From Acidobacteriota bacterium (GTDB lineage Bacteria > Acidobacteriota > Terriglobia > Acidiferrales > 2-02-FULL-67-57), in contig JBBIPK010000001.1 in assembly GCA_037442885.1 (NCBI GenBank), positions 6,431 through 70,430 of the forward strand: DNA of 64,000 nucleotides. The letters run 5' to 3'. The notes under the pieces were generated by a model. The model was given only the letters and a program-made list of their open reading frames with translations, searched no databases and was not told the origin of the DNA. Position 1 is the stretch's first letter; every line of letters starts with the position of its first letter. Position numbers and translations under genes: made by a program. Of this stretch, positions 1 to 64,000 are shown one piece after another.

Positions 1-1
1 C

Positions 2-3000
2 GGCCCGGTGGTGAAGAACCGCTTCTTTGTCTTCGGCACGTTTGAACGCTTGCAAGAGTCGCTCTTCGGCTCGGCCTTCCGCGACATTCCGTCGATGGGG
101 ATGCGCAACGGCGTATTCATGTACCGCTGTCTGGATGATCCGAATAGACCACAATTCGCTAACTGTCCGGATGTGCCGACCCCATTTGTGATCGGCTTGG
201 ATGGCAACCAATATGGAGTGGGGCCTTTCGGCAGTTGCCGCATCGGCACCTCGGGCTGCGGCCCTATCCCGGCCGGAGTCTACGCGCTTTCCCAGGCCGA
301 GCTCCAAGCCCTCGACCCGCTGGGCATCGGCGCCAACGTAAACGTTGCCAACCACAACCAGGGCTTCCCCGAGCCGAATGTGCCAGTCGCCGCGGGTGGA
401 GTCTTTGATCCTTTCAACATCGTCGGCTTTCGTTTTGCTGCCCCCATTGACAACACCTATATGACTTACATCCTGCGCGCTGACGTCAACCTCGATGCGG
501 CCGCCAAACACACCCTCTACTGGCGTGGGACGTTGCAGGACGATGTAACAAACTCGACGCCCCAGTTCCCGGGCCAACCCCCCAGCACGAAGCAGCTCAA
601 TGCCAGCAAGGGGTTTGCCATGGGTTATAAGGCAGTGCTCAATCCTACCACGGTCAATGAATTCCGCTGGGGAATCACCCGCATTAAGGAAGGCACGGCG
701 GGACTGCAGGATCGGGAGTACGTCGACTTCCGCTTTATTTCGAACTTGCAGGATTATGAAAGTGACAGCTTGGGCCGCACGCTGCCCCAATACCACTTCC
801 GCGACGACTTCACGCTCATTCGCGGCAAGCACACTATCGGCATCGGCACCGACCTCCGCTTCACGCGTAACAGCTCGTTCAACAACGGCAACTCTTTCCA
901 ATATTTCCTGACCAATGCTTCCTGGACACCTTTCGGGGGTGCAGAATTGCAGCCAGGCTCTGTCCGTTGCATGCAAGGGGGAACTACCGCGGGGACGCCC
1001 TGCACGTCCCTGCCGATTGTAGCAACGATCTCTGCCTACCGGGACGGGATGATTTCCTTCATGGGAATCATCAGCCAGGCGACGGCTTTCTACAACTTCA
1101 CCCGCACCGGCGCCACGCTGCCCGATGGCAGTTTCGTCCGCCGGAAGTTCGCGGTGGACGAGTACGAGTTCTACGTCCAGGACCAGTGGCGCTTGACCCC
1201 CGCGCTTACCTTCACCTATGGCCTGCGGTACTTCGTTTCTTCTCCACCCTATGAGACGAACGGAAACCAGGTGGTGCCCTTCCCGAACATCCACGACTGG
1301 TTTGAGATGCGACGCGTGCTGATGCTCAATGGCTTGCCGACGAGTCAAGCGGGTTTGTTCACCTTCAATCTGGCTGGGCCGGCGAACAACGGGCCTCACT
1401 ACTATCCCTTTGACTACAATAACTTCTCCCCACGCGTCGCGTTGGCCTGGGCGCCGCGCAACCTGGGCTGGTTCTCCGGCGAGGGCAAGCTGGTCCTGCG
1501 TGGTGGCTATTCACTGGTCTATGACCGCGTGGGCAATGGGCTGGCCACCAGCTTCGACGCCGGCGGCTCCTTCGGGATGGCCTCGAACCTGACGAACAAC
1601 TTGGGTTCCTGCAACCCGGCCACCTGCCCGCGCTTTGTCAGCGTCTTCAATACCTCGTTCCGCGATGGCCCGGACAGCATCCGCGGTACGGCGGACGACT
1701 TCCTACCCCCTTCGCCCGGAGGGGGTTTCCCCGCTACCCCGCCGACGGCCATCGACGTGTCGACTACACTCGACGGCCGCATCGAACATCCCTATGCCCA
1801 CATGTTTAACCTCTCGATCCAGCGGGAGTTTGCCGGCAACTTGGTGGTCGAAGGCGCCTATGTGGGCCGGCGCGGCCGCAAGCTCTTGCTAGCCCAAGAC
1901 AAGGCCATGCCCGCCGACCTCTGTGACCCGGCCTCGGGCGTGTGCTACTTCCAGGCAGCCCAGCAGCTCGTCGCTTATGCAGCCGCCAACACTGGGTTGC
2001 CCGATGGCGGGTTGTCCGCCCTCGGACCGATTGCGTACTGGGAGAACCTGTTTCCCAGTTTCGGGCCCACCGGGGTTAACGGTGGCTGTTTGCAGTGGCA
2101 GGTATTTGGCACGGGGTGTGGCTTTTCTGCCACGCAGGTGGCCTACGACTACCTCATGGGCTATCACGGAGTCTTCGGGGATCCCGGTTTCGGCGCGAGC
2201 ACCTTCCCGCAGGACGTCGACTTTTTCGGTTTCCCGGGGTATATGAATTGCTCCCTAGGCACCGACATTGACGGCGATTCGCTGCCCGATTGCCCGTTCG
2301 CTTTCTTCCCCTCCCAGTACGTGCAGCTGAATGCGTACACCTCGATCGCTCGCTCTGAGTACCACGCGCTGCAGTTGATGCTGCGGAAGCGGATGAGCCA
2401 GGGGGTGCTCTTCAACGTCAACTACACCTGGTCGCACTCGCTCGACCACAGCTCCAACCCTGAGCGTGCTGGGGTGGTTTCTCCGTTCTTCGCCGGCGGC
2501 TACTCCGGCGCGACCATCAACGCCTGGGCGATTGAGAAAGAATACTCCCACTCCGACTTCGACATGCGGCACCAGTTCAACGCCCACTACATCGTCGAGC
2601 TGCCGTTTGGCCGCGGGCGGCGCTTCGGTGCCGATATCCCGGGTGCGGTCAACCAAATTATCGGCGGCTGGGAGGTCTCCGGCATCGTGCGAATCAACAG
2701 CGGGCTTCCAGCCGGCATCATCAACGCGCGTACCTGGCCCACCAACTGGAACCTGCAGGGGAACGCCACCTGCGCCCCGGCGGGTGCCTATCGGCTGGGC
2801 TTGGCCTATGGACCGTGCCCGCCCACTCAGAACGTGAAGAATACGGTGGACGGCCGCGGGCCTAACCTCTTCGCGGACCCCGATGCCGCTCTGCAGCGCT
2901 TTCGCTTCACCGAGCCGGGTGAGCGCGGACTGCGCAATGGCGTACGGGCCGACAGCTATTTCAGCATGGACTTCGCGCTGGCCAAGTCGTTCCCCATCCG

Positions 3001-3172
3001 GGAAAACCACAAGCTGCAGTTCCGCTGGGAAATCTTCAACTTAACGAACTCGACCTACTTCGACGCTGTTTCGCTCTTCGCCCGCATCGACGTTCCATCG
3101 CAGTTCGGAAGCTACTCTTCCGTGATGGGCGGCCCGCGGCGAATGCAGCTCAGCCTGCGGTACGAGTTCTAA
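2..3172 (+). CDS. TonB-dependent outer-membrane receptor, 5'-truncated by the window edge
   Basis: The frame is open from nt 2 with no upstream stop, and the GTG at 8 is only the first start-like codon. The translation aligns block by block with the complete paralog at 17711-21649 ('QFPGQPPST', 'GFAMGYKAVLNPTTVNEFRWGITRIKE' vs 'GFAVGYKALLSPTVVNSFRYGLTRIKE', 'YSHSDFDMRHQ'). It ends in the OMP-type C-terminus 'LRYEF', and a hairpin terminator follows. Confidence 0.85.
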   Translation, partial: GPVVKNRFFVFGTFERLQESLFGSAFRDIPSMGMRNGVFMYRCLDDPNRPQFANCPDVPTPFVIGLDGNQYGVGPFGSCRIGTSGCGPIPAGVYALSQAELQALDPLGIGANVNVANHNQGFPEPNVPVAAGGVFDPFNIVGFRFAAPIDNTYMTYILRADVNLDAAAKHTLYWRGTLQDDVTNSTPQFPGQPPSTKQLNASKGFAMGYKAVLNPTTVNEFRWGITRIKEGTAGLQDREYVDFRFISNLQDYESDSLGRTLPQYHFRDDFTLIRGKHTIGIGTDLRFTRNSSFNNGNSFQYFLTNASWTPFGGAELQPGSVRCMQGGTTAGTPCTSLPIVATISAYRDGMISFMGIISQATAFYNFTRTGATLPDGSFVRRKFAVDEYEFYVQDQWRLTPALTFTYGLRYFVSSPPYETNGNQVVPFPNIHDWFEMRRVLMLNGLPTSQAGLFTFNLAGPANNGPHYYPFDYNNFSPRVALAWAPRNLGWFSGEGKLVLRGGYSLVYDRVGNGLATSFDAGGSFGMASNLTNNLGSCNPATCPRFVSVFNTSFRDGPDSIRGTADDFLPPSPGGGFPATPPTAIDVSTTLDGRIEHPYAHMFNLSIQREFAGNLVVEGAYVGRRGRKLLLAQDKAMPADLCDPASGVCYFQAAQQLVAYAAANTGLPDGGLSALGPIAYWENLFPSFGPTGVNGGCLQWQVFGTGCGFSATQVAYDYLMGYHGVFGDPGFGASTFPQDVDFFGFPGYMNCSLGTDIDGDSLPDCPFAFFPSQYVQLNAYTSIARSEYHALQLMLRKRMSQGVLFNVNYTWSHSLDHSSNPERAGVVSPFFAGGYSGATINAWAIEKEYSHSDFDMRHQFNAHYIVELPFGRGRRFGADIPGAVNQIIGGWEVSGIVRINSGLPAGIINARTWPTNWNLQGNATCAPAGAYRLGLAYGPCPPTQNVKNTVDGRGPNLFADPDAALQRFRFTEPGERGLRNGVRADSYFSMDFALAKSFPIRENHKLQFRWEIFNLTNSTYFDAVSLFARIDVPSQFGSYSSVMGGPRRMQLSLRYEF

Positions 3173-3192
3173 ACTCGTAGCGCAAACAATTT

Positions 3193-3232
3193 GGCCCCGT
3201 CCTGATGCGTTCGGGACGGGGCCTTCGTTTTT
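3193..3232 (+). terminator. Rho-independent terminator after the first TonB-dependent receptor
   Basis: Stem ggccccgtcc (3193-3202) pairs with ggacggggcc (3214-3223). It is followed by ttcgttttt, 20 nt after the stop codon. Confidence 0.7.
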
Positions 3233-3283
3233 ACACTTATTTCGACGTCCTCTGCGCCTCTGCGGTTCGGTCCTTCTGATTGC

Positions 3284-5857
3284 CTATTCTTGTTTCTGGA
3301 GCCGCTCGTAGACGGCGCGCGCCTTCTGCAGGATCTCCAACGTCGCTTGCTTCTCGGCTGCGGTGTTCCAGCCGGTGTGGCGGAGGGTGTTTTCGATGAT
3401 GCGGTCAATCCAGGCCACAAAATAGGCAGCGTCCTCGGGCGAACGCGGCGGCGCGCCGCCTAGAGTGATGTAGATGGGGCTGGTGGTGGCGTAGGGATAG
3501 ATGTCGAGGATGGGATAGGCGGCGCGCTCGCTCCAGGCGCGCAGCAGGCACCAGCCGCTGCGGGCTAGCGGAAAGGTTCCGGCGACATCGGCAGCGTCGC
3601 GGCTGGCCGAGAGCTCGAGTTTTCGTACCACCTGACCGTTGCAGACGATTTCCAGGTGGTCAACCGGAACGAGGGAGCGCAGCGTGGCCGTAAAGGGAAC
3701 GCTCGGCTCGCCCCCGGGTAGCTTCAATTCATCGCCGATTCCCTTTCCGCCCAGCGTGAAGCGCAGCAGCGGGCCGTTGGTGGCGAAGGTACGCCCACGC
3801 CGCAGCCCGTCCAGCCACGGCTTGAGTTCGAGCGGCCCTGTCGGCACTGCCACATGAACTCGATTCAAACCCACGGGCCCGCGCAGGGAGGCGAAGTTGG
3901 CCATCGCATCGGTGCCCGCGCCCGCCGGGATGCGAAAGCCGAGATTCAGCAGCCGGTACCAGACGGCCGCCGTGGCGCGGTGGTCGCTGAAGCCCAGCAC
4001 CTCGAGGTAATCGAGCTTGCCCAGCGCCGCGTCCACCGGCAGGGCGTGGGTGATGCGCGCACTTTGCACACCGGGATCCCCCGCCCGCCCCGGCTGGGCC
4101 CGGGTGGTTCCCCGCGGGTCCGGTTCGGCCTCGAACGGGTGCACGTAGCCCACCAGCGCGCCCTGCGCGTGCGCCAGGTCGGCGATCAGGGAGTTGTGGG
4201 GATAGAGGCTGGCGGCGGCGGTATTCGGGTAGCCGGCGTAGTCGGGAAGCAGCAGGTGTTCGGTGAGGTTGAGCAGTCCCATATGACCCCAGAAGCCGGT
4301 GTGGAACTCCTGGCCGTGCAGCAGGAGCGTGTCCGCGGTTGAGGCAGGATCCAGGCGTCCGCTGAAGTGCTCCACGTCAGGAATTCGCTGCTCCTTGTTG
4401 ACGATGAGATTGTGCACCACGCCCAGGTTTTCTGCCTGCGCCTGCGCCACGAGATTCGCCGGCGTGTTCCGATAGGCGCCACCGTAATTCATATGCACGT
4501 GCAGGTCGCCGCTCACCCACTGCGCTGTGGCCTCTTCCGGCAGGGGCAACGGCCGGAGACGAACAATGAGAGAAACCTGAGCATTGGGCTCCACGCGCAG
4601 CTCGCGCCGCTCGATCCGATGCTCAAAGCCCTTCAGAACTTCGACCGTTACGCGTCCGGACGGCACAGTGATCTCGCTGGGTTGCAGCAAGTGAAAGTAA
4701 TAGGCTTCAAAGCGGCGCTCGGGACGATTCACGCTGTCATCGGCGTGAATCCAAGCCCCGTCGGGCGCGTAGGCGCGGCCGTCGTCTCCGAGAACTGAGA
4801 CGCGCGCCGGAGTCGGCTTCCCCGCTGCATCCTGCACCGCAAGGCGCAGCTGCCCCATCGGTTTCAGGTAGCGGCGCTCTTTCACCGATAACGGCCACTG
4901 CTTCCCGCTCAGAACTTCCTGAATCCACAACTCCGTGTTCCCGTTTCGGTTGGAGATGAAAGCGATGCGCTGGCCATCCGGCGACCAACGCGCAGCGGTA
5001 TTGTCGTAGTCGCCATAGGAAATGGGGAACGCATCGCCACCCTCGGCCGGGAGGAGCCAGAGCTGATGCCACTGCCGCCCCGCGTAGGAGCTGTAGACGA
5101 CGCGCTTGCCGTCGGGCGACCAGTCCGGCCGCGCTTTCCAGGTGGTTTCCTCATAATGGATTTCCCGCGGCTCGGCGCCAGGTTCAGCCTTCATCCGCCA
5201 CAGCCCGCCCGTCCCGTAGAGGCGGCCGCGATTCGAAACGAAGATCAACTCGCTGCCATCGGGCGACCAGGTGGGGCTGATCTCGTGATCGAACGGGCTG
5301 TAGTAGTAGCGCGGCAGCTCCGTGCGCGTCTCCCCGGTCAGCCGTCTGATCGACTCCAGCCGGCCCTCCGTGAATTCCCCGACAAAGATGTGGAAGCGCT
5401 GATTGTAGGCCGTGGAGACAAAGGCCAGGCGGCGACCGTCGGGCGACCACCGCGGCTCCAGATTCACCGCGCCGCCCTCGGTGAGCTGACGCGTCTTTCC
5501 CGTTGCGACTTCCAGGGCGTAGAGCACGAGCGCCTGCCCGTCATAGGAGCAGTAGGAAATCCAGCGACCATCGGGTGACCAATCGGGCTGGTAGTCGTAG
5601 CCCGGTCCGGCGGTGAGCTGCTCGGCGACGCTGGAACCGAGCCGCTGCCGCCACAGTGACCCGGCCATGGAATAGACGACCCATTGCGAATCCGGCGACC
5701 AGGCAACCGCACTGGGCCCGCTGGTGAGCTGGGGCAGGTACATCTCGCGATAGTAGTAGGGATGGGGAAGGTCGATCTGTTTGAGCACGGGCTCGCGCAC
5801 AGCGCGGCCGCTGGCCGCCAGCGCGAGGACGGCAAAGACAAGCAGACTTTTCCGCAT
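3284..5857 (-). CDS. Secreted PD40/TolB-type beta-propeller protein fused to a CehA/McbA-like (PHP-superfamily) metallohydrolase domain
   Basis: Signal peptide 'MRKSLLVFAVLALAASG'. The N-terminal half has six 'WSPDG/WSPDS' propeller repeats. The C-terminal half has 'GDLHVHMNYGG', 'HGQEFHTGFWGHMG' and 'GYVHPF' metal-ligand-like motifs. Confidence 0.8.
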   Translation of the reverse strand: MRKSLLVFAVLALAASGRAVREPVLKQIDLPHPYYYREMYLPQLTSGPSAVAWSPDSQWVVYSMAGSLWRQRLGSSVAEQLTAGPGYDYQPDWSPDGRWISYCSYDGQALVLYALEVATGKTRQLTEGGAVNLEPRWSPDGRRLAFVSTAYNQRFHIFVGEFTEGRLESIRRLTGETRTELPRYYYSPFDHEISPTWSPDGSELIFVSNRGRLYGTGGLWRMKAEPGAEPREIHYEETTWKARPDWSPDGKRVVYSSYAGRQWHQLWLLPAEGGDAFPISYGDYDNTAARWSPDGQRIAFISNRNGNTELWIQEVLSGKQWPLSVKERRYLKPMGQLRLAVQDAAGKPTPARVSVLGDDGRAYAPDGAWIHADDSVNRPERRFEAYYFHLLQPSEITVPSGRVTVEVLKGFEHRIERRELRVEPNAQVSLIVRLRPLPLPEEATAQWVSGDLHVHMNYGGAYRNTPANLVAQAQAENLGVVHNLIVNKEQRIPDVEHFSGRLDPASTADTLLLHGQEFHTGFWGHMGLLNLTEHLLLPDYAGYPNTAAASLYPHNSLIADLAHAQGALVGYVHPFEAEPDPRGTTRAQPGRAGDPGVQSARITHALPVDAALGKLDYLEVLGFSDHRATAAVWYRLLNLGFRIPAGAGTDAMANFASLRGPVGLNRVHVAVPTGPLELKPWLDGLRRGRTFATNGPLLRFTLGGKGIGDELKLPGGEPSVPFTATLRSLVPVDHLEIVCNGQVVRKLELSASRDAADVAGTFPLARSGWCLLRAWSERAAYPILDIYPYATTSPIYITLGGAPPRSPEDAAYFVAWIDRIIENTLRHTGWNTAAEKQATLEILQKARAVYERLQKQE

Positions 5858-5891
5858 CAGCGCACCCTAGGCAGGGAGAAAGAGCCAGGGA

Positions 5892-7979
5892 TTAGTTCGC
5901 CGGCTTCGCGGCTGGTGCCGGCTCTTCTCCCTTCACGTATTTCGCGTACCAGGCGAGATACCGCTCGTAGAGATCCTTGCGATACGAAGGCTTCTCAATG
6001 CCGTGAAACTGCCCCGGATAGACCACGAGTTGCGTCGTGCGGCCCAGACGCCGCAGCGATTGATAGAGCTGTTCGGAGTTCATGATGGGAACGTTCCAGT
6101 CCTTCTCCCCGCCCATCACCAGCGTGGGCGTGACGATATTCTCGACCGCGTTGAACGGCGAAAGCTTCTCCCACAGCGCCCGATTCTTCCACGGCAGGCC
6201 GAGTTCGTACTCCCACCAGCGCTGGTAGTGGTCGTGGCCATAGTTGGCAACGTAGAGAACCTCGCTGGCGCCGGTGATGGCTGCCTTGAAGCGATTCGAC
6301 TTGGTGATGACGTAGTTGGTCAGAATGCCCCCGTAGGACCACCCGCCGACGCCCAGTCGCTCGGGGTCGGCGTAGCCCTTCGCGATCGCAGAGTCCACGC
6401 CGGCCATGACGTCCTCGTAGTCTTTGTTCCCCCAGTCGGCAAAAATCGCCTGGCAGAAGGCCTGGCCGTAGCCGGAGGAGCCGCGCGGATTCACCATCAC
6501 GACCACATAGCCGTTGGCCGCAAACAACTGCGCCTCGAAGTTGAAGCTGTAGTCGTACTGCGCCACCGGGCCGCCGTGAATGCGCAGCAGCGTGGGATAG
6601 CGCTGGCCGGGCTTGAAGTCCGGCGGCTTGTAGAGAAACGCCTCCACGGGTGTGCCATCTTTGCTGGTGAAGCGAACCTTTTCTACCTCGCCCAGGCGGA
6701 GCTGGGCGATGAATGCGTCATTGGTCGTGGTCAATTGCCGGAGCTTGTTCCCTTGCAGGACAAAGACCTCTCCGGGCAAGTTCGGTTCACTGAGGCGGGC
6801 CACAACGCTGCCCTCGGCGCCCAGATCGTAGTCCGTGACCACGCGCAGCCCGGCAAGCACGCGCGCCACCTCGCCCCCGCTTGCCGCCATCCGCGCCAGA
6901 TGCTGCTGCCCGCTGTCCTCCACCACGAAGTAAATCCACTGCCCGTCAGAGGAAAAGCGGGGGTCCTCCACGTTGCGGTCGAGCTTGTCGGTCAAGATGC
7001 GCGCCGCGCCTCCCTGCGCAGAAACGACCGCGAGGTGATACGTCGCGTAGTGCAGCGCCTTCACATCCGTGGCGCTCCGGTAGGTCACCCACTTCCCGTC
7101 CGGACTCCACGCGGGCGCGCGGTGGCGTCCCGGAGCTGCCGTCAGCTTCACCAGCGTCTTGGCCGGTTCCGGACTGTCGACCTCCACTCGCCAGATGTCG
7201 GTGTTCTCGGTGGTGTCCTGGTCAGCATCGCGATAGCTCACAAAAGCGATGAAGCGCCCGTCGGGCGACCAAGCCGGTTCGCGGTCGTCCCAGTCGCCGA
7301 AGGTCACCTGTTTCAATTGCTTCGTGGCCAGGTCGAACGTGTAGAGATGGGTGCGCCGCCGATCGAGATAGCCCACATAGTCCTGCTTGAACTGCAGCCG
7401 GTCAATCACCCACGGTGGCTGAGTCTTGGGCTTGGCCGGTGCTGTTGGCGGCCCTTCCGATTCCTCGATCTCCTCAGGTTTCGGGTCGCGAATCACGAGG
7501 AGCAGGCGTTTCCCGTCCGGCGACCACTCATACGACTGCACACCTTGCTTGACTGCCGTCAGTTGCTGCGCCTCGCCACCGTTTCGGTCAAGCAACCACA
7601 CTTGGGTCTTGCTCCCGCGGTCAGCCAAGAATGCCAGATACTTTCCGTCCGGGCTCCAGCGCGGGCGCGAGGCCGAGCTGCCCTTCGCCGTCATGGGGAT
7701 GGCCTCTCCCCCTGCTGTGGGAATCATCCAGACCTGGGTTTCCGATTTCTCTTCCTTCAAGCTTGTGGTTGTAATTGTGTAAGCCACCCAGCGCCCTTCG
7801 GGGCTGAGTTGCGGGTCCTGGACGCGCTTCAACTGGAAGAAATCGTCCACCACCAGAGAGCGCGGGCTCTCCGCAGCTGGCTTCGTCTGCGCGGAAAGAA
7901 TCCCGGGCAGAACCAGCAGGCTTGCCACCAGCAGCCAGGTGCAGTGTCGCGCGCAGCCACGAGACCCCAGGCGTTTCAT
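5892..7979 (-). CDS. S9 family serine peptidase (prolyl oligopeptidase/acylaminoacyl peptidase type) with an N-terminal PD40 propeller
   Basis: Six 'SP(D/E)G' propeller repeats, the nucleophile elbow 'GGWSYGG', and downstream 'GEKDWNVP' and 'QFHG'. The start is set at ATG 7979 (MKRLGSRG..., signal peptide), preceded by the strong SD AAGGAGGG. The track start at 8135 would overlap the divergent Rieske gene. Confidence 0.88.
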   Translation of the reverse strand: MKRLGSRGCARHCTWLLVASLLVLPGILSAQTKPAAESPRSLVVDDFFQLKRVQDPQLSPEGRWVAYTITTTSLKEEKSETQVWMIPTAGGEAIPMTAKGSSASRPRWSPDGKYLAFLADRGSKTQVWLLDRNGGEAQQLTAVKQGVQSYEWSPDGKRLLLVIRDPKPEEIEESEGPPTAPAKPKTQPPWVIDRLQFKQDYVGYLDRRRTHLYTFDLATKQLKQVTFGDWDDREPAWSPDGRFIAFVSYRDADQDTTENTDIWRVEVDSPEPAKTLVKLTAAPGRHRAPAWSPDGKWVTYRSATDVKALHYATYHLAVVSAQGGAARILTDKLDRNVEDPRFSSDGQWIYFVVEDSGQQHLARMAASGGEVARVLAGLRVVTDYDLGAEGSVVARLSEPNLPGEVFVLQGNKLRQLTTTNDAFIAQLRLGEVEKVRFTSKDGTPVEAFLYKPPDFKPGQRYPTLLRIHGGPVAQYDYSFNFEAQLFAANGYVVVMVNPRGSSGYGQAFCQAIFADWGNKDYEDVMAGVDSAIAKGYADPERLGVGGWSYGGILTNYVITKSNRFKAAITGASEVLYVANYGHDHYQRWWEYELGLPWKNRALWEKLSPFNAVENIVTPTLVMGGEKDWNVPIMNSEQLYQSLRRLGRTTQLVVYPGQFHGIEKPSYRKDLYERYLAWYAKYVKGEEPAPAAKPAN

Positions 7980-8103
7980 CGCCACCCTCCTTTTCCTCGC
8001 GAAATCCGCGGGCAGGGACGCTAAAATAGGAAGCGTTTTTATATCATAGAAACTCGGCCCGGGCCTGTCGGGAAAGCCCAGGCCGGGCAGAGGGAATCGA
8101 GCG

Positions 8104-9231
8104 ATGAGCACAGCCGCGGTAACCCAAGCTTCCAACCTCCCTGGGAAGCTCTACCACAACGAGGAGATCTATCAGCGCGAGCTCGAGCGCATCTTCTTCC
8201 GCTCCTGGCTCTGTGTGGGACGCGAAGAGGATCTGCCGGAGCCCGGCAGTTTTCTCACGCGCAGTGTGGGCAACGAGAGTGTCATCGTGGCGCGCAACAA
8301 CGACCGCAGCCTGCACGCGTTCTACAACATCTGCCGGCATCGGGGCTCCCGCCTGATCAGCGAGCCCGAAGGCAATCGGCGCGTTCTGCAGTGCCCCTAC
8401 CACTCCTGGTCCTACGCGCTCGACGGCAAGCTGGTGGGCGCGCCCCATACGGAGAACCTGAAGAACTTCGACCGGGACGACTACTCCCTGCTCGGCCTTC
8501 AGCTTGACACCTGGGCGGGCTTCCTTTTCGTCAAGTTCACCAGCGGCCCGCCCGCCTTGCAACGCTACCTGGGCGACCTCGTCGGGAAGTTCGAGCGCGT
8601 GCCGCTGGCCGAGTTGCGGCGCGGTGGGCGGCAGGTTTATGAGGTAGCCGCGAATTGGAAGGTCCTCTGCGAAAATTTCTCCGAATGCTACCACTGCCCG
8701 ACCATCCACCCGGAGTTGAGCCGCATCACCTTCTACCGCAGTGCCCAGAACGACTCCTTCCTGAACGGCAGAGACCGTCACGGCAGCTACAGCGGCGGGT
8801 GGATGGAGCTCGCCGCGGGCTGCGACTCGATGACTCTGACCGGGCGCACGAACCGGCCGCCGCTGCGCGGCCTCACAGAAGAGGATAGACGACACATCCA
8901 CTACTACCTGATTTTCCCCAACCTCTTTTTCAGTCTCCACCCCGACTATCTGATGATCCACACGGTCTGGCCGAAGGGGCCGCAGCAGGCCACCGTCAGC
9001 AATGAATTCTTCTTCGAACCCGAGACCATGGCGCGGGCCGACTTCGACCCCAGCGACGCTGTGGGCATCTGGGACATTATCAACCGGCAGGATTGGGAGG
9101 CGTGCGAGCGCGTGCAGTTGGGGATGATGTCGCGCGCATCGCTGCCCGGCCGCTACAGCGAGATGGAGTCCCTCGTCTACGACTTCGACCGCTACGTCCT
9201 CAAGCTGTTGGGCCGGAAAGGCAAGAACTGA
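8104..9231 (+). CDS. Rieske [2Fe-2S] non-heme iron oxygenase, alpha-subunit-like
   Basis: Rieske motif 'CRHRGSRL...CPYHSWSY' and mononuclear iron motif 'ENFSECYHCPTIHPEL'. No beta subunit or reductase lies adjacent. Confidence 0.88.
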   Translation: MSTAAVTQASNLPGKLYHNEEIYQRELERIFFRSWLCVGREEDLPEPGSFLTRSVGNESVIVARNNDRSLHAFYNICRHRGSRLISEPEGNRRVLQCPYHSWSYALDGKLVGAPHTENLKNFDRDDYSLLGLQLDTWAGFLFVKFTSGPPALQRYLGDLVGKFERVPLAELRRGGRQVYEVAANWKVLCENFSECYHCPTIHPELSRITFYRSAQNDSFLNGRDRHGSYSGGWMELAAGCDSMTLTGRTNRPPLRGLTEEDRRHIHYYLIFPNLFFSLHPDYLMIHTVWPKGPQQATVSNEFFFEPETMARADFDPSDAVGIWDIINRQDWEACERVQLGMMSRASLPGRYSEMESLVYDFDRYVLKLLGRKGKN

Positions 9232-9237
9232 CCCGGC

Positions 9238-10437
9238 TCACATCACCGGGGTGGCGGTCTTGCGCGCAGGGCTAAAGAAGGGGAGGTTCACCACTGTCGC
9301 GGTCACAGTGTGACGCACGGCCTCCACCGTCACCTCCATTTGCAGCTTCGTTCCCACGGCTGCCTGCGCGCTCGCGACGCTGCCCAAGGCAATCAGCTTC
9401 TTCAGTACCGGCGACCAGGTGGTGGAGGTAGCCTTGCCCACCTGCTTGCCGTTCGCGTAGAGCGGCACATGGACGCGGGAGGCGATGCTCGGCACCTGCG
9501 GCACCAGCCCGATGGCTTCATAGAGCTGTTCGACTTCGGTCCAGTTGATTTCCAGCCCCACGAGCTGGCGCTTCGGGCCGCGCTTCTGTTCGGCCTGGAG
9601 GGCGGCCTTGCCGATGAAATCTTCCTTGTCCAGATGCACCATCCGCCCGAGATTGATTTCATAGGGAGTGTACTTCTGGGATTCGATCAGAGCCTTCTTG
9701 CTGCTGATGTAGTCCACCTCGATCAGCAACAGGGCGGCTTCAATGCGGGAGATATCGAGAGCAATCATTCCTGCCGGGTGGATGTCGAAAGCTTTGCCTT
9801 CCTCCATCAGCGCATCCCAGACGCGCACGGCCTTCTCCCAGGGAATCCAGATTTCGTAGCCGAGGTCGCCGGTATAGCCGGTGCGGGAGATGTCCACGGG
9901 CACGCCCGCGATTTCTTTGTGGGTGACGCGGAAGTACTTGAGCGTTTCGATGTCCGAGCCCACGAGCTTCTTCAGCAATCTTCCCGAGGTGGGCCCCTGC
10001 AAGGCGAGGGCTGCGACTTTCTCGGAGATGTCTTCGATCTGGACGTCCATCCCTACCGCGTTCTGGGTGAACCAGCGGAGGTTGGGGTCGGCAGCTGTCC
10101 AGCGGTAGGTGTTTTCCTCGAGGCGCGTCACGGTGCCGTCGTCAATCACCTTTCCCTGCTCATCGCACCAGCAGGCGTAGATCACCTGCCCGACCGCCAC
10201 TTTGTGGATGTCGCGCGCGAGGATGCGGTTCACCAGGCGCGTGGCGTCGCGCCCCGTGAGTCGGTACTTGAAGAGCGGTGTGACGTCGATGAGGGCGGCG
10301 GCGTTGCGGATGGCGTTGTACTCGTGCTCGTGATGCATCTCATAGACGCTCACCGTGTAGTAGCCGGCCCATTCGCGGTAGCTGAAACTCTCGCAAAGCT
10401 TGCTGGTGCGCTCGTGGAAGGCGGTTCCAATCGGCAT
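9238..10437 (-). CDS. Aminomethyltransferase (GcvT) family protein, a probable folate-dependent demethylase-type enzyme
   Basis: A 399-aa GcvT-fold pattern ('LIDVTPLFKYRLTGRDA', 'ISRTGYTGDLGYEIW'). SD GAGGAG lies 8 nt upstream of the ATG. Confidence 0.85.
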   Translation of the reverse strand: MPIGTAFHERTSKLCESFSYREWAGYYTVSVYEMHHEHEYNAIRNAAALIDVTPLFKYRLTGRDATRLVNRILARDIHKVAVGQVIYACWCDEQGKVIDDGTVTRLEENTYRWTAADPNLRWFTQNAVGMDVQIEDISEKVAALALQGPTSGRLLKKLVGSDIETLKYFRVTHKEIAGVPVDISRTGYTGDLGYEIWIPWEKAVRVWDALMEEGKAFDIHPAGMIALDISRIEAALLLIEVDYISSKKALIESQKYTPYEINLGRMVHLDKEDFIGKAALQAEQKRGPKRQLVGLEINWTEVEQLYEAIGLVPQVPSIASRVHVPLYANGKQVGKATSTTWSPVLKKLIALGSVASAQAAVGTKLQMEVTVEAVRHTVTATVVNLPFFSPARKTATPVM

Positions 10438-10475
10438 GGTGGCTGCTCCTCGGTTGACTCACTCAGGGGACTCGC

Positions 10476-10481
10476 ATTATA
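10476..10481 (-). promoter_or_regulatory. Candidate -10 box (TATAAT) for the GcvT-like gene
   Basis: A perfect TATAAT on the minus strand, 38 nt upstream of ATG 10437 in the divergent intergenic region. No clear -35 was found. Confidence 0.35.
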
Positions 10482-10530
10482 GGCAGGCGGCCGGGCGGCC
10501 CGCAAGCCGAGCCGTCGCGCGCAGAAGCGA

Positions 10531-10559
10531 TTGTGCGCATGCCGGAGGACGAGTAGAAT
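10531..10559 (+). promoter_or_regulatory. Candidate sigma70-type promoter for the CrtI-like gene pair
   Basis: TTGTGC (10531-36), a 17-nt spacer, then TAGAAT (10554-59), about 50 nt upstream of ATG 10612. Confidence 0.35.
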
Positions 10560-10611
10560 AGCGGCTGTCTTGCCGGCCGGGGATGTTTTTCGCTCCGGTT
10601 CCATCTAATAC

Positions 10612-12204
10612 ATGCCTTCTCGCTACGACGCCATCATCATCGGCGGGGGCCACAACGGCCTCGTCCACGCCGCCTACCTAGCTCGCGCCGGGAAAAAAGT
10701 TCTGGTGCTGGAGCGCCGGCACGTGCTGGGCGGCGCGGCGGTGACCGAGGAAATCTTCCCGGGCTTCAAGTTCTCTGTTGCCTCCTACGTGGTTTCGCTG
10801 CTGCGGCCGGAAATCATCCGCGAGTTGGATCTCCCCCGCCACGGCTTCGAAGTCTTGCCGCTCGACGGCACGTTCACCCCCATGCCGAACGGCGACTACC
10901 TCTGGCGGATGAACGACCATCAGAAGACGCGCCGCGAAATCGCCCGCCACTCCCGGCTCGACGCGGAGGCCTATGACGAGTTCGGGCAGGCGATGGTGCG
11001 GCTCTGCCGCTTTGTTAAACCTCTGCTGAGCATGATTCCCCCCGATCCCACGCGGCTGAACCTGCGTGACCTCCGGAACCTGCTCTCTTTCGGACGGAGG
11101 TTTCGCGCCCTCGACGACTTCGACAAGTACATTCAAATCCAATTGATGACGCGCAGTGCGGTGGATTTCCTCGATCCGTGGTTCGAGACCGACGTCCTGA
11201 AGGCGACGATGTCAGCCTCGGGGATTATCGGCACGTTCCTCGGGATCCGTTCGCCCGGAACTGCCTACGTGCTCCTCCACCACTACATGGGCGAGATTGA
11301 CGGTGTGTTTCGTGCCTGGGGCTTGCCGCGCGGCGGCACGGGCGCCATCTCGAATGCCATCGCGGGGGCGGCGCGGGAGGCGGGGGCGGAAATCCGCACC
11401 CAGGCTCCGGTCGCCCGCATTCTGCTGAAAAACGGGCAGGCGCGGGGCGTGGTGCTGGAGAACGGCGACGAGATTCTGGCCGACGTAGTGTCCTCGAGCG
11501 TGGACTGCCGCCTGACGTTTCTCCAACTGATCGAGCCGGGGCACCTGCCGGAGGAATTCCTCGCGGAGGTGCGGCGCTACAAGTTTCGCGGTTCATCCGG
11601 CAAGGTCAACCTGGCGCTGGACGCGCTGCCGAACCTGACCTGCCGACCGGGAGCGGGGCCGCACTTGCGCGGCGCGATCTCCATTTCTCCCAGCACCGAG
11701 TACATGGAGCGCGCCTATGACGACGCGAAATACGGGCGCTTCTCGCGCCGCCCCTACATTGACATCGTCATCCCGAGTCTCACCGACCCGAGCGTGGCAC
11801 CTCCCGGCAAGCACGTGATGTCCTGCTTCGTCCAGTACGCGCCCTACAAGCTGAAGGAGGGGACATGGGATGAGAAGCGGGAAGAATTCGGCGACACGGT
11901 GATTGACACCATTGCCGAATACGCTCCCAACCTCAAGAACATCATCCTGGGCCGGCAGGTCCTGACGCCGCTCGACATGGAACGCGAGTGGGGCCTCTCG
12001 GAAGGCAACATTTTCCAGGGCGAGTTGTCGCTCGAGCAGATTTTCTTCCTCCGGCCCGTGGCCGGCTGGGCGCAGTATCGGACGCCGATCAAGAACCTCT
12101 ACCTGTGCGGCTCGGCCACGCATCCCGGCGGCGGCATCATGGGCGCTCCGGGGCGGCTGGCCGCGTTCGAGCTCCTGAAGGACTGGAAGAAAGGGGTCGT
12201 CTAG
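10612..12204 (+). CDS. Phytoene desaturase (CrtI)-family NAD(P)/FAD-dependent oxidoreductase, paralog 1
   Basis: N-terminal dinucleotide fold 'YDAIIIGGGHNGL' and C-terminal 'LYLCGSATHPGGGIMGAPG'. 530 aa. Confidence 0.85.
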   Translation: MPSRYDAIIIGGGHNGLVHAAYLARAGKKVLVLERRHVLGGAAVTEEIFPGFKFSVASYVVSLLRPEIIRELDLPRHGFEVLPLDGTFTPMPNGDYLWRMNDHQKTRREIARHSRLDAEAYDEFGQAMVRLCRFVKPLLSMIPPDPTRLNLRDLRNLLSFGRRFRALDDFDKYIQIQLMTRSAVDFLDPWFETDVLKATMSASGIIGTFLGIRSPGTAYVLLHHYMGEIDGVFRAWGLPRGGTGAISNAIAGAAREAGAEIRTQAPVARILLKNGQARGVVLENGDEILADVVSSSVDCRLTFLQLIEPGHLPEEFLAEVRRYKFRGSSGKVNLALDALPNLTCRPGAGPHLRGAISISPSTEYMERAYDDAKYGRFSRRPYIDIVIPSLTDPSVAPPGKHVMSCFVQYAPYKLKEGTWDEKREEFGDTVIDTIAEYAPNLKNIILGRQVLTPLDMEREWGLSEGNIFQGELSLEQIFFLRPVAGWAQYRTPIKNLYLCGSATHPGGGIMGAPGRLAAFELLKDWKKGVV

Positions 12205-12206
12205 CT

Positions 12207-13799
12207 CTGCCATCGAACCGCGACATCGTCATCATCGGCGGCGGCCATAACGCCCTGGTGGCAGCCTTCTACCTGGCGCGGGCGGGCCTGAAGCCACTGG
12301 TGCTGGAACGGCGCCCGGTGGTGGGCGGCGCGGCAGTCACCGAGGAGTTCCATCCCGGCTTCAAATGCTCCACGCTTGCTCATACCGGCGGACCACTCCG
12401 TGCTGACATCCTGCGCGACCTCCAGCTTGCGCGACACGGGCTGCGACTCGTGGCGCCGAATCCCTTGGTATTCGCTCCGTCGCTGGACGGTCGGGCCTTG
12501 CTTCTTCATAACGACCCCGCCCGAACGGCCGAGGAAATCGCCCGGCACTCGCGTGCCGATGCGGAACGATACGTCCAGTTTGAACGCGCGGTGGGCTACA
12601 TCGGCGGCGTGCTCCGGCGGCTGATGGCCGCGACACCCCCGGCCATCGAGAATCCCCGCGCCGCCGACCTCTGGAATTTGCTCCAGACGGCGCGGGGAAT
12701 CCGCAGCCTGGGAAAGAAAGACATGTTGCGGCTGCTACGCTGGGCACCGATGCCTGCGGCCGACCTAGTGGCGGAGTGGTTTGATACGGAGCTGCTCCAG
12801 GCGACGCTGGCGGCGCGCGCCATCCACGGGACGTCCTTCGGCCCCATTTCGCCTGGGACGGGGATTGTCCTCCTGCTGCGCGCTGCGGCCGAAGGTCATC
12901 CGGCCGGGACAGCCGTTTTCCCCCAAGGCGGGATGGGAGCCCTGACGCAGGCATTGGCGGCGGCAGCGCGGCAGGCGGGCGCTGAAGTCCGCACCGGAGC
13001 CGAGGTGGCCCGAATCCTGGTGAAGAACGGGGCCGTCGCCGGAGTTGCACTGGCGAGCGGCGAGGAAATCGCGGCCAAGACCGTCATCTCCGGTGTCGAT
13101 CCCCCGCGGACGTTCCTGCGGCTGATTGATCCCGTGCACCTGCAGCCGAGTTTTCTGCTCCGGATGCAGAGCTACCGCTGTCAGGGCAGCGTGGCCAAAG
13201 TCAATCTCGCCCTGGCGGGTCTGCCGAGCTTTGCGGGACTGCCCGCCCGGGGCGCTGACGGGCGCGGGTTCGCGGGGCGCATCCACATTGGCCCCAGCAT
13301 TGAGTATCTCGAGCGCGCGCACGACGAGGCGAAGTATGGTGACTTTTCCCGGCAACCGTACCTGGACGTGCTCATCCCCTCGGTGGCCGACCCTTCGCTG
13401 GCGCCCGCCGGCCAGCACGTGGTGTCTGTCCACATGCAGTTTGCCCCGTTTCGACTGAAGAACGGAGATTGGAACGCGCAGCGCGCAGCTCTGGGAGACG
13501 CGGTGGTGAAAACGCTGGCGGCCTATGCGCCCGACCTGCCCGGCTTGATTCTCCACCGGCAGGTCATCACACCGCTCGACCTCGAGCAGACCTATGGACT
13601 GACCGGCGGCCACATCTTTCACGGCGAGTTGTCGCTCGACCAGCTCTACGCCACGCGTCCGCTGCTGGGCTGGGCGCGCTACCGCACCCCTGTCGGCGGG
13701 CTCTATCTCTGCGGCTCGGGCACCCATCCGGGTATAGGCTTGACGGGAGCTTCCGGCGCCAACGCCGCCCGCGAAATCCTCAAAGACCTGCGCCGCTAG
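12207..13799 (+). CDS. Phytoene desaturase (CrtI)-family NAD(P)/FAD-dependent oxidoreductase, paralog 2 (start uncertain)
   Basis: 'DIVIIGGGHNALV' and 'LYLCGSGTHPGIGLTGASG', collinear with paralog 1. No ATG/GTG/TTG sits at the homologous N-terminus. CTG 12207 gives 'PSNRDIVIIGGG', which matches 'MPSRYDAIIIGGG'. The alternative canonical start is GTG 12105, which overlaps paralog 1 by 100 nt. Confidence 0.75.
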   Translation: MPSNRDIVIIGGGHNALVAAFYLARAGLKPLVLERRPVVGGAAVTEEFHPGFKCSTLAHTGGPLRADILRDLQLARHGLRLVAPNPLVFAPSLDGRALLLHNDPARTAEEIARHSRADAERYVQFERAVGYIGGVLRRLMAATPPAIENPRAADLWNLLQTARGIRSLGKKDMLRLLRWAPMPAADLVAEWFDTELLQATLAARAIHGTSFGPISPGTGIVLLLRAAAEGHPAGTAVFPQGGMGALTQALAAAARQAGAEVRTGAEVARILVKNGAVAGVALASGEEIAAKTVISGVDPPRTFLRLIDPVHLQPSFLLRMQSYRCQGSVAKVNLALAGLPSFAGLPARGADGRGFAGRIHIGPSIEYLERAHDEAKYGDFSRQPYLDVLIPSVADPSLAPAGQHVVSVHMQFAPFRLKNGDWNAQRAALGDAVVKTLAAYAPDLPGLILHRQVITPLDLEQTYGLTGGHIFHGELSLDQLYATRPLLGWARYRTPVGGLYLCGSGTHPGIGLTGASGANAAREILKDLRR

Positions 13800-13831
13800 C
13801 GACTCGAGCACCGGTAGGGGTGCCAGAACTA

Positions 13832-14056
13832 GCGGCTGTTAGCCGCGAGACGGGCTTGGCAGCCCGCTGGGCCCCGAAAAGCTTTCGGGGCTGGGCACGC
13901 GCGAGCTCTTTGACAATTGGCCAGCGAATCCGCCTAACGCTCGGAGCGCCCTTACGGGGCCCGGCCCCGAAAGCCTTTCGTGGTAGGCGCAGAGGATAGA
14001 GGAGAATCCACGGGTGAGTGTCGGAGCATAGCTCGCTGATGCATCCATGTGGATGC
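13832..14056. repeat. Cluster of GC-rich hairpins between convergent genes, with a duplicated GCCCCGAAAGC motif
   Basis: Hairpins: gcggct/agccgc (13832-46), cgggct/agcccg (13851-66), gccccgaaa/tttcggggc (13871-91), a degenerate copy ccccgaaag/ctttcgtgg (13965-83), and gcatcca/tggatgc (14041-56). Confidence 0.5.
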
Positions 14057-14124
14057 CTATCGCAACAGCTGAGGTCCCAAAGCCCTCGCCAGCGCGCCAG
14101 GGGGTAGCGCTAAGGAAATGGCTT

Positions 14125-17100
14125 CTATTTGCTCCCCTCGCTCTTGGCTGGCAGAGTCAGCGCCGGGATGTTCTCGCGCCGGATGGTTTCGTTCAGGGCC
14201 GCCACATCTCGCGCAACGATCTGCTTCCAGGCCTCTATCTGGGCGTTGACCCGCGTCCGCATCTCTTCCGTGAATTCGTAGGCCTGCCGGGTGGGCGCGC
14301 GGTCGGCGCTGTCGACCACGTCGCTCAGCCAAGCAATCTTGCTGTTCAGCTTCGTGGGGTAGTTGCACATATCCTGGGAGGAGCGGGCTTTGACTTCGAT
14401 CAACTCGGCTTCGACGGGTGCCATTTTCTTTTCAATCGTCTCCGCGGCCGCCAGGATGGCCGCGCCGCGAGGATGGCCGGCCAGGCGCTTGCGCAGGGCG
14501 TCCAACTGTGCCCGCAGGTTGCGAATTTCGAGCACGCTTCCGTGCGCCTGGCCAAGCAGGTCGCGAACTTGCAGGCCCAGGGCAAGCTGTTTGTCCAACT
14601 CAGCCTGTGTGGTGTTGACCCGCAGATCCAGCTTGACTTCGAGCGGAGCGGTGTAACTCTTGCCCGCCACCGTGAGCTTGGCCTGGTAGCTGCCCGGCAC
14701 AGCCAGCGGGCCGCTTGGGCGCCCCATGTCGTAGATGGCATTGGGGACAAGCTCGGGCAGCTCGTAGCGCAGGTCCCAGACCACGCGATGCATACCGGCC
14801 TTAGCGGGCAGGCGGTCGGGATCGTCGTCTCTGCCGGGACGCTCGGGCAAGGGCCTGCCCTCCACCTTTTCCTCGCGACTGCTGAACTTGCGCACCACGT
14901 TCCCCTGCGGGTCAAGGATTTCGAGAGTGATTTCGTCCTTCTGCTCGTTCTTCAGGTAGTAGTAGAGGATGGCCCCCGGAGGCGGATTCTCACCGGCGAA
15001 TTGCGGGCGCCACCAACCGCCGCCGCGCAGCCGGTAGGTCGGGCGCGGGGTAAAGAGGTGGACATCGGCTTTGGCGATCTGGTCATTGAGCTGGCGCAGC
15101 GGCGAGAGGTCGTCGAGAATCCAGAAGGAGCGTCCGTGTGTAGCCACCGCCAGATCGTCGTCCTTGATGACGAGGTCGTGGATGGGAGCGGTGGGCATGT
15201 TGAGCTTGAGCGACTGCCAGTGCGCGCCGTCGTCGAAGGAGACGTAGATGCCGGTTTCCGTGCCCGCGTAGAGGAGCCCCTTGCGTTTCGGGTCTTCGCG
15301 CACGGCATGAACATAGGCGCCCTCGGGGATGCCGTTGACGATGAGCGTCCAGCTCTTGCCATAGTCACTCGTCTTGTAGATATAGGGCCGGAAGTCGTCG
15401 TGCTTGTGCCGGTCCACGGCGATGTAGGCGCTGGCGGCGTTGTGCGGGGAGGCGTCAATGATGCTGACCAAACTCCACTCGGGCATCGCTTTCGGCGTCA
15501 CGTTCGTCCAGGTTTTGCCCGCGTCGCGCGTCAGGTGCACCAAGCCGTCATCGGTTCCCACCCAGAGCAAGTCCTTCTGCAGGGGAGACTCGGCGAGGCT
15601 GAAGATGGTGTCGTAATACTCGATGCTGATGTTCTCGCCGGTGATGGGGCCGCCGGAGCGCTGCTGCTTGCTCTTGTCGTTGCGCGTGAGGTCAGGGCTG
15701 ACGGCGGTCCAGCTCATCCCTTCGTCAGTGGAGCGGAAGAGAATGTTGGCCGCGTGGTAGACAACGTTGGGGTCGTGCTTGGAGACCAGGATGGGTGAGG
15801 TCCACTGGAAGCGGTATTTCACGGCGGCGGCCTCGTGGCCGTCCACGTTGTCGGGCCAGACCATGATGTTGTGCGCCTGCTTGGTGCGGCGGTCGTAGCG
15901 AGTGAGGATGCCCCAGTACTCACCCGCGTAGACGATATCGGGATTGGTGGGATGGGCAACGACGTGGCCTGCCTCGCCGCCGCCCACGGGCTCCCAATCC
16001 TCGCGGCCGATGCTGCCGTCGTCGCCGCGACTGGAAATGGAGACGGAGGTGTTGTCCTGCTGCGCTCCGTAGACGCGATAGGGGAAGCTCGTGTCGGTCG
16101 ACACGTGGTAGAACTGCGCGGTGGGTTGGTTATCCTGGCGGGTCCAGGTCAGTCCCCCGTCGACGGTGATGGAGGCGCCGCCGTCATTGGCGTTGATCAT
16201 TCGCCTGGGGTTGGTGGGGTCGATCCAGAGGCCGTGGTGGTCCCCGTGGAGGTGGCGCTGAGGCTCCCAGCTGCGGCCGCCATCAGTTGACTTGTAGAGC
16301 GAGACACACAAAACATAGACAGTGTCAGGGTTCTGAGGATCGGCGACGATGTGGGTGTAGTACCAGGGACGGTGCCGCAAGCGATGGTCGGAGGACATCT
16401 GTTTCCAGGTATTCCCGCCGTCATCGGAGCGATAGACGCCTCCGGCTTCTTCCTCGGCCTCGATGATGGCGTAGACGCGATTGGAGTCGCCGCCGGAGAC
16501 GCTGACGCCGATCTTTCCCCAGATGCCGCCGGGCAGGCCGTTGCCGGTAAGCTGCTTCCAGGTCGTGCCCCCATCGGAGGACTTGTAAAGGCCGCTGCCG
16601 GGGCCGCCGCTGGTCAGGCTCCAGGGCGTGCGACCGGCTTCCCAGAGCGCGGCAAAGAGGACGTTGGGATTGGAGGGATCGAAGGCAAGGTCAATGGCGC
16701 CGGTTTTTTCATCCTTGTAGAGAACTTTTTCCCAAATCTTGCCGCCATCGCGGGAGCGAAAGACGCCGCGCTCGGGGTTGGGGCCGAAGGCGTGGCCGAG
16801 CGCAGCGACATAGACGAGGTCAGGATTGCGGGGATGGACGAGGACGCGGCCGATGTGGCGGGTGTCGCGCAGGCCGACGTGCTGCCAGGTTTTGCCGGCG
16901 TCGAGTGACTTGTAAACCCCGTCGCCATACGAGATGTTGCCCCGGATGCAGGCTTCGCCGGTGCCGACATAGATAATGTTTGGGTCGCTCTCGGCGACGG
17001 CGATGCTGCCGATGGAGGAAACCGGTTGATCATCAAAGATCGGCTCCCAGGTCACGCCAGCGTTCACCGTCTTCCACACGCCGCCCGAGACCGCGCCGAA

Positions 17101-17301
17101 ATAGTAGACGTTGGGCTGGGTAGGAATGCCGACCGCAGTCAGCGCGCGCCCGCCGCGGTAGGGGCCGATGAGGCGGTATTTCATTCCTTTGAGGAGCTCA
17201 CCGTCGTACTGCTGTGCTTCAACACAGGGTGCCAGCAGGAGCAGAGCCAGCATGGAAACCAGAACGAACAAACCCGCACGATGCGCATGGAAACGACTCA
17301 T
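14125..17301 (-). CDS. Secreted BNR/Asp-box repeat protein, sortilin/VPS10-like (glycosidase-like double propeller)
   Basis: Signal peptide 'LFVLVSMLALLLLAPCVEA'. About ten 'S/TxDxGxTW' Asp-box motifs (SLDAGKTW, SRDGGKIW, SSDGGTTW, SDDGGNTW, STDGGRSW, STDEGMSW, TRDAGKTW, TSDYGKSW...). SD GGGAGG lies 8 nt upstream. Confidence 0.85.
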   Translation of the reverse strand: MSRFHAHRAGLFVLVSMLALLLLAPCVEAQQYDGELLKGMKYRLIGPYRGGRALTAVGIPTQPNVYYFGAVSGGVWKTVNAGVTWEPIFDDQPVSSIGSIAVAESDPNIIYVGTGEACIRGNISYGDGVYKSLDAGKTWQHVGLRDTRHIGRVLVHPRNPDLVYVAALGHAFGPNPERGVFRSRDGGKIWEKVLYKDEKTGAIDLAFDPSNPNVLFAALWEAGRTPWSLTSGGPGSGLYKSSDGGTTWKQLTGNGLPGGIWGKIGVSVSGGDSNRVYAIIEAEEEAGGVYRSDDGGNTWKQMSSDHRLRHRPWYYTHIVADPQNPDTVYVLCVSLYKSTDGGRSWEPQRHLHGDHHGLWIDPTNPRRMINANDGGASITVDGGLTWTRQDNQPTAQFYHVSTDTSFPYRVYGAQQDNTSVSISSRGDDGSIGREDWEPVGGGEAGHVVAHPTNPDIVYAGEYWGILTRYDRRTKQAHNIMVWPDNVDGHEAAAVKYRFQWTSPILVSKHDPNVVYHAANILFRSTDEGMSWTAVSPDLTRNDKSKQQRSGGPITGENISIEYYDTIFSLAESPLQKDLLWVGTDDGLVHLTRDAGKTWTNVTPKAMPEWSLVSIIDASPHNAASAYIAVDRHKHDDFRPYIYKTSDYGKSWTLIVNGIPEGAYVHAVREDPKRKGLLYAGTETGIYVSFDDGAHWQSLKLNMPTAPIHDLVIKDDDLAVATHGRSFWILDDLSPLRQLNDQIAKADVHLFTPRPTYRLRGGGWWRPQFAGENPPPGAILYYYLKNEQKDEITLEILDPQGNVVRKFSSREEKVEGRPLPERPGRDDDPDRLPAKAGMHRVVWDLRYELPELVPNAIYDMGRPSGPLAVPGSYQAKLTVAGKSYTAPLEVKLDLRVNTTQAELDKQLALGLQVRDLLGQAHGSVLEIRNLRAQLDALRKRLAGHPRGAAILAAAETIEKKMAPVEAELIEVKARSSQDMCNYPTKLNSKIAWLSDVVDSADRAPTRQAYEFTEEMRTRVNAQIEAWKQIVARDVAALNETIRRENIPALTLPAKSEGSK

Positions 17302-17467
17302 GGGGAATACCTCCCGGAAAGTCTCGGCGGCTCATCCTACTGACTTGGAGGAAAAAAAGGAAGTCCGATCGTGCTCCAGGGGAGGGGAAACCTTGTGGTG
17401 TGGTGCTGAGAAATTCGACAGACAATTTTTCAAAGCGGGTGAACAGCGAAGTGACTCTATGCCCCCG

Positions 17468-17496
17468 CGGATTTTTCTACCAGAATCCGTAGAAAA
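17468..17496. promoter_or_regulatory. Inverted-repeat candidate operator in the 410-bp divergent control region
   Basis: TTTTCTAC (17473-80), 8 nt, then GTAGAAAA (17489-96). This is interleaved with CGGATT (17468-73) and AATCCG (17484-89). It lies between the divergent BNR and TonB-dependent receptor genes. Confidence 0.3.
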
Positions 17497-17710
17497 CCTA
17501 CCACGCTGAGAGAACCGAAGGTATCCGGGGAGTCGAATCCGTAAGAAAAGAGGCCAGATCCTGGCGGTGCGAATCGCTGGCGCGTTTGGCGTGCTGCTTG
17601 CAATGCCTATTGTGCCGATGGGCCGCAGCGTCAAGCGTGTTAGTGGGATCTGCTAGTCCGACAGTTTTCCTGCCCCTTTCTTTGCAAGCTTACCGCAGAA
17701 GGAGGGACCA

Positions 17711-20700
17711 ATGACCACGTGTCTGCGTACTCTCGCCATTGTCTTCTTGCTCGTACTTCTCAACGCTGCACCCGCCTGGGCACAGGCCACGGGTTCCTTG
17801 ACCGGAACCGTCACCGATCCGACCGACGCGGTGGTTCCCGACGCCAAAGTAACCCTCACCCACATTGACACCGGTGTGGTCCGCGAGACCACCACCGGCA
17901 GCGTCGGCATCTATATCTTTCCGCAACTGCCTCCCGGAGTGTATCGGTTAGAAATCTCCAAGGAAGGTTTCCGGACTGCTGTGCAGCCCCACGTCGTAGT
18001 GCAAGTAGCAACGGCCATGACGCTCAACGTCCAGATGGAAGTTGGGGCAGTGGCGGAGAGCGTGGAAGTGGAGGCCACCACCACGGTTCTGAATACGCAG
18101 GACGCCAGCCTGGGAACCGCGTTCACGGGCATCCAGGTGCAGAACCTGCCCATGGAAGGGCGCGACCCAGCCGGCTTGTTGAGCTTGCAGGCGGGCGTGA
18201 CCTTCGTTCCTGGCGCCTTCGCCGGGGATACCCGGGGCGGGTCAGCGTTTGATTCGCGCAGCGGCAGCGTCTTCGGCTCCCGCAGCGATCAGAGCAACGT
18301 CACGCTCGACGGCATCGACGTCAACGATCCCCAGTTCAACTTCGCGTTCAACAGCGCCCTGCGGGTGACGCTCGATTCGCTGGCCGAATTCCGCGTCAAC
18401 ACCACCAGCTACAACGCCGACCTGGGGCGGTCGTCGGCCGCGCAGGTCATTCTGGTGACCAAGAGCGGGACGAACGAACTGCACGGATCCGCCTACTGGT
18501 ACCACCGCAACGAGGCCACGGCCGCCAACGAGTGGTTCCTCAATGCCGCCGACGTGGAGAAGCGGAAGCTGCGCAAGCACATCTTCGGGGCCTCGCTGGG
18601 CGGGCCGATTGTGAAAGACCGCTTCTTCCTCTTCGGCAACTGGGAAGAGCTGCGCCGCTCGACGGAAGAATCCGTGGTGCGCCAGATTCCCTCTTGGGCC
18701 TTCCGGCACGGGTACCTCACCTACCAGTGTGCCGACCCCGAGGATCCCGGCTGCGCCGGCGGCCCGGTGACGATTGCCGGGCAGACGGTTATGGTACCCG
18801 CGGGTTTCCACCTGTTGACTCCCGCGGAGATGACGACCCTGGATTTGCGCCCCTGGTCGGCGGATCCCTACTGCGACCCGGTGAACACGGGAGCCGCCTG
18901 CGGCGTCAACCAGTTCGCTCTCGCTTACTTCCAGCAGTATCCGCTGCCCAATGACACCACCATCGGCGACGGCTACAACTACATGGGATATCGCTTTGCC
19001 GCGCCCATCAAAGACACGCTGCGGGCCTACGTGCTCCGCGCCGACTACAACCTCACCGCGAGCGGCAGCCACACGCTCTTCTTCCGAGGCAACCTCCAAG
19101 ACGACACGGAGGCGAGCGCGCCGCAGTTTCCCGGGCAGCCGCCGAGCACGCTCACTCTCACCAACAACAAGGGCTTCGCGGTGGGTTACAAAGCGCTGCT
19201 CAGCCCCACTGTGGTCAACAGCTTCCGCTACGGTCTGACTCGCATCAAAGAGGAGAATGCGGGGCTACAGAACCGGGACTTCTTTGACTTCCGCTTCGTT
19301 GATGAGATTCAAAACTTCGACTCCGACACGTATGGTCGCACCATCCCCGCGCACCATTTCAAGAACGACCTCACCTGGATCCGCGGCACGCACACCATCA
19401 CCCTCGGGGCCGACATCCGCTACACCCGCAACAGCCGCTACAACAACGGGGGGAACTTCCACGCCTTCAGCAGCAACCCCTCCTGGTTTCTTGGTGTGGG
19501 CGGGCGCATCACGCCTGGGGAAGCCCGCTGCGTGGACACGTATGGCGGGTGTCTGACTCTGCCGGCGGTGGCGAGCGCGTTCCGCAGCAACTTCCACGAC
19601 GCCGCGGAAAACCTGCTGGCCATGTACTCGCAGGTGAACTCGGTCTACAACTACGACCGGGAGGGAAACATCCTTCCCCACGGGGAAGCGATCCGCCGCA
19701 AGTTCGGCGCCGACGAATACGAATTCTTCTTCCAGGATTCCTGGCGGGCCACTCCGGCCCTGACTTTGACGTACGGGGTGCGGTATGGCGTCTATTCGCC
19801 CCCATGGGAGGTGAACGGCAACCAAGTGGCGCCCACCATTAGCCTGGGTCGGCTGTTCGAGACCCGTGCCCGGGGCATGCGCATCGGAATCCCCGACAAT
19901 GCCTATCCCCGTTTCGGCTTCGACCTCGCCGGCCCGGCCAACGACCGCCCCGGTTACTACGCTTGGGACTGGAACAACTGGTCTCCCCGGGTGGCGGTGG
20001 CCTGGGCACCGCGTTTCAGGGAGGGTTTCCTGGGCAAGCTGTTCGGCGACGGCAAGCTCGTTCTCCGCGGCGGCTACTCCATCGTCTACGACCGCATCGG
20101 GCATGGGCTGGCCACCTCCTTCGATGAGGCCGGCTCTTTTGGAATGGCCACCAGCATCGCCACGCCCTATGGCACTACGTTGGAAGAGACCGCTGTTCGC
20201 TTTACCGGGACCTTCAACATTCCTTTCGCGGATGTGCTCTACCCGGCGCCCCCGGGCGGATTTCCGCAGGAGCCCCCCGCGGAGTGGAATACAATCGATT
20301 GGGGCTTGGACGACACGATCATCACCCCGTACTCCCACACCATCAACTTCTCGCTGGCGCGGGAGTTTCCGGCGGACTTCCTCGTGGAAGTGGGCTACGT
20401 CGGCCGCCGCGGCCGCCACCTGCTGACGCAGCGTGACCTCTTCATGCCACTAGACCTCTGCGATCCCATCTCCGGCAGGTGTTACTTCGAGTCCGTGCAG
20501 GAGTTGATCAAGATGGGCGAGCAAGGTGTGGACATCCTTACGTTGGCGCCCATTCCCTACTGGGAGAATATGTTCCCCAGCTTCGGCCCCACGGGCGCGA
20601 ATGCCGGCTATCTGGGCTGCGACATCTGGGGCGTAGATCCCGGCTGGACAGGCGGGTTCTCGGCTACCCAGGTGGCCTATGACTGGTGGATGTGCATGGA

Positions 20701-21649
20701 GCCCGACTACACCTATGCCCCCTATCTGATTGACCTCTACGGGTATCCTGGGGTCGCCAACACGGGTAATCCTTCCTTCGCCGTGGGCGGCCCCTACTCC
20801 TTCTTCAACGACGTCTACAACGCCCTGGCAGCCTGGAGTTCGGTGGGCCGCTCGGAATACCACGGGATGATTCTGAGCGCACGCAAGCGCTTGAGCCACG
20901 GAGTGCAGTTCGACTTCAACTACACCTGGTCGAAGTCGCGTGACCACACTTCCGAGGCCGAGTACGCCGACCTCTACGGGGGCATCTTCACCGGTGGCTA
21001 CAGCGGCTTTATCGTCAATTCCTGGGAGCCGCAGCGGAGTTACTCCTACTCCGACTTCGACATGCGCCACCAGATGAACGGCAACTGGTACATCGAGCTG
21101 CCCTTCGGCCGAGGCAAGGCGCTCGGCGGCGGCATTCCCGGCTGGGCCGACCAGATCATCGGTGGCTGGTCGTTCTCCGGTCTCTGGCGTTGGACCAGCG
21201 GCTTGCCAGCCAACGCCATCAACGGGCGCGCCTGGCCCACCAACTGGAACGTGCAAGGCAACGCCACTTGCATCGTTGAGCAGGGGTGCCCGGCCACCAA
21301 GACCACGAAGCTGCCCGAAGGGCCTAATCTCTACGCCGATCCCGCGGCCGCCTTCGCGCAGTTCCGCTGGAGCCGGCCGGGGGAGGTTGGAGAGCGCAAC
21401 ATCCTGCGTGGCGATGGCTACTTTGGCATCGACCTGGGCATCGGCAAGCGCTTCAGCATGCCTTGGGAGGGTCACAGTCTGCGGTTCCTCTGGCAGGTCT
21501 TCAACGTCACCAACACCCCCAGCTTTGATACCAACTCGCTCTCGAACAGCATCGGTACGCCCGCGACCTTTGGCCGCTACTCGGAAGTGCTGGGCCCGCG
21601 AGATGGCGGGGCGCGGGTCATGCAGTTCGCGTTGCGCTACGAGTTCTGA
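17711..21649 (+). CDS. TonB-dependent outer-membrane receptor with an N-terminal carboxypeptidase-regulatory-like domain
   Basis: Signal peptide 'LLVLLNAAPAWAQ'. CarboxypepD_reg pattern 'GSLTGTVTDPTDAVVPDAKVTLTHIDTGVVRETTTGSVGIYIFPQLPPGVYRL'. 1312 aa, C-terminal 'LRYEF', SD GAAGGAGGG. Confidence 0.9.
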   Translation: MTTCLRTLAIVFLLVLLNAAPAWAQATGSLTGTVTDPTDAVVPDAKVTLTHIDTGVVRETTTGSVGIYIFPQLPPGVYRLEISKEGFRTAVQPHVVVQVATAMTLNVQMEVGAVAESVEVEATTTVLNTQDASLGTAFTGIQVQNLPMEGRDPAGLLSLQAGVTFVPGAFAGDTRGGSAFDSRSGSVFGSRSDQSNVTLDGIDVNDPQFNFAFNSALRVTLDSLAEFRVNTTSYNADLGRSSAAQVILVTKSGTNELHGSAYWYHRNEATAANEWFLNAADVEKRKLRKHIFGASLGGPIVKDRFFLFGNWEELRRSTEESVVRQIPSWAFRHGYLTYQCADPEDPGCAGGPVTIAGQTVMVPAGFHLLTPAEMTTLDLRPWSADPYCDPVNTGAACGVNQFALAYFQQYPLPNDTTIGDGYNYMGYRFAAPIKDTLRAYVLRADYNLTASGSHTLFFRGNLQDDTEASAPQFPGQPPSTLTLTNNKGFAVGYKALLSPTVVNSFRYGLTRIKEENAGLQNRDFFDFRFVDEIQNFDSDTYGRTIPAHHFKNDLTWIRGTHTITLGADIRYTRNSRYNNGGNFHAFSSNPSWFLGVGGRITPGEARCVDTYGGCLTLPAVASAFRSNFHDAAENLLAMYSQVNSVYNYDREGNILPHGEAIRRKFGADEYEFFFQDSWRATPALTLTYGVRYGVYSPPWEVNGNQVAPTISLGRLFETRARGMRIGIPDNAYPRFGFDLAGPANDRPGYYAWDWNNWSPRVAVAWAPRFREGFLGKLFGDGKLVLRGGYSIVYDRIGHGLATSFDEAGSFGMATSIATPYGTTLEETAVRFTGTFNIPFADVLYPAPPGGFPQEPPAEWNTIDWGLDDTIITPYSHTINFSLAREFPADFLVEVGYVGRRGRHLLTQRDLFMPLDLCDPISGRCYFESVQELIKMGEQGVDILTLAPIPYWENMFPSFGPTGANAGYLGCDIWGVDPGWTGGFSATQVAYDWWMCMEPDYTYAPYLIDLYGYPGVANTGNPSFAVGGPYSFFNDVYNALAAWSSVGRSEYHGMILSARKRLSHGVQFDFNYTWSKSRDHTSEAEYADLYGGIFTGGYSGFIVNSWEPQRSYSYSDFDMRHQMNGNWYIELPFGRGKALGGGIPGWADQIIGGWSFSGLWRWTSGLPANAINGRAWPTNWNVQGNATCIVEQGCPATKTTKLPEGPNLYADPAAAFAQFRWSRPGEVGERNILRGDGYFGIDLGIGKRFSMPWEGHSLRFLWQVFNVTNTPSFDTNSLSNSIGTPATFGRYSEVLGPRDGGARVMQFALRYEF

Positions 21650-21674
21650 GCGAACCCAGGTTCTGGAACGGCTT

Positions 21675-21710
21675 CGGGCCTCCTCTTCCGAGGAGGCCCG
21701 ATTGCTTCTT
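21675..21710 (+). terminator. Rho-independent terminator, probably bidirectional (between the convergent receptor gene and miaA)
   Basis: An 11-bp perfect stem cgggcctcctc (21675-85) / gaggaggcccg (21690-700) with loop ttcc, followed by attgcttctt. Confidence 0.65.
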
Positions 21711-21734
21711 GGAGTCCGGGTCGGCAGGAAGTCG

Positions 21735-22709
21735 CTAGGCGGAGGAGTTGGCCGACGCGGCCGGCAGCAATTCGCCGATATAGGCCAGGACTTCGCGCTG
21801 GATGGCCGGGTCGTCGCCGAAGCCAGCAAACCAGCGCACGTCGGGCTCCTTGCGGAACCAGGTAATCTGGCGCTTGGCGAACTGGCGCGTCTCGTGTTTG
21901 ATTCGTTTGACAGCTTCCGTGAAGGTCAGTTCTCCGCGCAGATGGGCGACCAGCTGGCGGTAGCCGAGAAAGCCGAAGGGCTTGGCGGTGGGCGGGAAGC
22001 GTTGGAGCAAACGGCGCACTTCGTCCAGCCAGCCGGCGGCCAGCATTTGCTCGACGCGCTCGTCAATGCGGCGGTAGAGGTCGGGGCGCGGGGGCAGCAG
22101 GCCGAGCTTGATGACGACATAGCCCTCCAGGGCGTCGCGGCCGGCGGCAAACAGCTCGCTACGAGGCCGCCGTGCCTGGAAGTACACCTCGAGCGCACGC
22201 ACTATCTTCGGAACATCGCGCGGCGCGATGGCGCGTGCCGAAGTCGCATCCAGGCGTGCCAGCATTCGATGAAGATAGGCTCCACCCCTCTCGCCGGCGC
22301 ACTGCACCAGGCGCGCGCGCAGCTCCGGCGAGCGACGTGGCAGCGGCGACAAACCTTCAAGGAAGGCGCGCAAGTAGAGCCCGCTGCCGGCGGTAACGAT
22401 GGGAAGGTGTCCGCGAGCCGTTACCTGAGCCAGAACGCGCCGGGCGTGTTCCTTGTAGTCACCCGCCGTGAACCCTTCCAGTGCCCCGATGAGACCCACC
22501 AAGTGCTGGGATGTGCCGCGATATTCCGCGATGTCCTTGCCGGTGCCGATGTCGAAGTCGCGATAGACCTGCGTGGAATCACAGGCCAGGATCTCACCGG
22601 CGAGGCGCTCGGCCAGGCGGATGGCGAGAGCCGACTTGCCGCTGGCAGTCGGTCCGAGGATAACGAGCAACGGATGGCCGGTTCGCATCAGAATCCCAGC
22701 CAGCGCCAA
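21735..22709 (-). CDS. miaA: tRNA dimethylallyltransferase
   Basis: P-loop 'ILGPTASGKS' and MiaA-typical 'DSTQVYRDFDIGTGK'. An alternative start is ATG 22688 (MRTGHPLL...). Confidence 0.9.
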   Translation of the reverse strand: MALAGILMRTGHPLLVILGPTASGKSALAIRLAERLAGEILACDSTQVYRDFDIGTGKDIAEYRGTSQHLVGLIGALEGFTAGDYKEHARRVLAQVTARGHLPIVTAGSGLYLRAFLEGLSPLPRRSPELRARLVQCAGERGGAYLHRMLARLDATSARAIAPRDVPKIVRALEVYFQARRPRSELFAAGRDALEGYVVIKLGLLPPRPDLYRRIDERVEQMLAAGWLDEVRRLLQRFPPTAKPFGFLGYRQLVAHLRGELTFTEAVKRIKHETRQFAKRQITWFRKEPDVRWFAGFGDDPAIQREVLAYIGELLPAASANSSA

Positions 22710-22786
22710 TAGCGGAGCAACAAGTAGCCGAGGAGAAGAGCGAGAAGGAGCAACAGGCCGGCCAGTTGACTCCGCTCAAGCTTCAT
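22688..22786 (-). CDS. Possible 32-codon hydrophobic small ORF (absent from the ORF track)
   Basis: Hand translation gives ATG 22786 ... TGA 22690-88 = MKLERSQLAGLLLLLALLLGYLLLRYWRWLGF. Its TGA overlaps the alternative miaA ATG (TGATG). No SD was seen. It could be a chance product of GC-rich sequence. Confidence 0.2.
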   Translation of the reverse strand: MKLERSQLAGLLLLLALLLGYLLLRYWRWLGF

Positions 22787-22804
22787 CGAAGGGTGGGCCG
22801 GTAC

Positions 22805-23821
22805 TTACGGCTCGCGATAGTCGAGCGGCAGATTGTACAGGAAGGTGAATTGCAGAATGATGTGTTCACCGGTGAATTCCGGGGGCAGCGCGGGGAACGG
22901 CTGTGCGGCGCGGATGGCACCGAAGGCTGCGCGGTCAAAGGGGAGGAAGTCGGAAGAGCGCACGAGCGCAGGCTCTTCCGGCGGCACCCCGCCATCCTTG
23001 AGAATGCGAAAAACGATCACCACTCGCCCGCGCTGGCCCAGGCGAGCCGCTTCCGGCATCACCGCGTACCAATTCTTTTTCACGTCGTAGAGCAGCCGCG
23101 CCAAGTAGGGACCAAAATCCACGCCGCGCGTGTCGGAAAGGATCAGTGGGAACGGCGTGTTCAAATTGGGCAGCGAGGGCAGAGCCCCACGGGCATCGCC
23201 GCCGGTTCCTGGCTGGCGGCCTTGCTGCATGGCGCGCAATGACTCCTCAATCATCCGCCCCGCCGTGCCGGAAGGAATTTCCAACTTGGGAGACTGACTC
23301 GACCGCTCCGGCAAGTTTTCGAGTCGCGCGAGTTCCCGGCGCCGCTCCTGATCGGTTTGGCCGGGCCGTTCCTCGGCCTCGCCGCCCTGCCCGCTTCCCG
23401 GTTTTCTCCGCTCTGGGAGGCGCTCGGACTCAACTCCGGACGTCTCCGTTTCACCCGTGAGGGGAGGCATGATGGGTGCAGGCAGGACACGGCGGAGTTC
23501 GCGCGGGTCAACCGTGAACGGCGTGCGGATGACCGCGCGCTTGCGTTCCTCCGGGGTGAGCTCTTCTTTCTTGGGCTCGGGAATCTTCAGCAGGTCGGAC
23601 GGAATGTAGAGCAGCGTCAACTGGCGGCGCGCTAACTCTTCCGCAAGCTCTGGCGATAACGGTTCCGGCTGGAACACGCGCAGCACTTTGGGGTTGGCGA
23701 GCACAAAGATGACAAACCCCAGGTGCAGCACCAGTGAGACAAGGCTGGACTCGCGCCGCCGACTCGGCGCGTGCGCGTCGACGACTTCCGGAAGCAGCTG
23801 CAGTTCGGTTGCTGTTGCCAT
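22805..23821 (-). CDS. tonB: Energy transducer TonB family protein
   Basis: N-terminal TM 'LVSLVLHLGFVIFVLA', a Pro/Glu/Lys-rich linker, and a C-terminal TonB domain 'GRVVIVFRILKDGGV...FDRAAFGAIRAAQPFPALP'. The start is ATG 23821 or TTG 23830. The latter overlaps the upstream stop as TTGA. Confidence 0.8.
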   Translation of the reverse strand: MATATELQLLPEVVDAHAPSRRRESSLVSLVLHLGFVIFVLANPKVLRVFQPEPLSPELAEELARRQLTLLYIPSDLLKIPEPKKEELTPEERKRAVIRTPFTVDPRELRRVLPAPIMPPLTGETETSGVESERLPERRKPGSGQGGEAEERPGQTDQERRRELARLENLPERSSQSPKLEIPSGTAGRMIEESLRAMQQGRQPGTGGDARGALPSLPNLNTPFPLILSDTRGVDFGPYLARLLYDVKKNWYAVMPEAARLGQRGRVVIVFRILKDGGVPPEEPALVRSSDFLPFDRAAFGAIRAAQPFPALPPEFTGEHIILQFTFLYNLPLDYREP

Positions 23822-23826
23822 CGCGA

Positions 23827-24810
23827 TCAACTCATCGCGGCGGGGAAGGCCGCAGCCGGAACCTTGCGCGCATGCTCCGCAATCGCCCCCGCCACGCGGT
23901 TGGCCAGCTCCAATGCCCGGCGGCCTTCCGATCCGTTCGCCGGGGCTGGTTGGCGCGTCCGCACCGCCTGCAGGAAGGCTGCGAGTTCAGCAGCCAGCGG
24001 CTCAGTAACCTCAGTCGGAAGCGACTGGAAACTCAGCCGAGGTTCGTCCACGGTCTTCCCACCGGCGTCCACGCCTATCACGAGCACATCCTGCCGCGAG
24101 AAGTCGAGCGAGACATACTGGCCCGGCTGGAAAAATCGCAGCTTGCGAACCTTTTCCGTGCTGACGCGGCTGGCCGTGACATTGGCGACGCAACCGCCGG
24201 CAAACTCCAGCCGTGCGTTCGCAATGTCCACCTTGGACGAGAGAATCGGGATCCCAACCGCACGCACCTCCGTGGGCATCTCGCCAACAAAACTGAGAAT
24301 GACGTCGAGGTCGTGAATCATCACGTCGTAGATGACGTCCACATCCAGACTGCGGCCGGAGAAGCCGCCCAGCCGGTGCACCTCAAAAAAGAGCGGCGTG
24401 GTCACGATTCCCTGCGCGGCCACCGTGGCCGGGTTGAACCGCTCCGTGTGACCCACTTGTAAGATGCGCCCGGCACGCTCGGCGGTCGCCAGCAGTTGAT
24501 CCGCCTCCGCGAGAGACGCGGTCATGGGTTTCTCTACCAGCACATCCACTCCCCTCTCCAGCAGTTCGGTGCCAACGCGGGCATGCTCGTTCGTCGGCAC
24601 GGCCACGCTGGCCGCTTGAATCTCCCGCGCCAATTCCTGGAGGGAGCCGAAGACGTGGGTTCCGTGTGCGCCCGCGATTTCCTCCGCCCGCGCCCGGTTG
24701 ATGTCGAAGATGCCGACGAGTTCGGCCTCGGGCAAGTCGCGATAGATGCGAACGTGATGCCGCCCGAAATCACCGACGCCAACGACACCGACACGAACTT
24801 TGTCTGCCAT
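23827..24810 (-). CDS. Gfo/Idh/MocA family oxidoreductase (lipid A cluster-associated)
   Basis: 'VRVGVVGVGDFGRHH' Rossmann N-terminus. The start is set at ATG 24810, since the track start at 24912 runs into lpxI. It sits directly downstream of lpxI, as in many LpxI-type clusters. Confidence 0.82.
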   Translation of the reverse strand: MADKVRVGVVGVGDFGRHHVRIYRDLPEAELVGIFDINRARAEEIAGAHGTHVFGSLQELAREIQAASVAVPTNEHARVGTELLERGVDVLVEKPMTASLAEADQLLATAERAGRILQVGHTERFNPATVAAQGIVTTPLFFEVHRLGGFSGRSLDVDVIYDVMIHDLDVILSFVGEMPTEVRAVGIPILSSKVDIANARLEFAGGCVANVTASRVSTEKVRKLRFFQPGQYVSLDFSRQDVLVIGVDAGGKTVDEPRLSFQSLPTEVTEPLAAELAAFLQAVRTRQPAPANGSEGRRALELANRVAGAIAEHARKVPAAAFPAAMS

Positions 24811-24817
24811 GAGGTGC

Positions 24818-25642
24818 CTAGTCCTCCGCTGGATAGGCGACAACACAGATGCCGTGCGCATTCGCGCGGCACAGAAATTCTTCGCGGTCGAGCAGCAGCG
24901 CCCGCCCGGCATCGAGTGCCAACGCCGTCGCCCGCGCCTGCTCCATCACCTCCAGCGTCGGCAGTCCGACCACTGGAACGTCAAAGCGCATGTCCTGGTT
25001 CGGCTTGCTGACTTTGACGACGACGAGCCGGCGCCCATTGGCGAGCTGAGCGGCGCGCTCGATGGTGGCATCGGTGCCCTCCATCGCCTCCACCGCCACG
25101 CAGGCGCGCTGACTCACCACCACCGTCTGGCCCACGTCGAGCGCGGCAAGAGCGCGCGCCAGCTTGCGACCGTGAACGATGTCGGCTTCTTCCTCGGCAT
25201 CGGGAGACCGCCGCGTCAGGATGCCCGGCTCGGGCAGCCAGTCACGAACGAATTCGGTCGAATCCGCGACTTCAATTCCCAGGCCCTCGATGATGCGCGC
25301 AATGGCTCCGATGAGCCGATCCGTGGACTTATCGGGCAAGCTCTCCAGAAGACGCCGGAAGGCAGTGTCGGGTGGGATATCGCTGAAGATTTTCGCGTGC
25401 TTCACCTGCCCCGCCAGAACCGCTTTGCTGACTTTCTCGGTCCGGAGAATCCCCAGCGCCTTCTCCAATTCCCCCAGACCCACCCAATGGACGCGCGCGC
25501 CAATCCCCTCAATGGCGGGCGATGTCTCTTCTCGAATCCCGATCGCGACCATCTCCACGCCTCGCTGGCGCGCCTGTTCGAGCACCCGCAACGGAAACTC
25601 GCCGTTGCCTGCAATGAGGGCATACCGTGCCTGCGTGCTCAC
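24818..25642 (-). CDS. lpxI: UDP-2,3-diacylglucosamine diphosphatase LpxI family
   Basis: 'YALIAGNGEFPL' N-terminus and 'VVVKVSKPNQDMRFDVPVVGLPT' C-terminal motif. GTG start in a GTGA overlap with the lpxA stop. Confidence 0.85.
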   Translation of the reverse strand: MSTQARYALIAGNGEFPLRVLEQARQRGVEMVAIGIREETSPAIEGIGARVHWVGLGELEKALGILRTEKVSKAVLAGQVKHAKIFSDIPPDTAFRRLLESLPDKSTDRLIGAIARIIEGLGIEVADSTEFVRDWLPEPGILTRRSPDAEEEADIVHGRKLARALAALDVGQTVVVSQRACVAVEAMEGTDATIERAAQLANGRRLVVVKVSKPNQDMRFDVPVVGLPTLEVMEQARATALALDAGRALLLDREEFLCRANAHGICVVAYPAED

Positions 25643-26415
25643 TTGATGACCCCCCGTTCAGAGCTTTCAATGAACCGCACGAGTGCTTCGATATCTTCGT
25701 TCTGGTCAAGGCTCGCCCGAATCTTCTCGATGGCCTGTGTGGTATTCAACTGCGAGCGCGTCAGCAGACGGAACGCTTTCTCCAGGCGCTCGATCCGCTC
25801 GCGGCCAAAGCCGCGCCGCTCCAGGCCGACGCTGTTCACCCCGTACACTCTTGCCTCCCGCTCCCACACCGTCCGGGAGAAGGGCAGAACATCCTGTGTG
25901 ACCACGGTGTAGCCGCCGATAAAACTGTGCCGGCCAATCCGGCAAAACTGGTGAATGCCGCAGAACGCACCGATGATGGCGTGGTCTTCAATCACCACGT
26001 GGCCAGCCAGCGTCGCCCCGTTTCCGAGAATGATGGAATCACCCAGGATGCAATCGTGGGCAATGTGCGCGTAGGCCATGACGAGGTTGTGGTTGCCGAT
26101 GCGGGTCAGGCCCCCGCCACCGGCTGTGCCCCGATGCACCGTGCAAAACTCGCGGAAGATGTTGTCGTCACCGACGATGACTGCGCTGCACTCCCCGCGG
26201 AACTTCAGGTCTTGCGGTATCAGTCCCAGGGCTGCGTGCGGAAACACTTGGTTGCGTGCGCCCATTCGTAGTGGCCCTTCGATCACGGCATGGGCACCCA
26301 CGCGGCTGCCGGGCCCAATTTCCACCTCTGCGCCGATGATGGCGTAAGGCCCCACTACCACATCCGGCGCAAGCCGCGCCCCGGAATCAATGACGGCGGT
26401 GGGATGACGGCTCAT
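25639..26415 (-). CDS. lpxA: Acyl-ACP--UDP-N-acetylglucosamine O-acyltransferase
   Basis: Left-handed beta-helix hexapeptide repeats and 'HPTAVIDSGARLAPDVVVGPYAIIG'. ATG 26415 is preferred; the alternative is GTG 26430. Confidence 0.9.
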   Translation of the reverse strand: MSRHPTAVIDSGARLAPDVVVGPYAIIGAEVEIGPGSRVGAHAVIEGPLRMGARNQVFPHAALGLIPQDLKFRGECSAVIVGDDNIFREFCTVHRGTAGGGGLTRIGNHNLVMAYAHIAHDCILGDSIILGNGATLAGHVVIEDHAIIGAFCGIHQFCRIGRHSFIGGYTVVTQDVLPFSRTVWEREARVYGVNSVGLERRGFGRERIERLEKAFRLLTRSQLNTTQAIEKIRASLDQNEDIEALVRFIESSERGVIK

Positions 26416-26445
26416 CGGCTCCCTCGCCACTCCCCAGAGTCGGGC

Positions 26446-26880
26446 TCAACGATCAACCAGCTTGCACATCACCGTGGCCTCGGCGGCCACCTGCTCCCCC
26501 ACCAGCGCTTTCCCGGCCATTTTGCAGACGTTGTTCCGCCAGTACACCATCTCAACTTCCAGGCGGAGCTGCTCTCCCGGGCGCACGGGGCGGCGGAACC
26601 GGGCTTCCTCGATGCCAGCGAAATACATCAGCTTGGCATCGCGGTCCTTGACTTCCTTCATCAGCATGAAGCCGCCCGCCTGCGCGATGGCTTCTACGAT
26701 CAACACGCCCGGCATCACCGGGTGGCCGGGAAAATGCCCTGCAAAGTAGGGCTCCTCCTCGCGAACGTTCTTCAGCGCCACTACGCGCTTGCCGGGCTCC
26801 AACTCCAAAACCGCATCCACCAACAGAAAGGGTGCCCGGTGCGGCAGAATCCGCTGGATTTCTTCGGCGTTGAAAATCAT
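26446..26880 (-). CDS. fabZ: 3-hydroxyacyl-ACP dehydratase
   Basis: 'LPHRAPFLLVD' and 'FAGHFPGHPVMPGVL' hot-dog motifs. 144 aa. Confidence 0.93.
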   Translation of the reverse strand: MIFNAEEIQRILPHRAPFLLVDAVLELEPGKRVVALKNVREEEPYFAGHFPGHPVMPGVLIVEAIAQAGGFMLMKEVKDRDAKLMYFAGIEEARFRRPVRPGEQLRLEVEMVYWRNNVCKMAGKALVGEQVAAEATVMCKLVDR

Positions 26881-26910
26881 CGCGTGCCGCCCCGCATTGT
26901 GGGACGCTCG

Positions 26911-26916
26911 ATTATA
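26911..26916 (-). promoter_or_regulatory. Candidate -10 box (TATAAT) for the fabZ-lpxA-lpxI operon
   Basis: A perfect minus-strand TATAAT, 30 nt upstream of fabZ ATG 26880. Confidence 0.35.
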
Positions 26917-26955
26917 GACGAATCAGTGTGGCTCAGCTACGATACCTGCCCGCTC

Positions 26956-28116
26956 ATGGCTCCTCCGCAGGCAGACTTGCCGCGCATCCACCGCTATCTC
27001 CGCCGCCGGACACCCGCGCTCGTGCAGCTCCTACGCTATCTGGTGGAACTTGAGTCACCGAGCCACGACAAGGCGGCAGTAGACCGGCTCGGGCGCGTGC
27101 TGGCGCGGGAATGGCAACGCCGCGGGGCTCGCGTCCGCCTGTTCCCCTGCGCAGACCACGGCGACGTCCTCCGCGCAGAACTCTCCTTTCGACAGCAAAC
27201 GCGCGGGCAACTGCTGGTTCTCGGCCATCTCGATACCGTGTATGACCGCGGAGTGCTCCGCCGAATGCCATTTCATACCCGCGGTGCGCACGCCTATGGG
27301 CCTGGGACGTTCGATATGAAAGGCGGGATTGTCATCGGCCTGGCGGCTGTCGAAGCCCTGCAGGCCTTCGGGCTGGCACCGGCCAGGAAGGTTGTATTCC
27401 TCTATTCAAGCGACGAAGAAATAGGTAGCGCCGCCAGCGAGGTGTTCATCACACGGGAGGCACGACACAGCCAGGCCGTGCTGGTGTTGGAACCTGCAGC
27501 CGGACCACGGGGCGCGCTCAAAACGGCCCGCAAGGGCGTTGCCGAATACGAATTGGTCGTCCACGGCCGCGCTGCTCACGCTGGCTTGGACCCCGAGAAA
27601 GGAGTAAGCGCAACGCTGGAGCTGGCCTATCAGATTCCTCGGATTGTTGCCCTCGCCAAGCCCATGCGCGGTGTAAGCGTCAATATCGGTCGAGTAGAAG
27701 GCGGGACGCGCACGAATGTCGTTGCCGCGCAAGCCCGCGCCAGCATTGACCTGCGCGCCTATCGGCTGGCCGACTTAGACCGGTTAGAACGCCGCCTGTA
27801 CGCTTTTCGGCCTCTACTCGCCGGCGCGCGACTGGAATGGCGATGCCTGGGAAAGCGTCCCCCGCTCGAGCGCACAGCCGGTGTGGTGCGGCTTTTCCGG
27901 GAAGCCCAGCAGGTCGCCAACGCACTCGGATTCCGGCTGGAGGAAACAGCGGTGGGCGGCGGTTCGGACGGGAACTTGACGGCGGCGCTCGGCATTCCGA
28001 CTCTCGACGGCCTGGGCGCGGTCGGCGCCCACGCACATTCCCCTTGCGAGTACGCTCTAATCAGGTCACTGGCTCAGCGGGCGGCGCTGTTGGTGGGTTT
28101 GTTGCTACGACTCTAG
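26956..28116 (+). CDS. M20 family metallopeptidase (carboxypeptidase G2-like)
   Basis: 'VLGHLDTVYD', 'SSDEEIGS' and 'LESPSHDK'. The start is set at ATG 26956. The 608-aa track ORF extends antisense through lpxA and fabZ. Confidence 0.82.
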   Translation: MAPPQADLPRIHRYLRRRTPALVQLLRYLVELESPSHDKAAVDRLGRVLAREWQRRGARVRLFPCADHGDVLRAELSFRQQTRGQLLVLGHLDTVYDRGVLRRMPFHTRGAHAYGPGTFDMKGGIVIGLAAVEALQAFGLAPARKVVFLYSSDEEIGSAASEVFITREARHSQAVLVLEPAAGPRGALKTARKGVAEYELVVHGRAAHAGLDPEKGVSATLELAYQIPRIVALAKPMRGVSVNIGRVEGGTRTNVVAAQARASIDLRAYRLADLDRLERRLYAFRPLLAGARLEWRCLGKRPPLERTAGVVRLFREAQQVANALGFRLEETAVGGGSDGNLTAALGIPTLDGLGAVGAHAHSPCEYALIRSLAQRAALLVGLLLRL

Positions 28117-29567
28117 CCGCCCGTGCGACGCCGAAGAGACTCCAGAACGACTTGTTCCAGCCCGGCGGAATCCATCCGATAAGCAACACGCAAGGCGGCA
28201 TCGAGGCTGGCACCGCGCCCCAATTCTTCCAGTAGCCGGTTCACGCCGTTCAAGCCGCCGGAATCCATCAGCGTCTCGACGACGACCAGTGCCAGGATAT
28301 AGCCGGCAGCAACTTCCTGAAACTGACTGCCCAGAATCAAGCTGTCGATGCTCGCGAGGGGCAGCCTGCCCTGCGCGGCGACTTGGCGGAGGAGGTTTGG
28401 TTGCGCTGCCGAACGTGTTCCCTCAAACCACTGACCCAGCCCTTCGTGCAACCAGTGAGGCGCGCGGTTGCGACTCTTCTCCTGAATGAAGGCATGGCTG
28501 AGTTCATGTCGCAGAATGTTGCGCAGGTGAGGGGTGAGGCTGGAGAGTCCCGCCGTGGGAACGCGAATCTTGCCGTCGTGCACGGCATCCACCCACGGCG
28601 GCACCCCGGTGACGCGAGAAAAACCACCCTCGGCGTAGAGCACCACCACAATCGGTTCGCGCGGAAGGTAGTTCAGTTGGGACGCGAGGTCGTCGAAATC
28701 CCGCTCAAGTGCGGCCATCACCTCCCGCACCAGCCGGGCCGAAGTAGTTCCCGCATCGCTGCTGTAGCGCAGCGTGAAGCGGCCGCTGGCAGCTTCACGG
28801 TAGCCGGCGGCCACATGTGCCTCGCGTTCCGCTCGCTCGAGCCAGGTCGGAATCTCGCCGTCCGTCCGCAGGCGCAACGCCTGCCTCCAGGCGGCGATGG
28901 CCGCTTCGAGCTTTTCCTGCTCGTACAGAATCAAGCCGCGGAGCCGAAGAACCTCGAATGCCAGACTCCGGTCGCGCTCTGCCCGCTCCAGCACTTCGAG
29001 TGCTCGTGCGTAATCCCGGTTCGAATAATAGAGGTCGGCCAAGTAAAGCAGTAACGGTGCGTGCGCCGGTGCAAAAGCCAGGGCACGCTCGGCGCTCGCA
29101 ATCGCTCCTGCCAGGTCATTCTGGGCATCAAGGTGTTGCGCGATGGCGGCATGAGCAGCCGCAGCGCGGAGTTTGTCCGCCAGCGTCCCGCGGCTGGCTT
29201 CCAACTCGAGTTTCGCCACCAAGTCCCGGTTCACCCGCCCGTTCACCACAACCTCATTGATGATGCTGTCGTCAAAAGTCGGCGGCGCAACCGCAGCCTT
29301 GTTCGCCAAACGGCGCGCTGCCAGCGGAGCGTTGCTCCGCTCAATCCGCTCGATGAGGCGTTTGGGCAGGCTGAAGCGGCCTTCTTCTGTCTCCCAGTAG
29401 ATACGGTCGCCGCGTTCTTCGACCGCTCCGGCTTGGATCCGGCGACCGCTCTTGAGCACGATCGTGTCCCCCAGGGCCGGCAGAGCCCAAAGCGTGGCCA
29501 GCAGGACGACCCCATGCAATCCGCAGCGAAGCAGTGAGTGAACCATAACCGGGAAAACCGAATCCAA
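28113..29567 (-). CDS. Secreted TPR-repeat protein with a C-terminal MA-clan zinc metallopeptidase-like domain
   Basis: N-terminal hydrophobic signal, TPR-like helices in the middle, and 'RHELSHAFIQ...HWLHEGLGQWFEG' (HExxH plus a downstream Glu). Confidence 0.7.
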   Translation of the reverse strand: MDSVFPVMVHSLLRCGLHGVVLLATLWALPALGDTIVLKSGRRIQAGAVEERGDRIYWETEEGRFSLPKRLIERIERSNAPLAARRLANKAAVAPPTFDDSIINEVVVNGRVNRDLVAKLELEASRGTLADKLRAAAAHAAIAQHLDAQNDLAGAIASAERALAFAPAHAPLLLYLADLYYSNRDYARALEVLERAERDRSLAFEVLRLRGLILYEQEKLEAAIAAWRQALRLRTDGEIPTWLERAEREAHVAAGYREAASGRFTLRYSSDAGTTSARLVREVMAALERDFDDLASQLNYLPREPIVVVLYAEGGFSRVTGVPPWVDAVHDGKIRVPTAGLSSLTPHLRNILRHELSHAFIQEKSRNRAPHWLHEGLGQWFEGTRSAAQPNLLRQVAAQGRLPLASIDSLILGSQFQEVAAGYILALVVVETLMDSGGLNGVNRLLEELGRGASLDAALRVAYRMDSAGLEQVVLESLRRRTGG

Positions 29568-29632
29568 TTCTATCAGATGCCCCGGAGGGCAGCGGCTTGC
29601 GGGCTCCCGACGGCACTGCTAGAGTGAAGCCG

Positions 29633-32104
29633 ATGGCACGTCATCGCACTTCGAGTCTCGCCTTTCTCGCCTTTCTGCTCTTGATCGTTCCCTGGACGCA
29701 GGCTCGGACATCAGTCGAGGCGGAGGATTGGGCTGCGAGTATCCGCGAGTTAGTCGAGCGACTTCACCGCGTGAGTCTCGATTCAGAAGCCGCTTACCGG
29801 ATCGCCGAACTCTACTTCCGCCGCGATGCCATCCGCATTGAACTGACGCACGGCACGCTCGTCTTCCTCCGGCCGGTCGAGAACACCGTCACCGGCGCCC
29901 TGTTTGTCGGTGATGGCCGCGTGCTCGTGATGCCGCCGATGCCGAGTGAACGGCATCAACTGGCGCGCTTCACCGGCTCGCCCATCCTGGCGGAAAGTTT
30001 CTCCAGCGCCTATCTGCGTTTTACGGATTCGACCGCCGCCGAGTTGCAGGCCAACATTGCGGCCGGCCGGGGCAGCCGTACGGAAGCAGATGAACTGATC
30101 CAGCAATGGGATGGAGTCGTGCAGACCCTGAATCCCAGCTATTCCGTGCGCGTGCTGACCGACTTGATCAGTCCAAACCCGCGCCCCTATTTCGCTGCCG
30201 CCCTCACCAACCGTCGCCTGGGGCGATTCGATGTCGTGCTGGACGAACGCCAAGACGAAGAGGTGCTGGTCGGCCAGACCCGCTGGCACAATGACCGTCT
30301 CTCCTACGACGTGTGGTGTTCATTCCCCCGCGAAGGCCGCGAACCACAGCCGAAACCGGCGCCCTGGCAGCCAACTTCCTACCGCATCCAGACCGCGATC
30401 GCGCACAATCACTCCCTGGAGGGAAACACGGAGGTTCGCTTCCGAGCGCGCATCCCGCAGGAGCGCGTCGTATTGTTCGAATTGTCCCGCTACCTTCAGG
30501 TGGAGGAAGTCACCGACGAAGATGGGACGCGCCTGCCTTTCTTCCAAAACGAGTCCGTGACCGCTGAGCAACTGCGGTTACTGGGAACAGATTACTTCGT
30601 TGTCGTCTTGCCTGCGCCTGCCCGCAGGGATGCTGACTACACCCTGCGTCTCCGCTACCAGGGCCAGGTCATTACGGATATTGGTAGCGGCGTGCTCTAC
30701 GTGGGCGCCCGCGGCATCTGGTATCCGAGCCTGCATTCGCCCTGGCCCGCTCCCTTCGAGATGGAATTCCGCTACCCGCGGGCGCTCGCCCTGGTGGCCA
30801 GCGGCAAACGGGTGGCAGAATCCCAGGACGGACCCTGGCGAGTCAGCCAATGGAAAAGCGAAGTTCCCATCCCGCTTGTCGGCTTCAATCTCGGCGCCTT
30901 TGAGAGCCACGAACGCACGTATCAAGGCATTCCTGTCCGTGTGTATGCGAACCAGCAGTTGGAGCCGGCGCTGGCACTTCCCTTCGTACCACTGCCCCCT
31001 GTGCTTCCCATGGACGAGCGCAGTGCGGCGCGCGTCCAAGAAGGCCCAACCGAAACGCGACGAAACATTCCCGAACTAATGCTTCCCTTGCCCCCGATTC
31101 TCCCACGCCCCTCTGCCTTGATCGAGGAAGTGGGAGAGGAAGTAGGCAGGGCGTTGGACTTCTTCGTGGAGCGCTTCGGCCCCTTCCCTTACCCGCGGTT
31201 GAACGTGTCACAGCTCCCGGGTCGAATCGGGCAGGGCTATCCCGGGCTCCTCTATCTCTCGACCTTTACGTTCTTGCAAGGGCGTGACCTGGCACGCCTC
31301 GGACTGAGCGAGCGCACCCGGGAACATTTCTCCGGGCTGATTCCGGCCCACGAGACCGCCCACCAGTGGTGGGGAACGCGCGTGCGCGTGGCCAGCTACC
31401 GCGACCAATGGCTGATCGAAGCCCTGGCAACTTACTCCAGCCTGCTCTATCTGGAAAGCAAGTCGGGCGGCGAGCAAGTGCTGCGCCACTGGCTGGAGCG
31501 CTACCGCGACGACTTGCTCGCTCGCGGCCCCACGGGGCAGCCGTGGGAAGCGGCCGGGCCACTCGCGCTCGGGCGCCGCTTGAGCGCGTCCCTCTCGCCG
31601 GGCACTTATGAGCGTGTGATCTACCCCAAGGGCGCCTGGATCTTGCACATGCTCCGACACCTGCTTTCTGACAAGGCCTTCTTCGAACTGTTGCGGACCA
31701 TCGCAGACGAGTACGGAGACAAGCCGTTCGGCACAGCGGCTCTGCAGGCCCTGGCGGAAGCGCGTCTTCCCCTCCAGGCCAATCGTGACCGGACGGGCTC
31801 ATTGGACTGGTTTTTCGATCAGTGGGTGAACAACACAGGCATCCCGCACTACCGGCTGCAGACGCGGGTCGAGCCGCAATCCCCGCGGGGCTTCCGCGTG
31901 TCCGGTCGTGTCCAGACGAGAGGCGTGTCTGACCTCTTCACGATGCCGGTTCCCGTCTATGCGCGCTTCGGACGAGAACTGCGCCTGCTCGGCCGTGTCG
32001 ACGTGACCGGGCCAGAAACCTCCTTCACTTTCGCTACAGCTACGCGTCCCGACCGCATCCTCCTCGACCCCCATCAAACCGTTCTCTGCGTCATCGAGGA
32101 ATAA
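29633..32104 (+). CDS. M1 (gluzincin) family peptidase-like protein, secreted
   Basis: 'HETAHQWWG' followed 18 residues later by Glu in 'WLIEALATY' (HExxH-x18-E). Signal peptide 'LAFLAFLLLIVPWTQA'. No GxMEN exopeptidase motif was found in the translation. Confidence 0.8.
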   Translation: MARHRTSSLAFLAFLLLIVPWTQARTSVEAEDWAASIRELVERLHRVSLDSEAAYRIAELYFRRDAIRIELTHGTLVFLRPVENTVTGALFVGDGRVLVMPPMPSERHQLARFTGSPILAESFSSAYLRFTDSTAAELQANIAAGRGSRTEADELIQQWDGVVQTLNPSYSVRVLTDLISPNPRPYFAAALTNRRLGRFDVVLDERQDEEVLVGQTRWHNDRLSYDVWCSFPREGREPQPKPAPWQPTSYRIQTAIAHNHSLEGNTEVRFRARIPQERVVLFELSRYLQVEEVTDEDGTRLPFFQNESVTAEQLRLLGTDYFVVVLPAPARRDADYTLRLRYQGQVITDIGSGVLYVGARGIWYPSLHSPWPAPFEMEFRYPRALALVASGKRVAESQDGPWRVSQWKSEVPIPLVGFNLGAFESHERTYQGIPVRVYANQQLEPALALPFVPLPPVLPMDERSAARVQEGPTETRRNIPELMLPLPPILPRPSALIEEVGEEVGRALDFFVERFGPFPYPRLNVSQLPGRIGQGYPGLLYLSTFTFLQGRDLARLGLSERTREHFSGLIPAHETAHQWWGTRVRVASYRDQWLIEALATYSSLLYLESKSGGEQVLRHWLERYRDDLLARGPTGQPWEAAGPLALGRRLSASLSPGTYERVIYPKGAWILHMLRHLLSDKAFFELLRTIADEYGDKPFGTAALQALAEARLPLQANRDRTGSLDWFFDQWVNNTGIPHYRLQTRVEPQSPRGFRVSGRVQTRGVSDLFTMPVPVYARFGRELRLLGRVDVTGPETSFTFATATRPDRILLDPHQTVLCVIEE

Positions 32105-32117
32105 GCGCGGCGCTGCC

Positions 32118-32324
32118 ATGTTCCAGCCCAACCAGCGTGTGCGCGTAAACCTAGCGGGATTGATGATTCAAGGTGTGAGCTTTGCCGCGGCGGTCACCGA
32201 TGCCCTCGGCACGGTCATCCGCAAGACTTCCGATGATCCGGCGCGCTACCTCGTCGAGCTGCTTTTTTCCTTCAAGGGGATCAAGGAAGTCGAGATTCCC
32301 GAAGAAAGGATCAAGCCTGCTTGA
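32118..32324 (+). CDS. Hypothetical small protein (68 aa)
   Basis: The ORF starts 14 nt after the M1-like gene stop and has GC-biased third positions. It has no recognisable motif and no SD. Confidence 0.35.
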   Translation: MFQPNQRVRVNLAGLMIQGVSFAAAVTDALGTVIRKTSDDPARYLVELLFSFKGIKEVEIPEERIKPA

Positions 32325-32344
32325 AACTGTTGCGACCCCGGGAC

Positions 32345-32692
32345 CTAACCCGGCGGCCAGCGCATTCCTCGCCCGCCGAGCAAGTGTAGGTGCAGATGGA
32401 ACACCGACTGCCCCGCGCCTCGGCCATTGTTGATGACCACACGGTAGCCGCTTTCCACGATGCCCCGCGCGCGCGCCACCTCTGCGGCGACGAGCTGCAG
32501 CTGGCCCAAGAGTTTCGCTTCCTCCGCTGTCGCATCATTCAGCCCGGCAATGTGCTTGCGCGGTACCACCAGAATGTGCGTCGGCGCTTGCGGGTTGATG
32601 TCCTCGAACGCCACCGCTTGGTCATCTTCATAGACAATCTTCGAGGAGAGCTCTTTGTTCACGATCCGGCAAAAAAGGCAATCCTTGTTCAC
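32345..32692 (-). CDS. HIT (histidine triad) family protein
   Basis: 'CLFCRI' N-terminus and the histidine triad 'HLHLHLLGG'. GTG start. Confidence 0.9.
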   Translation of the reverse strand: MNKDCLFCRIVNKELSSKIVYEDDQAVAFEDINPQAPTHILVVPRKHIAGLNDATAEEAKLLGQLQLVAAEVARARGIVESGYRVVINNGRGAGQSVFHLHLHLLGGRGMRWPPG

Positions 32693-32706
32693 GGCGTCCT
32701 CCCCCG

Positions 32707-33396
32707 CTAGTCCAACCGCACCACAAACGGTTGACTCACGCCTACCTGGCGGCGCAACCGTTGGGCGAGCCGATTGGCTTCGTCCTCCGAAGTCCGTCCC
32801 ACGCGCACGCGGTAGTAGCGGCCGTCGGGCGCGTCATGCACGTCAATAAAGACGTCAGTGAATTCTCCAACCAGCGTCTCCCGCAGCCGCTCCGCATTCT
32901 CCCGCACCAGAAAGGCCCCCACCTGCACCGAGAATTGCCCCGGCGTATCCGTCATCCCCGGCCTTCCCTCTGGCTTCTGAATGATGTCCAGACGCACCAA
33001 CGCCGTCCCGGCCGCCATCATGTCGAGCGCCTGTGCCGCTGCCTGGGACAAATCAATAATCCGGCCTTCGATGAATGGCCCGCGGTCGTTGATGCGGACG
33101 GTGGTGAAGCTACGGTTCTCGAGGTTGGTCACACGCACCCAGGTATTGAAGGGAAGGGTACGATGTGCGGCGGTGAACTTGGTCTTGTCAAAAATCTCGC
33201 CGCTGGCTGCCCGCCGACCGTGATAGGGGTCGCCGTACCAGGAAGCGAGGCCGGTTTCGGATTCTCCCGTGCCGACGGCTGGCGGTGGAATCTCACCTGG
33301 CGTGCGCGGCGCTGGCCGTCGCGCACAGCCCGCTACAGTAAGGGCAACTGCGAGCACAAACAAGGAATGAATTCTTGCCTGTGTTCGCAGTTGCAC
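32707..33396 (-). CDS. rlpA: Septal ring lytic transglycosylase RlpA family lipoprotein with a SPOR domain
   Basis: Lipobox 'LTVAGC', DPBB motif 'ASWYGDPYHGRRAASGEIFD', and a C-terminal SPOR-like 'FSVQVGAFLVRENAERL'. Confidence 0.88.
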   Translation of the reverse strand: MQLRTQARIHSLFVLAVALTVAGCARRPAPRTPGEIPPPAVGTGESETGLASWYGDPYHGRRAASGEIFDKTKFTAAHRTLPFNTWVRVTNLENRSFTTVRINDRGPFIEGRIIDLSQAAAQALDMMAAGTALVRLDIIQKPEGRPGMTDTPGQFSVQVGAFLVRENAERLRETLVGEFTDVFIDVHDAPDGRYYRVRVGRTSEDEANRLAQRLRRQVGVSQPFVVRLD

Positions 33397-33424
33397 GGCC
33401 CTCTGGCGCAGAAAAATTTTCCGG

Positions 33425-33431
33425 TATTATA
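33425..33431. promoter_or_regulatory. Candidate back-to-back -10 elements for divergent rlpA and the rhomboid gene
   Basis: GGTATTATAGG reads TATAAT on the minus strand (29 nt from the rlpA ATG) and TATTAT on the plus strand (36 nt from rhomboid ATG 33467). Confidence 0.3.
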
Positions 33432-33466
33432 GGAAGCTGCCCGCGCGACTGACAAGGAGATTCCCG

Positions 33467-34387
33467 ATGTTACCACCCAGGTGGCGATGGCGACTTGACC
33501 GCTGGCGCCAGCAACTGGGGGGACTGCTCGCGCGACCCCGCCCACAGGCCAAGCCGCGCCTCTGCCCTTCCTGCGGCCTCTTGGTAGGCTCGGAGGAAAA
33601 ATCCTGCTCCCACTGCGGCGCCAGCATGGCCGTCCTCTCCCTGACCGGGCTGCAGCGGGTGGCCGCCTGGATCCTGCCGGCCGAAGCTCCCCTCACCTAT
33701 GCCTTGCTGTTCACGAACCTGCTGTTCTTCGTGGTCGCCTGGATTGTGAGCATCCGTCTGACCGGCACGGACACCCCGCTCTTCAGCAATCTGGACGCGC
33801 GGGTACTCGTGGCTCTCGGCGCCAAGTCGGGCTACCACATCGTCGTCACCGGCGAATACTGGCGCCTTGTCATGCCCATCTTTCTTCACTTCGACGTCAT
33901 CCACTTCGGCTTCAACTCCTTCGTTCTGTGGCAGGTCGGTCCGCAGGTGGAGGAGCTGTTCGGTTCGCGTCGCTTTCTCTTCATCTACCTCGTTACAGGC
34001 GTGGTCGGATTTATGGCCAGCCTGTGGTGGTACGACCTGCATGGCCGCCCCGCTCTCAGCGTGGGCAGCTCGGGGGCTATCTTTGGCCTCATGGGCGTGC
34101 TCATTAGCTACATCACCCAAAGCGCCGGATTTGCCGCGCAGTACCGGGCTTCGCTCATTCGTTGGGCAGTTTTCATCCTCATCATGGGAATCTTTCTCCC
34201 TTTCGATAACGCGGCGCACCTGGGTGGTGTCCTCACGGGCCTGGTGCTTGGCCGAGTGGTCAGCGACCGCCGGCCCGCCACCCGGCGACAGCGTTTTACC
34301 GTGGGCTTGATGGGGTGGGGCTCGGCCGCCGTCATCCTGGCGAGCGTCGCCCTCACTTTGCTCCGCCTCCGCCCGATCGGTTCCTGA
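33467..34387 (+). CDS. Rhomboid family intramembrane serine protease with an N-terminal zinc ribbon
   Basis: 'CPSCG...CSHCG' zinc ribbon, then TM helices carrying the catalytic 'GSSGAIFGLMG' and 'AAHLGGVLTG'. SD AAGGAG. Confidence 0.88.
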   Translation: MLPPRWRWRLDRWRQQLGGLLARPRPQAKPRLCPSCGLLVGSEEKSCSHCGASMAVLSLTGLQRVAAWILPAEAPLTYALLFTNLLFFVVAWIVSIRLTGTDTPLFSNLDARVLVALGAKSGYHIVVTGEYWRLVMPIFLHFDVIHFGFNSFVLWQVGPQVEELFGSRRFLFIYLVTGVVGFMASLWWYDLHGRPALSVGSSGAIFGLMGVLISYITQSAGFAAQYRASLIRWAVFILIMGIFLPFDNAAHLGGVLTGLVLGRVVSDRRPATRRQRFTVGLMGWGSAAVILASVALTLLRLRPIGS

Positions 34388-34423
34388 CCTGTGCTAGACT
34401 GAAATCGGCTCGGGTACGGCACT

Positions 34424-35845
34424 ATGGGGGCACGAACGCTCTACGAAAAAATCTGGAACGCCCACTTGGTGCAGCAGGCACCAGGACAACCTTCCCTCAT
34501 CTACATTGACCGCCACCTCATCCACGAGGGCACGTCCCCTCAAGCGTTCGCCAGCTTGAAACAGGCGGGACGGAAAGTCCGCCGGCCCGACTTGACTTTT
34601 GCCGTGATGGATCATTCGGTTCCTACCAAGGACCGGCATCTGCCCGTTCTCGATACCAACGCCGCCGCGCAGTTTGAAGCCCTGGCGCGCAATGCTCGCG
34701 AAACGAGCGTCCGCCTCTTCGATATGCACAGCCAGAACCAAGGCATTGTGCATGTCATCGGGCCGGAGCTCGGCCTCACTCAGCCCGGCCTCACCATCGT
34801 CTGCGGCGACAGCCACACCTCCACGCACGGCGCCTTCGGTTGCCTGGCCTTCGGCATCGGCACCAGCGAAGTCGAGCACGTCCTTGCCACGCAGTGCCTC
34901 TGGCAGCACAAGTCAAAGACTTTGCTCGTGCGCGTCAACGGCAAGCGTCCCCGAGGCGTGACGGCCAAGGACATCATCCTCGCTATCATCGGCAAGATCG
35001 GCGTCGCCGGCGGCACCGGCCACGTCATCGAATATGCCGGCGAGGCTATTCGCGAGCTCTCGATGGAAGGCCGAATGACCGTCTGCAATATGAGCATCGA
35101 AGCGGGCGCACGCGCCGGCATGATTGCGCCTGATGAAAAGACACTTGCCTACCTGGAAGGCCGTCCCTTCGTTCCCCGCGCAAGCGAGTTTCAGCGCGCA
35201 GTTGAACACTGGAAAACCTGGGTGACGGATGCGGGTGCGGAATATGACCGCGTGGTGGAGCTCGATGCCGCCCGGCTAGCGCCCCAGGTAACGTGGGGCA
35301 CCAACCCGGGCATGGTCACCGACATCACCGGGCGCGTCCCCGCCCCGGCCTCCTTCGCTGACCCGGTCGAGCGCAGGGCGGCCGAGCGCGCCCTCGAATA
35401 TATGGCGCTCAAACCCGGCATCCCCATCGTGGACATCACGCTCGACCGCGTCTTCATCGGCTCCTGCACCAATGCCCGCATCGAAGACCTCCGCGCGGCT
35501 GCCCGCGTCGTGGCCGGCAAGAAAGTCGCGCGGACGCTCAAGCAAGCGCTGGTCGTTCCCGGCTCGCGCGTGGTCAAGGCGCAGGCGGAGAGAGAAGGTC
35601 TCGACAAGATTTTCACAGCTGCCGGCTTCGAATGGCGAGACTCTGGATGCAGTATGTGCATCGGGATGAACGACGACATTCTCGGTCCCGGTGAGCGCTG
35701 CGCCAGCACCTCCAACCGCAACTTCGAAGGCCGCCAAGGTAAGGGGGGACGCACGCACCTAGTCAGCCCGCTCATGGCCGCGGCCGCCGCCATCGCCGGT
35801 CACTTCGTGGATATTCGCGACTGGAACGTGGACGTAGTGGAGTAA
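34424..35845 (+). CDS. leuC: 3-isopropylmalate dehydratase large subunit
   Basis: Aconitase-family motifs '[14 protein letters not shown]', '[12 protein letters not shown]' and 'GCSMCIGMN'. 473 aa. Confidence 0.95.
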
Positions 35846-35848
35846 AGC

Positions 35849-36496
35849 GTGCAGCCCTTTTCCCAGCATACGGGTTTGGTGGCACCCCTGGATCGGGTCA
35901 ACGTGGACACCGACCAGATGGTGCCCAAGCAGTTCTGCAAGCTCCTGACGCGTGAGGGCTACGGCCGCTTCCTGTTCTACGACTGGCGCTATCTGGACAG
36001 CGAGCAGCCAAACATGGACTTCGTCCTAAATTGGCCGCGTTATCAAGGCGCTTCTGTCCTGCTCACGCGCGCCAATTTCGGCTGTGGTTCCAGCCGCGAG
36101 CATGCTGCCTGGGCGGTGCTGGACTTCGGCTTCCGTGTAGTCATCGCTCCGAGCTTCGCCGATATCTTCTATAACAACTGTTTTAAAAATGGCATCCTGC
36201 CTGTCACTCTCCCCGATGCTCAAATGGATGAACTCTTTCGCCGCACCGAGCAGAATGAGGGCTACCGACTGAGCGTGAACCTAGAAGAGCAAACGATCAA
36301 AGACGACTTTGGCCTTCGCCTCACCTTCACCATTGACCCCGCCCGGAAGCATGCCTTGCTCAAGGGGCTGGACGACATCGGTTTGACACTGGAGCTCGCC
36401 GACCAGATTGCCGCCTACGAGAAGAGCTACTCGCCGGCGGCCATCCTCTACGACCCGGCCCGCGTGGACATGCAGGTTTTCCCACAAAAAGAGTAG
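35849..36496 (+). CDS. leuD: 3-isopropylmalate dehydratase small subunit
   Basis: '[15 protein letters not shown]' swivel-domain motif. GTG start 3 nt after the leuC stop. Confidence 0.93.
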
Positions 36497-36514
36497 TGCC
36501 GGGTTTGGTCTTTC

Positions 36515-37345
36515 CTAGTTGCGGGCGAGAATCTCGAGCACGGCCGCGTTCCATCCTGCGGGCCCTGGTGCCGGAGCCAGCATCAAGTGGGGGAGCTGCT
36601 TCCGCACTTCTGCGTCGTAGCTCCCGTCCGGAAGCTGCACGAGCACGGGAAGCTCCACGACCCGTAGAAAATCCAAATCGTTGGGGCTGTCACCCACTCC
36701 CACGCTGGTGACCTGGCCGTCGCGCTGGCGATAGAGCTCGAGAAGGCGTGCCACCGCCGCGCCCTTGTCGTTATTCCCCATCAGATGCCAGAACCGCCCC
36801 CCGCGCACGCACCGCAGGCCCTGCTGTTGCAGTCGGGAGAAGAACCGCTCCTGCTTCCTGGCGTCCTGCGTGTCAAGGAGGAACGCCTCGTCGTATTCCC
36901 GCATTCGCGCCTGCTTTGCTTCTGTCCGGCTCAACCCGCACAGCTCTGCCACTTCTTTGTCACTCATCTGGGAGAATCCACGAACCACAACTCCCGTTGC
37001 TGTTGCCGCCTCCTCCAGCGCCCGCACGAGTGTGTCATAAGGCGTTCCCAACTCAATCAATCGGAAATCTCGGCGCGGACGCGCGCCCGGCAAGATGAAA
37101 GGGAAATAGCCATTCCGAATGTAAATGGCACCCCCATTCTCGACCACGAAGGGATCGTCGAGCCCCAGCTCGGCGCGAATGACTTCCGTCTCTGCGCGTG
37201 TCTTGCTGGTGCAAAGGACGATGGGAATGAGGGCGTCACGCAACTGGCTCAGAGCCGGCGTCGCAGCATCCCAGCGATAGCTTTCGGCATCGAGCAAGGT
37301 GCCGTCGAGATCAGTGAAGAGAACAAGCTTTCGGACCGAATGCAC
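36515..37345 (-). CDS. HAD-IIB phosphatase of the mannosyl-3-phosphoglycerate phosphatase (MpgP/YedP) family
   Basis: 'LVLFTDLDGTLLDAESYRWDAATPALSQLRDALIPIVLCTSKTRAE' matches the MpgP/YedP family N-terminal pattern as recalled, plus 'GVGDSPNDLDFL'. Confidence 0.85.
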   Translation of the reverse strand: MHSVRKLVLFTDLDGTLLDAESYRWDAATPALSQLRDALIPIVLCTSKTRAETEVIRAELGLDDPFVVENGGAIYIRNGYFPFILPGARPRRDFRLIELGTPYDTLVRALEEAATATGVVVRGFSQMSDKEVAELCGLSRTEAKQARMREYDEAFLLDTQDARKQERFFSRLQQQGLRCVRGGRFWHLMGNNDKGAAVARLLELYRQRDGQVTSVGVGDSPNDLDFLRVVELPVLVQLPDGSYDAEVRKQLPHLMLAPAPGPAGWNAAVLEILARN

Positions 37346-37354
37346 GAGCCTTCC

Positions 37355-38062
37355 CTAAACGTGGCGGATATCGCCGATATCTTTTTCCTCTTCCCGACGC
37401 CGCGCCACGGAATCAAGGATTCCGTGCGCCCAGTCTTTCGCGGCCATGCCGAAAGCGATGGCCAGCGCCGCCACAATGCCGCCAAAGAGAATCCCAAAGG
37501 TCACCACCAGAGTGGTTCGCCCAATCCCAAGCTGCTCCAGCGCAACCACCCAGGAAAGAATCCAGACGAACAACTGGACGATGCCGGCCAGCGGGCGCGC
37601 CCCCGGAATAGCGGCGTTCACGGCAGCGATCAGCACGGTACGGCCCAGGAACTTTCCCACCAAGGCTCCGCCGACAACGACGATGGCCGCCACGCCAATC
37701 TGGGGCAGGTAAAGCATGAATCGCGTTAGGAGTTGCTCGCTCACCTCCGGCGCCAGCGCCTCCAGCACCAGCACGAGCGTGAGCAACAGGATGAATCCCT
37801 GCATGAGTCGCCCCGCGAACAACGAGCTCGAACGGTAGAGGCCGACGCGCTCAATCACCGTTGCCAACCCCATTCGCTCGCACAACCGATCGAAGCGGAC
37901 AGCCCGTAGCAGACGAGAGACAATCTCCTTCACCAGCCAGGCAGCGACCAACCCGACTACCAGCACAAAAACCGCTAGAAAAAGGTTGGGAAGGTAGTCG
38001 AGTACTTGCTGTTGGAGTCGCCCCAGCGGCTCCACAATCGCTTTTTGCCAGAGTTCGTTCAT
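37355..38062 (-). CDS. Integral membrane protein with repeated conserved TM-helix modules (mechanosensitive-channel-associated type)
   Basis: Four to five hydrophobic helices (for example 'LPNLFLAVFVLVVGLVAAWLV' and 'IVQLFVWILSWVVALEQLGI'). It lies in the operon between the phosphatase and the glycosyltransferases. Confidence 0.7.
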   Translation of the reverse strand: MNELWQKAIVEPLGRLQQQVLDYLPNLFLAVFVLVVGLVAAWLVKEIVSRLLRAVRFDRLCERMGLATVIERVGLYRSSSLFAGRLMQGFILLLTLVLVLEALAPEVSEQLLTRFMLYLPQIGVAAIVVVGGALVGKFLGRTVLIAAVNAAIPGARPLAGIVQLFVWILSWVVALEQLGIGRTTLVVTFGILFGGIVAALAIAFGMAAKDWAHGILDSVARRREEEKDIGDIRHV

Positions 38063-38079
38063 GGAACCTACCTCCCTTT

Positions 38080-39345
38080 TCAGTCCTTCCAGTTCTCCAC
38101 CAGATAGGCTTTGTCCTGCTCGAATGCTGCGCAGAGCTTTTCGATTCGCCCCTCGGCGTGTTCAGTCCCTTGGCGCTGCACCCCCAACACGAACGACGCC
38201 ACCCAGCCGAGATAGAGTGGCGTCAGCGATCGGAGCAGGTGCTCGCGGTCAATAACGCGATGGTGGTAGGCGAGCGCAAAATCATAAATGGTGCGCACCC
38301 AAGTCCCGTCCGGGATCTCGAAGTCGTCGCGGGGACGCTGCGCGAGGTAGGCCATCAGTTGCAAGACATCGCTGAACAGCACTTGCGCATAGATGTCAGC
38401 CAAGTCACGACAACCCTGCCGAAAGGCCGTGACCATCCGGTCAACATTGACGGCGATGGGCTCGGTAGCGACATCGAACTGAAATCCGTACAAAGGCGTG
38501 GGCACCGAGCTGTGGATGTTCTTCCACACGCGCGCGTAGTCCTCCATCAGGCGCAACACAGAACCCACCACCTGCAGGAGCATGCTGGAGAGATCCGACC
38601 CCGGGTCTTTCGGGTCGTGCAGTTTGGCGCCGAGGAAGGCTTGGCAGACCTTGAAGTTTTCCGCTAAGGCGGTAGTGGTCATCCAGATATCAATCCCATA
38701 GCGTGCGACATCTGTGTGCCAGACATCCTTGCCCAGGTAATGCCGGGCCAGTCGTCCGGAGAAGCCGAAGTCACCCCCGATAGGTTGGCGCACCCGCTGG
38801 CCGTAGAGGGTGCGCGTCAGCGGATAGACGATGCTGTTCGTGATCGTGCCATCGTACGGATGGCGCCGGTAATAGGGAGCCACGTAGTCGTAGCCTTCCT
38901 CCAAGATGGGCCGCAGCAAGAGCTCCACCCACTCGGGAGTAATGCTGCGGAGGTCGGCGTCCACGACCGCACAGGCTTTAACGTCCAGTTCGGCTGCCAC
39001 CTGAAAAATCAACCGAAAGGCGCTGCCCTTCCCGGGTATGCCGTGATAGGGCGTGGTAATGCGGTGAATCGGGTACAGCGGGTGGCGTACCAGCAGCAAG
39101 CGGTCACTCTCGGCCTGGGCACCTGCCACGACGTCGGTGGTTCCGTCCGTAGAGCCACCGTCGGAATTCAGCACTACTCCCTGCACGTCCGGAAAGTATT
39201 TCGCCAGCCCTGCGCTCACCGCCCGAACTACATGAGCAATTGTGCGCGCATTGTTGTAGCTGGGAATTCCCACCAGGACGTCTGCGCGTTTGATCGCGGC
39301 CAGCCGCCCGGCCACCTCAGGTTGGAGCTGATTGACTTCGGCCAT
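38080..39345 (-). CDS. GT-A fold glycosyltransferase (GT2-like), second glycosyltransferase of the cluster
   Basis: 'VLVGIPSYNNARTIAHVVRAV', 'NSDGGSTDGT' and 'VVDADLRS' (a DxD-like motif). 421 aa, soluble. Confidence 0.78.
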   Translation of the reverse strand: MAEVNQLQPEVAGRLAAIKRADVLVGIPSYNNARTIAHVVRAVSAGLAKYFPDVQGVVLNSDGGSTDGTTDVVAGAQAESDRLLLVRHPLYPIHRITTPYHGIPGKGSAFRLIFQVAAELDVKACAVVDADLRSITPEWVELLLRPILEEGYDYVAPYYRRHPYDGTITNSIVYPLTRTLYGQRVRQPIGGDFGFSGRLARHYLGKDVWHTDVARYGIDIWMTTTALAENFKVCQAFLGAKLHDPKDPGSDLSSMLLQVVGSVLRLMEDYARVWKNIHSSVPTPLYGFQFDVATEPIAVNVDRMVTAFRQGCRDLADIYAQVLFSDVLQLMAYLAQRPRDDFEIPDGTWVRTIYDFALAYHHRVIDREHLLRSLTPLYLGWVASFVLGVQRQGTEHAEGRIEKLCAAFEQDKAYLVENWKD

Positions 39346-39353
39346 CTTCTCTT

Positions 39354-40562
39354 CTAGCGATTATCCTCCTCCACCGCGCGCTCCAATTGTTCGAAGAAGT
39401 TCGGTAGGGCCGATGTGATGCGATTCCAGTTTGGGATAAGTGGAGCGCCCAGCGGTTCGCGCAGAAAATCCTCGGCAGCGATGCCAATCGCATGCGAAAA
39501 CGCTTCTACCGCCAGTTCCTCCTCGTGGCGGTCAAATTCAAGGCCATTGATCATGGCGTCGGCGTGGTAGCGGGTGATGGTATCTTCGGCGGTGCGCACA
39601 TATTTCGTACGCATCGTCCGAAAGACACCGTCCGAAAGGGTCGCCCCTTCCGCTGCCACCATCCGCAGCAGGCTCTTCGCTATGTCGGTGACCATCCGCA
39701 TCAAGCCTTTCTGCGGGTCCTCGGCCGACAACGCCTGGTGCTTGTGTTCGTAGTTGTCCGCCAAGTCCACCTGGCAGATGCGCTTGAGAGCGCAGTTGCG
39801 GTAAATCTCGGCCAGCACACCCACCTCCAGTCCCCAGTCGGCCGGAATCCGGTTCACGCGCGCGAGTTCCGCGTGCATCGAGAATTCACCCGCCAGGGGA
39901 TACCGGAAGCTGTCCAAATAAACCAGGAACGGCATGTGGCCGAAGATCTGCTGCAGCGTGCGGATGAATGGGGTGATGAAAAGCCGGGTCACCCGGCCGT
40001 GCATCTTGTTGGTGAAGCGCGCATAGAAGCCTTTGCAGAACTCAAAGTCCATATTGGGATTTGCCACCGGATGAACCAACCGCGCCAGCATCTCGCGGCT
40101 GTAGTTCGCGATGTCGCAATCGTGCAGCGCGATAATCTTCGCCTGGTTGCTCGCCAGCACATATCCGTACGCCATCCAGCAGGAACGTCCCTTGCCATCC
40201 GGCCCGGCGTCGAGACCGTTTTCCCGCAGCAAGTTCAGCAGATACTGGATGCGCTCACCGTCCATCCATACAACGCGGACATTCTTGTGGACGCCGGCAA
40301 CTCGCTCCCGCGCTTGGGCACACTGATTGGCATCGGCATGGCCCAGCGTAACGACGACCTGCTTGAGGTAGGGGACAGATTTCAACTCGCGCAGAATGAC
40401 TTCCATCGCCGGAGTCTCAAACTCGGAGTACAGCGCTGGCAACACTAGAGCCACTGGATTGATGCGGGAGAAGCGGACAATCTCGTCTTCCAGTTCCTCA
40501 ATCTTGCGTTGCCCCAGTCGATGCAGGGTGGCAACAACGCCCGTCTGGTAGAAGTCTGACAT
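39354..40562 (-). CDS. Glucosyl-/mannosyl-3-phosphoglycerate synthase-like retaining glycosyltransferase
   Basis: 'MSDFYQTGVVATLH', 'GKGRSCW', 'LHDCDI' (DxD), 'HGRVTRL' and 'PLAGEFSM', in the same order as MpgS/GpgS-type enzymes as recalled. The start is set at ATG 40562 with SD GGAGGG; the track start at 40643 is rejected. Confidence 0.7.
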   Translation of the reverse strand: MSDFYQTGVVATLHRLGQRKIEELEDEIVRFSRINPVALVLPALYSEFETPAMEVILRELKSVPYLKQVVVTLGHADANQCAQARERVAGVHKNVRVVWMDGERIQYLLNLLRENGLDAGPDGKGRSCWMAYGYVLASNQAKIIALHDCDIANYSREMLARLVHPVANPNMDFEFCKGFYARFTNKMHGRVTRLFITPFIRTLQQIFGHMPFLVYLDSFRYPLAGEFSMHAELARVNRIPADWGLEVGVLAEIYRNCALKRICQVDLADNYEHKHQALSAEDPQKGLMRMVTDIAKSLLRMVAAEGATLSDGVFRTMRTKYVRTAEDTITRYHADAMINGLEFDRHEEELAVEAFSHAIGIAAEDFLREPLGAPLIPNWNRITSALPNFFEQLERAVEEDNR

Positions 40563-40629
40563 CTTCTTCCCTCCAGCGTGACGCTTGGCGGCGCGAAGAC
40601 GGGGCACGAACCGCGAAATGCGAAAGAAA

Positions 40630-40635
40630 ATTATA
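40630..40635 (-). promoter_or_regulatory. Candidate internal -10 box (TATAAT) for the glycosyltransferase/phosphatase sub-operon
   Basis: A perfect minus-strand TATAAT in the 111-nt gap, 67 nt upstream of ATG 40562. Confidence 0.35.
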
Positions 40636-40673
40636 ACAGCCAAGCAAGTATGTGCGGCGTAAATCGGAACGGA

Positions 40674-41237
40674 CTAGTTCTTTGGGCGCAGGTCGGGCAT
40701 CATCTTCCCCACTCGCAAGGCGTACTGCAGTCCCGAAGTCAGAACCAGTGCTGCCGTAAGCCAGAAAAGGAAATCTCGGATGCCCAGGAGCCAGCGGGGA
40801 GGGAAAACGCTGGCCAGCAGGACGGCGAACACAGTTGCCATCTCGATGACCGTGCAGGCCTTGCCCAAGCGGCTGGGAGGGAAAGGGCGATAGCCGGTGG
40901 CCAGGATGATAACTCCGGCAATCACGACGATGAGGACATCTCGTCCCACCACCAGGATGGCAAGTGTCCAGGGCAGCAAACCCTGGAGCGCCAGGATCAC
41001 GAACGCCGTGGAAAGCAAAAGCTTGTCAGCGATGGGATCGAAGTAGGCGCCGAACACTGTCCGTTGGTCGAGCAACCGTGCCAGCAAGCCATCCAGCGCA
41101 TCACTGACACCGGCCGCGACGAACAACCCCAGGGCCAGCGCGCGCTTGCCTTCTAGAATCGCCAGCACAAAAAAGGGGATGAGCGCCAGCCGCAGGAGAG
41201 TGAGTTGATTGGCCAGTGTGAAGAAATGGGCACGCAC
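40674..41237 (-). CDS. pgsA: CDP-alcohol phosphatidyltransferase family protein (PgsA-like)
   Basis: Signature 'DALDGLLAR...FGAYFDPIADK' (D-x2-DG-x2-AR...G-x3-D-x3-D). Multi-pass membrane protein of 187 aa. Confidence 0.82.
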   Translation of the reverse strand: MRAHFFTLANQLTLLRLALIPFFVLAILEGKRALALGLFVAAGVSDALDGLLARLLDQRTVFGAYFDPIADKLLLSTAFVILALQGLLPWTLAILVVGRDVLIVVIAGVIILATGYRPFPPSRLGKACTVIEMATVFAVLLASVFPPRWLLGIRDFLFWLTAALVLTSGLQYALRVGKMMPDLRPKN

Positions 41238-41249
41238 AGGCTGTGCTCC

Positions 41250-41558
41250 CTAGCCCAGCCCGGCCAGATACTCCAGGATGCTGATGCCGACCTTCATCCG
41301 AAATGTCTCGGAGAGAGAGGGAATCTCGCCTTTGGGCTCATCCAGCGCGATGCGCTCCACCCGATGCATAGGATAGAAGATGGTAGCGAGACCCACCGGC
41401 GTTCCCTCCGGATTCAAGACCTGGCGGATGAAGTCGTCGAAGGAATTAATGTCAATGCCACGGAGGGTCACGCCGCCATTGTTGAGCGCAATCAGTTGGC
41501 CCCAAATTTTCTCTTTGGGGTCGTGAAGGCTGAGGATGACGATTGAGTTCAGTTCCAT
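41250..41558 (-). CDS. Hypothetical protein (102 aa)
   Basis: An ATG-initiated ORF fits tightly between scoB and the pgsA-like gene on the same strand. No motif was recognised. Confidence 0.55.
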   Translation of the reverse strand: MELNSIVILSLHDPKEKIWGQLIALNNGGVTLRGIDINSFDDFIRQVLNPEGTPVGLATIFYPMHRVERIALDEPKGEIPSLSETFRMKVGISILEYLAGLG

Positions 41559-41588
41559 CCGGGCAACCTGACTCGATCTCTGACTGCG

Positions 41589-42263
<675 letters not shown>

Positions 42264-42270
42264 TGTTGTA

Positions 42271-42585
42271 TCAGTTCGTTCTGGATTTTCCCGGAAAGCG
42301 CAGCACACCCAGCGCGTTCCCGGCCAGCGACAGCACCACCAGAATCGAGCCCCCTAATTCTCCCACTCTCCCTCCCAGAATCAACCCTCCGATGCCAGCC
42401 AGATAGCCTACCGCCAGCGCCAGCTTCGCCGGATTGACAAGGGTGACGTACACCTGCATCAGACCGAGCGCAATCGCCAGAATTCCTGCCGGAACCGCAA
42501 TCTCGCTGACGGGGCGGTCTATCCACACGACACCAGCACCAACGAGCAACAAACCGGAGAGAAGGTAAAGCTTAAGCACGCCCAT
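42271..42585 (-). CDS. Small hydrophobic membrane protein (104 aa) between scoA and scoB
   Basis: Three to four predicted TM segments ('[17 protein letters not shown]', '[15 protein letters not shown]', '[16 protein letters not shown]'). It ends 7 nt before the scoB ATG. The SD is weak. Confidence 0.5.
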
Positions 42586-42632
42586 CAGAGTAAGATCTCT
42601 AAACCTTCACCGAGCGGGCACGTCGTGGCATT

Positions 42633-43334
42633 CTAGGCGGCGCGTTGGCGGACGGTGCGGCGCTCGATGCGCTTCTCGTAATCCACTCCTGCAAAGATCG
42701 CATCGACGTAAATGCCTGGGGTGTGCACGTGCTCAGGGTCTAACTCGCCGACTTCCACGAGGTGCTCCACCTCTGCGATGACGTGATCAGCGGCGGTCGC
42801 CATCATGGGATTGAAGTTGCGCGCCGTCTTGCGGTAGACAAGGTTGCCCCAGGGGTCGCCTTTCCACGCCTTGACGAAGGCGTATTGTGCCCGCAAGGGC
42901 TTCTCCAACACGTACATCTTGCCCTCAATTTCTCGGACTTCTTTCCCCTCGCCCACCAGTGTCCCAAAGCCCGTGGGAGTGAAGAAACCGCCAATGCCCG
43001 CGCCGCCAGCACGGACGCGCTCGGCAAACGTGCCTTGTGGAACCAACTCGATTTCCAGTTCGCCCTTCAGCACCAACTCTTCGAAGAGCTTGTTCTCTCC
43101 CACGTAAGTCGCAATCATTTTCTTGACCTGGCGGGTCTGCAGAAGCAGACCAATGCCGAAATCGTCCACGCCCGCGTTGTTCGAGATCACCGTCAGGTTC
43201 TTGATTCCTTTTCGGCGCACGGCGGCGATGAGGTTCTCTGGAATTCCGCACAGCCCGAACCCGCCCATCATAATGGTGGCACCGTCCGGGATGCTCTGCA
43301 CCGCCACGTCGGCATTGGCAACCCGTTTGTCCAT
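42633..43334 (-). CDS. scoA: 3-oxoacid CoA-transferase subunit A
   Basis: 'IMMGGFGLCGIPENLI' and 'GELEIELVPQGTFAERVRAGGAGI'. Its ATG shares 1 nt with the tyrA stop (TAATG). Confidence 0.9.
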   Translation of the reverse strand: MDKRVANADVAVQSIPDGATIMMGGFGLCGIPENLIAAVRRKGIKNLTVISNNAGVDDFGIGLLLQTRQVKKMIATYVGENKLFEELVLKGELEIELVPQGTFAERVRAGGAGIGGFFTPTGFGTLVGEGKEVREIEGKMYVLEKPLRAQYAFVKAWKGDPWGNLVYRKTARNFNPMMATAADHVIAEVEHLVEVGELDPEHVHTPGIYVDAIFAGVDYEKRIERRTVRQRAA

Positions 43335-44215
43335 TACGACCTCCTCCGCTCAGAGCGCAGCGCTACCAGCCGCTCGTGAATCTCTTGCGCTTTGCGGAAT
43401 TCCTCTTCCAACTCGCGCCCGGTGAGCGCGGTGCGGATGCGCTCGAGCTTCTGCACCAGCCGCTCCAGGGCGCGGCCAATATTATCGGCATTGGTCAAGC
43501 CGATGTCGCGCCAGATTTCATACGGGCTTCCCGCCAGGCGGGTCAGCGAGCGAAAGCCCGCGCCGGCAAGCCGGATCGGCAGACCGTCCTCGTCGATCTC
43601 ATCCCAGACGGCGCTGGCGAGCGCCGTTGAAAGCAGTTGCGGCAGATGGCTGACCAACGCCAGTGCCCAATCATGGGTTTCCGGATCGAGCGTCGTGGGC
43701 TGGGCGCCGATTTCACGAATCCACTCCAGCAAGGCGCTGGCTGCTTCTGTCTCGAGCATTTCGGGTGGGACCGGTGTGAGTACATAGGGCGCGCCAACAA
43801 ACAAATCAGGATCAGCGCTCTCGATGCCGCAAGTTTCTTTTCCCGCGATGGGGTGACCGCCCAGGAACAAAACACCGGGCGGCCGAGCTTCCTGGGCGAC
43901 GCGACAAACAGCCACTTTACTGCTGCCGGTGTCGGTTACCAGCGTGCCAAACGGTAGGCTGCGCAGGATCTGTGGCAACAACTCAATCGTCAGCACGACG
44001 GGAGTGGCAATATAGACGAGGTCGGCACCCTCCAAGGCCTGTGCCAACTCGGTGCTACCGCGGTGGATGGCACCGCGGCTTTCGGCACGGCCTAACACCT
44101 CGGCATGGTCCCAGCCGACGATTTCGCCGCCGAAGCCTCGTTGGCGCAGCGCAAGCGCGAACGAACCTCCGATGAGCCCCACTCCGACAACAGCGATGCG
44201 ACGGAACTTGACCAT
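43334..44215 (-). CDS. tyrA: Prephenate dehydrogenase
   Basis: 'IAVVGVGLIGGSFALAL' Rossmann fold and 'GGHPIAGKE'. 293 aa. Confidence 0.88.
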   Translation of the reverse strand: MVKFRRIAVVGVGLIGGSFALALRQRGFGGEIVGWDHAEVLGRAESRGAIHRGSTELAQALEGADLVYIATPVVLTIELLPQILRSLPFGTLVTDTGSSKVAVCRVAQEARPPGVLFLGGHPIAGKETCGIESADPDLFVGAPYVLTPVPPEMLETEAASALLEWIREIGAQPTTLDPETHDWALALVSHLPQLLSTALASAVWDEIDEDGLPIRLAGAGFRSLTRLAGSPYEIWRDIGLTNADNIGRALERLVQKLERIRTALTGRELEEEFRKAQEIHERLVALRSERRRS

Positions 44216-44258
44216 ATGGGGTAGGTCTAGACTAGCGGTGCAAGCCTTCGCACCTCGT

Positions 44259-45275
44259 TCAGCCGATGCGCCTCCCTACCGCCGGCGCGATGATCCGCAG
44301 TTCTTTCATCAACTGCGTGAACTGGTCAGGATAGAGCGATTGCGCGCCGTCACTCAGCGCACGCTCCGGGTCATGATGGACCTCCACGAGCAGACCATCG
44401 GCACCCGCGGCGACGGCCGCGCGCGCCATGGGCGGAACTTTGTCGCGGCGCCCCGTGCCGTGCGAGGGGTCGGCGACGACGGGCAAGTGCGAAAGTTTCT
44501 TCAACACGGGAATGGCGGCAATGTCGAGCGTGTTGCGTGTGTAGTTCTCGAAGGTCCGGATGCCGCGCTCACAGAGGATGACTTGATAGTTGCCGCCCGC
44601 CAAGATGTACTCCGCCGAGAGCAAGAGCTCTTCAATCGTTGATGACATGCCTCGCTTGAGCAGCACAGGCTTGCGCACTTTACCCAATTCACGCAGCAAA
44701 TTGTAGTTCTGCATATTCCGGGCGCCAACCTGGAAGATATCAATGTATCGGTCAAGAAGCGAAATCTGCGTGTGGTCCATCACTTCGCTGACCGCGAGCA
44801 GGCCGTGGCGATCGGCGGCCTCGCGCAGCAACTGCAATCCCGGCTCACCGAGTCCCTGGAAGCTGTAGGGGGATGTCCGTGGCTTGAAGGCACCGCCGCG
44901 CAGGATGCGTCCCCCTTGGCGCTTGACATGGGCGGCAATTGCCTCCATCTGCTCCGCGCTCTCGACACTGCACGGCCCCGCCATTACGACTACCTCGTCG
45001 CCGCCGATCCGAACGCCACCGACCTCGAGGACCGTTCCCTCAGGTCGGAAGGCCCGGCTGGCAAGCTTGTAAGGCGCGCTGATGCGAATGACTTCGCGGA
45101 CGCCGTCGAGCAATTCGATGTCGCGGGTGTCAAAGTCGAGTTTAGCTCCAACGGCTCCCAAGACAGTGTGGCGCACACCGGTTGAGCGGTGCACGTCGAA
45201 TCCGACCTCGACCAGGCGCTGGACGACGCGCTGGATTTGGTCGTCCGTCGCCCCTTCCTGCATCACAACGACCAT
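44259..45275 (-). CDS. 3-deoxy-7-phosphoheptulonate (DAHP) synthase, type I-beta with an N-terminal ferredoxin-like regulatory domain
   Basis: 'MAGPCSVES', '[13 protein letters not shown]' and 'DPSHGTGRR'. There is an N-terminal extension of about 70 aa, '[21 protein letters not shown]'. Confidence 0.9.
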
Positions 45276-45300
45276 TGCAGGTTACTCCTTCCCCTCACAT

Positions 45301-45606
45301 TCAATCCGAACTTCTCTTCGTTGCGCCCGGCTCGCGCAGTTCTCGATAGGCCCGGTGCTCGATGCTGCGCGCCTCGTCAATGATGCGCTCGAAGAGTCGC
45401 CGAATGGCTTCATTGCCGAGCGGACCGCCGTTCGCCCGTTGCACATTGGTCAAAATATCGGCCTCGCGCTCGGGTTGAAAGAGTGGAAGGCCTCGCTGAC
45501 GCTTGAGGCGGCCGATCTCCAGGGCCGCACGCGAGCGCTCGTTGAGCAGCTCGACGAGCTTGCGATCAATCTCATCAATCCGGCGACGCCAGTCTTCAAT
45601 GTCCAT
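45301..45606 (-). CDS. Chorismate mutase (AroQ class)
   Basis: 'WRRRIDEIDRKLVELLNERSRAALEIGRLK'. The start is ATG 45606, overlapping the trpA stop by 1 nt. Confidence 0.85.
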   Translation of the reverse strand: MDIEDWRRRIDEIDRKLVELLNERSRAALEIGRLKRQRGLPLFQPEREADILTNVQRANGGPLGNEAIRRLFERIIDEARSIEHRAYRELREPGATKRSSD

Positions 45607-46439
45607 CACACGCTCCTGGCGGCGTGCTTGAACGCGCGCAGGAGTTCGGCAGCGGCGGCCAGCGCGGCGTCGCCGTGACCCCCTTGCTCGCAGCACTCGA
45701 CCAGCGCGCTCCCCACCACGATCCCGTCGGCCAGCCCGACCAGTGCCGACACCTGCTCGGGCCGGGAAATCCCGAACCCCACGGCCAGCGGCATCCGGGT
45801 GTGGCGGCGCACACGAGTCACGAATGCTGGCAAGTCATCGGGAATATCTGCGCGCGGGCCAGTTACTCCCCGCCGCGAAACTACATAGAGGAACCCGCGA
45901 GAGATCTGGGCAATGCGCTTCACACGTGCTGGTGAGGAGGTGGGTGCGACGAGAAAGATCGTGTCCAGGCCGCAAGAGCGCGCCGCAGCCACGTAGGCGC
46001 CGGCTTCCTCAGGCGTCAGGTCAGTGATGAGGACTCCGTCCAGACCTGCCGCAGCCGCCTCGGTGGTGAAACGCGCCAGCCCATACTGGATGACCGGATT
46101 GTAGTAGCTGAAGAGAACCAGCGGGACATCCGTTTGTCCTCTCAACTGGCCGGAGAGCCTGAGCACATCGGCAAGCGTGACACCTTTGCGCAGCGCTCGC
46201 TCACTGGCACGCTGGATAACGGGCCCGTCAGCGATGGGATCAGAAAACGGTACACCCAGCTCCACCACATCCGCACCGGCAGCAGCAAGGTGCAGGATGA
46301 GTTTTTCGGTGAAGTCAAGCGTGGGGTCGCCAGCCGTTACGTAGGCGACCAGAGCGAGTTCGCCGCGTTCCCGCAGGAGGTCAAACCGCGCCGCCAGTCG
46401 GGAGCCAGCCCGTGGTTTGACTTTAGTTGCCACAGCCAT
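45606..46439 (-). CDS. trpA: Tryptophan synthase alpha chain
   Basis: 'YVTAGDP' and 'ELGVPFSDPIADGPVIQ'. Its ATG overlaps the trpB stop. Confidence 0.93.
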   Translation of the reverse strand: MAVATKVKPRAGSRLAARFDLLRERGELALVAYVTAGDPTLDFTEKLILHLAAAGADVVELGVPFSDPIADGPVIQRASERALRKGVTLADVLRLSGQLRGQTDVPLVLFSYYNPVIQYGLARFTTEAAAAGLDGVLITDLTPEEAGAYVAAARSCGLDTIFLVAPTSSPARVKRIAQISRGFLYVVSRRGVTGPRADIPDDLPAFVTRVRRHTRMPLAVGFGISRPEQVSALVGLADGIVVGSALVECCEQGGHGDAALAAAAELLRAFKHAARSV

Positions 46440-47665
46440 CAGCGCACATACCGTCCCAGGATGTCCATGTCCTTGTCACCGCGGCCGGAGAGATTGAGAA
46501 CGACGATGTCGCTCTTTTTCATTCTTGGCGCGCGCGCGATCAATTCGGCCAGGGCGTGGGCCGGCTCCAGTGCCGGGATGATTCCTTCCTGCTTGGCCAG
46601 GACGCGTGCAGCTTCCAGAGCCGCTTCGTCTCTCACGGCGGCGTACTCCACGCGGCCCTGCGCATAGAGATAGGCGTGTTCGGGCCCGACGGCGGGGTAG
46701 TCGAGGCCAGCGGAGATACTGTGCGTCGTTGCGATCTGCCCGTTCGGGTCCTGCAACACATAGGTATACGTGCCATGCAGAACCCCGGGCCGGACGCCGT
46801 TGTTGCCCGCTTTATGCAAAGCGAGGCGAGAAGCGTGCTCGCCTAGCGCCGTGCCGCGGCCACCGGCTTCGACCCCAACGATCTTTACTCCGGGCTCACC
46901 CAAGAACTCGTAGAAAAGGCCGAGGGCATTCGACCCGCCACCCACACAGGCGAAAAGATAGGTCGGGAGGCGTTTTTCCACTCTCCGAAGTTGCGCGCGG
47001 GTTTCGCGGCCGATGACCGACTGGAAGTCACGGACGAGCATCGGATAGGGGTGGGCGCCGCAGACAGACCCCAGCAGGTAGTGTGAGCTGGCCACGTTGG
47101 TGACCCAGTCCCGCATGGCTTCGTTGATGGCATCCTTGAGGGTGCGACTGCCCGCTCCCACGCCAATGACTTCCGCCCCCAGCATCCGCATGCGCTCAAC
47201 GTTCAGCCGTTGGCGCGCCATATCTTCTTCGCCCATATAGACCGTGCAGGAGAGACCCAGCCGGGCGGCGACGCTGGCGGTGGCCACGCCGTGCTGGCCA
47301 GCGCCGGTTTCGGCCACCAGGCGTCGCTTGCGCATGCGGACGGCAAGCAGGCCCTGGCCGAGGCAGTTGTTGATCTTGTGGGCACCTGTATGCAAGAGGT
47401 CCTCTCGCTTCAGATAGATGCGCGGGCCCCCGAGATGGCGCGTGAGATTCTCAGCGAAGAACAGCGGTGTAGGACGCCCGGCAAAGTCACGCAGCAGGGC
47501 TCGCAGAGCTACTTGGAAGCGGCGGTCAGACCGCGCATGCAGGTAGACAGACTCAAGCTCCTCGAGCGGGCTGACGAGTGTCTCCGGCACGAAGCGACCC
47601 CCAAACGCACCGAAGTGCCCGCGTTCGTCGGGTAGCGTTCCTTTCGCGATGCGAGCCATCCTCAT
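46439..47665 (-). CDS. trpB: Tryptophan synthase beta chain
   Basis: '[11 protein letters not shown]' (PLP lysine), 'GGGSNA' and '[10 protein letters not shown]'. Confidence 0.95.
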
Positions 47666-48087
47666 TGCCTGCTGCTGCCTTCCTGTCCTGCCGCGGGTCG
47701 GGTGAGTGTGCGCAGGTAGTTCACCAGGTGCCAGCGCTGCCGGGGTCGCAACGTGCGCGCATAGCCCGGCATCAAGTTACGCCCCTCGCTAATCTTCCAG
47801 AACAATTCTCCATCGGTCATTTCCTTCATCAGCGGGTCCGCCAGGTTTCCCGGCGAGTCGGGAAGCCGGCTGACCCAGGGGCCGTCGCCGCGCCCCTGCT
47901 CGCCGTGGCAGGCGAGACAGTAATTGCGGTACAGTTTCCGGCCTTCCGCCACCGAGCTGGGTGACGAATGCGTCGGATTCCGCAGCGCGCGGGCTTCGCC
48001 AGGAGCTTGCCAGGCTTGCGTCCCCGCCGAGCTGGCCGCGGCCAGACCCACAAACAAACCCAGCAGGAACACCGCAGTTACTCTCAT
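47662..48087 (-). CDS. Secreted monoheme c-type cytochrome (class I-like) embedded in the trp operon
   Basis: Signal peptide '[25 protein letters not shown]', heme motif 'CLACHG', and a distal 'NLMPGY'. There are ATGA overlaps with the trpF stop (48084-87) and the trpB start (47662-65). The track ORF's 90-aa N-terminal extension is rejected. Confidence 0.75.
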
Positions 48088-48713
48088 AGTGCTGCGGCTG
48101 CTGCCCGCGCCCGACGGATGAACTCGCGCAGGCGCCGGTGGTCTTTCTTGCCTGGACGCCGCTCGACGCCAGTACAGACGTCCACCGCATACGGCCGCAC
48201 GGTCGTGATGGCCTCTTCTACATTCTCTACGGTCAGGCCACCGGCAAGGATAATGCGCCCATAGGCACGGGCCTGACGCGCCCTCTTCCAGTCGAACTGT
48301 TTTCCCGTTCCCCCTCGCTTGCCCGTGACCTGGGTATCCAGCAGGAACGCCGCACAACCGTTGTAGGCTTTCAGGGTCTGCGGGCGGAAGCGTGCTCCCA
48401 CAGAGAAGGCTTTGATAACCGCAAGGGGAGCTAGCATGGCCACGTCGGCAGGAAGCTCATCTCCGTGGAGCTGGACGGTGTGGATGTCGCAGCGCGCGGC
48501 CACGGTCTGGATGACGGTGCGTGACTCGTTCACAAACAATCCGACTGGAGTGACAAAGGGAGGGAGCTGGGCGATGATCTGCTCGGCGTCGGCGGGTTCG
48601 ATGTAACGAGGGCTGGAGGGATAGAAATTGAAGCCGAGCGCATCCGCACCCGCAGCGATCGCCGCCAGGGCGTCCTCTGCGTTCGTGATTCCACATACTT
48701 TGATGCGCACCAT
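48084..48713 (-). CDS. trpF: Phosphoribosylanthranilate isomerase
   Basis: 'IKVCGITNAEDA' and 'ILAGGLTVENV'. The start is ATG 48713, overlapping the trpC stop. Confidence 0.9.
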   Translation of the reverse strand: MVRIKVCGITNAEDALAAIAAGADALGFNFYPSSPRYIEPADAEQIIAQLPPFVTPVGLFVNESRTVIQTVAARCDIHTVQLHGDELPADVAMLAPLAVIKAFSVGARFRPQTLKAYNGCAAFLLDTQVTGKRGGTGKQFDWKRARQARAYGRIILAGGLTVENVEEAITTVRPYAVDVCTGVERRPGKKDHRRLREFIRRARAAAAAL

Positions 48714-49519
48714 CAGGAAGCTCCCAAAAGCTCTTTCAGGGCCACCGCGGGCTCCGCCGCGCGCATCAGGTGCTCTCCAATCAGGAACGCATCGAAGCCC
48801 GCGTCGCGCAGGTATTTCAACTCGGCCCGCGAGCGAAGCCCGCTTTCGCTGACGGCGATGCATTCATCCGGGACAGCCTCGATGAGGCGCTTCGAGGTAT
48901 CAACATCCACCGTGAATGTTCCCAAATCACGATTGTTGACACCGAGCAGCCGCGCGCCAGCCGACAGGGCCTGATTCAACTCATCAGAGGAATGAACCTC
49001 GACCAGTGCTGCCATCCCCAACTGCTCACCGAGAATCAGAAGTTGCCGCAACTCCGCCTCTGTGAGGATGGCCGCGATCAGCAAGAAGGCATCGGCGCCG
49101 GCGGCGCGGGCTTCAAAAATCTGGTAGGGGTCAAACAAGAAATCCTTGCGGAGGACGGGAATGCGGCAAAGGCTGCGCGTGAGCGCCAGGTCGTCGAGGG
49201 ATCCCTGGAAAAAATCCTCCTCGGTCAGCACCGAGAGGGCGACAGCGCCTGCGCTCTCCAGCGCGGGGGCCAGGAGTGCAGGGTTGTAGGCAGCTCGGAG
49301 AATGCCAGCCGAAGGGGAGGCCTTCTTGAGTTCAGCGACGATATTGAGACCGTCGGATGTGAGAGCCGACAAGAAGTCGCGCGGCGGAGGGGCGGAGGCA
49401 GCCCGTTCCTCGAGTTTGGACAAGGGCAGGGTGCGTTTGGCCTCAGCCAAGCGTGTGCGGCGACGGGCAACAATGGCGTCAAGACGCGTGGTGCGTTGAG
49501 CGGGGGTGCGGACGGCCAT
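48713..49519 (-). CDS. trpC: Indole-3-glycerol phosphate synthase
   Basis: 'IVAELKKASPSAG' and 'LVEVHSSDEL'. ATG 49519 is preferred because GGAGG lies 4 nt upstream; the alternative is TTG 49540. Confidence 0.9.
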   Translation of the reverse strand: MAVRTPAQRTTRLDAIVARRRTRLAEAKRTLPLSKLEERAASAPPPRDFLSALTSDGLNIVAELKKASPSAGILRAAYNPALLAPALESAGAVALSVLTEEDFFQGSLDDLALTRSLCRIPVLRKDFLFDPYQIFEARAAGADAFLLIAAILTEAELRQLLILGEQLGMAALVEVHSSDELNQALSAGARLLGVNNRDLGTFTVDVDTSKRLIEAVPDECIAVSESGLRSRAELKYLRDAGFDAFLIGEHLMRAAEPAVALKELLGAS

Positions 49520-49560
49520 GGCGCCTCCGGACAGCTTCAACGTCGAAGGGATAAACTCGC

Positions 49561-49589
49561 ATCGTAGCGGGCAGGAAAGGACAAGTCAA
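49561..49589 (-). promoter_or_regulatory. Candidate sigma70-type promoter of the trp/aro super-operon
   Basis: On the minus strand: TTGACT (49589-84), a 17-nt spacer, then TACGAT (49566-61), about 40 nt upstream of the trpC start. No leader peptide or attenuator was seen. Confidence 0.45.
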
Positions 49590-49695
49590 ACGCGGCCGCG
49601 GTTGGTTGACCCGTGGCGCGGGGTTGGCTATAAAGGAAGGGCGTAACAGGCAGGCGTCCTCCGGAAGGTGTCGCAGGTCGCGGCCCAATCGCTTT

Positions 49696-49771
49696 GGCGG
49701 TATCGTCTAGAGGCCTAGGACGCTAGATTCTCAATCTAGAAACCCGGGTTCAAATCCCGGTACCGCTACCA
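49696..49771 (+). tRNA. tRNA-Glu (anticodon CUC), CCA encoded
   Basis: Hand-folded cloverleaf: acceptor GGCGGTA/TACCGCT, D-arm GTCT-AGAGGCCT-AGGAC, anticodon stem CTAGA/TCTAG with loop TTCTCAA, T-arm CCGGG-TTCAAAT-CCCGG, then A-CCA. The D-arm is typical of bacterial tRNA-Glu. Confidence 0.9.
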
Positions 49772-49804
49772 ACCCCTGATCGTCATCTCTAAAAGCGGAA
49801 CAGC

Positions 49805-50059
49805 TTATTGCACTTCGCGGCGAGAGAGCAGTTCGGGGGGCAGGACTTTGACGATGTTGGTGGACTGGACGATGTAGACGGGATTGCCCTGGGGATCACG
49901 CTCGTTGGTCTTGAGAATACTGGAGACAACGAGTTTGATGCGCACGGTGTAGCCATCTTCCACCAAGTATTCATTCCAGTCTTCGCGGCCGGTGCGGAAT
50001 TCCATGTCCTCGGCCTCGATGGTGCGGTCGCCGATGTTGATGCGAGTGCGTCGTGCCAC
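49805..50059 (-). CDS. Hypothetical soluble 84-aa protein, last gene of the HEAT-GT2-GGDEF operon
   Basis: An ATG ORF starts 20 nt downstream of the GGDEF gene stop. Its sequence looks beta-rich ('YTVRIKLVVSSILK', 'PVYIVQSTNIVKV'). No motif was recognised. Confidence 0.6.
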   Translation of the reverse strand: MARRTRINIGDRTIEAEDMEFRTGREDWNEYLVEDGYTVRIKLVVSSILKTNERDPQGNPVYIVQSTNIVKVLPPELLSRREVQ

Positions 50060-50079
50060 GATGAGCCTCCTCTGTGTCT

Positions 50080-50907
50080 CTAGGTTGATTGCCCGGGATT
50101 GGCCGCTGGCCGAGCGGACGAGCGGCGCGTGGCGAAAACCTGTTTCTCCGCCTCTTCAATCACCGATTCGAGGGTGCGTCCAGAGACGAACGTAGCCGGC
50201 CCGACGGTGATGGTCACGGCGCGGCCCAGGCGCTGCTGGAGATCGGTGCGGGCGGCCAGCGCCTGGTGCAGGCGACGGGTGACGACTTCGGCGCCGGCGT
50301 CGTTGGTTTCCGGCAAGACGATGAGGAACTCGTCGCCCCCGAAGCGGAAGACATAGTCGGAGGTGCGGAGGATGCTCTTGAGCGTGGCTGCCACCTCGCG
50401 CAAGACCTCGTCGCCGATGAAGTGACCGAGTTCCTCGTTGACTCGCCGAAAGTCGTCGATGTCCACCAGCAGAACTGAGAGGGGACGGTTAGCCCGGACT
50501 GCGCGGCGAACCTCCTTGGGGGCCACCTCGTCGAAGAAGCGCCGGTTGTAGGTTTCGGTGAGCGAATCGGTAAGGGCGTGGGCGCGGTGTTCTTCGAGTT
50601 CGAGTTCCTGCTCGAGAGCACGACGACGGAGCTGAGCGAGGGCACGTTTCTTATCGATCAGGTAGATATTGAGCAGGAGCACCAACGCCATGAAGCCGAA
50701 CAGGAGGAGCCAGACAAAGCGCAGGACAAGAGGATTGACGCGCTCATCGGCGCGTGTGGTCAGGTAGACAAAGGTGATGACGCCGCCGGCGAATACGGTA
50801 AGCAGGATCAGAGCTATGGACCACAGTTCCCAGTCACGTTTTTCGAGCTGTTCAAAAGTATCGCCCGCGCGGCGTGCTGGAGGGGAGCCCGGAGGTTGTG
50901 TTGCCAC
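50080..50907 (-). CDS. Membrane-anchored diguanylate cyclase (GGDEF domain with I-site)
   Basis: Two TM helices, a coiled linker, then 'RTSDYVFRFGGDEF' (an RxxD I-site 5 residues before GGDEF). The start is set at GTG 50907 with SD GGAGAG 7 nt upstream. The track start at 50994 would overlap the GT2 gene by 52 nt. Confidence 0.85.
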   Translation of the reverse strand: MATQPPGSPPARRAGDTFEQLEKRDWELWSIALILLTVFAGGVITFVYLTTRADERVNPLVLRFVWLLLFGFMALVLLLNIYLIDKKRALAQLRRRALEQELELEEHRAHALTDSLTETYNRRFFDEVAPKEVRRAVRANRPLSVLLVDIDDFRRVNEELGHFIGDEVLREVAATLKSILRTSDYVFRFGGDEFLIVLPETNDAGAEVVTRRLHQALAARTDLQQRLGRAVTITVGPATFVSGRTLESVIEEAEKQVFATRRSSARPAANPGQST

Positions 50908-50942
50908 AGAATATCTCTCCTTACGAGCGGCGGTGGCCTGCC

Positions 50943-52352
50943 TCAGGGACGAACGGGGCGCGTCTGGAATCCGACGCGACGCTGCGCCCCCCACTCGCGC
51001 CGGCCACGCAAATAATCCGCCAAGCCGAGCAGGCGCCAGCCCAACACGAGCTGATGAAATCCAAAATGCTCGACCAGACTGTAGCGAATCAAGCGTGCCA
51101 GTTCACTCCAGAGAGTATAGCGCCGGTAGGTGAATTCTTCCACCAGCACCGCCCAGAGCGAGAGCATCGTTCCCATCAAGAAGGCCAGAATCAGGTACAA
51201 CGTCAGGTAGCGGATACTCAGCCACCCCATCTTGTACGCCACGGGAACGCAGATGAAGCCCGCAATCTCCATGACCGGCGCAACCAGTTCCAGCAGGAAG
51301 TAGGGCAGCACGAGCCAGCCAATCATCCCGTAGCGGAACAGGGCGTCCCGATGCAAGCGGAGGACTTCCGCCAAACCGCGCTGCCAACGGCGACGTTGCC
51401 GCGCAAGCACAGGCCGCGATTCCGGCACCTCTGTCCAGCAGACCGGATCGGGGACAAACAAGATGCGGTAGGACATTCGCTGGTCGCGGCAATAGCGGTG
51501 GACGCGAACGACCACCTCCATGTCTTCGGCCACAGTCTGGCCGGAGTAACCGCCGACGGCGCGCAGAATGTCCGTGCGAAAGGCACCAAAGGCGCCGGAG
51601 ATAATCATCAGGCCGTTGAACCAGCTCCAGCCGAGGCGCCCTTGAAGGAAGCCGCGGAGGTACTCGACAATTTGAAAGACAGTCAGAGGCGAGCGGGGAA
51701 GGCGGATGCGGGTCACGCGGCCACCGGCCACGCTGCAGCCGTTGAGGATTCGCACGATGCCGCTGGAGGCAACGACACGCTCATCCTCGAGCACCGGACG
51801 CATTACGCGCAGCAGTGCGTCCTCCTCCAGCACAGAGTCGGCGTCCACGGAGCAAATCCAGGGCGTGCGGGCCAGGTTGATGCCCGCATTCAGGGCATCA
51901 CTCTTGCCGCCGTTGACCTTGTCGATGACAACCAACCGCGATTCGAGCGTGGAGAGATAAATCCCGCGGATGGGACGCGTCGGAAGCAGTGGATTGAAGG
52001 CGATGCTGGCGCGGCGGAGCGAGAAGCAGCGGATGAGTTCCTCCAGTGTCCCATCTGTGCTGCCATCGTTGATGGCGATGACGGTGAAATCCGGGTAGCG
52101 CAGGCCGAGCAGCGCGCGGATGCTTTCCACGATGGTTTTTTCCTCGTTGTACGCCGGTATCAGCAGGGTGACGGGGGGTGAGACAACGGAGGCGGCTTGG
52201 CGGTCGAAAGCGGCCAAGCGGACGCGCAAGGGATGCACGTAGGCTCCCCAAACGGAGGCCACCAGCAAGAAGAGATAGAAAACGTGAAGGACAATGTAGA
52301 AGACCAGGATGATGAAGTTCGAGAAGAGAAGAAGGAACTCAGGGCCGCTCAT
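50943..52352 (-). CDS. Integral-membrane processive-type family 2 glycosyltransferase (PgaC/IcaA/NfrB-N-like polysaccharide synthase)
   Basis: N-terminal TM helix, 'PAYNEE', 'NDGSTDGT', 'VDADS', 'AEDME', 'QRRRWQRG' (the Q-x-x-R-W motif), and three to four C-terminal TM helices. The start is ATG 52352 (MSGPEFLLL) with GAGG 6 nt upstream. The first 339 codons of the 808-aa track ORF are a frame shadow of the HEAT gene. Confidence 0.88.
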   Translation of the reverse strand: MSGPEFLLLFSNFIILVFYIVLHVFYLFLLVASVWGAYVHPLRVRLAAFDRQAASVVSPPVTLLIPAYNEEKTIVESIRALLGLRYPDFTVIAINDGSTDGTLEELIRCFSLRRASIAFNPLLPTRPIRGIYLSTLESRLVVIDKVNGGKSDALNAGINLARTPWICSVDADSVLEEDALLRVMRPVLEDERVVASSGIVRILNGCSVAGGRVTRIRLPRSPLTVFQIVEYLRGFLQGRLGWSWFNGLMIISGAFGAFRTDILRAVGGYSGQTVAEDMEVVVRVHRYCRDQRMSYRILFVPDPVCWTEVPESRPVLARQRRRWQRGLAEVLRLHRDALFRYGMIGWLVLPYFLLELVAPVMEIAGFICVPVAYKMGWLSIRYLTLYLILAFLMGTMLSLWAVLVEEFTYRRYTLWSELARLIRYSLVEHFGFHQLVLGWRLLGLADYLRGRREWGAQRRVGFQTRPVRP

Positions 52353-53433
52353 CCGATGCCTCAACGGGGAAACCGATGACTTTCTCAATCGCGCGCCGGG
52401 TGCGCGCGTCCAGGTAGGGGGAGCCGAGGAGCTCCACCAAGTTAAGGTGCCCTGTCGGCGGCAGGGATCTTGCCACCAACTCCAGCAAGACCAGGCGCAG
52501 CTTCGTGTCCGGATGCATCTCCAGGGCGTAGAGGACAGGAGCGTAAGCGCCTGCCCAGATGAGCCGTGAGACGAGTGCCCGGCTCTGTTCGCGAACGTAG
52601 GGCAGAGGCGAGTTGACTCGATTGATCGCCTCCCAGGTAATGCCGCGCCATTCGAGCTCGGAAATAAGTGATTGCAGCGCGAATTGGTCAGGGGCACCTT
52701 CTCGCAAGAGGTCAAGGAGGGCAATCGGGTCACGCCAGAGCAGATAGAGCGCGCCCGTGGCTTTGTGACGGACCTCGAAGTCCGGATCGCGAACAGCGAG
52801 GGCGAGGGCTTCGTGCGCGCGGTGGTCACCGAGAGCGCCCAGCGCGCCCGCAGCCTGCAGACGTACGGTCCAGACGGGATCGCGAAGTCGTTCCACCAGA
52901 ACGGACAGGGCTTGCGCAGAACCAGAGCGTCCCAGTGCCCAGGCGGCCTTGGTGCGAACCTCCGGGTCGGGGTCATCGGCCAAGGGCAGGAGACGTTCCA
53001 GCAAGGCGGGCGTGCCAACCTCGCCCAGGGCCGCGGCAATGACCATGCGGACGCGTGGCTCGGGATGGAACGCGTGGCGGAGGAGACGCTCGGGCTCGGG
53101 ACGCCCGCACGAGATGAGCGCAGCCCAGACCATTCGCCACGCCGTGTCCTTGACGGCAGGAAGAACCTCGACCAAAGCGTCCACTGCTTCCGGGACGCCC
53201 ATAAGCTCAAGCGCACGCAGGGCGGCCACTCGCAGCTCTCTGTTTTCGCTGCGGAGAAGACGAAGGAGATCCGGTAGGGCTTCCTGCACCTGCATGCGCC
53301 CGAGGATGATCGCCGATTCCGCCTGCTGCCAAGGGGGGCCGTGGCGAATGCGGGTGAGACGATCCACATGAAGACGCCAATGACGGAACAGATGGATCAG
53401 TTTGCGGCGCTCGTCCGGCGCGGCATCGAGCAA
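52339..53433 (-). CDS. HEAT-repeat (PBS-lyase type) protein, probably membrane-anchored; the true start lies upstream of 53433
   Basis: Repeated 'xPEVRxxAAxALGxxGxxxAxxxLxxxLxD' units (for example 'DPDPEVRTKAAWALGRSG' and 'DPDFEVRHKATGALY'). 53433 is a TTG. The same frame stays open to 53668 and encodes 'LVVLILLGLLNLAVLLIVSLRRFFKHW' with no ATG/GTG/TTG. The gene overlaps the GT2 start by 14 nt. Confidence 0.8.
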   Translation of the reverse strand: MLDAAPDERRKLIHLFRHWRLHVDRLTRIRHGPPWQQAESAIILGRMQVQEALPDLLRLLRSENRELRVAALRALELMGVPEAVDALVEVLPAVKDTAWRMVWAALISCGRPEPERLLRHAFHPEPRVRMVIAAALGEVGTPALLERLLPLADDPDPEVRTKAAWALGRSGSAQALSVLVERLRDPVWTVRLQAAGALGALGDHRAHEALALAVRDPDFEVRHKATGALYLLWRDPIALLDLLREGAPDQFALQSLISELEWRGITWEAINRVNSPLPYVREQSRALVSRLIWAGAYAPVLYALEMHPDTKLRLVLLELVARSLPPTGHLNLVELLGSPYLDARTRRAIEKVIGFPVEASDERP

Positions 53434-53685
53434 GCGGCGGAGGAGCTCCTGCTCGAGCGCCTTCCGGTTTGAAAACAGAGGGATCGGCCAGCCCTTGTCG
53501 AGCCGTTGGAGACTGTTCTGGATGTTCTCCGCCGCTTGCCGGCGTTGGTCATCGAGAGAGATGAAGTACCAGTGCTTGAAGAAGCGGCGGAGGCTGACAA
53601 TCAGGAGAACCGCCAGGTTGAGCAGGCCGAGCAGGATGAGAACGACTAGCGTGGGCGAACCTCGCTCGTCCTAGAAGATGAGGGA

Positions 53686-53691
53686 ATTATA
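53686..53691 (-). promoter_or_regulatory. Candidate -10 box (TATAAT) for the HEAT-GT2-GGDEF operon
   Basis: A perfect minus-strand TATAAT, 15 nt upstream of the in-frame stop that bounds the HEAT ORF, in the divergent gap to the TPR/beta-barrel gene. Confidence 0.35.
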
Positions 53692-53747
53692 TGTGCAGAG
53701 AGTGCTGGCAGCAACGCCCCGGATTGCCTGCCGCCAGATTTCCGACT

Positions 53748-55019
53748 ATGATGCGCAGAATTGCTTTGAGTCGCGGCACTGCTCACACCACCGGAATAGG
53801 GTCGGTTCTCACCCTCGCTCTTCTCTCATCCTTTCTTGTCGCGCCCGCCCGGGCGCAATCCGAACGTGCGGAGCAAGTCGCGCGGGCGCTGGCGCACGTG
53901 CAGGCCCAAGAATACGACACCGCACTGACCATCTTCCGCGAACTCGCGCAGCAGAATTCGCATGACTATGAAGCGCGGAACTGGGTGGCGCGCCTGGAAA
54001 GCTGGAAGGGAAATCACCTCGAGGCGGAGCGGCTCTACCGCGCCGTGCTGGATGAACAACCCCAGAACAAAGAAGCAGAACTGGGGCTAGCGGACGTGCT
54101 GGCCTGGCAGGGACGCCACCAGGAGGCAACGGAGCGGTTGGGAGCGCTCTACGCGCGTGATCCGAAGGATGTGGAGGTGCTGTTGCGGCTGGGGCGTCTT
54201 TCCCGTTGGCGCGGCGACCGCAAGGCAGCCCTGCGCTACTACCGCGAAGCGCTGGTCGCTGACCCTCGCAACCAGGAAGCGCACGACGCTTACCAGATCC
54301 TACTTGACGAAACCAACTACCGACTGGAGACAGGCTACGGGTACGAACACTTCAACTTCACCACAGGCACGCATGCGCCCTATGTGGAACTGCTGTTCAC
54401 CGACAATCGCCGGCTCACGCTGCTGGGACGCGCCGAGTATCAGCGCAAGTTCGCTGCCGACAACACACGCTTCAGTTTCGGGGCGACGCGGAAGCTCGGT
54501 GAGCGCACCTGGTTGCGCGGGGAAGTCGGCTTTGCCCCGGGCAGCGACGTGCTGGCGCGCCAAGACTATCAGGTGGAAATGTCGCAGCAGATCTGGCCGA
54601 GAGTGACAGCCGGAACGGGGTATCGCTTTCTGGCATTCGGCGTAGCAGACGCACACGCACTGACCGTGCTGACGGACTGGGACCTGCGGTCAAATCTCCA
54701 TCTCTCCCTGCGTTACCTGCCGGCCCGGACGCGGTTTGATACGCTGCCCGGGGCAGTCTGGAACCACTCTGGCTGGGCGCGGCTGACCTGGGACGTGAAG
54801 AAGACTTGGAGCCCCTACGTCGTATTTGCCGTCGGCTCGGAGAGTTTTTCGGCACTCTCGGCAGACTTGCTGGGGCGATTCGCTGCGCAGACGTATGGAC
54901 TTGGTACCACCGTGCACATCAGACGGGACTTCGGGTTTCGCGTCGGCTACTTCCATCAGAACCGGACGCAAGGGCGGCGGCAAGACAGCCTGACCCTGGC
55001 CTACTTCATGCGCTTCTAG
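53748..55019 (+). CDS. Outer-membrane protein: N-terminal TPR repeats plus a C-terminal YaiO/PgaA-like beta-barrel
   Basis: Signal peptide 'LTLALLSSFLVAPARAQ'. There are about four TPR units ('YDTALTIFRELAQQNSHDYEARNWVA', 'EAERLYRAVLDEQPQNKEA', and others). The C-terminal half has alternating amphipathic strands and ends 'LAYFMRF' (terminal Phe). The start is set at ATG 53748. Confidence 0.8.
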   Translation: MMRRIALSRGTAHTTGIGSVLTLALLSSFLVAPARAQSERAEQVARALAHVQAQEYDTALTIFRELAQQNSHDYEARNWVARLESWKGNHLEAERLYRAVLDEQPQNKEAELGLADVLAWQGRHQEATERLGALYARDPKDVEVLLRLGRLSRWRGDRKAALRYYREALVADPRNQEAHDAYQILLDETNYRLETGYGYEHFNFTTGTHAPYVELLFTDNRRLTLLGRAEYQRKFAADNTRFSFGATRKLGERTWLRGEVGFAPGSDVLARQDYQVEMSQQIWPRVTAGTGYRFLAFGVADAHALTVLTDWDLRSNLHLSLRYLPARTRFDTLPGAVWNHSGWARLTWDVKKTWSPYVVFAVGSESFSALSADLLGRFAAQTYGLGTTVHIRRDFGFRVGYFHQNRTQGRRQDSLTLAYFMRF

Positions 55020-55069
55020 AAATGGTGGAGCGGGACTGACTCGACTCGCCTCCGCACGGTGCAGCAGGG

Positions 55070-55075
55070 TATAAT
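55070..55075 (+). promoter_or_regulatory. Candidate -10 box (TATAAT) upstream of the aminotransferase unit
   Basis: GGGTATAATTTCG. The hexamer ends 5 nt before GTG 55081. The same TATAATTTCG decamer recurs at 57366. Confidence 0.35.
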
Positions 55076-55080
55076 TTCGC

Positions 55081-55350
55081 GTGTTTGCGCGTCGCCTCCG
55101 AGTCCAGGTCGTGCTCGAGGGAAGCGAGCGGCCGTGCGCGCTCGAGTGGCTCGATAGCTTCTGCATGCGTCGCTTCACCGGCGAGGCGGCGTTCGATGAC
55201 ACGCTGCCGGTGGCCGACGGAGAGATCGAGGCTGGCACCCACGTGGATGCCGAACAGCTACGCGAAGCCCTGCGCGAGTGGCTGAGCAAGAAGAAAGGTG
55301 CCGGCAAGAAAGTTGAAATCCGAATCGAAGAAATCCCCCGCCGGAGCTGA
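55081..55350 (+). CDS. Hypothetical 89-aa protein (uncertain)
   Basis: A GTG ORF with strongly GC-biased third positions that ends 4 nt before the aminotransferase ATG. It has no SD and no motif. An internal ATG lies at codon 29. Confidence 0.4.
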   Translation: MFARRLRVQVVLEGSERPCALEWLDSFCMRRFTGEAAFDDTLPVADGEIEAGTHVDAEQLREALREWLSKKKGAGKKVEIRIEEIPRRS

Positions 55351-55354
55351 CACA

Positions 55355-56563
55355 ATGCGCGCAATCGGCGAACTGACTCCTCCGCACCGCATCCTGCTCG
55401 CGCCGGGACCCAGCCAGGTAGACCCGCGTGTCTATCGGGCGCTGACGGCACCGGTACTCGGACACCTCGACCCCGAATTCCTCCGCATCATGGACGACGT
55501 CCAGGTGCTGCTGCGGCGCGTCTTCCAGACTGAAAACCGACTCACCTTCCCTGTCTCCGGCACCGGCAGCGCCGGAATGGAAACCGCGATGACGAATCTC
55601 ATCGAACCCGGCGATGAAGTCATCGTGTGCGTCGGCGGGCACTTTGGGGCGCGAATGGCAGACATGGCGGAGCGCGCGGGAGCCCGGCTGGCGCGGCTGG
55701 AAACGCAGCCGGGAACCGCCGTCGACCCAGAAAGGGCGCGCGCCGCAGCGAAGGGAAAACGGGTCAAGCTCATCGCCATCGTCCACGGTGAAACTTCGAC
55801 CGGCGTTCTCCAGCCCATCGCCCCCTACCGCGAAGTGGCCGACGAATGCGGCGCCCTGCTCGTAGTGGACACGGTGGCTACGCTCGGCGGCATGACCGTG
55901 GCGACCGACCGTGAGCGCATTGACGTCTGCTTCGCAGCATCGCAGAAGTGCCTGGGCGCACCCCCCGGCCTCGCTCCCTTCACCGCTTCCCCGCGCGTCG
56001 AAGAAGTCCTCCAGCAACGCAAATCCCGGATCACCTCCTGGTACTTCGATCTCACGACCATCATGAACTACTGGGGGCACGAGCGAACGTATCATCACAC
56101 CGCCCCCATCAGCATGGTCTACGCGCTGCGGGAAGCGCTCCGGCTGGTGGAAGAAGAAGGATTGGCCGCGCGCTGGGAGCGCCATCACCGCAACCAACAG
56201 GCCTTGGTGGCGGGATTGGAGGCCATGGGACTGGAACTCCTGGTTCCGCCCGCCCACCGGATGTGGACCGTAACTGCCGTGAAAGTGCCCGCGGGCGTCA
56301 ACGACGCGAACGTGCGCCGGGCGCTGCTAGAGGAGTTCAACATCGAAATTGCCGGCGGCCTGGGCGAGCTGAAGGGCAAGATCTGGCGCGTCGGCCTGAT
56401 GGGCGGCAGCTCGACGCGCGCGAACGTCCTGCTGTTTCTCGCCGCGCTGGAGAAATGCCTGCTCGACGAAGGCTACGCCTCCAAGGGCGGGCCGGGCGCC
56501 GGCGTCGCCGCCGCCGAGCAGATCTACTTGCAAACCCCGGCCCCAGCTGGTGAACCGGTGTAA
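55355..56563 (+). CDS. Class V PLP aminotransferase (alanine-glyoxylate / serine-pyruvate aminotransferase type)
   Basis: 'LLAPGPSQVDPRV', 'VHGETSTGV' and 'ASQKCLGAPPGL' (PLP lysine context). The start is ATG 55355 with GGAG 8 nt upstream. Confidence 0.88.
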   Translation: MRAIGELTPPHRILLAPGPSQVDPRVYRALTAPVLGHLDPEFLRIMDDVQVLLRRVFQTENRLTFPVSGTGSAGMETAMTNLIEPGDEVIVCVGGHFGARMADMAERAGARLARLETQPGTAVDPERARAAAKGKRVKLIAIVHGETSTGVLQPIAPYREVADECGALLVVDTVATLGGMTVATDRERIDVCFAASQKCLGAPPGLAPFTASPRVEEVLQQRKSRITSWYFDLTTIMNYWGHERTYHHTAPISMVYALREALRLVEEEGLAARWERHHRNQQALVAGLEAMGLELLVPPAHRMWTVTAVKVPAGVNDANVRRALLEEFNIEIAGGLGELKGKIWRVGLMGGSSTRANVLLFLAALEKCLLDEGYASKGGPGAGVAAAEQIYLQTPAPAGEPV

Positions 56564-56585
56564 GCTCATCCCTGGACGCGAAAGC

Positions 56586-56972
56586 ATGGAAATCCCCACC
56601 AAAGCCATGCATCAAGTCGCGCAGGTCATGTCGGAGCTGGTCGAGCCGTTTGACGTCACCGGCGGGCTCACGGGCGAGACCTACCACGTGCGCTTCTCTC
56701 ACCTCTGGGTAGCGATTTCGACCCGGCACAGCGACACCGTGGATTGCAAGTTCCTGGTGAATGGTCGTGGGGTAATTGTCGCGCTGGCCCATCCGGGCTA
56801 CGTGCTCTTCCACCAACGCATGGGCCGGCGGTTGAGCGACCGCGAAGCCGCCCACATCGCCGCCGCCTACCTCCGCCAGTGCCTGCAAGACGACCTGGTC
56901 GGCGACCACACCGTTCTTTATCTCTCCCCCGAGGAGGTCCTGGCTTGGGCCGAGCGCCTCGGCTTCCTGTAG
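56586..56972 (+). CDS. Hypothetical protein (128 aa)
   Basis: The ORF follows the aminotransferase gene by 22 nt. A small hairpin gaaccc-ttca-gggttc follows its stop. No motif was recognised. An alternative start is GTG 56550. Confidence 0.55.
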   Translation: MEIPTKAMHQVAQVMSELVEPFDVTGGLTGETYHVRFSHLWVAISTRHSDTVDCKFLVNGRGVIVALAHPGYVLFHQRMGRRLSDREAAHIAAAYLRQCLQDDLVGDHTVLYLSPEEVLAWAERLGFL

Positions 56973-57365
56973 CGAACCCTTCAGGGTTCCACTTCTCCAG
57001 CTTGGCGGCCTCTTGAAAGAACTGTTAGGCGTCCGAAAGACTTTCGTCGAACGGCTCGCCCCGTTCGGCGGCCTCGAAAATCTGCCCGCAATCAAGACAT
57101 TCCAGGAAGGTCGTGGCCTCGTCCTGGGCAATCAGTCGCGTGCGGGCATGTGGGCAGGTTCGCAACGGCTGATTGGATCCGGCAGGCTGGCTAACGGCAG
57201 TTCCCCTTTTGGGCGATACCCCGAACCTATTATCCCAGATTCCGAGTGTCCTGCTTTGCGGGGGAGCTGAAGTCCCTGGTGGCCTGTCCTGAGCAGAGTC
57301 GAAGGGCACCCGCCTGGGGGAACACTCCAAAAAGTTCGTCTCCGAGGAGACGCGGCGGAGGCGTA

Positions 57366-57371
57366 TATAAT
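57366..57371 (+). promoter_or_regulatory. Candidate -10 box (TATAAT) for the decarboxylase gene
   Basis: GTATATAATTTCG lies 88 nt upstream of ATG 57460. The putative 5' UTR contains hairpins (57384-57412 and 57425-57437). Confidence 0.3.
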
Positions 57372-57459
57372 TTCGACTTGAGCCCGAGCGGAAAATCGAG
57401 ATCCGCTCTCGGATTGCGCGGCCAGCCCGATTCGGGCCTGCGGTCTGTGGGGAGGGCAG

Positions 57460-58893
57460 ATGCCAGAAGAGAAAAGCTTCCACATGACCACCGAGGAGTT
57501 TCGCCGCCACGGGCGGGCGGTCGTAGACTGGATCGCGGACTACTACGACCGCCTGGAGTCGCTCCCGGTGTTGTCGCCGGTGAAACCCGGCGCCATCCGC
57601 GCTGCCCTGCCCGCGACGCCGCCGGCGGTGGGCGAGCCCTTCGAGGCCATCCTCCAGGATGTTGAGCGCGTGCTCCTGCCCGGCATTACCCACTGGCAGT
57701 CGCCCAACTTCTTCGCCTACTTCCCCGCCAACGCCTCCCCGCCGGCCATCCTGGGCGAGCTGCTCGCGGCCGGCCTCGGCGTGCAGGGAATGCTTTGGGT
57801 CACGAGCCCCGCCTGCACGGAGCTCGAAACCCACGTGCTCGACTGGCTCGTCGGGATGCTCGACCTGCCCGAAAAATTTCTCTCCACCGGCACCGGCGGC
57901 GGCGTCATCCAGGACACCGCCTCGAGCGCCACGCTCTGCGCCCTGCTGGCAGCGCGCGAGCGCGCCACGCAGTTCAGCGTCAACCAGCGCGGCGGCGACG
58001 CCCGCCTCACCGCTTACGCCTCCACCCAGGCGCACTCCTCCGTCGAAAAAGCGGTCAAGATCGCCGGGCTCGGCCGCGCGAACCTCCGCCTCATCGAGGT
58101 GGACGATACCTTCGCGATGCGCCCCGCGGCGCTGGCAGCCAAGATGGAGGACGACCGCCGCGCCGGCCGCGTGCCGTGTTTCGTCTGTGCCACTGTGGGA
58201 ACGACCTCATCGAACGCTCTCGACCCCCTGGCCGAGATCGGCGCCATCTGCCAGCAGCACGGTGCCTGGCTCCATGTGGACGCCGCCATGTCCGGCACCG
58301 CCGCGCTCTGTCCCGAGTTCCGCTTCATCCACCGCGGGCTGGAACTGGCCGATAGCTACTGCTTCAATCCCCACAAGTGGATGTTCACCAACTTCGACTG
58401 CGACTGCTTTTACGTCGCCGACCGCCGCATCTTGATTGAAACCTTGAGCGTCCTCCCCGAATACCTCCGTAACCCCGCCAGCGAATCCGGCACCGTCTTT
58501 GACTACCGCGACTGGCAGATCCCGCTCGGGCGGCGTTTCCGTGCCCTCAAGCTCTGGTTCGTCATCCGCCACTACGGCGTCGAGGGTCTGCGCCACCACA
58601 TCCGTCGGCACGTCGCGCTGGCGCACCAGTTCGCCGCCTGGGTGCGAGCCGACGCACGCTTCGAGCTGGCCGCGCCCGTCCCGCTCAACCTCGTCTGCTT
58701 CCGTCATCGCGGCGGCGAGGCAGCCAACCAGACGCTGCTCGACCGCCTCAACCAGAGCGGCGCGCTCCATCTCACGCACACGCGCCTGAACGACAAACTC
58801 ACCCTCCGCCTTTCCATCGGCCAGACGCGCACCGAAGCCCGCCACGTCGAGCGCGCCTGGCAGCTCCTCCAGGCCGAAGCCTCCCGCCTCTGA
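57460..58893 (+). CDS. Group II PLP-dependent decarboxylase, aromatic-L-amino-acid decarboxylase type
   Basis: 'EEFRRHGRAVVDWIADYY', 'GITHWQSPNFFAYFP' and 'NPHKWMFTNFDCDCFY' (PLP lysine). SD GGGGAGGG precedes ATG 57460. An alternative start, ATG 57484 (MTTEEF), fits the homologous N-termini as recalled. Confidence 0.9.
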   Translation: MPEEKSFHMTTEEFRRHGRAVVDWIADYYDRLESLPVLSPVKPGAIRAALPATPPAVGEPFEAILQDVERVLLPGITHWQSPNFFAYFPANASPPAILGELLAAGLGVQGMLWVTSPACTELETHVLDWLVGMLDLPEKFLSTGTGGGVIQDTASSATLCALLAARERATQFSVNQRGGDARLTAYASTQAHSSVEKAVKIAGLGRANLRLIEVDDTFAMRPAALAAKMEDDRRAGRVPCFVCATVGTTSSNALDPLAEIGAICQQHGAWLHVDAAMSGTAALCPEFRFIHRGLELADSYCFNPHKWMFTNFDCDCFYVADRRILIETLSVLPEYLRNPASESGTVFDYRDWQIPLGRRFRALKLWFVIRHYGVEGLRHHIRRHVALAHQFAAWVRADARFELAAPVPLNLVCFRHRGGEAANQTLLDRLNQSGALHLTHTRLNDKLTLRLSIGQTRTEARHVERAWQLLQAEASRL

Positions 58894-58939
58894 CCCGTTG
58901 ACGCCTTCGCTCACCGCAACTGATCAACCAACTATGGAC

Positions 58940-58968
58940 TTGCCTCGCAGGCGGTGGGGAAACATAAT
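58940..58968 (+). promoter_or_regulatory. Candidate sigma70-type promoter for the AI-2E transporter gene
   Basis: TTGCCT (58940-45), a 17-nt spacer, then CATAAT (58963-68), about 40 nt upstream of ATG 59010. Confidence 0.35.
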
Positions 58969-59009
58969 CGGCGCGGCGCGAAACCTCGCGTTGCCCATTC
59001 AGGAGTCGG

Positions 59010-60050
59010 ATGCGCGTCTGGCTGTGGCTGCTGTTAGCGCTCCTGCTGTTCCTAAGCTACCGGATTGTCGCGCCCTTCCTAGTGCCGCTGGCCTGGGCGG
59101 GAGTCTTGGCCATCTGCTTCTTCCCGCTGCACCGGCGGATTCGCGAACGACTGCGCCGGCCCAACCTGGCTGCCCTGGCCACGACCCTCCTAGTTACGCT
59201 CGTGATCATTGTGCCGGTGGTATGGTTGATGGGGAGTTTCGCCGCGGAAGGAATCGAAGCGCTTCAGAGCCTCCGGCAGGAGTGGCAGGCGGGACGCCTG
59301 CCCGCGGTCGAGTGGGTGCGCCAGAACTTGCCGGTCGAACGCGTCGAGGCGTGGCTCGCAAACTACGCCAAGCTGAACCCCCAGGAGATCGAAGAATTGA
59401 CGATGAAACAGGTCGAGCGACTGGCGGGATACCTGGCGGGGAAGGCGGGCACGCTCGCCCGCAACCTGCTCGTCTTCGTGCTGGACTTGTTTGTGGTCAT
59501 CCTGGCCACTTTCTATTTCTTCCGCGATGGCCCCCAGGCGGTAGCGCGGTTGCGCAGCGTCGTGCCGCTGGACGAAGTCCACCGCGAGCGGTTGTTCCGC
59601 ACTGCTCACGACGTGTTGTATGCCAGCGTCTATGCGAGCTTCCTCATCGCCATCCTGCAGGGAGCTCTGGGCGGGTTGCTCTTCTGGATCCTCGGCATTC
59701 GTTCCCCGGTCTTTTGGGGCGTGGTGATGGCCTTCTTTTCCCTCCTGCCGCTGGTGGGAGCCTGGGTGGTCTGGCTGCCGGCGGCTGTTTTCCTCCTGCT
59801 GGGGGGAGAGGTGGCGCGCGGGATTATTCTTGTCGTGGTCGGGGCATTGGTGGTGGGATTGGTAGATAATGTAATGCGCCCCTGGCTGATGAGCGGGCGG
59901 TTGCAATTGAACGGCTTGCTGATTTTTGTCAGCATCCTAGGCGGACTGGCCGCCTTTGGAGCCATTGGCATCATCCTGGGGCCGATGGTGATGGCGCTCG
60001 GTCTGGCGGTGCTCGACGCTTACACCGCCACCCCCCAGGCAGCGGGCTAG
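59010..60050 (+). CDS. AI-2E family (PerM/YdiK-like) transporter
   Basis: About 8 TM helices with 'FYFFRDG' and 'SLLPLVGAWVVWLPAAVFLLL', typical of the family. SD AGGAG. Confidence 0.85.
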   Translation: MRVWLWLLLALLLFLSYRIVAPFLVPLAWAGVLAICFFPLHRRIRERLRRPNLAALATTLLVTLVIIVPVVWLMGSFAAEGIEALQSLRQEWQAGRLPAVEWVRQNLPVERVEAWLANYAKLNPQEIEELTMKQVERLAGYLAGKAGTLARNLLVFVLDLFVVILATFYFFRDGPQAVARLRSVVPLDEVHRERLFRTAHDVLYASVYASFLIAILQGALGGLLFWILGIRSPVFWGVVMAFFSLLPLVGAWVVWLPAAVFLLLGGEVARGIILVVVGALVVGLVDNVMRPWLMSGRLQLNGLLIFVSILGGLAAFGAIGIILGPMVMALGLAVLDAYTATPQAAG

Positions 60051-60104
60051 AGCGAGTCCAGATCGAAACCACACGCATCCTAACCAGGGGAGGCGGGAGA
60101 ACAG

Positions 60105-62543
60105 ATGAAGACGAAGACAGCTGCACCAGCGCGCGAGCTGAAGGCGGAGGAGCTCCGCTGGCAGTGCGATACGTCCCTGCTCAAGTTCGAGACGACGGCG
60201 GAGATCCCGCCGCTCGAAGGCATCATCGGCCAGGAGCGCGCCCTCCGTGCCCTCGAGCTGGGCGTGGAACTCTATGCGCCGGGCTACAACGTCTTTGTCT
60301 GCGGCCTCTCCGGCACCGGCCGCATGACCACCGTCAAGACGTTGCTCGAGCGCATTCGCCCCTCGTGTCCGCCCGCACCCGACCGCTGCTATGTCCACAA
60401 CTTCGCCCATCCCGAGCAGCCGCGCCTGCTCACGCTGCCCCGCGGAAAAGGAACCCCGTTCGCCAAGGACTTTGACCGCGCCATCGATTTCCTCTCCACC
60501 CGCATCCCGCAGCGCTTCGAGGACGAAAGCTTCGCCAAGGCGCGCCAACGCATCCTGGAGCGTTACACGGAACAGGAGAAGGAAATCCTCCAAGGGTTCC
60601 GCGAGCAGCTCAAGAAGCAGGACTTCATGCTGGCCGACCTGGGGCCGGCGGGCCCGGCGGTGCTGCCGGTGGTGGAAGGCGAAGCCGTGCAGCTCGAGCA
60701 GCTGGAGAAGCTGGTGGAAGCCGGTCAACTAGCCCCCGAGCGCGCCCAGGAGATCGAAGGCAAGCAGGAGGAGTTGCAGCGGCACTTTGCCGAACTCTAC
60801 CGGCGAACCTTGCAAATCCAGCGGGCGATGAACCTGGAAATGGAGCTGCTGGAGCGGGAAACGGCCTCGACGCTCGTGGACACAGTCATCGAAGAGCTCA
60901 AGGAAAAGTACCCCCATCCCGGCATCAGCGAGCACCTCGAGGACGTGCGCAGCAGTATCCTCGAGAATCTCGCCCTCTTCAAAGCCAAAGCGCCGCCGCC
61001 CGAGGAAGCACTGATGCCGAAGACGGGCGGAGCGGTCGTCACCGATTCCTACCGCATCTACCGCGTGAATCCCGTCCTCGTGCACGAAAAGGACGAGGAA
61101 TGCCCCATCCTCATCGAAACCACCCCCAGCTACGCCAACGTCTTCGGCTCCATCCAGCGCAACTACGACCTGCGCGGCGTCGTGCACTCCGACCACATGG
61201 ACATTCGCGGCGGCTCCTTGCTCGAAGCCGACGGCGGCTACCTCGTCCTCAACGCCATCGATGTCCTGCTCGAACCCGGCGTCTGGCCTTCCCTCAAGCG
61301 CACCCTGATCTTCCGGCAGCTCGAGATTCAGACCTTTGACTGGTTGACGCGGCTGGCGGGCGGCACCCTCAAGCCCGAGCCGATCGAAGTCAACGTCAAG
61401 GTGCTCCTGGTGGGCGAACGCCACCTCTACGACCTGCTCTACGCCTTCGAAGAGGACTTCAAGAAGATTTTCAAGGTCAAGGCCGACTTCGACACCGAAA
61501 TGAATCGAACGAAAGAGGGGGTATCGCAGTACGCGGGCTTGCTCCGCAAACTCTGCGAGGAGGACAAGCTCTGCGCCTTTGACCAGTCCGCGGTCGCCGC
61601 CGTCGTCGAATTCGGCGTGCGCCGCGCCGGCCGCCAAGACAAGCTAAGCACCCGCTTTTCCGAGATCGCCGACCTAGCGCGCGAGTCCCACTACTGGGCG
61701 CAGAAGGCGGGGTCGAAAATCTGCCGGCGGGAGCACGTCGAGAAGGCCATCGAAGCGCACATGGAGCGGCATAACCTGGTGGAAGAAAAAATCCAGGAGA
61801 TGATCGAGAAGAACGTGCTGCTGATTGACGTCACCGGCCAGCGCATCGGGCAAGTGAACGGCCTCTCGGTCTTCGACGTCGGCAGTTACGCCTTTGGCCG
61901 GCCGGTGCGGATCACCGCCTCCGTGGCCATGGGCCGCGGCGGCATCATCAACATCGAACGGGAAGCCAACCTGAGCGGGCGCGTCTACGACAAAGGCGTA
62001 CAGATTCTGGCTGGCTACCTTCGGCAGAAGTTCGCCCAGGACAAGCCGCTCTCGCTCGCCGCCAGTGTCTGCTTCGAGCAGTCCTATTCCGGCGTCGACG
62101 GCGACAGCGCCAGCTCCACCGAAGTCTATGCGTTGCTGTCGGCGCTCTCCGGCCTCCCCCTGCGCCAGGACGTCGCCGTGACCGGCTCGGTGAACCAGAA
62201 GGGCGACATCCAAGCCATCGGGGGAATCAACTACAAGATCGAGGGCTTCTACGCCGTCTGCAAAGCCAAGGGGTTGACCGGCACGCAAGGCGTCATCCTG
62301 CCCAAGGAGAACGTGCCCGACCTGATGTTGCGGCAGGAAGTGGTGGACGCCGTCAAGGCGGGCAAGTTCCACCTCTGGCCAATCGAGACCATTGACCAGG
62401 GAATCGAAATCCTCACCGGGGTCAAAGCGGGCGAGCGCGGGCCCGACGGCCAGTTCGAGCCAGACAGCGTCAACGCCCTCGCCGACCGCCGCCTCCGCGA
62501 ACTCGCCGAAGGCCTGAAAGCTTTCGACGGGCGGGGCCCGTGA
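60105..62543 (+). CDS. Lon-like protease of the LonC/COG1067 type (AAA-like domain with degenerate Walker motifs, long coiled-coil insertion, S16 protease domain)
   Basis: The Walker A position reads 'GLSGTGRMT' (Arg instead of Lys) and the Walker B position reads 'LVLNAIDVL' (no DE). A helical insertion of about 150 aa follows ('ARQRILERYTEQEKEILQGF...LEMELLERE'). The C-terminal part has 'VDGDSASS' (Ser) and 'GGINYKIEGF' (Lys). Confidence 0.82.
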   Translation: MKTKTAAPARELKAEELRWQCDTSLLKFETTAEIPPLEGIIGQERALRALELGVELYAPGYNVFVCGLSGTGRMTTVKTLLERIRPSCPPAPDRCYVHNFAHPEQPRLLTLPRGKGTPFAKDFDRAIDFLSTRIPQRFEDESFAKARQRILERYTEQEKEILQGFREQLKKQDFMLADLGPAGPAVLPVVEGEAVQLEQLEKLVEAGQLAPERAQEIEGKQEELQRHFAELYRRTLQIQRAMNLEMELLERETASTLVDTVIEELKEKYPHPGISEHLEDVRSSILENLALFKAKAPPPEEALMPKTGGAVVTDSYRIYRVNPVLVHEKDEECPILIETTPSYANVFGSIQRNYDLRGVVHSDHMDIRGGSLLEADGGYLVLNAIDVLLEPGVWPSLKRTLIFRQLEIQTFDWLTRLAGGTLKPEPIEVNVKVLLVGERHLYDLLYAFEEDFKKIFKVKADFDTEMNRTKEGVSQYAGLLRKLCEEDKLCAFDQSAVAAVVEFGVRRAGRQDKLSTRFSEIADLARESHYWAQKAGSKICRREHVEKAIEAHMERHNLVEEKIQEMIEKNVLLIDVTGQRIGQVNGLSVFDVGSYAFGRPVRITASVAMGRGGIINIEREANLSGRVYDKGVQILAGYLRQKFAQDKPLSLAASVCFEQSYSGVDGDSASSTEVYALLSALSGLPLRQDVAVTGSVNQKGDIQAIGGINYKIEGFYAVCKAKGLTGTQGVILPKENVPDLMLRQEVVDAVKAGKFHLWPIETIDQGIEILTGVKAGERGPDGQFEPDSVNALADRRLRELAEGLKAFDGRGP

Positions 62544-62590
62544 TCCGTGGCCCGTTATGGGTTTTCGTCATAATCGCGCGGCCAACTAAT

Positions 62591-63328
62591 GTGAGACGCA
62601 CACTGATTCTTCTCCTTGTGGGTTTTCTCCTCTCCGCACCGGCAGTATCCGCCCCGAAGAAGCGCTGTGGGCATTCTCACGGGGCTCAACCACCAAGTGC
62701 GATGGATTTGCTGCGCAGGCTTGAACAAACCATGTGGAAACAGGCACTGGGCGTGTGGAAGCCGGAAGGACCATGGATTGTACCTCTCGGGATGCAGGCG
62801 TTTCAATTGAACAAGGACTGCTGCATTGATTTTACCGTTGATATGCATGCGGGCGATTTTTTTATGGGCTTAGAACCTGTGGAAGCCCCAAATGGCCCAA
62901 GGTTTCGCAAGGGGACTGAATTTGTTCACCACTACCCCGACAAGCTAACGGTTTGGGTTCAGGTAATCGAGGCTTCTGAATCTGACCTTGGCTACCCATG
63001 TAATAAGGTCCTAAAGATCGGTCTTGAGAACCCCACCAGCGCGGAAGATCTTGTGAAGTCGCTCCGCTTTGAAGCGCAGTGGAAGCGCGGCTTTGAGCTC
63101 CGGTCCGCCCAAATCCTGTCCGTTGAACTCTCCCAGCCCGACTGGCCGGAATGGAGATGGACACATTTCTGGCTTTATGTATTGACCATCCCGGCTGAGC
63201 GCATCCCACTCACCGACAACCTTGTCGTTTCAGTGTTCTTAGGGAGCGGCGAAGAATCTCAGTTGCTTGGCCGTTTTTCAGGACGCCCGGATTACTCTCC
63301 TCCGGTTTGGCCAAATCCCCAACATTGA
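62591..63328 (+). CDS. Orphan secreted protein with atypical (lower GC, A/T-ending codon) composition
   Basis: GTG 62591 gives a canonical signal peptide 'MRRTLILLLVGFLLSAPAVSA'. The alternative is GTG 62540, which overlaps the Lon-like stop as GTGA. The coding sequence is visibly less GC-rich than its neighbours. No motif was recognised. Confidence 0.6.
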   Translation: MRRTLILLLVGFLLSAPAVSAPKKRCGHSHGAQPPSAMDLLRRLEQTMWKQALGVWKPEGPWIVPLGMQAFQLNKDCCIDFTVDMHAGDFFMGLEPVEAPNGPRFRKGTEFVHHYPDKLTVWVQVIEASESDLGYPCNKVLKIGLENPTSAEDLVKSLRFEAQWKRGFELRSAQILSVELSQPDWPEWRWTHFWLYVLTIPAERIPLTDNLVVSVFLGSGEESQLLGRFSGRPDYSPPVWPNPQH

Positions 63329-63338
63329 CCTCTGAGAG

Positions 63339-64000
63339 CTAGATCCGGCGGCGGGCGAGCCAGGCGGCGGCAGCCAGCATCCCTATCCAACCTAGAACTC
63401 GCACCGCGGCGGCAATCGCTGTGTCGTAGCGCAGCAGGCCGAGGCGGGAAAAAATCAGGAACCAGTCGTGGCCGACGACTTCGGCGTCGCCGACCGTGAC
63501 CAGCGGCAACTCCTGCGCGCGGGCGTCAGCCATATAGATAGCCACATCCAAACAGTTCTCGAAGAACCAGAAGGCAGCAAACGCCACACCGAGCGGCTCG
63601 CGCCGGCGCAGGAAGGTGAGAAAAATCAACAACGGGACAAGGAACTGCGCCAGGGTACCGCCCCAGAGGCCGAGAGTTTCTCCGAACCAGCCGAAGAAAA
63701 GGTGCCCGGCCTCGTGAATGACCAGGTTGACGTTGTGCAACAACAGGAAGCCATCGCGGTCGAGCAGCGCGTGCACGAGATAACCGGCATAGGCAACAAC
63801 CCAAAGCGCGACTGCCGGGCGGGAGGCTCTCTGCCAGGGCTCATCGCTGCGAAAAACCTCCCGCAATAGAGAAACCAAGCGGGCAAGCCAGCCGGGCTCA
63901 GACTCCTCCGATGCTTCGGCGCGCGGCGAGCGCGCCTCGGGAAAGCAGAAGGGGCAGTCGCCCAACGCAGCCGGGATGCGGCGGGCACAGCGAGGACAGA
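63339..64000 (-). CDS. Membrane protein with an N-terminal zinc ribbon and an intramembrane HExxH motif (putative metalloprotease), 5' end outside the window
   Basis: The frame stays open to the window edge upstream of the TTG at 63965 and reads 'CPRCARRIPAALGDCPFC' (CxxC-x10-CxxC). 'VIHEAGHLFFGW' lies within hydrophobic helices. There are four to five TM segments. Confidence 0.7.
   Translation of the reverse strand, partial: CPRCARRIPAALGDCPFCFPEARSPRAEASEESEPGWLARLVSLLREVFRSDEPWQRASRPAVALWVVAYAGYLVHALLDRDGFLLLHNVNLVIHEAGHLFFGWFGETLGLWGGTLAQFLVPLLIFLTFLRRREPLGVAFAAFWFFENCLDVAIYMADARAQELPLVTVGDAEVVGHDWFLIFSRLGLLRYDTAIAAAVRVLGWIGMLAAAAWLARRRI

Follow-up and report, generated by a model that had tools for sequence, protein, structure and literature searches.

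A predicted HEAT-GT2 exopolysaccharide synthase module with a YaiO-type barrel and an adjacent diguanylate cyclase in an Acidobacteriota genome

Here, we describe a five-gene cluster in a 64,000-nucleotide stretch of Acidobacteriota DNA (the window). All five open reading frames were found where the sequence-only reading had placed them, and the gene order and spacings it claimed were confirmed. On the minus strand lie a HEAT-repeat partner protein (52339..53652), a membrane GT2 synthase of 469 aa with an ATG start (50943..52352), a predicted membrane-anchored diguanylate cyclase of 275 aa (50080..50907), and a predicted all-beta protein of 84 aa (49805..50059). A TPR plus YaiO-type barrel protein with a predicted signal peptide is encoded divergently on the plus strand (53748..55019). 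The HEAT stop and the GT2 start overlap by 14 nt, the GT2 and cyclase genes are 35 nt apart counting from the GTG at 50907, and the 84-aa gene follows the cyclase gene after 20 nt on the same strand. From the layout of the sequence, the divergent intergenic region (53653..53747) is presumed to hold a shared promoter; its single sigma-70-like match (53724-53752, plus strand) is no better than chance expectation. The same arrangement is found in relatives with a GT2 93%, 76%, about 65%, and 63% identical to that of the window and is therefore not due to chance. Searches of the five proteins against Pfam and NCBIfam gave no match to the PilZ, MshEN, PgaD, or deacetylase families at E <= 0.1, in agreement with the earlier claim that PilZ, MshEN, PgaD-like, and PgaB-like parts are absent, and no modifying enzyme (deacetylase or acetyltransferase) is encoded in the cluster. 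The five-gene cluster is real, and its predicted role is the synthesis and export of a sugar polymer.

The motif set claimed for the GT2 can be read directly in the translation (NDGSTDGT, VDADS, AEDME, and QRRRW), as can the family signatures FQIVEYLRGF and DPVCWTEVP; the topology comprises one transmembrane helix at the N terminus and four helices at the C terminus, with a GT-A domain and interface helices between them. In Pfam the protein matches Glyco_tranf_2_3 and Glycos_transf_2 (both about 8e-22). Its best NCBIfam match is PgaC_IcaA with 135 bits, under the cutoff of 422, and it is 29% identical to Escherichia coli PgaC over 315 aa (E 1e-31). The AF2 model (pLDDT 87) aligns over its full length with hyaluronan, chitin, and cellulose synthases, and among PDB structures its best fold matches are to hyaluronan synthases (E 2e-17, TM 0.65), followed by Chs1 and BcsA. 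With its full motif set and this model, the GT2 resembles a processive synthase embedded in the membrane, as had been proposed. PcManGT, an archaeal membrane mannosyltransferase which we take to be non-processive, is also among the good fold matches, so that the fold by itself is no proof of processivity.

The longest reading frame of the barrel gene spans 53691-55019 (plus strand) and ends in ...FMRF; the likely start of the protein is MMRR at 53748, giving 423 aa, as suggested by a 423-aa orthologue (locus L086). Pfam assigns TPR_19/14/16 and YaiO (4e-10), NCBIfam assigns TIGR04390 (62 bits against a cutoff of 32), and the identity to E. coli YaiO is 25% (E 2e-6). The divergent TPR plus barrel outer-membrane protein of about 420 aa with a terminal Phe was thus correctly recognized before, and these profile matches refine the barrel domain, small at about 230 aa, as specifically YaiO-type. 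It belongs to the module in diderms. The Acidobacteriota homologue mostly lies directly upstream of HEAT, with an overlap of about 16 nt, and 22 of 30 Acidobacteriota loci have a barrel gene no more than 5 kb away; in Mesorhizobium the barrel gene comes right before HEAT, with a 3-nt gap, and in Emticicia it is two genes downstream of the GT2 on the same strand. No barrel gene was detected in the Bacillota or Actinomycetota loci of our 80-locus survey. The protein is presumed to be the export porin. It might be argued instead that the GT2 decorates a lipid, a lipoglycan, or a protein, with HEAT as a substrate adaptor and the barrel unrelated; the PcManGT match, the Gram-positive and archaeal members that have no barrel, and the small number of transmembrane helices (only about five) would fit such a role. 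However, the best whole-length fold matches are processive synthases, the QRRRW and ED motifs are intact, the nearest sequence relatives are PgaC/IcaA, and the barrel gene beside HEAT-GT2 in Acidobacteriota, Mesorhizobium, and Emticicia points to outer-membrane export. We consider a decorating enzyme unlikely.

The HEAT partner carries HEAT_2 repeats (Pfam, E 3e-46). A membrane helix, TLVVLILLGLLNLAVLLIVSL (53590-53652), reads in frame at its N-terminal end and is followed by a positively charged stretch (RRFFKH); homologues likewise have an N-terminal transmembrane helix and then Arg/Lys. By the positive-inside rule the solenoid should face the cytoplasm, and the predicted topology is one membrane helix with a cytoplasmic solenoid. 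The helix lies upstream of the first ATG, GTG, or TTG codon (TTG at 53433, from which the frame covers 52339-53433, minus strand), a TAG at 53671-53673 just precedes it in the reading direction, and no canonical start is found between the two. The window copy as encoded might therefore give an unanchored product, i.e., the N-terminal anchor noticed earlier holds for the helix and for the homologues, but not for a canonical start codon.

Our survey covered 80 species loci in over 10 phyla. HEAT adjoins the GT2 in 71 of them, in phyla including Acidobacteriota, Bacteroidota, Actinomycetota, Bacillota, Gemmatimonadota, and Myxococcota, and the HEAT gene overlaps the GT2 start in relatives as it does in the window. 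This adjacency with translational coupling agrees with the co-synthase position given to HEAT before. By these gene neighborhoods, the HEAT-GT2 pair forms the conserved core of a very large family that extends across the bacteria and into some archaea; we found no functional study of it in the literature. A receiver-domain (REC) gene is located within 3 kb in 45 of the 80 loci, and of 61 genes directly upstream of HEAT, 27 encode a REC domain and 20 encode TPRs. In annotated genomes, the order is HK-RR-RR-YaiO barrel-HEAT-GT2-Hpt in Mesorhizobium ciceri, the HEAT-GT2 pairs of Mesorhizobium being on plasmids, and RR-HEAT-GT2 in the haloarchaeon Salinirubellus; a further annotated example, in Emticicia, has a weaker, sub-threshold HEAT match. 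The usual regulator, as far as gene context indicates, is a receiver-domain protein; a GGDEF gene is found within 3 kb in nine of the 80 loci. The conservation of the neighborhood thus holds for HEAT-GT2 and, in diderms, the barrel, but the GGDEF gene is a trait of one subclade and the 84-aa gene is not tied to the rest.

These counts bear on the proposal that HEAT is a c-di-GMP receptor of a new type, which would switch the synthase on when it binds the nucleotide made by the neighboring cyclase. In its favor, the GT2 has no conserved cytoplasmic partner other than HEAT, and the five proteins contain no PilZ or MshEN domain that could take that part. Two Terriglobia proteins (P0420 and P0424) join the same membrane hairpin as the cyclase to a HEAT-like segment, one of them with a weak PilZ-like segment as well, which shows that this lineage does bring HEAT-like modules together with c-di-GMP parts. 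On the other side, most HEAT-GT2 pairs have receiver genes rather than GGDEF genes as neighbors, the pair occurs in a haloarchaeon (to our knowledge, archaea are generally held to be without c-di-GMP signaling), and the family-wide conserved positions of HEAT are generic repeat residues, with no Arg-rich motif. We regard a receptor role as improbable; the distribution suggests that HEAT is a general synthase partner that could serve any input signal and not a dedicated c-di-GMP receptor.

The longest reading frame of the cyclase gene covers 50080-50994, and its likely start is the GTG at 50907, which is preceded by a ribosome-binding site, AAGGAGAG. The protein (GGDEF, E 2e-38) has a short cytoplasmic N terminus, a two-helix hairpin with a short outer loop, a coiled coil, and the GGDEF domain. 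The claimed motifs are present in the translation, i.e., RTSD (the RxxD I-site), five residues, and an intact GGDEF; as the upstream motifs DxLT...NRR and DxDxF...GD are also kept, the window protein is probably an active cyclase. The I-site is invariant in 69 of 69 cyclase relatives, and the GGDEF motif is intact in 56 of them. In two orthologues encoded next to a GT2, RxxD is kept although the active site has degenerated (GGDQF in L089, AEHEF in L079). The view that the cluster has no recognizable c-di-GMP receptor was therefore too strong, and RxxD of the cyclase is the best in-cluster candidate for c-di-GMP sensing. Please note that, with GGDEF intact in most relatives, the I-site may serve ordinary product inhibition instead of being a receptor site, and reception of c-di-GMP may in fact lie with the GT2, with the HEAT protein, or with a factor encoded elsewhere.

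The I-site of a GGDEF domain is a known mode of c-di-GMP reception in exopolysaccharide operons: PelD (Pseudomonas), YdaK (Bacillus subtilis), and PssE (Listeria) are membrane-anchored GGDEF proteins in synthase operons whose RxxD binds c-di-GMP and switches the synthase on. The invariant RxxD and the two orthologues with degenerate active sites resemble these proteins; the intact GGDEF of the window protein, the different partner synthase, and the HEAT subunit do not, nor does the window cyclase have the GAF domain of PelD. PssE of Listeria is described in PMC4125290.

A GGDEF gene directly behind the GT2 gene is confined to a small subclade of Terriglobia to which the window belongs (also in L086, L088, L089, L090, and L079), and in one relative a REC-HD-GYP gene downstream of it makes a make-and-break c-di-GMP pair. 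The c-di-GMP link read from the window thus stands for this subclade and not for the system as a whole; in this comparison the cyclase is a local add-on to the HEAT-GT2 core. One could go further and take it as a mere neighbor that feeds the general c-di-GMP pool, the synthase being controlled transcriptionally or by a receptor elsewhere. No receptor domain was identified in the cluster, and its hairpin-GGDEF family has further members that are not placed beside GT2 genes (for example one on the opposite strand in L049, and 686-aa proteins). Yet the position after the GT2 is kept, with 8-40 nt between the genes or, in L090, a 4-nt overlap with the GT2 stop, while GT2 identity falls from 93% to 45%; and the protein has no sensor domain, only the hairpin conserved across its family, which is easier to reconcile with docking to a membrane complex than with sensing. 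A dedicated, docked cyclase is what we prefer, and a bystander seems a poor bet.

Among characterized systems, Pga/Ica is similar in the size and motif set of its GT2 synthase, PgaC being the closest characterized sequence relative, in the small membrane partner gene beside the synthase, and in the TPR plus barrel outer-membrane porin. The Pga system is under post-translational c-di-GMP control. In contrast, the window GT2 stays far below the PgaC_IcaA cutoff, differs from PgaC by two insertions specific to its family and by a conserved YLRGxxxWGxxxRxGF tail at the C terminus, and is accompanied by neither PgaD nor a PgaB/IcaB deacetylase; in place of a 2-TM peptide, the partner here is a cytoplasmic HEAT solenoid of 40 kDa with one transmembrane helix, and the barrel is not PgaA-type (44 bits with the PgaA model, cutoff 367). 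The cryptic E. coli locus yaiO-yaiX-yaiP-yaiS, for which we found no functional study in the literature, is the only other place with a YaiO-family barrel beside a related membrane GT2. YaiP and the window GT2 share 29% identity (E 7e-16), and YaiP has the DGSTD, DAD, and ED motifs, with RRWRRW in place of QRRRW, and YaiO matches the window barrel at the E value given above. This locus lacks a HEAT gene, a cyclase, and a TPR region on the barrel, and it has in addition an acyltransferase (IS2-interrupted in K-12) and a deacetylase. In the E. coli NfrB/NfrA/DgcJ system, a GT2 synthase is combined with an outer-membrane TPR-barrel protein and with a membrane cyclase of its own that acts locally, and the window cluster follows the same logic of parts. 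The parts themselves differ: the similarity of NfrB to the window GT2 is not significant (E 0.28), the C-terminal MshEN domain with which NfrB senses c-di-GMP is missing from the window proteins, and the NfrA barrel is unrelated by sequence. In Clostridium perfringens, NELoc-2, a locus associated with necrotic enteritis strains, encodes CP4_0467 (HEAT repeat, 377 aa) and CP4_0468 (a "chitin synthase" GT2, 466 aa) (PMC2879425). Compared by annotation and length alone, the pair has the order, sizes, and annotations of the HEAT-GT2 core and would be homologous to it, with no barrel in this Gram-positive and no cyclase; we found no functional study of the two proteins in the literature.

Taken together, we think it fairly probable that the window encodes a synthase-dependent exopolysaccharide system of the widespread HEAT-GT2(-YaiO barrel) family. 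The inner-membrane GT2 would polymerize a nucleotide sugar, most likely UDP-GlcNAc or a close relative since the nearest characterized relatives are PgaC/IcaA and hyaluronan and chitin synthases, and would thread the growing chain through its own transmembrane channel. HEAT would be the obligatory partner, its single membrane helix packing on the synthase and its cytoplasmic alpha-solenoid sitting beside the catalytic domain as a scaffold or gate for lineage-specific regulators. In diderms, the TPR plus YaiO-type barrel may take the chain in the periplasm and lead it across the outer membrane. The regulatory input in most lineages would be a phosphorelay, through the receiver-domain protein encoded just upstream; in the Terriglobia subclade it may be replaced or supplemented by the hairpin-anchored cyclase, which would supply c-di-GMP locally. 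Sensing would most likely take place at the invariant RxxD of the cyclase, with the c-di-GMP-bound GGDEF protein acting on the HEAT/GT2 complex as PelD, YdaK, and PssE do on their synthases.

The 84-aa protein would stand outside this mechanism. It has 77 homologues of 74-93% identity, mostly 84 aa long, no Pfam or NCBIfam match, and a poor AF2 model (pLDDT 66) with no fold match. That it is the missing receptor or co-synthase, as had been suggested, is very unlikely: its extreme conservation, its place just downstream of the GGDEF gene, and its position between the GGDEF and REC-HD-GYP phosphodiesterase genes in L090-L092 speak for it, but in L093 and L094 it is present while the cassette is not, and it is missing from L088 and L089 (GT2 76% and 63% identical), which retain HEAT-GT2-GGDEF, shows no PilZ or usable fold match, and has 1206 distant relatives in a profile search, with one or two domain copies, often in tandem. 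From its presence where the cassette is absent, it is probably a syntenic neighbor and not a subunit of the module, and its gene is probably co-transcribed with the GGDEF gene. In L093, the 84-aa gene directly faces the aminotransferase-side gene block, as if the cassette had been inserted or deleted beside it.

The cluster in the window consists of four genes on the minus strand and a fifth that is transcribed divergently. The ORF list and frame analysis reproduced the minus-strand row that had been described from the sequence alone, i.e., a HEAT protein gene (52339-53433; HEAT_2, Pfam E 3e-46), a GT2 gene (50943-52352; 469 aa, ATG start; Glyco_tranf_2_3 and Glycos_transf_2, about 8e-22), a GGDEF protein gene (50080-50907; 275 aa; GGDEF, PF00990, E 2e-38) whose GTG start is preceded by a AAGGAGAG ribosome-binding site, and an 84-aa ORF (49805-50059) that matches nothing in Pfam or NCBIfam. 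The spacings are also as reported: the HEAT stop and the GT2 start overlap by 14 nt, GT2 and GGDEF are separated by 35 nt, and GGDEF and the 84-aa ORF by 20 nt. On the plus strand, the gene at 53691/53748-55019 encodes TPR and YaiO domains and its product ends in ...FMRF, in agreement with the TPR and beta-barrel protein ending in Phe of the sequence-only reading. A convergent tRNA-Glu(CTC) gene (49696-49771, plus strand) lies between the 84-aa gene and the trpC/trp genes and marks the operon end. Promoter and terminator scans gave matches no more frequent than in shuffled sequence.

At the level of genes, the system combines a synthase-class GT2 with a conserved, translationally coupled HEAT partner, to which diderms add a TPR barrel of the YaiO type; the signalling genes are interchangeable. 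The family was surveyed using one genome per species and two family-specific peptide patterns, which gave at least 600 stretches, 590 of them confirmed; 80 loci were kept, and their six-frame ORFs were searched with the window proteins. At least 590 species loci were matched, and the family is found in over ten phyla and in haloarchaea. The neighbourhood is conserved in its HEAT-GT2 core: the HEAT gene stands directly upstream of GT2, mostly overlapping it, in 71 of the 80 loci, and several of the nine HEAT-less loci are cut by a contig end. A receiver-domain (REC) gene lies within 3 kb in 45 loci and directly upstream of HEAT in 28, a barrel homologue lies within 5 kb in 28, and a GGDEF gene lies within 3 kb in nine and is adjacent in five. 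By Pfam scan, the gene directly upstream of HEAT encodes REC in 27 of 61 loci and TPR in 20 of 61; the gene downstream of GT2 varies, with GGDEF in only 3 of 63. The 80 loci include Acidobacteriota, Bacteroidota/Ignavibacteria, Actinomycetota, Bacillota (Clostridium, Paenibacillus), Gemmatimonadota, Myxococcota, Desulfobacterota, Pseudomonadota, Chloroflexota and Elusimicrobiota; of the 30 loci from Acidobacteriota, 22 have the barrel, and no Bacillota or Actinomycetota locus among the 80 does. The window carries the traits of this family, i.e., an upstream HEAT gene with a TM helix, the 14-nt overlap and both GT2 signatures (FQIVEYLRGF and DPVCWTEVP, fitting QxVEYLRxF and DPxCWTExP).

Individual loci show how the core is combined with other genes. 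On Mesorhizobium ciceri pMESCI01 (with MESCI_RS32005-32015 within the locus) the order is kinase, response regulator (RR), RR, YaiO-family barrel, HEAT, GT2 and Hpt; in the haloarchaeon Salinirubellus it is RR, HEAT and GT2; and in Emticicia it is RR, HEAT-like, GT2, TPR and YaiO barrel. According to the gene table published for C. perfringens NELoc-2 (PMC2879425), a HEAT protein of 377 aa precedes a GT2 of 466 aa annotated as 'chitin synthase'. Likened by annotation and size, this locus, which is associated with pathogenic strains, apparently carries a HEAT-GT2 pair. The gene table was the sole find in the literature searched; no functional study of a HEAT-GT2/PgaC/chitin synthase pair or of YaiO/YaiP was found in the searchable literature, whose coverage is incomplete, and an earlier description is possible. 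HEAT-GT2 modules sit on large plasmids in rhizobia and Salinirubellus, and GT2 homologues were found on plasmids of other haloarchaea, Deinococcus, Legionella and Bacteroides finegoldii (plasmid hits H1-H14); this plasmid location suggests horizontal spread. Two further loci (L001/L002, 1-9000) hold a decayed copy of the module amid transposase and resolvase genes, in which a 110-aa protein-kinase fragment takes the place of the HEAT gene and, of the GGDEF protein, the gene after GT2 (132 aa) retains no more than the hairpin.

HEAT homologues have one N-terminal hydrophobic helix followed by Arg/Lys, so that the solenoid should, by the positive-inside rule, face the cytoplasm. For the window protein, the N-terminal TM anchor seen by the sequence-only reading is there in frame (53434-53673, minus strand), but the stretch that encodes it begins directly after a TAG and offers no ATG, GTG or TTG ahead of the helix. 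A canonical HEAT start codon is first reached 73 codons further downstream, with the TTG at 53433; a GAGG stands 7 nt ahead of an ACG codon at 53650-53652. The HEAT gene of the closest relative (L086, GT2 93% identical) shows the same start problem, and the gene caller there chose a TTG within the helix. Translation may begin at a non-canonical codon, the sequence may contain an error, or this may be a variant without the anchor.

How the cluster would sense c-di-GMP is the point on which we differ from the sequence-only reading, which had proposed the HEAT protein or the 84-aa protein as a new co-synthase or c-di-GMP receptor. The absence of PilZ, MshEN, PgaD and deacetylase holds, as a Pfam and NCBIfam search with all five proteins gave no match to these models at E <= 0.1. 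A less likely rival, the HEAT protein as the receptor, would draw on this absence; against it stands the survey, where most HEAT-GT2 pairs have no GGDEF gene nearby. We consider the cyclase's own I-site the best candidate within the cluster for c-di-GMP sensing, judged from sequence. The window protein has, as had been noted, an intact GGDEF and an RxxD I-site (RTSD, five residues ahead of GGDEF), and DSLTETYNRR and DIDDFRRVNEELGHFIGD, i.e., the active site together with the upstream substrate- and metal-binding motifs, so it has the sequence characteristics of active diguanylate cyclases. It lacks a sensor domain; besides the GGDEF domain there are a coiled coil and a conserved hairpin of two helices joined by a short outer loop. 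Among the 69 relatives that share hairpin and GGDEF domain, RxxD is kept in all 69, and the active site reads GGDEF in 56, GGDEL in nine and other variants in four. Two GT2-adjacent orthologues, L089 (GGDQF) and L079 (AEHEF), have a degenerate active site and retain RxxD. PelD, YdaK and PssE are I-site receptors with this pattern, a lost catalytic motif and a kept RxxD, and it is the same pattern in L089 and L079 that points to the I-site. The window protein is like this class in being a membrane-anchored GGDEF protein after an EPS synthase GT2 with a conserved RxxD; its GGDEF is intact, however, so the likeness is partial at most, and the I-site could equally serve plain product inhibition.

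Another less likely rival takes the cyclase as a bystander. Against it, the barrel and the HEAT-GT2-GGDEF row are kept in relatives whose GT2 is 93%, 76%, about 65% and 63% identical, and in L079 the GGDEF gene also directly follows GT2. In three relatives of about 65% GT2 identity (L090-L092; 7359-8504 in L090), a gene for a REC-HD-GYP (HD_5) protein comes after the 84-aa gene; the window has no such gene. With this gene, the cluster of these relatives likely encodes both a cyclase and a phosphodiesterase, a make-and-break pair for c-di-GMP.

The hairpin of the cyclase (RDWELWSIALILLTVF...NIYLIDKKR) also occurs as double tandem hairpins of 175 aa (P0409, P0413, P0416, P0418, P0419) and fused to a HEAT-like segment in two proteins (P0420 and P0424, locus L101). 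The C-terminus of P0420 is weakly PilZ-like (PilZ E 0.009, below cutoff), and P0424 has no PilZ match. These tandem and fused forms suggest a reusable membrane-docking module for c-di-GMP parts. The 132-aa gene after GT2 in L001/L002 matched solely this hairpin. We rejected the hairpin as a general PgaD-like co-subunit, because it occurs only with this GGDEF family, the downstream genes of other loci are unrelated and mostly do not encode membrane proteins, and L001 is a decayed, IS-ridden locus.

A third rival, also less likely, holds that the GT2 is a non-processive transferase. In its favor, PcManGT, which we take to be a non-processive membrane mannosyltransferase, is also among the PDB fold matches of the GT2 model. 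The translation contains the motifs reported before (DGSTDG, DAD, ED within AED, and QRRRW), at positions invariant in 29 relatives. The AlphaFold2 (AF2) model built from these 29 relatives (pLDDT 87, pTM 0.87) comprises a single helix at the N-terminus, a GT-A domain, interface helices and, at the C-terminus, four further helices, and a Foldseek search against the PDB returned hyaluronan synthases first (E 2e-17, TM 0.65), then Chs1 and BcsA. BcsA is also the closest solved sequence covering most of the length (E 2e-7). Motifs and predicted overall fold thus place the GT2 in the membrane-embedded synthase class (BcsA/HAS/CHS/PgaC), and clustering with lipid-carrier transferases, which would have spoken against a synthase, was checked and not seen. 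The family is large, at least 7884 proteins at E <= 1e-20 among the best 8000 candidates scored. The best curated model is PgaC_IcaA (TIGR03937), which gives 135 bits against a cutoff of 422; identity is 29% to E. coli PgaC (over 315 aa, E 1e-31) and 29% to E. coli YaiP (E 7e-16), and similarity to NfrB is not significant by BLASTP (E 0.28). The Arg-rich C-terminal tail was considered as a c-di-GMP site and rejected, since it is kept across the whole family including an archaeon and is therefore not specific to the c-di-GMP-linked members. Four long homologues (P0058, L076, L031, P0110), looked at for natural fusions of GT2 with regulatory domains, show no extra Pfam domain.

A handful of systems represent the known synthase-dependent secretion: cellulose, PNAG, alginate, Pel and Nfr. 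The cluster fails the membership criteria of Pga, Bcs and Nfr. For Pga, the GT2 stays below the PgaC_IcaA equivalog score (135 versus 422 bits), no PgaD or PgaB is found in the cluster with Pfam or NCBIfam, PgaA models give 44 bits (cutoff 367) and 29 bits (cutoff 1043), and BLASTP shows no significant similarity to PgaD, PgaB or PgaA of E. coli. For Bcs, the CelA model gives 51 bits against a cutoff of 699, with no PilZ at E <= 0.1 and no BcsB. For Nfr, the barrel matches NfrA in the TPR part only (E 0.054), GT2 and NfrB are not significantly similar (E 0.28) and there is no MshEN match. The barrel belongs to the YaiO family (TIGR04390, 62 bits versus a cutoff of 32; PF19413, 40 bits versus 23.9; E. 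coli YaiO, E 2e-6). In E. coli K-12 (380069-384616), yaiO, yaiX (IS2-disrupted), yaiP and yaiS encode a YaiO barrel, an acyltransferase, a related GT2 and a deacetylase. Remote and HEAT-less, the cryptic yaiO-yaiP-yaiS locus looks like the nearest cousin in which a YaiO barrel and a related GT2 occur together. In the literature searched, YaiO figures mainly as a PCR marker.

By analogy, the system would work like Pga or Nfr, with a synthase, a small partner, a TPR barrel and local c-di-GMP. The GT2 would make and translocate a polymer, probably GlcNAc-based in view of its nearest relatives; the HEAT helix would join the membrane bundle of the synthase, and the solenoid would be the adaptor or gate on which regulators act; the barrel would carry the chain across the outer membrane; and the docked cyclase would supply c-di-GMP locally, sensed most likely via RxxD. 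None of the known synthase-dependent systems has a partner like the HEAT protein. We propose, tentatively and as a reading that may well prove wrong, that it represents a co-subunit class new to synthases. It would be a cytoplasmic solenoid, tethered to the membrane, that gates a processive GT2 and serves as a universal adaptor on which unrelated signals converge; in most phyla and haloarchaea the signal would come from a receiver protein in its phosphorylated form, and in the Terriglobia lineage of the window from a hairpin-GGDEF protein loaded with c-di-GMP. The family would then be a further major synthase-dependent secretion system beside cellulose, PNAG, alginate, Pel and Nfr, with an undescribed polymer. 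Each known system taught how polymerisation, export and second-messenger control are coupled, and the HEAT-GT2 module points to another family at least as widespread (at least 590 species loci), in which the regulatory input is swappable, phosphorelay in most lineages and c-di-GMP in that of the window. There would be three gains: for the abundant Acidobacteriota of soil, a polymer of matrix or capsule that is new; an example on which to study how signal inputs are swapped on one secretion machine; and possibly a new route by which c-di-GMP or a receiver protein controls a glycosyltransferase. The interest rests on the family and the HEAT subunit more than on the c-di-GMP puzzle of the sequence-only reading.

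The weakest rival, the 84-aa protein as co-synthase or c-di-GMP receptor, has its place in the window's gene row for it and is very unlikely from its distribution, as the gene is missing from L088 and L089 (GT2 76% and 63% identical) and stands without the cassette in two other loci, L093 and L094, where HEAT, GT2, GGDEF and barrel are not found nearby. The protein is not tied to the module. The ORF is genuine, with 77 homologues that are 74-93% identical and in most cases 84 aa long, those with a source name all from Terriglobia or other Acidobacteria, and it differs from the 93% relative by 14 synonymous and four non-synonymous codons. In L093 it directly faces a block of aminotransferase, small ORF and 262-aa protein, and a similar aminotransferase-side block flanks the barrel in L086. 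From the L093 and L094 layouts, the cassette behaves as an insertion or deletion beside a backbone gene. In L093, only 36 nt separate the 84-aa gene from the next downstream gene, so there is no room for an adjoining tRNA-Glu.

A hidden PilZ domain in the 84-aa protein was rejected, given no Pfam or NCBIfam match, a poor model and no fold match: the AF2 model from 29 close homologues reached pLDDT 66, and Foldseek on it returned nothing below E = 1. A profile search gave 1206 distant relatives (E <= 0.001) with one or two domain copies, and ten that were scanned had no meaningful Pfam match. The domain motif (P0198-P0345) is E(D)WNEY..DG..(K)LV...GNP(V)Y.V.S.N, and the family lies outside Pfam. 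Many members, of about 150 aa, carry the domain twice in tandem, and in one case it comes after a weak, sub-threshold PIN match.

Beyond the tRNA, an ORF at 47662-48357 (minus strand), between trpF and trpB, encodes a CxxCH haem-binding motif. The trpC-trpF-trpB-trpA row thus houses a haem-motif ORF, an odd passenger in a tryptophan operon, and L086 has a 137-aa Cytochrom_C gene at the corresponding place (12276-12689).
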